A stretch of 37,766 nt of DNA, from contig NC_068986.1 in NCBI RefSeq assembly GCF_001194135.2, positions 11,790,271 through 11,828,036 of the forward strand. Reading direction: 5' to 3'. Position 1 is the first letter of the stretch; each line of letters starts with the position of its first letter. Both the position numbers and the translations under genes were made by a program. Source of the DNA: Octopus bimaculoides. Its lineage: Eukaryota. Under the pieces are notes generated by a model. That model was not told the DNA's origin. It did no database searches and worked only from the letters and a program-made list of their open reading frames with translations. Positions 1-37,766 of this stretch are shown in pieces.

Positions 1-43
1 TCTAGACTTATTCTCTTTTCATGATGCTAACATATTTTTATAA

Positions 44-71
44 AGAGAGAGAGAGAGAGAGGGAGAGGGAG
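44..71. repeat. (GA)n microsatellite
   Basis: Direct run agagagagag...gagggaga. Confidence 0.9.
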
Positions 72-875
72 AGTGTTGCATAAAATATTGGTTCTTGGAA
101 GAAATTCGAGTATTGTATAATTTTTTTTTTCTGTTGTGTAAAGAAAAACAAAAACTTATCAATTTTATCTTTTGGCCCTTTTAGATGGAAAAGAATAATT
201 GTACAGAGCTTAAGACTATTCCATCTCTAAATTTGTGGTTTATTATCAGTTTGAAATAATTTCCTCTTTACAAAGTGGATTTCAAGCAGGATCCAAATGA
301 TGGCAAATACAACTTAATTTTTTTTTTTTTTTTTTCAGTTTCTTTTCTAAAAACAAAGCTTTATATTTTTGTAAATGTCATTTACATAAGTCCAGTAAAC
401 CAGTCATATAAAATTGCTTATTGAATCTTTTTGTAAACCACAACTAACCATTAAGTATAAATATTTGATAAATTTTGAAAATGTTTTAATTTAAATGTGA
501 ACACTTAAAACCAGATTCTGTATCATAGATCTTAATATATAAAGTTGCTTAGTTCAGTCATAAAATCACAACACCCTTATGTTGGCCCAGATCGTGTTTC
601 CTTCCTGTACCATAATGTTCACAGGTTTATGCAAGAATGTATGACCTCTCGTGAATCAATTAATGCTTCTAATACTTGTCTACTTAAGAAACTCAATTTT
701 TTTTTCTAAGGGTCAAATTTCTAATACATTAGGATTTCAATTAATTTCAGCTTTAATTAGTAACTCATTCCATTATGAATGGAATTATCCATGTGTATGA
801 ATGATTCTACTGAAGATGGTCTTTTTTTCTAACTGTTCTAGACAATCAATAAAAAAGAAATATATATTACCGATA

Positions 876-1255
876 AGCTTGGCTCTATGATTAGGAAGTT
901 TGCTTCCCAACCACATGGTTTTAGGTTCAGTCCTACTATATGGCACCTTGGACAAGAGGTTTCTACTGTAGTCCTGGACTGACCAAAGCCTTATCAATGG
1001 GTTTGATAAACTGAAATAATCCCATTGGGTGTGCATGCATTTATGTTAGTGTGTCTCTTTTTCTGATATTTGTAACGGAGTGTCACTGTTGTACATGCAG
1101 TGTCCTTCATTTCCAATCTTCTGTGAGGAAATAATACCTTCCTTGGAAATGGGGGACAATTGGCAACAGGAAGGATATCTGATCATAGAAAATCTGCCTC
1201 AATGAATTCTATCTAATCTATGGAAGTATGGAGAAGGGAATGTTAAAGTGATTAT
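876..1255 (+). mobile_element. Degenerate tRNA-derived SINE (octopus OR-type head; GGCAACAGGAAGG-type tail)
   Basis: Head aagtttgcttcccaaccacatggttttaggttcagtcc matches the copies at 3091, 13224 and 21245; tail ggcaacaggaagg...gaaaatctgcctc is shared with 13224 and 21245. Confidence 0.75.
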
Positions 1256-1541
1256 ATATCATATCTGTCTATATTTATTTAATGTGCAAAATATGGGTTC
1301 ATAGAATCCTGTGGTGATCACAAAGAAGCTCCTGTAGTGGCCCCAGCGACCATACCACAAAGTAGTCCTTTGATATGAAGGTTAGCTCTTCAGATCAAAG
1401 AACATCCTGGTTACATCAATTTTCCAACTCAGTTGAAAAATAAAATTATTACACGGAGAAGGCTGTGAAATGGCAATCATCCTATGGATGTCAGTTGGTG
1501 AAATATGTTCATCCCTCATACATCTTGGCTTATGTTCTGCA

Positions 1542-1580
1542 CGCTCGCTCGCTCGCTCGCTCGCTCGCTCGCACACACAC
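1542..1580. repeat. (CGCT)n microsatellite grading into (CA)n
   Basis: Direct run cgctcgctcgct...cgcacacac. Confidence 0.9.
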
Positions 1581-1868
1581 AGTTCCAAGTTCAGCCCCAT
1601 TGTGTAGCACCTTGGGCAAATGTCTTCTACAGCTTTGGGCTGGCCAAAGCATTGTGCATGCTTTTGATGGACAAAAGCTGAAAGAAGACCTCTGTGTGTC
1701 TGTCCACCACCATTGCTGCTTGACAACCAGTGTTGGTGTGAATGTGTTCCCATAACTTAGTGGTTTAGCAAAAGGGACCAACAGAATTAGTGTCAGGTTA
1801 AAGAAAAATTCTTCAAAGTGGCACTCCAGCATAGCCATTAGTTTAATAACTGAAATAAAAGATAAGAT
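1581..1868 (+). mobile_element. 5'-truncated OR2-like tRNA SINE
   Basis: gttccaagttcagcccc...caccttgggcaaatgtcttctac...gcactccagcatagcc...ctgaaataaaag parallels the 3091-3460 copy. Confidence 0.75.
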
Positions 1869-1920
1869 ATATATATATAGTGGTAGTTTTTGTGAATCAT
1901 TGTGAGGTGTAATTTGCACC

Positions 1921-2095
1921 TCTGAGCAACAGACTTTTTCTAACGACTGCTCTTCCGAAAGTCCTGAAGAAGGGATCTTTACCCCAAAATATAGAAATAC
2001 AAAGTAAAATTGTAACTTTGTTCTGTTTCCTTTTCAATTTATAGTTTACTTTGTACCTTCTTGCATTGTTCCAGCTTTACACAACTACATTCTTT
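1921..2095 (+). mobile_element. Solo Penelope-like pseudo-LTR remnant with decayed hammerhead-like motif
   Basis: Colinear with 27530-27690 (ctgagcaa...cctgaagaaggga...ccc..aaatatagaaat...gtttacttt...gttccag); that second copy follows a GIY-YIG-like fossil. Confidence 0.55.
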
Positions 2096-2097
2096 TG

Positions 2098-2255
2098 GCC
2101 CCCGTGTGGGTGTGACACATAATAAACACCCACTACACTGAGTAATTGGTGTTAGGAAGGGCATCCAGCTGTAGAAACATTGCCAGATCAGACTGGAGCC
2201 TGGTGCAGCCTCTGGCTGTCTAACCCATGCCAGCATGGAAAGCGGATGTTAAATG

Positions 2256-2257
<2 letters not shown>
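2098..2257 (+). mobile_element. RTE-type LINE 3' tail fragment
   Basis: ggtgttaggaagggcatccagctgtagaaac...aacccatgccagcatggaaagcggatgttaaatgat; the same tail follows RTE-like coding remnants at 26555-27094 and 11886-12245. Confidence 0.8.

Positions 2258-2260
<3 letters not shown>

Positions 2261-2312
<52 letters not shown>
2261..2312. repeat. (TA)n microsatellite
   Basis: Direct run. Confidence 0.95.
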
Positions 2313-2315
<3 letters not shown>

Positions 2316-2744
2316 AATGAATAAAACTTTTATGTCAAGTTATAATAAAACAATCTCGCATTAAACTGAAAAATTGCTCTACTTTTTCAGTGGAATACAT
2401 TAAACTTTTACAGGAAGACAGGTGACAGTCTGATGGAGGTTAGCAGGCTCTTGTAAAGTTTAATAAGTATATCGCAGTGAGAGAGAGGATATTTCTTGCA
2501 AGGCTAAACAGTTATTAAGTCTCTTCCTGGCTGTCCATTGCTATACAGATATGATTAATGGTATTCTGGGATTAAAGTGCCAGCTCTCACCTGCAACCAA
2601 TTGTGGCTTGGTAACTTGTATTGTGCTTTTTGCTTGTTAGTTTAGGTATCTAGACATTGTTTTGGATCTTCCATCCTTTTGACCCAGTTGTAACATCCAG
2701 TATTTGACATAGAATGAAAGAGAGAGTGATGCACTGTTATTGGT

Positions 2745-2880
2745 TGTTACTCAGTTGCAGCTAAGTTGACTGGAGTAATGTGAAATGTCTTAAGGACATA
2801 GTGCACAGCCAGGTCTAGGATTTGAATCCATAATGTTATGATTCTGAGCTGAACACCTGAATCACAAGGCCATGCACCTT
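2745..2880 (-). mobile_element. Degenerate tRNA SINE (third family)
   Basis: ttgactggagtaatgtgaaatgtcttaaggac...gatttgaatcc...ggccatgcacct is similar to 10030-10255. Confidence 0.55.
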
Positions 2881-3090
2881 TATGAATTGAGGCATGTGAG
2901 TTTGAATCCTTTCAAAGTCATGTCAAATAAAATGATAACACAATAATTGTTGGGGAAACCTCAAAAATCAACTTGGCAGAGAAACTAAGAGAATTGAATA
3001 AGAACCTGCAGAAGTGTTGTGGGCTTTCAGAATGTAATCAGTGTTCTCTCACCTTAGGAAACATTCAAACCTAAAAACTGAATAAATATA

Positions 3091-3460
3091 GGCACAGGCA
3101 TAGCTGTGTGGTAAGAAGCTTGCTTCCTAACAATGTGGTTCTGGGTTCGGTCCCACTATGTGGTACCTTGGAAAAGTGCCATCTACAGCTTTGGGCCAAC
3201 CAAAACCTTGTGAATAGATTTGGGATATGGAAACTGAAAGAAGTTCATTGTGTGTCTTTGTATGTTTGTGGTCCCCCCCACTATTTGACAACTAGTGTTG
3301 GTATGTTTACTTCCCTGTAACTTACTGGTTCGGTAAAAGAGTTCGATAGAATAAGTACCAGATTTAAAAAATAAAAAAGTACTGGGGTTGATTCAGTCAA
3401 CTAAGAAATTCAAGGCAGTGCTCCAGCATGACCACAATCTAATGACAAACAAGTAAAAGA
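3091..3460 (+). mobile_element. Near full-length OR2-like tRNA-derived SINE
   Basis: A-box-like tagctgtgtgg and B-box-like gggttcggtccc; the tail ctccagcatgaccacaatctaatgac recurs at 25535, 32883, 33590 and (reverse) 23950. Confidence 0.85.
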
Positions 3461-3970
3461 AAAAAATTTGAAATGAATTAAAGACTTGTAAAGTTCATCT
3501 TTACTAATCTCACAATGTGTCGGGTTTGAATATAATTTTTTTTTTAACACTTAAATTTTAAATTGTTTTAGTTTGCAAATTTAGGTTTTTCTCTGCAATG
3601 TGTCATAGTTTTCTAAATGTGTAAAGCACATGTTTATATTGTGTCTGAAAATAATTAAAACCATTAAATAGTGATTTGTAAATGGTCTGTAGCTATGAAG
3701 GAAGATATTTGAATTGTTAAGTTATCCATGCTCCAGGAAAGGCTTATTTGAATAAACTAAATGTTACCAAAACATTTACTACTTAAAACACTAACAAATA
3801 TTTTCAGTTTATTTGGTTGCCTCTTGAAGAAATTAAAACTCCTTCAAGTATCTTGTAGCGTGGTTGCCTTGTAGATTTTTTTTTGCTGAATTTTCAGCTT
3901 TTGCTCAAGTTTTTTTTTTTTGTATTTCTCTTTATATTACAATCATTTTTTTTAGTGTTCTTTATTTTAA

Positions 3971-4338
3971 CCCATTTATTGCTTTACTTCTATTGAAGTG
4001 CACTGCCTTTCTTTCAATCTTTTTCTGCTAATTGGTGCAAGGCTTGAAATTTTGGGGAAGGTAGCTAGTTTGATTACATTGACCCCAGTGTATCACTGGT
4101 ACTTATATCATCGACCCCTGAAAGAATGAAATGCAGAGTCAGCCTCTGTAGAATTTGAATTCGCTGGAATAAATGCTGCTAAGCATTTTGTCTGCTGTGC
4201 TAAGGATTCTGTCTGCTTTTATTGTTTATCTGGTGTTTGGACTATAAATTAACATGAAATTTTGATGGAAACATTTTATCTAGATCACATTGAAACAGGA
4301 AGTTTTGTTCATAAGGCCAGGGATTTGGTATCAGAAGG
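3971..4338. mobile_element. piggyBac-type MITE (TTAA flanks) interrupted by a SINE
   Basis: TTAA at 3967-3970 then cccatttatt...; ends ggtatcagaagg then TTAA at 4339-4342; internal aaattttgatggaa motif shared with other copies. Confidence 0.6.
4030..4212 (-). mobile_element. tRNA SINE (MetaSINE-like family, as 6551-6768)
   Basis: gattacattgaccccagtg...ctggtacttat..tcgacccc.gaaagaatgaaa is the reverse complement of the family core. Confidence 0.7.
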
Positions 4339-5580
4339 TTAAAAAGTTTTTTTTTTTTTATCTCTCTTAAGAGATAATTTTTAAAGTTTCTTTCTATTCT
4401 AATACAGCTACTTTTTCCCCTCCACTTCTTAAACTGCTTGTCTTAGACAGAAATCTATTCAAATGCAGGAAGATGAAGTCCTACTTTTTTTGTTACTGAA
4501 TAACTATGACTCATTGTGAGATAGGCTAGTTGTTAGTTTTCTTAAAGTTGCATAACTTAAGTACAATTTTTGCTCCAAGGTATTTCAACATTTTTTTCTT
4601 GCTGTATTAAATTTGTTTCTGTGATGTTCATATGTGACTGTGGGTCTAAAATGTCAAATCGGATACTGAAATATCAGCTACATTTCTACTTAGCAGTTCA
4701 AGTAAAATATTTCTATTTTAATTTGTCTGCTAGATTATTCAGTATCTTCTAGATGGTTTATTAAACACTTGACATTGAAAGTTACCACAGTAATGTAGTC
4801 TGTAAGAATAACATGTTTTACACACACACACACACATGTAGACGTGTGCACGTGCGCACTATACACACGCACACACGTACTCATGTGTACGTACACATTC
4901 AGTCACTCACACATCTATAATGACAAACAAAAAAAACCTTGTAGAAGATGTTGGCTTTGACACACAGCATTAATGTTTGTGTTGTATGAATCAGATGCTG
5001 TTTATATTTCTAGAGCATCGTCTTTTACTGTGAAGAGGTGGGGCGGGGGTGGGGGTGGAAGCTGGTTTTAACATCAATATAACACTGTTTTAGTGACATA
5101 TCAACAGCTATAAAAAGATCTGAGAGCCATGTCCTAATAACACCCTAAAATATGTCATCAGGAAGAAGCAGTTTTCTACTGTATTGCACCACTCAATCTT
5201 CTTAAATCTTATAAACTTAAACACTTAATTCTCCCTCTTTTTTTTTTTTTTTTATCTCTATTTAATAATAGCTGATATATCATACATGGTGATTGGTTGG
5301 TTCACCCTCCAGTTACTTTTTACATCATAGAGGAGGAGGAGAGAGTTAACTCTAGAGGTACAGGATAAGTGTCAGAACTTTCTGAAAAATACTCCATTTT
5401 TTTTTCTTTGTGATGGAATAAATTGTGAATATGTTGATAAAATTTACTAAGGCAACATTTGTTGCAAATATAGGAATGAAACATTACCTTAAAATTAGAT
5501 AAAACAAATTTCTCATTTGAAAATTTCATTTTGTATAAGCATTAAGAAATTTGGTATCAGTTAATTCATAATTATTATAT

Positions 5581-5760
5581 GTTGGTGCCATGTAAAAAGC
5601 ACCCAGCACACTCTGTTAAGTGGTTAGTATTAGGAAGGGCATTCAGCTATAGAAACCATGCCAAAACAGACGCAGAACCTGACATAGACCTCTAGCTCAT
5701 TTGTTTTTGTCAAACTGTCCAATTCCTACCAACATAAAAAAAGGGCCCTAAATGATGATG
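5581..5760 (+). mobile_element. RTE-type LINE 3' tail fragment
   Basis: attaggaagggcattcagctatagaaaccatgcc...aaatgatgatg. Confidence 0.75.
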
Positions 5761-6162
5761 CACATTGGTAAAAGTATACTTCCAAAGTTACCTATTAAAT
5801 GATGGGGGGACCCTCTTGTTTTTATATAATTCATAACCTCAACACAAAGCATTGAAAAACTTTGCAAAGGAATTTTTTAAATATTAGACAATTTGAGGAG
5901 TGGGAAGGAGGAAAATGTGAATTCATTAACTGGATACAAACCACATATTTATTGCTACCATGACAAATAATGCTGCACGATTTATATAATTTAATCTTTT
6001 CAATAAGTTAAAATGTTAAATGATGCCCATGCCATATTCATTCTTTCCATTCTAGTCTTTTTAAATTTTGTCTACAGTGGAGAGGAAATGCCTTTGTATT
6101 AAGGGTTAGTGTTGGAACTAGAATTTAGTCAGGCACATTAGTACCCTGTTTGTATTTTTTTT

Positions 6163-6350
6163 TTTGTTACCATATTTCTGTTGAAATACGTTTTGTTTCT
6201 GTTAGTTTTGAAAATAACAAGGACTTTATCATTAAGCTGGTGTTTGGAATATATGAATTTTTGATGGAAGGTTTTTGGATCACTTTAAAACCAGAAGTTT
6301 GTATTGTAGAACCAGCTGCAGTCTTGGACAGGTGGACATCGAAAGGAACG
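6163..6350. mobile_element. piggyBac-type MITE fragment
   Basis: ttgttaccatatttctgttgaaatac...attaagctggtgtttggaa...ttttgatggaagg matches the reverse complement of the 28385 and 32302 copies. Confidence 0.65.
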
Positions 6351-6550
6351 AGAAGCTGGGTTCAAAAGTTTATTCTATGCAAAGTAGAGGAGGATCCACT
6401 TTACTTCTGCTGAAACCTTTCTCTTGAAATACACCAATTTTGTTTGATTTTGAGAAATGAAGAATTTAGTAAAATAGCCTTTGTTAGACCGATGTTTGGA
6501 ACAAACATTGGTCTTATATTTTGGTTTTGCCACCAAATTATGAAATTTTG

Positions 6551-6768
6551 GTGGCAGAACTGTTAGCACGCTGGGCAAAATGCTTAGTGGTATTTCATCT
6601 GCCGTTATGTTCTGAGTTCAAATTCTGCCGAGGTCGACTTTACCTTTCATCCTTTTGGGGTCGATTAAATAAGTACCTGTTATGCAATGGAATCGATGTA
6701 ATCGACTTAATCCCTTTGTCTGTCCTTGTTTCTCCCCTCTCTTTAGCCCCCTGTGGGCAATAAATAAA
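6551..6768 (+). mobile_element. Young tRNA SINE (MetaSINE-like core) with 12-bp TSD
   Basis: B box gagttcaaattc; core cctttcatccttttggggtcgattaaataagtacc; TSD tatgaaattttg at 6539-6550 and 6769-6780. The Meta-domain name is from memory. Confidence 0.85.
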
Positions 6769-6819
6769 TATGAAATTTTGATGGAAAGTTTTAATCATTT
6801 TAAAACAGTTTGTATTGTA

Positions 6820-6946
6820 TAGGGTGTCCACAAAGTCTGGGTACATGGGGATTAACACATAATTTAAGATATAACAATTTCTTATATGTAATTGTTTATG
6901 TTATGATTTTATTTATTCCATGTAGCCAAACTTTGTGGACACCCTG
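6820..6946. mobile_element. Tc1/mariner-type MITE, 127 bp
   Basis: 29-bp TIRs (T/C)AGGGTGTCCACAAAGT(C/T)TGG(G/C)TACATGG match at 26/29; TA on both flanks (6818-6819, 6947-6948). Confidence 0.9.
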
Positions 6947-7494
6947 TAGAATAAAAGATTGTCTCAGGTGGGTTGCTATTGAAAAGAGTTAAATTTATAT
7001 AGTTTACAATTGAGGTTCTCACTGTGCTGTGTTTATGCTTGAGCATGATGAATAATGTTACGGTTTTCATAGAAATGACTATGAATAATAAAATAGTTTT
7101 GTATATTTTTTTCTAAAAAAATACATTAACATTAAAATACATGAACTTTCCATGTGAAGTGTGCCAAATTTTGTACTTTGGCCTCCAGTGGACTGTGAAG
7201 TCAAATGTTTAGAATCACTTCTTTAGAAATGAAATAATTCAGATTCCATGGACATGAAGAAATCAAAATAGTTGATGTTAATTTGAGACTGGAACATTAA
7301 GACAAAGTGACTGGAAATAAAAATATGTAGCGACAATAAATATATTAGTCGGTGACCAATATTTTAAATTTTTCATGCATTAAATATTAACACCATTTTC
7401 ATGTGGATGGCATGTATGAACCATCCTGTTTTCTGACACCTACAAAAGTGCAATTTTTGTGCGTTCTGCTTACTTTTCTTAGCTTGCAGGGGTC

Positions 7495-7882
7495 AGGCAA
7501 AATTTTCTAAAGTAGATTTTCTATGGCTGGCTGTCTTTGTTGCCAACCCTTAAGCAGTTTCCACACAAGGTAATATTCTCCCTGGTCCTTCAAACATCAA
7601 CAACACAATAGCTGGGCATAATTTCATAGATTGCAAACGAACACTGCTTTTATGACAGGGATGCTTACTTGCAACTGGTGCATAATAGCAAGACAAGGGC
7701 ACACACACACACACACACATGCTCATATGCACATATATGAACTTTTTATAGTTTCTGTGGACTAAATACATTCATAAGGTTTTGGTTTACTTGGGACTAT
7801 AGCAGACACTTGCTCAAAGTGCCACATCGGACTAAACCTGAAACAGTTGTAAAGCAAACTTCTTAATCAGAACACTGTGCCT
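7495..7882 (-). mobile_element. Degenerate OR-type tRNA SINE
   Basis: agacacttgctcaaagtgccacatcggactaaacctgaaac...agcaaacttctta is the reverse complement of the family head. Confidence 0.7.
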
Positions 7883-8159
7883 TCACCTATAGTGGCCATG
7901 TCTATTGTTTTTCACCACAGCTTCAAGTATTGTAAATGTTAATCATTGAAGAGGTCAATGTTTTTGAAGAAGTCTGGAAGATGTTTTGAGTTATGTTCTC
8001 TTGTATTTGCTGAAAAAGAATGTCTTGGTTATTGATTAATATTTTAATTACAATAATTTCTAGTTAGCTTTTTTTCAGATGTTCTTATTAAATATTACTC
8101 CTAATGCATTTAAATGTTAGAGTACATATTAAAATTTTACAGGGACAAGGTTCACAGTA

Positions 8160-8560
8160 GGTTGGCCAAAACCTTAAGTGGATTTAGTAGATAGAAACTG
8201 AAAGCCTCTGTGTGTGTGTGTGTAGGATCTGGGGTGGGTTTTCTTTTCGTTTTTACTGTTTGCAGGGTATGCTCTCAAATTATTTGTATGTATATATGTG
8301 TGCATGTGTATGTTGAGGTATCTGTGTGGATGTGTGTCTCCTTGTTTTACATCATGCAATAGTTGTAAACAAGTATCACCATCATACAAGAAGCATCATT
8401 TGTATCCAATCTCCCATAAAGACACGTCTAGTCATAGGGAAAAACATTGCCTTATTTGGAAGTGGGTGAGAGTTGGTAAGAGGAAGGACAGCCATCCAAA
8501 GAAAATCTTTAATAAATTCCATTAAAACCATGCAAACATGGACAAGTGGACTTTGGAATT
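8160..8560 (+). mobile_element. Degenerate OR-type SINE with internal (GT)n
   Basis: ggccaaaaccttaagtggatttagtagatagaaactgaaag...ggtaagaggaaggacagccatcc...catgcaaacatggacaagtggac. Confidence 0.6.
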
Positions 8561-8738
8561 TAGAGGTCCCAACTTCTATTTGGTATAGTAAAACTCTCTC
8601 TCCCCTTTCTTGTTTCACTTTTCAATCTTCCCATATTCCCTCCCTGTAGAAATTAGTGTATTGGAATGCCTGAAAGTGTTAGGGGGGTTATTTTCCTGTT
8701 AAGTTTGTTGTTAGCTCTTATTATAAAACTGGTTTCAT

Positions 8739-8944
8739 TCCTCAGCATTTAAACAAGCCATATCTGCCCTAAATATTCCTGTTTTCTGTTCAAACTGGCC
8801 AGATCCAGTCTCGTACATAATCTACAATGTCATTCTGAAAATAATCACATCAAAATCTCAGTGACGAGATAATGCACGATTAATTCAAAACTGTGTGAAT
8901 AAATAAGCATTATTTTTGACAGAATGAGAAAACTAAAGGATTAA
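8739..8944. mobile_element. piggyBac-type MITE, family B (agcatttaaac...ctaaagg-ttaa)
   Basis: Colinear with 22900-23097 and with the reverse complement of 31034-31244 (ttcaaactggccagatccagtctc; gattaattcaaaac). Confidence 0.7.
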
Positions 8945-9222
8945 TTCATCTCTTTTTGGTAGTTCAGAATTTGCTTTGGTCAAGTTTTTCATTGCTTGAA
9001 TTGCCTGGTTCTTCCTATAAACATTGTTTTGGAACATATCCAAATTGTTTCATTAACTCTTCATTCTATGATACAAAATGTTTTAAAGTGATCTAAATTA
9101 AAATATCCTATCAAAATTTCATATTAATGCTTGAAACACCATATTAAGGACAATTGATAAACTTTCGTTTCCAAAATTAAAACAAAGGCTGTATATTTTA
9201 ATAAAAGTATGGCAAGTAAAGG
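8945..9222. mobile_element. Degenerate piggyBac-type MITE, family A
   Basis: Ends ggcaagtaaaggg-ttaa; internal ccatcaaaatttcat-like and aaacaaaggc motifs shared with 28385-28579. Confidence 0.5.
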
Positions 9223-10029
9223 GTTAATTCACTTAAGGTTATCTCTACAAAGATAATCAGTACTGGTTATAATTTCTAAGGAAGATCTGTAGTGATAACC
9301 TTAACCAGTGATGTAGTAGCACCGCTAACACAGAAGAATATAAAAATGAACTTTGTACTATATTAGGGTTGCATAATGAAATCCAGTGTCCCTACATGTC
9401 CTTAGTAAAGGATTAATGTTGGGCTTGTCAGATGCTACGTAGAAATCAATCACTATCGCAAATTCTAGTTTGGTACCTCACATTTCTGAGTTGTGAGTCC
9501 TGGTTCTGTTTCCATCTTGTTAGGGGTTTGCTTCTGTTATTCAGCTGTCAGTTCTTTCTACTCATTTTGTAGGTATTTTTATGGTTTAAGACTCATGTTA
9601 ATTAACCCTACCTATTAAAACAATGGTCCACCAAATGTTGTCACCAGAAGTTTTATGTCAGTGCTACAAGGAATGGGTTTTGAGTTGATGGTTCTACAAA
9701 GGGTGGTGGGGGGAGGGTGCGATTGGTATCAGTGCTACCAGGACAACGTCAATTATGAAATTGGATTGATCCAATAAGTATTGATTCTACACTGAAATCA
9801 AATTCCTGATAAATTGGAATGAGTTGCATTGAAAGAGTGAAGTATGAAGAAGTTTTGAGAGACTAACATGGCTGTTTTAATGTTGACCAACATGGCTATT
9901 TGACTATTTCCCCACCCCCATAAGTAAATATCTTAACTCTCCTTGTCTCAGATTTTAAAATAAAATGTAATTTTCCAAAGAATTGGAATTATTTTGCAGT
10001 TGAATGGTTAGTCCACGTTACTCTGTAAA

Positions 10030-10255
10030 GAGCATAGGGCTGGGTCTCCAGTTTCTCTGGCATAAATATTCTTCCCTGGATGAGGCACTGGTCTGTTATA
10101 CAATTACTAATTTTTGTCACCTGAGGGGGACTGGAGTGACATGAAATGAAGTGTTTTGCTCAAGAACACAACGCATTACCTGGTCCAGGAACTGAAACCA
10201 CAATCTTACCATCATGAGTCCAACACACTAACCATTAAACCACCATGCACCTCCA
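10030..10255 (-). mobile_element. tRNA SINE (third family)
   Basis: gactggagtgacatgaaatgaagtgttttgctcaagaacacaacgc...gaaaccacaatcttacc...catgcacctcc is reverse-complementary to 17955-18095. Confidence 0.75.
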
Positions 10256-11885
10256 GTTTGAATTCTCAGGAATTCAGTGTTTTAATGGAAGTTGTACGAA
10301 ACATGTTCATTATTTAGAATGGTTACCTCGACTTTTAATTCTGTAACATTAGATCTGGTCATAAGTGGGCTTCAGGTTTCTGAACCCTTCCTGTCTTGGT
10401 TTTAACTAGTATTAAAAAGAAAAAATGGCATTTAAGTGCTGGGAACAGCTTAATGGGTAAGCTAGGAAAATTCTCTCTATAAATTAAATTCATTGGGGCA
10501 AATGAAGAAACTGTCAAGAGAGCTGAACACCAGAAGGTCTTCAGAGAAGAAACCCTCCCCAAGCAAGTTTCAGCTCTTCTTACACTGTTAGAGGGCACAG
10601 GGTGCCTTTCTGCTGACACGTTTTAGCCACTTGGATATTAGAAACTTGTGCATTGGGAAATTTCATGCCGTTAGAACTCCTCTGTCGACTCAGCTTTCAA
10701 ACGTGTACTTAAATGATTGAATTAAATGACTGAATTAAATGATATGATTAAAGGGCAATGTTCAAGCAGGAGGTTGATTTTCTTGTGTGTGTGTGGAGAT
10801 AAGTCATAAAAATTTCTGAAATATTACTCTAGATATTGTTTGAAGTCTTGAGATCAAATAACTGTCTTGCTGCTGTAAATAGTGTCAAACTTCCACTTAG
10901 TTTAATAAAAGCACACAAAAAATCTGGGTCACGTTTCTATTCACTTGTTTAAGGATTGACAATGTGATATGAACTATAAAAACTTGCTGTAATATATATG
11001 CAAAGATCTAAATTTGGACTAGTGTGATGGGTGAGGATCAGCAGGTAGGTTAGTTAGTTGGGTAGATGAAAAACTTGATCAGTGACTGGTTTTTTTCTCT
11101 CCATGGATACTTGAATTTGTAAGGTGTATGCAGGTGGAATCTTGATATTTCTGTCTTAATGATATTTATTTCTTTTTACACTCGGAAGGAAGAGAGCCTA
11201 TTGAGGCTTTTCTAAAATGACTGTCATCTATCACAGTGGAAAGGTACTAAAATGGGTCCCTGATTGAAGCCATTACCCCCAACTTCAAATTAAAATGACA
11301 TTGGAGTTGTTATTGCTGACTAGAAACAATTGATTCTACTTACACAGCAACTAAATTTATTGATAATTCAATTAGAAGAAACTTTTAGTATTTTCCTGGC
11401 TATGTTTAAACTTGTTTACCAACTACAGACAGTGAGGTTATTGTATTACACCTTCACAGCCTATCTCTTTCTCTTCCTCTCTTTTTCCTTTTGTCTTGCT
11501 CTCCTATTTCTTTTCTTTTCACTCCCCTCTCTCTTTCTCTCTCTCTCTCTCCTCCTCTAAATTACTATTGGATACCAATTTCTGAGTTGATAAACAAAAG
11601 GAAACTATTTTTATGTCCATGTTCACCTGATCTCTGTGTGAGCGTACGTGTGTGTGCATGTGTGTGTTAGAATGGAAGGTCATTTTAAGAGTAGGAATCG
11701 GTGATGTATCACTCAAATGACTTCTATAAATGTCTGCTTAATATGTGGTTTCTTATCATGCTGGGACTAGTCTTACCAAAGGGCTTTGTTGTCCAAAATG
11801 AAAATATGCATTATTAGCTAAAATTCATAAAACTTCAGTTGTTTTCACAAAATAGCTTGGATTATTTCAGTTTTAATCAGCCCAT

Positions 11886-12245
11886 TGTCTTCATCATTTA
11901 GTGTCTGTTTTCCATGCTGGCATGAGTTAATTTGATTGATAAGCTGGAGAGCTATATTGGGCTCCAATCTGATTTGGTTTGGTTTCTATGGCTGGATGCC
12001 CTTCCTAACGCCAACCACTCCAAGAGTGTAGTGGGTGCCTTCTATGTGCCACTGGCCATGACTATGATTTCACGTGGCTTGATGTCTTCTCAAGCTCAAC
12101 AAATCAGTAAAGGTCTCAATCACTTGTCATCACCTCCGTGAGATTCAACATCTGAAGATCATACTTCACCACTTCATCTTATGTCTTCCTGGGTCTACTT
12201 CCACAGGTTCCCTCCTCAAAGATCAGCACTTCTTTATGTGCTGTC
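11886..12245 (-). mobile_element. RTE-clade LINE 3' end with coding remnant
   Basis: Minus strand reads GTCGSRPRKT*DEVVKYDLQMLNLTEVMTSD, a decayed RTE GRPRKTW motif, followed by the shared tail ending in ATG repeats. Confidence 0.8.
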
Positions 12246-12539
12246 CTTGTTTTAAAATTAATTTTATCAAGTCCTGGGGTTTTAAGTTTAACTTTGCTTT
12301 TCTTTTGAATATTATTGCAGAAGATTTAAGGAATGGGACTAGCCAATGGCAACACCTTGGGGGCTTGCTTAGCCAGTGTTTGCAAGCAAGCATCACCTGG
12401 TCACTTATCCCACACCTTTGCTAATTGTTTTTGGTGCTTGCATAGTTGTGAGCACTCCTTATAGACTCTTGTTTGAGACTCCCACCTTTGACTCACTGGA
12501 ACATTGAGGACATGACAGATGGAGGGAAAGGAGTGGCAC

Positions 12540-12672
12540 AGAACCAGTCAGCTGGTACTTGTCAACTGAGTTGACAGGAAAAATGTGACTTGCCCAAGGA
12601 TATAGTGCATTGCTCAGGCCATGACCTCTTTGATTGTGAACCTGATATTCTCACCAATGTATCACACACCTG
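12540..12672 (-). mobile_element. Old SINE fragment
   Basis: gctggtact...gagttgac...gacttgcccaagga... resembles the reverse strand of tRNA SINE cores. Confidence 0.4.
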
Positions 12673-13223
12673 ATAACATTTTGGATGCTGGACTAAAAGA
12701 CAGGTTGGACATCACTGGACCCTCAATTTAGTTTGACTCTAATATTCTTTTTAAAATATTGTATTGGCAAATTTTAAGTGATGAAAAATCAAACCTGAAT
12801 CATTCTCATAGTTTTCAAATACAGAATGTTGGACCAAACTAAAATGCTGTATGGCATTTAGTTTGGCATGTAGTTCTACCAACTTGGTGCACTTTTTTGT
12901 AAGATAAACTTGTTTTGCACAAAATTTTTTTTATTTGAGTGAAGAAAAAATGTCTCTGTATTATGGTGTATCTTAATTTATTGCTTCTTTTCAGATAGAT
13001 GAAAATTTAGACCCCTTCAAGTGGTAGAGGTGGCTGGTGGGGTAATGGGTTGGTTGTATTAAAACTAAATTTCATGACGTTGTTCTCAACTCCTGTAACC
13101 TTGCGTATATTGTCATTAGAAAATCCTTTGTTCTTCCCCATTTCCAAGCAGCTTTAACTTTCCCAGAGTGGACATTGCCATAATGAGTTCTGTGTACTTG
13201 ATTTAATATTTTAATGATTGATG

Positions 13224-13624
13224 ACTGGTAATGGCTGTATGGTTAAGAGGTTTGTTTCCCAAACACACAATTCTGGTTTCAGTCCCACTGTGTGGCATCT
13301 TGAGTAAGTGTCTTCTATAATCCTGGGCCAACCAAAGCCTTCCGAATGGATTTGGTTGATGGAAACTGAAAGAAACCGGTCGTATTTGTGTTGGTGTGTC
13401 TCTTTGTTTTTACATCAGGTGATAGTTGTGAGAGTCACTGCCATACAAGCAATGTCAGTCCTTTCCGATATTCTGCAAAAACCTATCTAATCACGGGAAA
13501 ATATTTCCCTGCTTGGTAACAAGTGCTGGCAACAGGAAGAACAACATTTGGCTGTAGAAAATCTGTCTTAGACTCCTCTGTTTGACACATGCAAGTATAG
13601 ATATGTGAACATTAAAATGATGAC
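13224..13624 (+). mobile_element. OR-type tRNA SINE
   Basis: Head tggctgtatggttaagagg...ggtttcagtccc; tail ggcaacaggaag...gtagaaaatctg...cattaaaatgatgac. Confidence 0.8.
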
Positions 13625-14250
13625 TATATACAGTGGAAATGAGTGATGTTTCATGTAATGCATTGATTCTCATTAGGCATTGTTTATTCTAAGTATTTCA
13701 CAAACGAGGAAATTAAAGACTGCCCTTGCTCTTTTCCTAACGATTTATGGTTTATATTTCTTGTTTGTTCTTGTGCTCATAAATCATTTTCTTCCTTGAA
13801 AAGAGAAAGAAAATGATATTTTTCTCTGTATATCTACTAGCTTTGGGAAGCAATGTTGATTTTAAGAAATATTGCCTTAAAGTTTAATGTGTGCCTATGT
13901 ATGTATACACACACACACACACTGGCCTGCTTCTTAAACATCTGGCTTCAGTATGATGCATAACTTAAAACAGCATTGATTTGTCCCGTTTAAACTTGGT
14001 CTTGTTTACCTCTCTTTATCTCCGGTTACTATGGTAGCTGCTTTTTAAAGATAATGGCTGAAGAAACTAACCAGCCTTTGTGGTATGCTTTCTTCTCTGT
14101 TCAGCTGATATCCTACTTAAACCTGTTTATTCTTGTAGTAGTCTGCTGCATTTCATTATGTGTGTTAATTTCTTTTTAAGATTAGCTATTTCTACTGTTA
14201 TCTTTTCCATTAAGGAATAATAACAAATGTATATATTGTAAAAATTATCA

Positions 14251-14560
14251 TTTAATGTTGCCTGTTCCATGCTGGTATGGGTTGGAGGGTTTAATAGGAT
14301 CTAATAGGCCCAAGGCCTGCGTCCTGTTTCCATGTCTTTGGTACAGTTTCTATTTGTCCCTTCTAATTAACGCTTTGCGTCCTGTCTAATTAACGCTTTG
14401 CGTCCTGTCTAATTAACGCCTTGCGTCCTGTCTAATTAACGCCTTGCGCCCTGTCTAATTAACGCCTTGCGCCCTGTCTAATTAACGCCTTGCGCCCTGT
14501 CTAATTAACGCCTTGCGCCCTGTCTAATTAACGCGTTACAGTATGTGCTGAGTTTTTTTT
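14251..14560 (-). mobile_element. RTE-tail fragment hosting a minisatellite
   Basis: ttccatgctggtatgggttggagggttt...gtttctat...ttacagtatgtgctg brackets the 23-bp array. Confidence 0.6.
14362..14534. repeat. 23-bp minisatellite, 7.5 copies
   Basis: Unit TCTAATTAACGC(T/C)TTGCG(T/C)CCTG starts at 14362, 14385, 14408, 14431, 14454, 14477 and 14500, with a partial unit at 14523. Confidence 0.97.
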
Positions 14561-14914
14561 TTTTTAATCTCTGGTACCGATACTAGAGAAGTTGCTGCGC
14601 AGTTTGCATGATTCCAAACCCCAAGGGTATACTGTGAAGAAAGAGTTGCTATCCTTTTTCTACCTTTTCCTTACAAAAAATTTAGAGAAAAAAAAAAAAA
14701 GCCTGATCTAATAAGACATCTATTTCCTTTTAAATTTTTCATTTAGTCTGATGAAACTTAAAAAGTTTTTGCAACTAAATGAATCTTAATAACACATTGA
14801 TATTTTTTTCTTTTTCAAATTATATAATTAACCACTTGCTGGTCTATTATAAGCACCCTCTCTGTGCTCACTTCTAGATATTCATTCATTGCCTCCATTA
14901 CCTCAGTAGCTTAC

Positions 14915-15175
14915 TGTGAGCGCTTTCTGCTGTAAGCTTTGTCCTCGTTCGACCAATGCATTGAATGAATTTAATAAACAGGAACTGTATGGAAGCCTTA
15001 TGTGTGTTAGTGTTTGTCCATCTGCCAGTATTAGTTTGTTTACATCCCCATAGTTTGTTTCAAAAGGAACTGCTAGAATAAGCAACAGATTTAGGAAAAA
15101 AGTTTTGTTCCTCAGAATCCTTCGTGGTGATGTCCCAGCATGGCTGTAGCTAACTGATTGAAACCAATAAAAGAT
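14915..15175 (+). mobile_element. Old OR2-like SINE
   Basis: gtttgtttacatccc...gctagaataagc...gtcccagcatggctgtag...gattgaaacc. Confidence 0.6.
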
Positions 15176-15300
15176 ACAAATAACATAATATCTGAAACTT
15201 AAGACAAAAGTTCTCTTTAAGCAGGATTTTTAGTATCTTCAGGGAGGTGGCCATACTCAGTATGCTATACAGGCAGTGGGACAGTTATGCGAGAAAGTAT

Positions 15301-15550
15301 ATCATCATCATCATTGTTGTTTAATGTCAGCTTTCCATGCTGGCATGGGTTGGACAGTTTGACTGAGGGCTGGCAAACGAGAAGGCTGCACCTGGTAGTT
15401 TCTAAGGCTGGATGCCCTTCCTAATGCCAACCACTCAGTGTAGTAGGTGCTTTTTATGTGCCACTGGCATGAGGGCCAGTTAGGTGCCACTGGCAATGAC
15501 CATGCTTGAATTATGCTTTTTACGTGCCACTGGCACGGGAGCCAGTCAGG
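15301..15550 (-). mobile_element. RTE-tail element
   Basis: (ATC)n, then ttccatgctggcatgggttggacag...ggctggatgcccttcctaatgccaaccact. Confidence 0.85.
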
Positions 15551-15799
15551 TATACAACAAAATTTATTTTTTAGTTATAAGGTGATATTTTTCATTTGAA
15601 AATTATTGTATTTGATGATTTTGTGTAAGCACTGTGAAATTTGATAATAAAAACTGATAATTATTGCATGTAAGTTATAATTTCTGATATTACGAATGAT
15701 GGCAGGAGTATGTTTCCAAAGTTTCCCCCACCATCAAATGATAGGAGACTTAACATTCCATTATTAGTATAATGTTAAAATGTACAATGTTTGTCTGTA

Positions 15800-16110
15800 T
15801 GAGGGTAATGCGTTAAGTCGCAGACTAGGTCTAAGGAGAATCAAATATGGCATACAAGAAAGGAAGATGGCATTGATAGGATCATTTAACATATGTAAAA
15901 TGACAGTTTAGTAAAAGCAAAACTCCAGTGGATTCAAATGGAAGGATCTTGTGGAAGAAAACCAAGGAATGCTTAGGAATAAATGATGATAGCCAATTGT
16001 GAGAGGTTGATCTGTTAGAAAGAAAATGACAAAGCATTGTAACAAATAGCAAAATACTGTGCTAGTAAAGACCTGTGTACTCCACATAAGCCTGGAAAAA
16101 TGGAGATATT
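15800..16110 (+). mobile_element. Old RTE LINE 3' remnant
   Basis: atggaaggatcttgtggaagaaaaccaagg reads MEGSCGRKPR, similar to the RTE EG..RGRPR motif; a decayed tail follows. Confidence 0.5.
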
Positions 16111-16243
16111 TTTCCATGTCATCCCTTTTTGAAACCAACCCACCTGAGATTGCTCCTTTGTTCTGGGAAGCAAACTTACCCGTTTTAAAGGGGTCTGAAT
16201 TAACAGGAAATTTTGAAAGGTTTTGTTTCAAACTTTAGCTTAA

Positions 16244-16426
16244 TCCATTAGTACCCATGGTCCTTTATTTTAGGACCAGAAGGATAATCCATATTTCTAC
16301 AACACCTGTATTTTGTTTTGAGCTATCCTTAGTCAAGACTGGAGTCTATTTCAGATATTACACCTACTGTAATAAGTTTTTTTTGAAAAAAAGAAATTAT
16401 AAATTAAAAAGTTTGGCATTAATGGG
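16244..16426. mobile_element. TTAA-flanked MITE (piggyBac-type)
   Basis: TTAA at 16240-16243 and 16427-16430; ends TCCATTAGTACC and GGCATTAATGGG are 9/12 inverted. Confidence 0.55.
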
Positions 16427-16444
16427 TTAATATTTGTTAGAAAT

Positions 16445-16632
16445 TTTTGCAGGAGGCTAACAATTTTAGTGGTAGAGGGTCAGTCAGTTGTGTTGACCTC
16501 AGTATTTGACTGGTACATTATCAACGTTGAAGGGATGAAAGCTAGTCAATGTTGGTGGTGTTTGAACTCAGAATGTAAAACGTTGAAAAAATGCTGCTGA
16601 GCATTTTGTCTGGAATGCTAACGGTTCTAGCG
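16445..16632 (-). mobile_element. Degenerate MetaSINE-like SINE
   Basis: ttgacctcagtatttgactggtac...gggatgaaag...tttgaactcagaatgtaaa...gcattttgtctggaatgctaacggttct. Confidence 0.7.
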
Positions 16633-17047
16633 TTCCACCTTTTAATGAGTTATTTTGCCAAATTTTTAAAATTTATTTTCAGAATTGAAACAAAAAGCAG
16701 TGTAATAGAAATATGGTAACAAAATGTTTAAGACAAGCTGCCTCATAAACAGCTAAATGAGATACTAGATTTTTTCAAATTCCTGGGTACTCAACGGCAT
16801 TATTTAATCATTTGTTTTCTCAGCCCTTAAGAAGGAAATTAGTAAAAATAGAAACTCTAAATTTCTGATGCTGCAGTTTGAGTTGAGATGTTTTACTCCT
16901 GAACTAAATCCTGTATTTAAATATTGGAAAAATGGTTTTGGCATGAATTTATTGAATCTTTTGATGAAACTTCACTGTAAAGATAGCAAAAGACATTGAG
17001 CTGACTGGAAAGTGACAGCATGAAGGTTTAAAGTTCTGAGAAATTAA

Positions 17048-17623
17048 ACACTCTTTTACGTTCAAGCTGGCCATATTTGGCCTCTCACTTCTACCCTAAA
17101 ATGTAATTCTCAAAATAATCACATCATCGAAATCTCAAAGCTATGAGATAAAGCATGATTAATTCAAAACATCATCATCATTGTCGTTTAATGTCTGCTT
17201 TCCATGCTTGCATGGGTTGGATGGTTTGACTGAGGACTGGTGAGCCAGAAGGCTGCACCAGGCTCACTCTGATTTGGCAAAGTTTCTACAGCTGGATGCC
17301 CTTCCTAATGCCAACCACTCCAAGAGTGTAGTGGGTGCTTTTACGTGCCACTGGCACAAGGGCCAGTCAGGCAGTTCTGGCAATGACTACACTCAAAAGG
17401 TGTTTTTTACGTGCTACCTGCATGGGAGCCAGTCTGGCGGCACTAGCAACGACCATGCTCGAATGTTGTTTTCCACGTGCCACATGTGCCAGTAAGGTGA
17501 CACTGGCAACGATCACGCTCAAATGGTGCTTTGTACGTGCCACGGGCATGGGAGCCAATCCGTGGCCCTTGCAATGATCATGTTCGGATGTGCTTTTGAA
17601 ATGGTAGTCTGAATGTGAAAGGG
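17048..17623. mobile_element. piggyBac-type MITE (family B) interrupted by an RTE-tail element
   Basis: Left part 17048-17170 matches 8739-8944; right end ctgaatgtgaaaggg then TTAA at 17624-17627. Confidence 0.65.
17171..17598 (-). mobile_element. RTE-tail element with about four internal 60-67 bp tandem units
   Basis: (ATC)n start, shared ggctggatgcccttcctaatgccaacc core, then repeated gtgcttttacgtgccac...ggcaacgac units. Confidence 0.85.
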
Positions 17624-17954
17624 TTAAAGGTATGAGATAAAGGATCAAAGTTCTGTTGGTGTGTCTGTTGTTAATTGACTTTTAGAAGTAAAATGGAGGT
17701 TGTAATGTTTGGAAAAAAGCTTGAAGGAACAATTATGGCTTTGCTTTACATAGTTTCTGAAATGTAAGAAACCAGATTGTGGTATTGGATTACATGAACA
17801 AATATTCAAAACTTCAAGAATGAACTCCCTTATATAGCAAAATGCTTGTTGCATTCCTTGTCTAAAATGGTGAGAAGTTCCTGCAGGGAATGACCAAAAA
17901 AAAAAAAAAATAATAATTAGGGTTTGTGATTTAAATTTTGCCAATCCTGACACT

Positions 17955-18095
17955 CATGGTTGCAAGATTGTGGTTTCAATTCCTAGGTCAAGTGATGCAT
18001 TGTGTTCTTGAGTAAAGCACTTCACTTCACTTCATTTGACTCAATTGTAACTGAGTAACGCTATGATGGACTGGTGGCCCTGTTCAGGGGGAATG
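17955..18095 (+). mobile_element. tRNA SINE (third family)
   Basis: gattgtggtttcaattcc...ttgtgttcttgagtaaagcacttcac...gatggactgg...cagggg. Confidence 0.65.
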
Positions 18096-18478
18096 TTATC
18101 TTGGTCTATGCCATTTGAAACCAAATAACTAGGACTCCTATAGCTCTATGAGTCTTAGGACTTGAGTCAGCAATGTCCAGGGGCTAATAATGATGAATCC
18201 TGACAGCTGTAATCATGATTGAAATGAGTTACCCCTTGCTCTGACAGGGGGGGGGGGGCATTATCACACCCAACATTTTATACTTGATGTGTCCCTTTCA
18301 TTTCTATATGTGGGCACCACTGTTGCAATAAAATGTAACCAGTAACCGTAGTGAGTAGTAAAGCAAAGCTATTGATTTGATGAAGCCAGCCACCATGCTG
18401 TATAACCATGTCAGAGACCAATCTGAAAAAGAGCAGCTAAAGAGATCTTCCTTGGATTACACCCTACAGCTTGGATTA

Positions 18479-18507
18479 CACGCACGCACGCACGCACGCA
18501 CGCACGC
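18479..18507. repeat. (GCAC)n microsatellite
   Basis: Direct run cacgcacgcacgc. Confidence 0.9.
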
Positions 18508-18892
18508 GATAATGTTCTAGATGCACAATGTCTCCTACCAAAAACAAAAGAAAACAATTAGTCATGTTTTGGACTAATTTGATTGTAGATCTGCTCAGTC
18601 AAGTCACCTGGGAGTAAAAGAAACTGAATTTGAGGCGTGGTAGTAGGCTTTTAGCACTGGCTGGAACCTCCTGATTGTTATGCGCTAAATGCAACCAGGC
18701 GTCATGAAATAATGTGCACTGGTGTGAACCATTTCACATATCTAGCATGTCAAATGTACAAAGCACACCCAAATTTTTGGACAGTGACTAACGTATTTTA
18801 CTCAAGAAAACAGGATTGAGAGACATTGTCTTCTATAGTAAAAATTAACCTAGTGGGAGGGGTGTTAGTATAGACCCACCATACAACCAGTT

Positions 18893-19182
18893 AGTATTAT
18901 AGTATTACTCCAAACAGCACAAGTATTATAGTATTACTCCAAACAGCACAAGTATTATAGTATTACTCCAAACAGCACAAGTATTATAGTATTACTCCAA
19001 ACAGCACAAGTATTATAGTATTACTCCAAACAGCACAAGTATTATAGTATTACTCCAAACAGCACAAGTATTATAGTATTACTCCAAACAGCACAAGTAT
19101 TATAGTATTACTCCAAACAGCACAAGTATTATAGTATTACTCCAAACAACACAAGTATTATAGTATTACTCCAAACAGCACA
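18893..19182. repeat. 29-bp minisatellite, 10 copies
   Basis: Unit AGTATTATAGTATTACTCCAAACAGCACA; the only variant seen is G>A at 19149. Confidence 0.98.
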
Positions 19183-19290
19183 AATATCTCCTCCTTCCAC
19201 CATTGCTTAATGGAATAAATATTACTCTCTTCACTGTGCAAATAGATGTTGTTCACCTTGTCACTGCCCATAGTTAATTATCTAATAAGT

Positions 19291-19446
19291 GCAGATATGG
19301 CAATGTGTTTTACAAGTTTGCTATGCAACCACATGGTTTCCAGTTCAATCCCACTGCATTGGCAGTGTCTTAGTTTGCTACATGTTACCAGGCTTTACAA
19401 TAATACAAAAAAAGATGAGACTGGGGTTGATTCCTTCAACTAAAAT
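19291..19446 (+). mobile_element. Internally deleted OR2-like SINE
   Basis: Head aagtttgctatgcaaccacatggtttccagttcaatcccactg joined to accaggcttt...ctggggttgattccttcaactaaaa. Confidence 0.6.
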
Positions 19447-19879
19447 AAAGGGTCCTGATGATTTTGATCAGAAACTGTAAATGTTATACAAAATATTAAA
19501 AAAAAATGTCTTTGAAAAATATCATGAATATTTTACCTCCCAGTAAGGATATAAAAGTGGGGAATTTAAAAAAAAAAGCAAAGCAAATTTAGTTTTATGA
19601 TATAAAGCAGGCATATTAAATTGACATTAATTCTCAGTAATTGTCACTGTAAATGTTTTAATCACTTAGATCTGCTGTGTCAATTTGCAGATGCTCTTCC
19701 CATTTACAGTTAATGGTCGCCTCTAAAATTCTGGCATTTTGCAATTCCCATTTACTTTTATGAGATTATTTAATTGGTCTCTTTGGCTCTAGATTAATAT
19801 ATCTCTGCTGGTGGTTGCTTTTGTCAGTCATGATGTCATGGCTACTGTCAGCTCTTGCTGTTTTCTTTTCTTTCTTTTA

Positions 19880-20215
19880 CCTTTTCTCTCAATAAGAAAG
19901 ATTGAGACAGTTACTAACAACCAATGGCTTACAGATGTTTTTGCTTCTTTTTACGCTCAGCCACAATAAACTTCTGAATTGAATTTATCTTCCACATTTT
20001 CCCTGGCACTCTTCTTGTTATTCCTTCCCATATCCCTACACCAGTCATTTTACATACTAATTCTTTCCATAATTGCTGTTCTCTGGAATTCCCTCTCTGC
20101 TCATATTTTTCAACAGTGTTGATTGCTCATCAGATGCTCAAGCTGACTAACAATTGCATCAGCTTCGTCAGTCTAGAAGACTCTGCACATAGATTAAGGG
20201 TACTGATTCAGTTTT
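19880..20215 (+). mobile_element. Ancient non-LTR (CR1/Jockey-group-like) RT C-terminal remnant
   Basis: tactaattctttc...gctgttctctggaattccctctctgctcatattttt reads (Y)TNSF..AVLWNSLSAHIF, similar to the SFFP.T..LWNSLP..F motif. Confidence 0.45.
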
Positions 20216-20339
20216 TCCAATTAAAATTAATAAAGTTTTGTTCTAATTTTCACAAATTTGTGTTGTATCTGTAGCTTAATCTCTTCAAGAAGCATCACCT
20301 TTTTAGTCTTGTCAGAATCCTTTTTGTCTCCATGTTCCT

Positions 20340-20533
20340 ATTGAAATTCTTTGTTTCAGTTTACTTTGAAAATAATTTAATTTAATAAAATAATTTTATC
20401 ATTAAGCTGGCATTTGGAACATAATCTAACATGAAGTCTTGATGAGAGATTTTAATTCAAATGACATTGAAACAAGAAGTTTGCATCATAGAACCTGGAA
20501 TAGCCTTAGAAAGGTTCGTAACAATGGGTTAAA
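20340..20533. mobile_element. piggyBac-type MITE fragment (family A)
   Basis: cattaagctggcatttggaacataa...gaagtttgcatcatagaacc...taacaatggg-ttaa. Confidence 0.65.
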
Positions 20534-21244
20534 ATAAAGCAATTTCTAGAAAAAAACTTTAAAAATGCTTGAAAAACAGAAGGTTAATAATTATCAACAT
20601 ATTCTTTGCTTTCTAATTAAATCTGTTAATTAGAAAAGAAACAAAATTTAGCTCAGTTTCCATAAGGGTGTTTATCTTAGCCTGCAAGCTGATAATTTTT
20701 CAACTATACAATAGTTCATCTGCTGCTAAACAACATAAATTGTATCTGTACATTGAATGTATTTTCAGTAAAGCCAATTAAACTACCATGTTTACTTTTG
20801 AAGAAGTTGTGCCCCTAATTTGGTGTTCAATCCTGGTACAAAATTTTTTCCTTCATCATAGCTTTGCTATGTCTAAGTGACACGCTAGTTTTTTTTTTTA
20901 CACTATTAAATACAGTAGTCATTTTTTTTTTTTACTAGGACCTCATTTCATCCAGATTTTTAGCTACTCTGCAGGTACTTTGTTGAGCCGTCTTTATCAT
21001 GATTTTTTTTTATTACTTTGAATTTTTTAAATATTATTCATAATTTATCTAAATTATAAAATATGATTGTCTGAGAAATTAAGCATGGACACCTGGAAAA
21101 AATGTCTCAATTATTTGTGATAGTATTTTTTTGTAATGTTATTCTTATTTCATTCTTTTATAGTGTAACCTATAAAGTTCTCTTCAAACCAGTTCTCCTA
21201 CTTGAGGTTTATCTCATAATTTAACTATACCCACAGACACACAT

Positions 21245-21615
21245 ATGCGTGCAGACGTGGCTAAGTTTGTTTCCCAGCCATATGGCTTTGGATTCAGGCC
21301 CACTATGTGGCATGCTTAACAAGTGTCTCCAACTGTACTCTAGACTAACCAATATCTTGTGATTGGATTTGCTAGACAGAAACTGAAAGAACATCATGTG
21401 TGGGTTTGTGTCTTCTTGACTTGACATCACATGAGTTGTACTTGAGTGTCATTGTCATGCAAGCAATGTCATTCATTGTTAGTATTCTACAGCAACTTTG
21501 CTTGGAAACAAATGTGGGTTGATGATAGGAAAGGCATTCAGCCACAGAAAATCTGCCTCGACAAGTTTCATTTGGTTTGTGCAAAGCATGGAAACATAGT
21601 TGTTAAAAAAGTGAT
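21245..21615 (+). mobile_element. OR-type tRNA SINE
   Basis: aagtttgtttcccagccatatgg...gacagaaactgaaagaa...gataggaaaggcattcagccacagaaaatctgcctc. Confidence 0.75.
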
Positions 21616-21984
21616 ATTCTATCAAATCTAAATAATTTTTGAAAGTAATAAACTGATTGATCGTTACCCTTTTAGACTTCATAAATGCTTTTTTTTTTTC
21701 TTTTTTCAAGTCATTTAGTTTAAATTTTGTATTTTTTCATTGAGTTCGGTTGGTGAGATTTTAGTGGCTTTGTAATGTTGCCAATTCCCCGCCCCGCTTT
21801 TTTGTGTTTCTTGCTGCTTTCATAAATTTATTAGAAGGGACAAGTTATCACATAGATTAAAAATAACCTGTTAACAACACAGATGTTTAACAAGACAAAA
21901 CTCAATTTGTGTGAGAAAAGTGGAACTTGGGTATTGAATTACAGCTGTTGAAAATAAATTGAATGAGATTTGTCAGATGTGCAG

Positions 21985-22200
21985 GATTAATTTATAAAAT
22001 GGGGTGAGTGCAAGTTGGATTGAGAACATGGTTGGGTGTCAGAAGTAAGTATTGTGGTATAAAAGAAACTGGTTACACTGGTTTGGACATGCTTCGTGAA
22101 AAGGAAAAAGAAAAAATATCTTCAGTAGACTATGAAAAGTCACTGATCGACATAGATCAAAGCAAATATAAAATAGTCTAGCCAGATCAGAGACAGTTGG
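21985..22200 (+). mobile_element. Old RTE LINE coding remnant
   Basis: tggttacactggtttggacatgcttcgtga reads WLHWFGHAS*, similar to the RTE RLRWFGHV.R motif. Confidence 0.55.
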
Positions 22201-22634
22201 GATTTATAGATTAGGTATAGCATTAGGTATAGCATTAGGGTACGTAAAGGCATGTTGTGTTATAGACCAGTATTGGGAAATAAAATGGGTGTTAAAACAA
22301 TTGTCAAAGATCAGTCGTTTTATTTTTAAAAAATATCTTTGTATCTAAATTTGACAGAACCTAATTGTACCTCATTCCTTTTAAACATGCAAAGGATCAC
22401 CTGTTGTTTGACTTTCTGCTGAAGTACTTCCTTTTATATTAAATGTTTGAAATGCATTTTTTAAGCTGCACATCATGTTTTTAGAGATGAAATAGAATAT
22501 TTATAGCCACATAGTTTTGATTGGTCTGACCTCCTCTACCTATCAGTTGTCTTACTTCAGAATGTGAGCATCATACCAGACTGGTTTTGAGCTGGAAACA
22601 TTTCTCAAAGAGTAACAATGCTTTTATTCAGAAA

Positions 22635-22820
22635 GGCACAAGTATGGCTGTAGTTCAGAAGTTTGTTCCCCAACCATGTTGTTTCCGGTTCAGTTCTAGT
22701 GAATGGCAGTTTTGAGAAGTGGCTTCTACTATAACCTTAGGTTGAGCAAAGCCCATCTGGCTGCAAAAAATGCATTAATATATTCATCTAACTGATGCTG
22801 GTATGGAGAAATGGACATGA
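22635..22820 (+). mobile_element. Degenerate OR-type SINE
   Basis: ggcacaagtatggctgtag...aagtttgttccccaaccatg...ggttcagttc. Confidence 0.6.
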
Positions 22821-22899
22821 CACTAAACTTAAACACCTACCATGCATGTGTATCAAACTTGTGTTCATTAACTTTTCATTTCTCGTGGACAAAAGACAA

Positions 22900-23097
22900 C
22901 CCTTTAGCATTTGAATTAGCCATATCTGGTATTAATATTCTGTTCGTTCAAACTGGTCAGATCCAGTCTCACACCTACCCCACATTGTAATTCTAAAATT
23001 AAAACACATTGAATCTTAAAGCTACAAGATAGAGCTTGATTAATTCAAAATTTGTGTGAATATATGGGTAATGTTGAGTAAGCTGAATGCTAAATGG
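22900..23097. mobile_element. piggyBac-type MITE, family B
   Basis: Ends CCCTTTAGCATT and AATGCTAAATGG-TTAA. Confidence 0.75.
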
Positions 23098-23514
23098 TTA
23101 AAAACTGCCCTGTCTCTGCAAAGAGAAATATTTTGTCAAAGAAAATTGAGGCTAGTATGTTAATGAAGAAACTAAATTTAGAAGATAGGTTAGTTTCTAT
23201 CTAATTTACCTGAGAATAAATAGTTTAAGACAATGCAAATCCAAGGATATCTTTCCCTAGTCATGCCATCACAAACAGGGTTTGCAACAAACAAGTCGAC
23301 ATAGTGATGATGTTTGTTTACACTATCTTCCCTAATCCTGATGCATTTCACATGGAATTTGTTTTTCCAAAGATGTCTTCATGTACAAGTTTACCTTTTT
23401 TGCCTATAAATTATGGTCTGGAAGATTCAAAACATCTACTGGAAAATACAGTAAATATATTTAGCCATCCTTATTACTGCTTCATGTTATTCTATTAATT
23501 CACATTATTATGTT

Positions 23515-23524
23515 NNNNNNNNNN
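23515..23524. other. Assembly gap (10 N)
   Basis: N run. Confidence 1.
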
Positions 23525-23949
23525 GATTTATCAACATTTTAACTGATTCCACTCTGAATCAATCAAATAAACACTACATTATTTACTTTAACTTCTTGTT
23601 GGAGTTGAATGATTTATTTAGTTCAACAGGTCCCCCCCCCTTCTCCCCTGCACACACACACATCCTGAAGCCATTTCAGGTACATTTTCACTGTTGATTG
23701 ATCTTAATACAAGCCATAACAGTAAAGAGACAATACCAGGAAAATACCAAAACAAAAAACAAACAGTTAATCGAACACTATTGAGCTCTTGATAGTCTTG
23801 ATTGAAAACTTTTCAATTAGCTGATCATTTCAATGTATCAATAGTGTTGTCATAGTGATCAACTCCATTAATACATATCAATTTTATTAATTTTCTATCC
23901 TAATGTAATTCCAAAATGGTTCTGCATCATTTAATTTTTAGAATTCATG

Positions 23950-24270
23950 TTTTGCTTGTTTCTGTTATTGGATTGTGGCCATGCTGGGGCACCACCTTGA
24001 AGGGTTTAGTCAAGCAACTTGGCCCCAGGACTTATTTTTAAGTCTTATACTTTTTCTGTCAGTCTCTTTTGGCAAGCTAAGTCATGAGGATGTAAAAAAA
24101 AACCCAAACCCAGTTGTCAAGTGACACACATTCTCACATACTCTCTAAATCCATTTGTAAGGCAAATGGTTGGCCCAAAGCTATAGATGCTTTCTCAAGG
24201 TACTACACAATGGGACTGAACATGAAGCGACATGCCTGCAAAGCAAGCTTCTTAATCACACCGCCATCCC
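23950..24270 (-). mobile_element. OR2-like tRNA SINE
   Basis: ggccatgctggggcaccacc...tgggactgaac...agcaagcttcttaatcacac is the reverse complement of the family. Confidence 0.75.
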
Positions 24271-24402
24271 AATACCCCTTCCCTCCTTCTAGTGTGGTTT
24301 TTCCAAATGTTCACCACTTGACCATAAAGTCGGAAGTGCATCTATTTCTGTTTAGACACTCAAAAACAGTTTGAGTAATATGACTTGGTTTAACCCTTTT
24401 GA

Positions 24403-24817
24403 GAGATGAGGAATTATGTGCATCATTTACATTATTTACATTTGATGGATATTTGTCCTCGTCTTGTTTGTTGTTAACACAATGTTTTGGCTGATATACC
24501 CTCCAGCCTTCATTAAGTGTCTTGGGGAAATTTCGAACCTGGGCTCTCATTCCTAAGGTATTTTTTTTTATATTATTATTCAGATCACTGCTTGGAATCG
24601 AATTCAGAATCTTGGGGTTAGTAGCCTAAGCTTTTAACCACTATGCCATATGCTCACAGGCATATGGCAGTGACCTGAATAATAATAATATCGAAAAATA
24701 CCTTAGGAATGAGTTCCCAGGTTCGAAATTTCCCCAAAACACCTGATGAAGGCTGGAGAATATATCAGCCGAAACGTGTTAACAAGTTGAGGACAAATAT
24801 CTGTCAAATGTAAATAA
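24403..24817. mobile_element. Foldback element copy 1: tRNA-like head plus hammerhead-like PLE-type body, arranged head-to-head
   Basis: Arms 24431-24653 and 24660-24817 are inverted; centre gccatatgc-tcacag-gcatatggc; minus-strand A box TGGCATAGTGG (24648-24638) and B box GAATTCGATTCC (24605-24594). Confidence 0.85.
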
Positions 24818-25534
24818 AGTTGATTGACTTGAGCACACCTTAATATATTACAAATACTAATTTTTCTTGGAAAGAAGTAATTTCAAAATTGCTTTTTTTT
24901 TTTCTTTTCAGTTCATAACATTCAAATAATTTCTGCCAATTTAGCATTGACCAACTTATAAACACTTTGTTTTTAGAATTATTGAAAGTTATCGTTTTTC
25001 TTCATCATTTGAGAAGCCTTAAGTTTAGTTTGAAAATATGCTATGCTCCTGCATCATCACTATCATTTTTACATCCACTTTTCCAGGCTTGCATGCTTCA
25101 GAGGGAGTTTGAGGTAGATTTTTCTACTGCCAAACATCCTAACTGTCACCAACCCGCTTATTTTGCAATAACTTTAATTCTGATGTGATGGCAATTTTCT
25201 TCCCTTAAATTTCAATTCTTGTATTTATATTGACAAAATTAGCAATTAGGTACTGCAGATGTGCTCTTTGTCAGAAACTGCTCTCAAAGTATTGCTTGTA
25301 AGTACCACACTCAAATATATTTTTAGTAGGTATTGTGTTCAGATGTACTTTATATTGGCTACTAAGGTACTAGACCTAAGAGTTTTTTCTAAGTTCAAAT
25401 TTTAAATATAAACTCAAAACATTCTTAGGAAGATCTTAAGGTTTACTTTAAATTCTTCACCTCATCTAAGGAAATAACAATACCTTTTTTATCAAACTGA
25501 ATTAGTTTCCTTAATGTCAGTCAATATAGACATG

Positions 25535-25805
25535 GGCATAACTGTAGGTTTTGGGTTCAGTCTCACTCTGGTACCTTGGCTAAGTTTCTATTGTTACTGG
25601 GCTGATCAAATTGTGTGTGTGGGTTTGTGTGTTTCACTGTTTGTCAACTGGTATTTATGTCCTCTTGTAACTTTGTTGTTTAACAAAATGACCAAATGGA
25701 TAAGTATCAAACTTTAAAATAGGTCCTGGGACTTATGGTGATTGGCTAAAACACTTCAAGGGGGTGCCCCAGCATGGTCATATGCAATGACAAACTTGGA
25801 AAAGT
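25535..25805 (+). mobile_element. Degenerate OR2-like SINE just upstream of the coding exon
   Basis: gggttcagtctcactctggtaccttgg...gtgccccagcatggtc. Confidence 0.65.
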
Positions 25806-25867
25806 TAAAAAAAAAAAAGCAAACAAACAAAAACCCTGTATTATACATTAGTTTTCTTTGTTTTCAG

Positions 25868-25980
25868 AGACAAAACAAAATGCTGAGACAGGTGAGACCA
25901 CCAGCCAAGGAATTGCCTCTGGTGCCACCTTGATAACCAATGGACTGAGTGAGGACCTTCCTGCACCTCCCCCAGAACTT
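25868..25980 (+). CDS. Internal coding exon (113 nt, phase 1 to phase 0) of an unidentified gene: xAG-TKQNAETGETTSQGIASGATLITNGLSEDLPAPPPEL
   Basis: Pyrimidine-rich acceptor tttctttgttttcag ending 25867; donor GTAAGT at 25981; open frame joins in phase with the 28642 exon; more GC-rich than its flanks. Confidence 0.8.
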
Positions 25981-26067
25981 GTAAGTAAAAAAAGAAATTT
26001 ATATTTAATTTGTGTTGGTTTTAGCTTAAATTATTGACTTAAGATGGTGGTTTCGATAGAAACCTGT

Positions 26068-26442
26068 GCATCATCATCATTGTTTAACGTTCTTTTTTCA
26101 TACTTGGACAGTTTGGCTGAAAACTGGCAAGCCGAGGGGCTGCACCAGATTCCGATCTGCTTTGGCAAGGTTTCTGTGGCTGGATGCCTTTCCTAACGCC
26201 AACCAGTCTGAGAGTGTAGTGAGTGCTTTTTACCTGTCACCGGCATAAGTGCCATTGATCTTATACCAGTATCGGCCATGACTATGGTCTCATTTGGCTT
26301 GGCAGGTCAACACAAGCACGGTATATCACCAAGAGTCTTCGTCACCTGTCACTGCCTCCATCAGGCCCAATGTTAGAACAGTGCTTTTTACATGCCACTA
26401 GCATGGGTGCCAGCAGACAGCACTGGCATTGGCCATGACTAG
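26068..26442 (-). mobile_element. RTE-tail element
   Basis: (CAT)n, then gtttaacgt...ggctggatgcctttcctaacgccaacc. Confidence 0.85.
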
Positions 26443-26554
26443 GAAATAATTAGTGATAAACACGACACTTTCACATGCCCAGGTATGCTGATTACACTCA
26501 AGTCTGTTGTATTTACATATAATTATGTCAATTCCTAGACATTGATTTCTTGTC

Positions 26555-27094
26555 TCAAAGTGTAATGGTGAAGCATGATCTTCAAACTTTGAGCCTCACA
26601 GAAGCAATGGCTAGTGACTGAGACCTTTGATATGCTGTGCTTGAGAAGACCTGTCAAGCAAAGTGAAATTGTAGTCAAGGATGATGTTGATGTTACATAA
26701 CTGGCACCCATACTGGTGGCATGTAAAGTGCACCATTTGAGCATTCTGCCTCACAGAGGCAAAATGGCTGAGTTCCTTTCAAACGTTGGACCCCATGGAG
26801 GCAAAGTGGCCAAGTTCCTTTTGAGTGTTGGGCCCCACGGGGGCAATGAGGGAGACCTTTGGCATTATGTCATGCTTAAGACTCGAGCTGAGCAAAATTG
26901 CAGCTGTGCAGATACCGATGTCATACAAATGGCACCCATGTTGGTGGCACTCAGAGTGGTTGGTGTTAGAGATGGCATCCCGCTGTAGAAACCATGCCAA
27001 AACAGACTGGTGCAGCCTCCCAGTTTGCCAGCCCTGGCCAAACTGTCCAACCCATGCCAGCATGGACAATGGATGTTAAATGATGATGATGATG
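26555..27094 (+). mobile_element. RTE-clade LINE 3' end
   Basis: From 26568 reads VKHDLQTLSLTEAMASD*DL*YAVLEKT (RTE C-terminus); 42-bp internal tandem units at about 26750-26850; tail ggcatcccgctgtagaaacc...gttaaa(tga)n. Confidence 0.85.
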
Positions 27095-27209
27095 ACACAG
27101 ATGACATTGAAATTTCACTGGTTATTTTCTCTTAATTCTAGACTACCTTTATATAATTAAATCATTAATAAATAAACCATTACATAAGGTCACATGGGTA
27201 GTCATGTTC

Positions 27210-27690
27210 AACATGATTGAAGAATAATCGGGACATAAGATCTTCCATTAGTCTTGGGAGAAAATTCTTTACCAAGATTTGTGTAAATAAATTGTACATT
27301 TGAATAAAAGAATATCTGCACATAGATACTTCAATTAAAAAACACTTAAAGTGCCAGACCCAGGATTTCAAGGTATCCATTAGAGTCAGCAAGAATAATC
27401 TCAGAATCATGGAGGCCCTCCTTATCAACAGAGACCAGCCATAAACAGGAAGGAACTACATGAAGCAGATTTAGTTACTATAGCAACATCAGTCTGTGCA
27501 TGTCACCTCCCTCCTTCTTCTTCCCCACACTCCTGAGCAATGACCTTAACATCCTTCACTTTCCCAAATGCCCTGAAGAAAGGATCATTGCCCTAAATAT
27601 AGAAATAGAAGGTAAAACTACAACTTGTTTTGTTTTGTTTTTGTAGTTTACTTTATTCTTCTCGCATGGTTCCAGTCTTAAACAGCAAAA
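27210..27690 (+). mobile_element. Penelope-like element 3' remnant: GIY-YIG endonuclease fossil plus pseudo-LTR
   Basis: From 27292 reads LYI*IKEYLHIDTSIKKHLKCQTQDFKVSIRVSKNNLRIMEALLINRDQP*, matching the R.KEH...H...F...LRI.EALLI...P pattern; followed by cctgaagaa...aaatatag. Confidence 0.7.
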
Positions 27691-27939
27691 CCCTTTAAAG
27701 TAAATAAATATGCATTTCATTTTGGGTTGTGAGTGACATCATTAGGAGGATGCGTGTGTTTTTGCTCTTTTCCACTTTTACTGCTATGGAAACTCACCCA
27801 GTCTCACACATTCTGGTAAGTATAGAATTATGGTTATGAAAACAGCAAACTATTCTGGGAGTGCAATGCTTGGTCAGATGAAAATTAAATATTTCATTCT
27901 AGCTTGACTGAGCATTAAGTATGTTTATACTCTTTGATC

Positions 27940-28335
27940 CTACAGTTCTGTATTTAAGAGATAAGGAATTATGTACATTATTTACATTTGGCAGATATTT
28001 GTCCTCATCTTGTTTGTTGTTAAAACAACATTTCGGCTGATATACCCTCCATCCTTCATCAAGTGTCTTGGGAAAATTTCAAACCTGGGTTCTCATTCCT
28101 AAGGTATTTTTTGATGTTATTATTATTCAGGTCATTGCCTGGAATTGAACTTGGAATCTTGGGGTTAGTAGCCTGTGCTGTTAACCTGAATGATGATAAT
28201 ATCGAAAAGTACCTTAAGAATGAGAACCCAGGTTCCAAATTTCCCCAAGACACCTGATGAAGGCTGGAGGGTATATCAGCTGAAACGTTAACAACAAACA
28301 AGATGAGGACAAATGTCTGTCAAATGTAAATAATG
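27940..28335 (-). mobile_element. Foldback element copy 2 with 12-bp TSD and one-sided tail
   Basis: Inverted ends gtacattatttacatttg (27973) and caaatgtaaataatgtac (28338); TSD tactctttgatc at 27928-27939 and 28336-28347; tail 27941-27972 on the left only. Confidence 0.9.
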
Positions 28336-28384
28336 TACTCTTTGATCTTGTTTTTCATGTTTTCTTGAAATTTTTTTTATTTAA

Positions 28385-28579
28385 CCCTTTTGACACCTAC
28401 CTGCCTAAGACCACCTTTGGCTCTATGATGTAAACCTCTTGTTTTAAAGTAAATTAAGACCTTTCACCAAAGTTTGTTCTGCATCCAAACAGCTTAATGA
28501 ATTATTTTGATTAATTCATTATTTTGAAAATGAGTTAAAACAAAGGCAGTGTTATTTCAACAGAAATATAGCAAAAGGG
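28385..28579. mobile_element. piggyBac-type MITE (family A), TTAA-flanked
   Basis: TTAA at 28381-28384 and 28580-28583; ends CCCTTTTG and CAAAAGGG. Confidence 0.85.
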
Positions 28580-28641
28580 TTAAACCTGTAAAATCAAAAT
28601 GTAAATTGATTAAAAAAAAAATTTTTTTTTTTTGTCTACAG

Positions 28642-29256
28642 GAAAATGGACATGAACCTACTGTGGAAAAGGTGACTGTATCAGAAGTTGAAAGTGAAGT
28701 TCTGAATGATATTGAAAATGATGCAATATATGATATTCCTGATCCAATTCCTGTAATAACTGATTCAGGATCTATCAAAAGTGGATCAGAAAAATCTGAT
28801 TTGGACAAACAAGAAACGAATTCAATTAAAACAGGATCGATTAAATCAGAGAAAGCAGAATCGGAAAAAGCGGAATCGGAGAAAGCAGTATCAGAAAAGT
28901 GTGAATCGGAGAAAGCGGAATCAGAAAAAGCTGAATCGGAGAAAGCTGAATCCGATATAGTGGCAGTGGTCAAATCTGATATTGAGTCGATTAAAGCAGA
29001 AGCTAATATATCAGACAACGAAGTTGCTGGACCAGCAACATCCTACTTCACAAAAGTCCCTCTTGAAGACTTAGACACTCCTCCTTCATTAGTGAAAGCC
29101 GTTAAAGACCCTAAAGAAATTGATGTTAGTGATCCATTAAACTTTGTTAATGTAAGTGCTGAGGAGATGAAGCAAAAGATCTTGTCCAAGAAGAAAATCA
29201 GGAAGTTCAAAGATATGAATCTAAAAGAAAAGCATGATATCTTAGACAGACTGTGA
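28642..29256 (+). CDS. Probable last coding exon: 204 aa, acidic and low-complexity, with (SEKAE)x7 and a basic helical C-terminus
   Basis: Acceptor (t)n-gtctacag ending 28641, in phase with the upstream exon; open to TGA at 29254-29256; repeat variation is mostly synonymous. The ORF-track start at 28549 lies in intron and MITE sequence. Confidence 0.85.
   Translation, partial: ENGHEPTVEKVTVSEVESEVLNDIENDAIYDIPDPIPVITDSGSIKSGSEKSDLDKQETNSIKTGSIKSEKAESEKAESEKAVSEKCESEKAESEKAESEKAESDIVAVVKSDIESIKAEANISDNEVAGPATSYFTKVPLEDLDTPPSLVKAVKDPKEIDVSDPLNFVNVSAEEMKQKILSKKKIRKFKDMNLKEKHDILDRL
28846..28950 (+). repeat. Coding 15-bp tandem repeat x7 (SEKAE)
   Basis: tcagagaaagcagaa/tcggaaaaagcggaa/tcggagaaagcagta/tcagaaaagtgtgaa/tcggagaaagcggaa/tcagaaaaagctgaa/tcggagaaagctgaa. 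Confidence 0.95.
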
Positions 29257-29941
29257 TGTATTTTTACTGATATTAATTCCAGTGCCAATGTTTGACTTTG
29301 GGATACACACACAGACACACACGCACACATTGAATTGAAATTAATGATTTCTTATACATACATTAACTGTTATATATCAAGTTTAAAATGTGTGTACATA
29401 TCCTGTTGGATATTTTTCTATCACAAGTGCCTGTTTTTTTTTGTATTTTTTTTGTAATAGTGTCTGACCAAAAGAATTTGTCTTGGTGGCTTTTCTTGTA
29501 TTGTTATTCTTGTCCACCTGTATCCACCCCGCCTCAATCTTTGCTTTTCTTTTCGTCCTCCTTATCAAAACACTGAATGTTTTGATAACAATCTTTCTAC
29601 TGATGTATTTACAATCATGGAAAATTTTCTGAATTTTTGCCATTGAGCAATAATATTAGTTGAAAAGGTTCAGTGAAATTTTGATTCACTCTGGCTCAAT
29701 GTTTTGTCTAATTTCTTGTTACTGTCATCAATGATAATTACTTAACTTCAAAAATGTCACATCTTGATTTTGTTTCTACTACTACTACTACTACTACTGG
29801 TGTTTTAGTTTTTCACAATTTTTTTTTTTTTTACTTCTCTTCTCCAATAGTCTTGTTTATATTTTTTTTCACCCCCTCCTTTTTTTCTCTTGTTCAGGTG
29901 CTCAGGATTAAATTTCAGTTTAAAATTGTGCTTTGATATAT

Positions 29942-30143
29942 NNNNNNNNNNNNNNNNNNNNNNNNNNNNNNNNNNNNNNNNNNNNNNNNNNNNNNNNNNN
30001 NNNNNNNNNNNNNNNNNNNNNNNNNNNNNNNNNNNNNNNNNNNNNNNNNNNNNNNNNNNNNNNNNNNNNNNNNNNNNNNNNNNNNNNNNNNNNNNNNNNN
30101 NNNNNNNNNNNNNNNNNNNNNNNNNNNNNNNNNNNNNNNNNNN
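29942..30143. other. Assembly gap
   Basis: N run. Confidence 1.
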
Positions 30144-30193
30144 ATAATGGATAGAGAAGGCTCCAAGTACACACATTATATTATGGTCCAATA

Positions 30194-30302
30194 AGGTAGA
30201 AAGCTGGCAGAATGATCAGTGTTGCAGGCAAAATGCTTAGCGGTGTTTCTTTTTGCTCTCTGTTCTGTATTCAAATTCAGCCTTTTAGGATTGATGATGA
30301 TG

Positions 30303-30340
<38 letters not shown>

Positions 30341-30422
30341 GTGCCAGTTGACTATCGGGTTCATGTAATCAACTTGAACTCTACTTCCTGGCCTTGTACC
30401 AAAATTTGAAACCATTATTATT
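30194..30422 (+). mobile_element. MetaSINE-like SINE with internal (GAT)/(AAT)n expansion
   Basis: agctggcagaatg...aaatgcttagcggt...gtgccagttgact...catgtaatcaact...ggccttgtaccaaaatttgaaacc. Confidence 0.7.
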
Positions 30423-31033
30423 ATGGTCCAGTTTTCTATTATACACTTTCTATTTAAGGTTTAATCTACAACTCTTCTTCATTCCACATTTTATACAGTT
30501 GTCACATGAACCTTACTTTAGCTATAAGGTACCTTAACTAGATTTGCTAATTCAAATGCGTTTTGTTTTGTTAGCCACAAATTATCCAAAAACTTGCTGG
30601 GAACAATTTCTAATAGTTTTGTGCAGGAATTAACTCTTTTGATACAATACTACTGAATAAAAAAAATGTAGACACTTTTGTCCATTTTGAATTAATATCT
30701 TATTTCTAAGTAGATTAATCAACTATTTACCTTTCATGGTTTTAATTGTAGTTTCACTGGTTTTTGAATTGTTTTAATATTCTGTGAAGAAAATCTAGAT
30801 AATTGCTACCAGTTGTTACTACTTAGCATCAACATTGATTAGCAATCAGTAGAGGATTATCAATGTCAATATAGATAGCATTTTAATTTATGTGAATTCA
30901 AATATTTATTCCTGGACACTTCCTAAGTTTCTCTGGCTTGTTTTTAAAGCGTATTCAGTTTTGATATAGTTAGAAAAGTTCTTTTCCTAGAAGACCAATT
31001 AATAACTCCCTCTTTTACTTCCAAGCACTTTCA

Positions 31034-31244
31034 CCCTTTAGCATTCAGATTACTCTGGCAAATGTAATGCGTATTTATTCACATTGCTTTGAATGAATCA
31101 TGGATTATCTGTTAGCTTTGAGATTATGATGTGATTGTTTACTTTTGGTGTGACTTTGTAGGGTAGGTGTGAGAGACCAGATTTGGCCAGTTTGAACATG
31201 AAACAATATTTTAGGTGAACATAACCAGTTTAAATGCTAAAGGG
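31034..31244. mobile_element. piggyBac-type MITE, family B
   Basis: 12-bp TIRs CCCTTTAGCATT and AATGCTAAAGGG; TTAA at 31245-31248. Confidence 0.85.
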
Positions 31245-31556
31245 TTAACAAAAAAATCTTTTGATCTTAGAAATACTTTCATGCTTATACGTTTTTTAGT
31301 TTGTGAAACCTGTTTCAAGACAAGTACACCATGGAATACATTGTTATCTGAGCTGCACCTTTCTATTACTGCTGTTTATTTTTGATAATTGGTATTTTAA
31401 TTGTGCTTTAAAGAGTAAACATTTTTTTTTGTTTTACTTTAATTTATCTTGATTAACATTCAGTTTTTCCCACCCAACTTTTTTAAACTTTTGCTAATAA
31501 AAACAATAATAAAGAAAATAAACAGTATGAAATGAAAAAGATATATACTCAATTCC

Positions 31557-31581
31557 AGACAGACAGACAGACAGACAGACA

Positions 31582-31618
<37 letters not shown>
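31557..31618. repeat. (AGAC)n-(AT)n compound microsatellite
   Basis: Direct runs. Confidence 0.95.
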
Positions 31619-31623
<5 letters not shown>

Positions 31624-31864
31624 CTATATTTGATAAATAGATATATTGATCTTGTTTCTAATTGGCTTTACTGTTTATAATAAAAACGAATAAAAAATGT
31701 TGTCTCCACCCTTTCTGAATCCATTTTTGTCTTGGAAACTTAGTATTCTCTCGGTAGCCATTTCATTCTTAGATTATCTTCTTGGTTCTTTATTCAAACA
31801 GTAAATCCTAGACATTGGCTGTGAGTTATTTTTCTCTGATAACGGAGGAAAAAAGATAAATGAA

Positions 31865-32062
31865 NNNNNNNNNNNNNNNNNNNNNNNNNNNNNNNNNNNN
31901 NNNNNNNNNNNNNNNNNNNNNNNNNNNNNNNNNNNNNNNNNNNNNNNNNNNNNNNNNNNNNNNNNNNNNNNNNNNNNNNNNNNNNNNNNNNNNNNNNNNN
32001 NNNNNNNNNNNNNNNNNNNNNNNNNNNNNNNNNNNNNNNNNNNNNNNNNNNNNNNNNNNNNN
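31865..32062. other. Assembly gap
   Basis: N run. Confidence 1.
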
Positions 32063-32301
32063 ACTGGAACCAATCTGTGTGGAATTCTTTACACCAATGT
32101 TATTGATTTACTTTTATTATTCCTTGATTTTTTTTGTGATATAAAGAGATGCAACAATTAACATTTGTCTTGGAATATATTTCTTTTCAGAAAAAGTAGC
32201 TAAAATGGGGACAGTAAATGACATTCCCACATTTATTTTTGTCAACTAGAGGAACAACACTTATAGCCTTATTACAGCTTCTCCCAGACTGGTCAGATTA
32301 A

Positions 32302-32497
32302 CCCTTTCATTACCAACCCAGCTGAAACCGGTTCTGGCTCTATAGTACAAATGTCTTGTTTTGAATTAAAATCTTCCACCAAACCTTAGTCACAATTTGT
32401 TCCCAGCACTATCTTAAAGATAACTAAATTATTTGTTAAAATTAAAGTAATTGATAGAAACACAGAACATCTCAACAGAAATATAGTAAGAAAAGGG
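32302..32497. mobile_element. piggyBac-type MITE (family A)
   Basis: TTAA at 32298-32301 and 32498-32501; ends CCCTTTC and AAAAGGG. Confidence 0.85.
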
Positions 32498-32528
32498 TTA
32501 AAATATATAATAGAGAAACAATTCTTAA

Positions 32529-32690
32529 CCCTTTTGATACCAACCTGGTTGAAACCACCTCTGGATCTGTAGTACAAATGTTTTGTTTTCACATGTTTTG
32601 AATTAAAATCTTCCACCAAACCATAGTCACAATTTATGTTCCTAACACTAGCTGAAACACAGAGCATATTAAAATACAGTAACGAAAGGG
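32529..32690. mobile_element. piggyBac-type MITE (family A), second adjacent copy
   Basis: TTAA at 32525-32528 and 32691-32694; ends CCCTTTT and GAAAGGG; colinear with 32302-32497. Confidence 0.85.
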
Positions 32691-32882
32691 TTAATGTGAC
32701 TGTTTCCTTCGAATGCCTGTAGACAGGAAGGGTACCAAGTTCTAGTCTGAATGGTTAAAATCTGTTAAAAGTACCAAAGAATTAAGGGGAGTGGTGCTGT
32801 TTTCTTATATTTCTCTTGAAATGCACTCCTTCTTTCAGTTAATTTCTAAAATAAGGAATTTAGTGAAATATTGTCAGTATTT

Positions 32883-33188
32883 GGTGCAGGTATGACTGGT
32901 AAGAAGCTTGTTTCCAAATCACATGGCTCTGAGTTCAGTCCCACTGTGTGGCACCTTGGTCAAGTGTCTTCTATAGCCTCGGGCCAACCAAATCCTTGTG
33001 AGTGGATTTGGTAAGTGGAAACTGAAAGCGTGTTCTGCCAACTGGTGTTGGTATGTTTACATCCCCTATAACTTGATGGTTTGATAAGACTTATAGAATA
33101 AGTAACAGGCTTTAAAAAAAATACTAGTTAAATCGTTTGATTAAAAATACCAGGCAGTGCCCCAGCATGGCCACAATCTAATGACCGG
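32883..33188 (+). mobile_element. OR2-like SINE inserted in a MITE remnant
   Basis: ggtgcaggtatgactggtaagaagcttg...gtgccccagcatggccacaatctaatgac; MITE-like sequence on both sides. Confidence 0.8.
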
Positions 33189-33320
33189 GTGTTTGAAGCG
33201 TAAATTTGCACGGAATTTTGATGGAAGGTTTCATTTCTTCATTACTAATTGTCTCAAAGTTGGTAATCAAGACAGAGGTACTTTGAGTGATATGCAGTGA
33301 TTATAGGAAGGAATATTTAG

Positions 33321-33498
33321 ATAATTCCTCACCTCTTAAATATAGAACTGTATTATGTACATTATTTACATTTTTGTTCATCTTGTTAGCACAACGTTTT
33401 GACTGATATACCCTCCAGCCTTCATCAGGTGTCTTAGAGAAATTTCGAACCTGGGTTCTCATTCCTAAGGTATTTTTCAATGTTATTATTATTATCAT
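33321..33498 (-). mobile_element. Foldback element copy 3 (single arm preceded by the tail in the opposite orientation)
   Basis: 33352-33498 is colinear with the left arms of copies 1 and 2; 33321-33352 is the reverse complement of 27941-27972 (29/32). Confidence 0.85.
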
Positions 33499-33589
33499 TC
33501 AGTTTTGAGTTCCAATCTTGCTGAAATCTGCTTGGTTTCAGAATTTGAAATAAATAAAATCCAGATGAATGGAAGTTTAAAAATTTCTA

Positions 33590-33945
33590 GGCATGGCTAT
33601 GTGGTAAGAAGCTTGCTGGCTAACTAGATGGTTCTGGATTCAGTTCTACCGAGTGGCTCTTTGTGCTCTAGAGTGGCCTCGGGCTGACCAAAGCCTTGTG
33701 AGTAGATTTGGTAGATGGAAACTGTAAGAAGCCCGTCGTGTGTATATATATATATATGTTCCTGAGTTTGTTCTTCACTGCTTGACATCTGGTGTGTTTG
33801 TCCCAGTAACTGAACGGTTCGATAAGAGGATAAATACCAGGCTTGAAAGAAGTATTGATGGTCGATTCATTCGACTAAAATTCTTGAGGACAGTACCCCA
33901 GCATGGCCGCAGTTTAATGACCGAAACGGGTAAAACGTAAAAGAT
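33590..33945 (+). mobile_element. OR2-like SINE retaining CpGs
   Basis: ggcatggctatgtggtaagaagcttgc...gaagcccgtcg...ccccagcatggccgcagtttaatgaccgaaac. Confidence 0.85.
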
Positions 33946-34030
33946 CTTAACAGAAAATCTTTGATTAATAGAGAAGATTGTTTCGTGTTTTCCTCCACAA
34001 CTTATCTCGCCATACCTTCGTAATTGTGCA

Positions 34031-34375
34031 TAAGGCCAGCAAAATGGAGGCTAGGAAGTTTAATCGATGCCATGGACCTTGGTATCTGACTGGTACTTTA
34101 TTTCATCGGTAATGAAAGTTGGAGTTGACCACGATGGGATTTGAACTTAGAATGTTAACTACCCGAACAAATACTGCTAAGCCTTTTTTTTTTCCGACCT
34201 TCGAATGACAAAGCTTTCAAAATTTTGACTCAAGGTCAGCAACTGGGGAGGGGGGAGGAGGAGATAAATCAATAGCATCGATGCTAGAACTACACTGCTG
34301 CTTTATTCGACCGACCCTCAGGGTGAAAATCGACATCGACGGGAATTTGAACGCAGATATGAAAGCGCCTCAAGA
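34031..34375 (-). mobile_element. Two degenerate MetaSINE-like copies in tandem
   Basis: aaggccagcaa...gactggtactttattt...gggatttgaacttagaatg (34031-34190) and caaggtcagcaa...gggaatttgaacgcag (34230-34375). Confidence 0.55.
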
Positions 34376-34379
34376 AATA

Positions 34380-34621
34380 CAGGGCGTTCAAGAAGTCTCT
34401 CCGCAGTGAATTTTTTCATCCTGACTCTCCAAGATGTATTTCAAAACGTGTAGAAAGAGTCAATTTGTGTGTTGAAAATGAAGGACGACACTTTCAACAC
34501 ATTATAAAGCTTTTTTAAAGTCTTGTAAAGTCTAATATATTCTTTTATAGTCTTACACCATCTTATAAATATTTATTTTGCAATAAAATACTTGCTGCGG
34601 AGAGACTTTTTGAACAGCCTG
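34380..34621. mobile_element. Tc1/mariner-type MITE, 242 bp
   Basis: TIRs CAGGGCGTTCAAGAAGTCTCTCCGCAG and (reverse complement) CAGGCTGTTCAAAAAGTCTCTCCGCAG; TA flanks at 34378-34379 and 34622-34623. Confidence 0.85.
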
Positions 34622-34710
34622 TATAAGAAGGTACTTCTTTCCCGACCCTTTGACGATTTTGCCGGCTCGCAGCCTTGACAATATGTGTGTTTATGGCCCA
34701 TGGGTTTTAA

Positions 34711-34915
34711 GCTAGCAGAATCGTTAGCCCGCAGGGCAGAATGCTGAGTGGCATTTCGTCCGTTTTTATATTCTGAGTTCAAATTCCGCCGAGGTCGACT
34801 TTCCCTTTTACCCTTCCGGGGTCGATGAAATGAGTTGAATACTGGGATCGATGTAATTGACTAGTCCTCTTCCCAAGAATTTCAGGCTTTGTGTCTATAG
34901 TAGAAAGGATTATTA
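34711..34915 (+). mobile_element. MetaSINE-like tRNA SINE
   Basis: gcagaatcgttagc...ttctgagttcaaattccgccgaggtcgactttccc...ggggtcgatgaaa. Confidence 0.85.
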
Positions 34916-35254
34916 CATGGGGTTTATGTTACGGAGGAGAGGGAAAGTCGATTGATTCCTGCTTCTCGTAGTTCTTGAAATGTATTTCAGTTTGTTGAAT
35001 AAAGGCAAACGGTTAAAAGCGTTTTGCCCGCCATTAAACAGATTTTATCTTTCAAACACCTTTAAAAAACAAAACTGCTATAAAACACGAACTTTCATTT
35101 ACAGGAGAGACTGTTTTGTCCATCCCTTAATTTAAGGTCTATTAAACAGGTATCGATGATGATTTGCGGACTCAGCCTATCAAGAGGCTTTAACAATAGA
35201 TTAATAATCGATAAAAATTGCATTCTGTAACTTTGCGTGGGCCTCGGAGCAGGT

Positions 35255-35268
35255 ATCGCCATGACAAC
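35255..35268 (-). promoter_or_regulatory. Candidate RFX X-box
   Basis: Minus strand GTTGTCATGGCGAT, 11/14 to GTTGCCATGGCAAC, in a CpG-rich non-repeat patch. Confidence 0.4.
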
Positions 35269-35432
35269 TTTCTCTGTCATAGTCAATGCGACGATCACAC
35301 GCTACACACCTTCCCTCCAAGCACTGCTGTAAACAGGGGAAGTGAGCTAGAATATTAAAACTTAGTGTGCATGCACAGCAGAGTTCAAAGTCAATCTGTG
35401 CCAAGCGGCTTCACTTTGCGTGCAGCAGCTTC

Positions 35433-35446
35433 GTTACTGTGGCAAC
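35433..35446 (+). promoter_or_regulatory. Candidate RFX X-box
   Basis: GTTACTGTGGCAAC has a perfect GGCAAC half-site, 11/14 to the palindromic consensus. Confidence 0.4.
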
Positions 35447-35479
35447 GGTCCGGATACTTATTGATCAGACATCGTAATA

Positions 35480-35580
35480 CCTACATACATGCGTACGTAC
35501 ACGCATACGTACATGCATAAATACATACATACAAGCATACATGCATACATATATACATACATAGAAACATACATACATAC
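35480..35580. repeat. (ATAC)n microsatellite
   Basis: Direct run with variants. Confidence 0.9.
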
Positions 35581-35731
35581 AAAAATACCCTGTTGTTGAT
35601 GTTGAAATTCCAACGAAGGAGCCTTGAATCTAGGTTAGAAACCGGTTCTTTCTCTGTTAGGAAGAAATCTTGAAATAAAACTAAATAATGATATACCATA
35701 CATACATACTTACACACACACGCACACATAT

Positions 35732-36039
35732 ATTTTGCTGTGTCTAGGGAGAGCCATTATGCCAATAGTACTAACATACGCACTGGTTCAATTCCACTCC
35801 TTTATTATTAGTCAGCTGGTTAAATATCCAACTAAATAATCGATTGGCTTGTTTAATTTGGTTAAGCAGTAGGTCATTTGTTTTGTTTTTGCTTGTAACA
35901 TTTTCAGTGACTTTTCTCTTAATCGATTAGACAGTTCAGTTAGATGTTTAAGCAATTGACTAATAATAAAGGAGTGGAATTGAACCAATGTGTGTGTTAA
36001 TTATATTGGCATAATGACTCTCCCTAGACACAACAAAAT
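35732..36039. mobile_element. Foldback/MITE-like element with about 115-bp inverted arms
   Basis: Arms 35732-35845 and 35921-36039, including a perfect 31-bp inverted match (35784-35814 with 35957-35987). Confidence 0.8.
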
Positions 36040-36093
36040 TTGTTCCAACACACAGATTCACATAAAGAATCTTGCAAACCAAATACAAAAACG

Positions 36094-36121
<28 letters not shown>

Positions 36122-36127
<6 letters not shown>

Positions 36128-36424
36128 CGTCCACTCGTGACCGAGGAAGACTATTGCTGACCTTTAGGAACATTGTGCGCTCTAGGACTAATATTTTTCA
36201 TTTGCGGCTCCGCTGGTGGCTAACGAGCTCTTCTCTTGAGAAGCATTGCAAACCAAGCTTTCCCCATTCACTACGCTAGCAATGCACTTTCGAGCAGCAC
36301 GCTTAAGTTCTTCATGCAAAATACGTGCTCTGTCAAAGGTGTCGACCCCCTCCCTAACCTGCTTCCTCCATCTGGGGCGATGACAGGCATTGCTCTCCCA
36401 GTCAGTCTCCTGCATATCATACAC
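36122..36424 (-). mobile_element. RTE-clade LINE 3' end abutting (AT)n
   Basis: Reads WESNACHRPRWRKQVREGVDTFDRARILHEELKRAARK, then C..LVSHQRSRK* in a shifted frame; 3' end cgagtggacggccatc followed by (AT)n. Confidence 0.8.
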
Positions 36425-36957
36425 NNNNNNNNNNNNNNNNNNNNNNNNNNNNNNNNNNNNNNNNNNNNNNNNNNNNNNNNNNNNNNNNNNNNNNNNNNNN
36501 NNNNNNNNNNNNNNNNNNNNNNNNNNNNNNNNNNNNNNNNNNNNNNNNNNNNNNNNNNNNNNNNNNNNNNNNNNNNNNNNNNNNNNNNNNNNNNNNNNNN
36601 NNNNNNNNNNNNNNNNNNNNNNNNNNNNNNNNNNNNNNNNNNNNNNNNNNNNNNNNNNNNNNNNNNNNNNNNNNNNNNNNNNNNNNNNNNNNNNNNNNNN
36701 NNNNNNNNNNNNNNNNNNNNNNNNNNNNNNNNNNNNNNNNNNNNNNNNNNNNNNNNNNNNNNNNNNNNNNNNNNNNNNNNNNNNNNNNNNNNNNNNNNNN
36801 NNNNNNNNNNNNNNNNNNNNNNNNNNNNNNNNNNNNNNNNNNNNNNNNNNNNNNNNNNNNNNNNNNNNNNNNNNNNNNNNNNNNNNNNNNNNNNNNNNNN
36901 NNNNNNNNNNNNNNNNNNNNNNNNNNNNNNNNNNNNNNNNNNNNNNNNNNNNNNNNN
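36425..36957. other. Assembly gap (533 N)
   Basis: N run. Confidence 1.
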
Positions 36958-36992
36958 ATCTTAATTATCTGTGTGTGTGTGTGTGTGTGTGT

Positions 36993-37158
36993 GTGTATGA
37001 TATGCAGGAGACTGACTGGGAGAGCAATGCCTGTCATCGCCCCAGATGGAGGAAGCAGGTTAGGGAGGGGGTCGACACCTTTGACAGAGCACGTATTTTG
37101 CATGAAGAACTTAAGCGTGCTGCTCGAAAGTGCATTGCTAGCGTAGTGAATGGGGAAA
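36993..37158 (+). mobile_element. Inverted identical copy of part of the RTE fragment
   Basis: Exact reverse complement of 36259-36424 (166 bp). Confidence 0.9.
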
Positions 37159-37339
37159 CCTTCTGCACCAATAAACCACTATTGTTCTTGAGAGTTGATT
37201 TTTAAAAATATTTCCTACAGATTGTTTGAAGCTTACTTTCTTCTTACTCCTCGTTCCTTGGACCTGACATATATTGATGTTATCATAGATATGTGGTGCG
37301 GCCCGTCTATATTTTTGTGTAATGTTGTTCTCTAAGAGT

Positions 37340-37665
37340 CTATTTTGTTGTGATCATTATCTGTCTTATAAAGGTTATTTGTCTTATCTCAAAATAGTAG
37401 GGTTCTATCTGTATTCTTAAGGAAATGTATATCGAATGTAGGTCTACGTTAAAAGTTGGATGAACCAGGAGGCTACATGAAATCCAAGACAGAAGCGGTG
37501 GGGAGTTGTCCACATATTCGGAAATTTTTACTTCAAAATTGGAAAACCTAGCTATCAAGCAAAGGAAGACAACTCGCCCAGCCATAATTTTTCCAGAGGA
37601 ATATTTTTTTCAACTATCACCAGCGTTCTTGTGTTTTTAAAACACATTCTTTGCAGGGAACGGTT
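37340..37665 (-). mobile_element. Possible Penelope-like GIY-YIG remnant
   Basis: Minus-strand VPCKEC (PC..C motif) upstream and NFEVKISE...LLVHPTFN (similar to F.V.I.E...P.LN); weak. Confidence 0.3.
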
Positions 37666-37766
37666 ATCGTTTAGAGAAACTGAAGATATGTCTAGTTCAC
37701 ACTAGATATGAAGTCAATGTTTTTTTTCTGAAACTGTTACTTTAAACACACACACACACACACACA

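Follow-up and report, generated by a model that had tools for sequence, protein, structure and literature searches.

Fold-back repeats of a caldesmon-like gene region in octopus as probable dead copies of a short retroelement inserted by Penelope-like enzymes

Three repeats in a stretch of 37,766 nucleotides of the Octopus bimaculoides genome (contig NC_068986.1, positions 11,790,271 to 11,828,036; referred to as the window) are most probably dead copies of a short, non-coding octopus retroelement family that was copied in by the reverse transcriptase and GIY-YIG endonuclease of a Penelope-like element (PLE). Insertion by these enzymes would also be the reason for the fold-back shape of the copies. 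At the level of sequence comparison, the PLE part of this interpretation appears well supported, and the view of the family as a Pol III-transcribed SINE is unproven. An earlier note on this DNA had announced a candidate new system, which was overstated because short non-autonomous PLE derivatives, inverted pseudo-LTR (pLTR) pairs, minimal hammerheads paired on opposite strands and the SM-alpha elements are already on record. The three copies lie in introns of a caldesmon-like gene of octopus and in its flank. A query with the N-terminal part of an Octopus sinensis caldesmon isoform (P0001) retrieved only 1-kb Logan contigs (L003 and L004), which end before copy 1.

The repeats had been placed at 24403–24817, 27940–28335 and 33321–33498, and blastn of these intervals against the window recovered exactly these three and no other match. 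A profile search with 13 arms (nhmmer) detected five arms only, at 24398–24640 (minus strand), 24666–24834 (plus), 27941–28186 (minus), 28179–28338 (plus) and 33324–33531 (minus), and neither search revealed tandem copies in the window. The order of modules is the one proposed before, with a tRNA-like head followed by (AAT)n, a body, a CUGAUGA...GAAAC motif and an A-rich or AC/A-rich 3′ part. The unit is about 230 nt long, or 260 nt with the tail, an optional stretch between two alternative 3′ ends that lie about 31–36 nt apart. Divergence from the consensus ranges from 0.04 to 0.36 in the family and from 0.04 to 0.10 in the window copies, the latter being possibly underestimated because the consensus was mainly built from these copies.

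In copies 1 and 2, two units are joined in inverted orientation with their heads pointing inward, in agreement with the head-to-head arrangement described earlier. The refined limits of copy 1 are 24388–24824, and the 7-mer TGACTTG occurs on both sides as a putative TSD (24381–24387 and 24825–24831), less certain than the one of copy 2 because it matches at only 8 of 12 positions when taken as a 12-mer. A PLE-type tail of 30 nt is present in the left arm only (24388–24417, minus strand), and agrees with the family tail ATAATTCCTyATCTCTyAAA over its first 20 nt. It is followed by the full-length unit of the left arm (c1L; 24418–24653, minus strand; consensus positions 1–248 at 91%), which comprises the A-rich 3′ part, a mutated hammerhead (24476–24521, with the core substitutions C3U, G5A, G12A and CG>CA), the body, (AAT)n and the tRNA-like head (24585–24653), in which the A box lies at 24638–24648 and the B box at 24594–24605. 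A filler of six nucleotides, tcacag (24654–24659), separates the 5′ ends of both units between the palindrome halves 24645–24653 and 24660–24668, and the centre gccatatgc-tcacag-gcatatggc that had been reported for this copy was thus located at 24645–24668. The right arm (c1R; 24660–24824, plus strand) retains 9 nt of the head start and continues, after a skip of about 53 nt, with the body, a hammerhead (24738–24780) and a 3′ end without tail. The core of this hammerhead is intact, and a 3-nt deletion has taken out H17 and helix I. On the left side of copy 1, a piggyBac-like end (TTAA|CCCTTT) was considered and rejected, as the right end has no counterpart.

Copy 2 (27940–28335) lies between perfect 12-bp TACTCTTTGATC repeats (27928–27939 and 28336–28347). 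Its left arm starts with a 33-nt tail (27940–27972, minus strand; ATAATTCCTTATCTCTTAAATACAGAACTGTAG in unit sense), and the right arm ends tail-less with ...aaataatg directly adjoining the TSD. The left arm proper (c2L; 27973–28186, minus strand) is 5′-truncated at consensus position 15 within the A box and contains a hammerhead (28022–28067, with C3U and C15.2U) and a partial head (28132–28186) with the B box at 28141–28152. The right arm (c2R; 28187–28335, plus strand) is 5′-truncated at about consensus position 69, which is the start of (AAT)n, and its hammerhead (28249–28292) has an intact core with a G10.1–U11.1 pair and has lost helix I through a 5-nt deletion. Copy 3 (c3) is a single arm on the minus strand with a degenerate partial head; according to the profile it extends past the proposed end at 33498 to about 33531 (33321–33531), and its hammerhead (33388–33433) carries G12A. 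Unusually, the tail of copy 3 (33321–33351) is inverted relative to its own unit, and a second, reverse-complemented tail-like stretch precedes it at 33289–33320.

Insertions of PLEs are known to consist of pLTRs with an inverted 5′-truncated copy and an optional tail of 30–40 nt (Arkhipova 2013, PMC3846280; Craig 2021, PMC8557442; Frangieh 2024, PMC11167929). The repeats seem to bear this published signature, and the agreement is well supported. Head-to-head inverted and 5′-truncated pairs whose junctions contain small palindromes or filler were found in octopus in copies 1 and 2 and in the relatives L005, L008 and L009, and also in L007, L011 and L012, which represent a related family from a eukaryote other than octopus. 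The tail is usually one-sided (30 nt in copy 1, 33 nt in copy 2, about 36 nt in L007, L011 and L012) and was seen on both sides in L005. TSDs are variable, with 12 bp perfect in copy 2, 7 bp in copy 1, 6 bp in L011 and 8 bp in L012; no TSD was found for L005 and none was established for L008 and c3. As in PLE insertions, the targets are AT-rich or microsatellites, the latter in the case of L010, and the alternative 3′ ends fit two reverse-transcription start sites. A PLE enzyme would nick both target strands and prime reverse transcription on each of them, at either of the two internal start sites, and the two cDNAs would run towards each other and be joined wherever each of them stops. Such joining would give rise to the fold-back, to the variable 5′ truncation with its seemingly lost heads and to the variable TSDs. 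The repeats would therewith offer a readable example of two-strand integration by a PLE enzyme, with tails outward, heads inward and variable junctions. Unlike PLE insertions as published, the octopus copies are free of ORFs and reach at most about 260 nt per arm, and their full-length 5′ end is the tRNA-like start.

The missing heads of the right arms had been attributed to deletion from an unstable palindrome, in copy 1 at a microhomology. The skip of about 53 nt in c1R does lie at a GC microhomology, but palindrome instability is probably the wrong cause, because no two fold-backs have the same inner junction (copies 1 and 2, L005, L008 and L009 at distinct consensus positions, and likewise two fold-backs of the other organism), as expected when two cDNAs meet at integration. 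Head loss is therefore probably better explained by 5′ truncation during integration. The same junctions bear on the idea that a whole fold-back served as master copy and was propagated as one unit, for instance from a read-through transcript, so that the missing right-arm head was inherited. The C3-to-U change is common to the left arms of copies 1 and 2, their right arms both have ATATCG and lack the head, and one central deletion would turn a structure like copy 1 into copy 2. However, a common master is hard to reconcile with distinct junctions and with the occurrence of single units, and pairwise identities show no clustering of left against right arms (c2L–c2R 0.91, c1L–c2L 0.89, c1R–c2R 0.88), which makes this origin improbable.

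A DNA-transposon origin, in which the repeats would be MITEs or foldback elements that have long terminal inverted repeats and are moved by a transposase, and the tRNA-like and hammerhead-like motifs would be due to chance, is suggested by the inverted arms of about 165–245 bp that stand between direct repeats in copies 1 and 2. Moreover, Rfam scores the copies only as MITE-like miRNA-precursor hairpins. This origin had been disfavoured in the earlier note and is very unlikely, given asymmetric ends with a one-sided tail of 30–33 nt, a TSD without fixed length (6 to 12 bp), single-arm copies (c3 and L010), inner junctions that change from one fold-back to the next, and a block with homology to the region 3′ of a PLE ORF. 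In annotations of cephalopod genomes, fold-backs of this kind are easily mistaken for MITEs or miRNA precursors.

That homology is found in L007, where body, hammerhead and tail match the 3′ terminal region of a PLE whose ORF was recognised by motif; the earlier proposal had named homology to PLE termini as a point to be checked. On the minus strand of L007, an ORF (...LPYVKGLAERI...NCVYSIPCSCGKIYKGETGRPLKVRLEEH...) is followed by about 115 nt of UTR, the tRNA-like block, the hammerhead and the tail, and an inverted 5′-truncated partner starts inside the same UTR. Homology covers the block from hammerhead to tail, the 25 nt preceding it and parts of the tRNA-like block. The ORF would encode a fragment of a GIY-YIG-type endonuclease, an assignment by motif only, as the fragment was not recognised in Pfam and PDB sequence searches and no reverse transcriptase was seen; a tblastn search with its peptide against the window gave no match, and an autonomous octopus PLE ending in this block was not seen. 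In L012, an RVT_1 ORF was considered as PLE reverse transcriptase and rejected, since it belongs to an unrelated LINE-type reverse transcriptase.

The arrangement in L007 also raises the possibility that the octopus repeats are ordinary heavily 5′-truncated or solo and inverted pLTR copies of an autonomous octopus PLE, in which the tRNA-like stretch would be incidental, the promoter would be of the Pol II type, and the shared 5′ end would be its start site or the pLTR boundary. The contiguity of tRNA-like block, hammerhead and tail with the endonuclease ORF and UTR, the arm that starts within this UTR, the normal occurrence of solo and inverted pLTRs with one-sided tails in PLEs, the misfit of the head to tRNA models and a run of five T in L010 are all consistent with it. 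However, not one of the octopus arms, about 12 in number, continues beyond the tRNA-like 5′ end, and four of them end within a few nucleotides of it, which would be unexpected from random truncation of an RNA of 3–4 kb, and L012 from the other organism stops at the same point. In addition, the arm peptide occurs in no long ORF among 1.84 billion representative proteins. It has 93 relatives there, none of them longer than 179 amino acids, and for this reason a coding link of the unit is not apparent. An origin from truncated pLTRs alone is therefore rather unlikely.

The claim of a Penelope-type hammerhead was borne out at the consensus level. In the description by Cervera & de la Pena (2014, PMC4209133), minimal type I hammerheads of PLE pLTRs have an extra nucleotide between A9 and G10.1, a G10.1–C11.1 pair, a helix II of 6 bp, a helix I of 4–5 bp, no helix III and a palindromic 15.2/16.2, and they occur mostly as dispersed single motifs and also as pairs on opposite strands at distances of 100–700 bp. 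The majority consensus of nine arms, GACAC-CUGAUGA-A-GGCUGG-AGGGUAUA-UCAGCC-GAAA-CG-UU-GUGUU, has the same minimal architecture and satisfies a descriptor drawn up from this publication (PMC4209133), with the bulged nucleotide after A9, G10.1–C11.1, a helix II of 6 bp, a helix I of 5 bp and the palindromic 15.2/16.2; shuffled windows matched this descriptor 0 to 0.005 times. Under its strict form only the consensus passes and no extant window copy does. The additional A between A9 and G10.1 is found in all nine aligned arms, and the pair 14–33 is G–C in seven of the nine. The helix lengths of the consensus agree with the long helix II (6–8 bp) and short helix I (4–5 bp) of the PLE type. Paired cells amount to 88.9% in helix II, 71.1% in helix I and 80.8% overall, compared with 20–50% when the partners are slid. 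Helix III is absent, the palindrome is followed by UU in keeping with the U–H of the PLE type, and the CA and UG variants of the consensus GAAA-CG-UU represent typical CpG decay. Between the octopus and the related family, one compensatory pair (U–A to C–G) was noted, with scores not exceeding those of column shuffles; decayed copies are uninformative in this respect. Taken together, the hammerhead of the repeats can be assigned to the Penelope minimal type at consensus level, and this assignment is well supported.

In contrast to the published pLTR hammerheads, the octopus copies are all mutated, and a tRNA-like block precedes the motif by about 130 nt. Both the CUGANGA and the GAAA core of the consensus are intact in the window only in c1R and c2R, whereas c1L, c2L and c3 have one to three core substitutions each. 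Helix I is whole in the window only in c1L, and deletions affect it in c1R and c2R. Thus, none of the five window arms has an intact hammerhead. The ribozyme would work only as a dimer and would be inactivated in all five of them. The Rfam hammerhead families (Hammerhead_1, _3, _II, HH9 and HH10) gave no match at E≤10 in the window or in relatives, even in 111-nt searches. These models expect helix III, which is absent from the minimal form. A metagenome scan with the exact hammerhead-core pattern returned one chance match, which was located in a prokaryotic gene.

Evidence on the tRNA-like head is mixed. The left arm of copy 1 contains an A box, TGGCATAGTGG, matching at 11 of 11 positions and a B box, AATTCGATTCC, matching at 9 of 11, with a spacing of 41–44 nt. 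In a shuffled window, the A box alone is expected 0.32 times and an A-box half together with a B box 0.10 times, and box statistics drawn only from the window are weak. Better B boxes are present in the homologous blocks of L007, L009 and L010. The earlier note had itself declared in advance that a head not fitting a tRNA model would count against its proposal, and the head failed every model tried. ARAGORN reported no tRNA genes in the window, L002, L005 and L007–L010, the Rfam tRNA model gave no match at E≤10, and with relaxed ARAGORN thresholds the head did not rise above the background of shuffles, which score as well. Bona fide octopus SINE heads mostly fail ARAGORN too, with one of four found at the 80% threshold. 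In a small sample, the 5′ ends of c1L, c1R, L008R, L010 and L012 lie within −7 to +3 of the tRNA-like start. TTTT in sense is absent from the consensus and from 8 of 11 octopus arms, which is not significant as only about one is expected by chance. The T5 run of L010, a subfamily copy, is situated in the linker and would stop Pol III.

The template of the insertions would be a short RNA that starts at the tRNA-like 5′ end, and Pol III acting from the A and B boxes could produce such an RNA. An independently acquired SINE head need not be assumed, and an independent origin of the head is not established because a homologous tRNA-like block sits in the PLE's own terminal region in L007. As a tentative proposal, a PLE lineage in octopus and at least one other eukaryote may carry a tRNA-like Pol III promoter inside its pseudo-LTR, with transcripts that include the hammerhead-to-tail region recognised by the PLE reverse transcriptase, so that the pseudo-LTR would double as a SINE master gene. 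If true, this would be the first SINE class with a PLE instead of a LINE as partner, born inside this partner, and a possible source for part of the numerous octopus SINE families without classification. Partnership with LINEs is what defines SINEs. A short element with a tRNA-like head that is tied to the PLE machinery would extend this rule to the third retrotransposon class and would show a route for the origin of a SINE within the terminal repeat of its partner. About 12% of the DNA of cephalopod genomes is SINE, and most of the SINE families are unclassified. Like classical tRNA-derived SINEs with a LINE-derived 3′ end, the octopus element combines a promoter block resembling a small RNA with a recognition region for the reverse transcriptase of the partner, has an internal A-rich linker and begins at the tRNA-like start. 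Unlike them, its partner is a PLE, its 'head' is also present in the terminal region of this partner, and tRNA models are not fitted.

SM-alpha elements of schistosomes carry Pol III boxes. According to the account cited in PMC8490949 (Ferbeyre 1998), SM-alpha and Sj-alpha are, like the octopus element, short, non-coding, dispersed and SINE-like with a type I hammerhead. Compared by description, SM-alpha has a canonical hammerhead with loop–loop contacts which is recognised by Rfam and often arranged in tandem, whereas the octopus element has the minimal hammerhead and the tail of PLEs and inserts as fold-backs. Likeness also exists to the non-LTR retrozymes of animals (Cervera & de la Pena 2020, PMC7229834; Li et al. 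2026, bioRxiv 10.64898/2026.07.22.740005), which are non-autonomous and hammerhead-bearing; an origin from PLE pLTRs and the use of PLE enzymes have been proposed for them. Retrozymes form tandem arrays that yield circular RNAs, whereas tandem copies are lacking in the window; only the related family (L012) has the hammerhead–tail block in a 129-nt tandem array.

The fold-backs can also be regarded as RNA genes selected by the host, for example precursors of miRNAs or dsRNA substrates for editing, instead of transposon debris. For copy 1, a hairpin with about 190 bp is predicted (−233 kcal/mol, z = −22.6), and sub-threshold matches to miRNA precursor families were obtained. However, these matches are far under the gathering scores (63 versus 119 bits) and due solely to the hairpin shape, identity between the arms has fallen to 75–80% without compensation, and the family is dispersed with a variable architecture, which renders a selected host function most improbable. 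As debris of PLE-mediated insertion, the present-day fold-backs would merely be long intronic hairpins. With about 190 bp, it is plausible that these hairpins are candidate dsRNA substrates in animals with heavy RNA editing.

Blastn within the window joined the three intervals that the earlier note had proposed as copies of one family (E = 1e-33 to 1e-104) and found no further family copies beyond them, and an nhmmer profile from 13 arms, made after the initial blastn, recovered five arms only. As had been claimed, copy 1 (24388-24824) and copy 2 (27940-28335) are head-to-head inverted pairs with their heads central and tails outward, and copy 3 (33321-33531) is a lone arm. The centre of copy 1, gccatatgc-tcacag-gcatatggc, lies at 24645-24668. 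Aligned in one orientation, the arms keep the proposed order of tRNA-like block, (AAT)n, body, CUGAUGA...GAAAC and an A-rich 3' part, which ends with or without a tail. In copies 1 and 2 only the left arm is tailed (30 and 33 nt); copy 1 is flanked by a 7-bp repeat and copy 2 by a perfect 12-bp target-site duplication (TSD).

Published insertions of Penelope-like elements (PLEs) are strongly truncated at the 5' end and joined head-to-head to an inverted copy that is itself 5'-truncated; palindromes occur where the two meet, a tail of 30-40 nt is optional and often confined to one end, and TSD length varies (PMC8557442, PMC3846280). Reverse transcription starts at two internal sites, the tail being the segment that separates them, and both strands of the target are cleaved and extended by the enzyme (PMC11167929). 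Copies 1 and 2 match this signature: they are likewise head-to-head with a tail on one arm, and the repeats that flank them differ in length (7 bp, a putative TSD, vs 12 bp). In copy 3 the tail is inverted relative to its unit, and ahead of it lies another tail-like stretch in reverse complement (33289-33351 for both together). The published tail model does not account for this inverted double tail; the inverted tail may recur in L002, a single arm on an octopus Logan contig. The 14-mer TTTAACCCTTTTGA is found at 24389-24402, the outer end of the copy 1 tail, exactly where this tail leaves the family consensus, and recurs at 28385-28398, 50 bp past the right end of copy 2; this may be fortuitous, or the 14-mer may belong to another repeat.

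Other copies were sought by comparing arm translations with protein collections, which catches spurious ORFs called on copies. Among 1.84 billion representatives 93 matches were obtained, all of 34-179 aa, so no long PLE protein on record begins with the arm peptide. Three octopus Logan contigs carried further fold-backs: in L005 the arms begin at consensus 141 and 87 and both ends are tailed, in L009 they begin at 103 and 39, and in L008 the left arm consists of the tail and ~45 nt only, with a full-length right arm. Together with copies 1 and 2, five octopus fold-backs have five different junctions, which means that a fold-back is not inherited but forms afresh with every insertion. The earlier note had attributed the missing heads to deletion in an unstable palindrome; they are probably 5' truncations, not palindrome decay. 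Its microhomology in the right arm of copy 1 does exist, as this arm retains 9 nt of the head and then skips internally at GC. Divergence from the consensus is 0.18-0.36 in other octopus copies and 0.04-0.10 in the window arms, the latter being underestimated because the consensus was built largely from these arms; the literature places a PLE expansion in octopus at a distance of ~0.2. A further contig, L010, carries one full unit within a (TG/TA)n microsatellite (L010:600-655), in agreement with reports that PLEs favour microsatellites, and its linker is unlike that of the window subfamily and has a T5 run. The 94-aa O. bimaculoides protein 'dystrobrevin beta isoform X1' (P0005) has an annotated N-terminus, MPMGIWHSGEGWRVYQPKCCVNNKQDEDKYPSK, translated from a family copy in which the head start is joined to the hammerhead region; at the protein level this looks like a repeat that was exonised or mis-annotated.

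A second group of protein matches led to ENA assembly ERZ21867824 of another eukaryote, whose loci have 33% GC and are without octopus SINEs. On the minus strand of locus L007, an ORF fragment (...LPYVKGLAERI...NCVYSIPCSCGKIYKGETGRPLKVRLEEH...) is followed by a UTR of ~115 nt, a tRNA-like block (TGGCATAACGG ... GCTACTAA ... AGGTTCAATCC), a linker, a hammerhead as in the octopus unit and an AC-rich stretch, where the arm stops without a tail. Pfam and PDB sequence searches did not recognise the ORF fragment, so its identification as a candidate PLE endonuclease (GIY-YIG type) is based on motifs. The inverted partner arm is tailed and 5'-truncated, starting ~50 nt inside the UTR; ORF, UTR and block must therefore have been contiguous on the template RNA, and on this ground the tRNA-like and hammerhead block probably belongs to the PLE's own terminal region in this family. 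The octopus unit is homologous to the L007 block in part of the head, in the hammerhead together with the 25 nt preceding it, and in both the AC-rich stretch and the tail; the homology to PLE ends expected in the earlier note was found, in a related family. No reverse transcriptase was seen beside the block at the loci read. Two other loci of this assembly, L011 and L012, are fold-backs with a one-sided tail and TSDs of 6 bp and 8 bp (CTTAAAAA), respectively. One arm of L012 (9716-10029, a full unit), which starts ~5 nt ahead of the tRNA-like block, is joined head-to-head to the other, a tandem array of the hammerhead-tail block (10030-10379; 2.7 repeats of 129 nt that are 98% alike). Each unit runs from the 3' half of the hammerhead through the AC-rich stretch and the tail to the 5' half of the hammerhead, the minimal-hammerhead cores being intact, and the array resembles that of a small non-LTR retrozyme. 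A protein of the same organism (P0055) is a chimeric ORF, with an N-terminus resembling a haloacid-dehalogenase-type (HDHD2-like) exon followed by a copy of the related element.

In minimal hammerheads of PLEs, an additional nucleotide follows A9 and precedes G10.1, G10.1 pairs with C11.1, helix II is long and helix I short, and helix III is missing, with 15.2/16.2 being palindromic (Cervera & de la Pena, PMC4209133). All these features are present in the tool-made majority-rule consensus of nine arms, from five octopus insertions and two related-family arms: GACAC CUGAUGA A GGCUGG AGGGUAUA UCAGCC GAAA CG UU GUGUU. This consensus passes a strict minimal-hammerhead descriptor that matches shuffled windows 0 to 0.005 times; no intact copy passed it in the window, and no Rfam hammerhead family matched there at E<=10, including a 111-nt search. 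Single arms depart from the consensus by CG to CA or TG and by small deletions just 3' of GAAACGU, which is typical decay. Helix cells are paired in 80.8% vs 20-50% for slid partners, with one compensatory change (U-A to C-G) and no covariation score above column shuffles. The consensus features, the descriptor, the kind of deviations and the pair counts thus point to a decayed yet genuine PLE-type hammerhead at the family level, as had been suspected, which is probably inactivated in all five window arms.

As described before, the head contains an A box TGGCATAGTGG and a B box AATTCGATTCC, and their spacing is tRNA-like; a shuffled window is expected to hold 0.32 matches to the A box alone and 0.10 to a half-A-plus-B pattern. 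The block is homologous to the heads of the other copies and also aligns with the head of the common octopus SINE. The earlier note had made its proposal depend on a fit to a tRNA model, and formally there is none, as neither ARAGORN nor Rfam found a tRNA in the window or in any relative and ARAGORN at relaxed thresholds gave no score beyond background.

By analogy with PMC11167929, the PLE enzyme would bind the hammerhead-to-tail region of the RNA and nick both strands of an AT-rich target, cDNA on each strand would start at one of the two internal sites, and the two cDNAs would be joined where they meet. More tentatively than these enzyme steps, the template may be a short RNA starting at the tRNA-like block and made by Pol III via the A and B boxes. 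The boxes and a pile-up of 5' ends speak for it: those of both copy 1 arms, the right arm of L008 and L010 fall a few nucleotides from the tRNA-like start, and none of ~12 octopus arms examined runs upstream of it. However, the failing tRNA models, the T5 run in L010 and a block that belongs to the PLE itself disfavour such a template; the consensus is without T4 runs, an absence that is not significant. Of the proposed Pol III-transcribed, PLE-mobilised parasite, mobilisation thus agrees with the insertion signature and terminus homology, and transcription by Pol III is the doubtful part.

The candidate is less of a new system than had been proposed, as short non-autonomous PLE derivatives, inverted pairs of pseudo-LTRs, paired minimal hammerheads on opposite strands, PLE-derived retrozymes and SM-alpha, a SINE-like hammerhead element, are on record. 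A literature search found no report of a PLE-partnered SINE, nor of a PLE whose terminal region contains a tRNA-like block. In a 2024 paper, non-autonomous LTR elements derived from small RNAs were introduced as a new type, with no mention of PLEs.

Two caldesmon-like exons lie on the plus strand, at 25870-25983 (95% identity to Octopus sinensis 'caldesmon isoform X6') and, as an exon-like ORF forming the last exon, at 28636-29256 (76% identity to the same protein), the latter encoding SEKAE-type acidic repeats. The intron between them holds copy 2; copy 1 precedes both exons, and copy 3 follows the stop codon. In pre-mRNA, copy 1 is predicted to form a hairpin of ~190 bp (-233 kcal/mol, z = -22.6), which explains sub-threshold miRNA-precursor matches. 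The common octopus tRNA-derived SINE (head GGCATGGCTGTGTGGTAAGAAGCTTGCTTCCCAACCACATGGTTCTGGGTTCAGTCCCAC) is abundant across the window, with diverged copies at 880-1123, 3096-3467, 13231-13475, 21263-21477, 24167-24270, 32897-33185 and 33589-33945, one of them just upstream of copy 1 and one just beside copy 3. A 170-bp inverted repeat, 99.4% identical (36255-36424 and 36993-37162), surrounds a 533-N gap (36425-36957); it stems either from a recent palindromic insertion or from misassembly. The window also holds an imperfect palindrome of 308 bp (35732-36039) and, at 18893-19187, a tandem array of 58-bp units that are ~99% identical.
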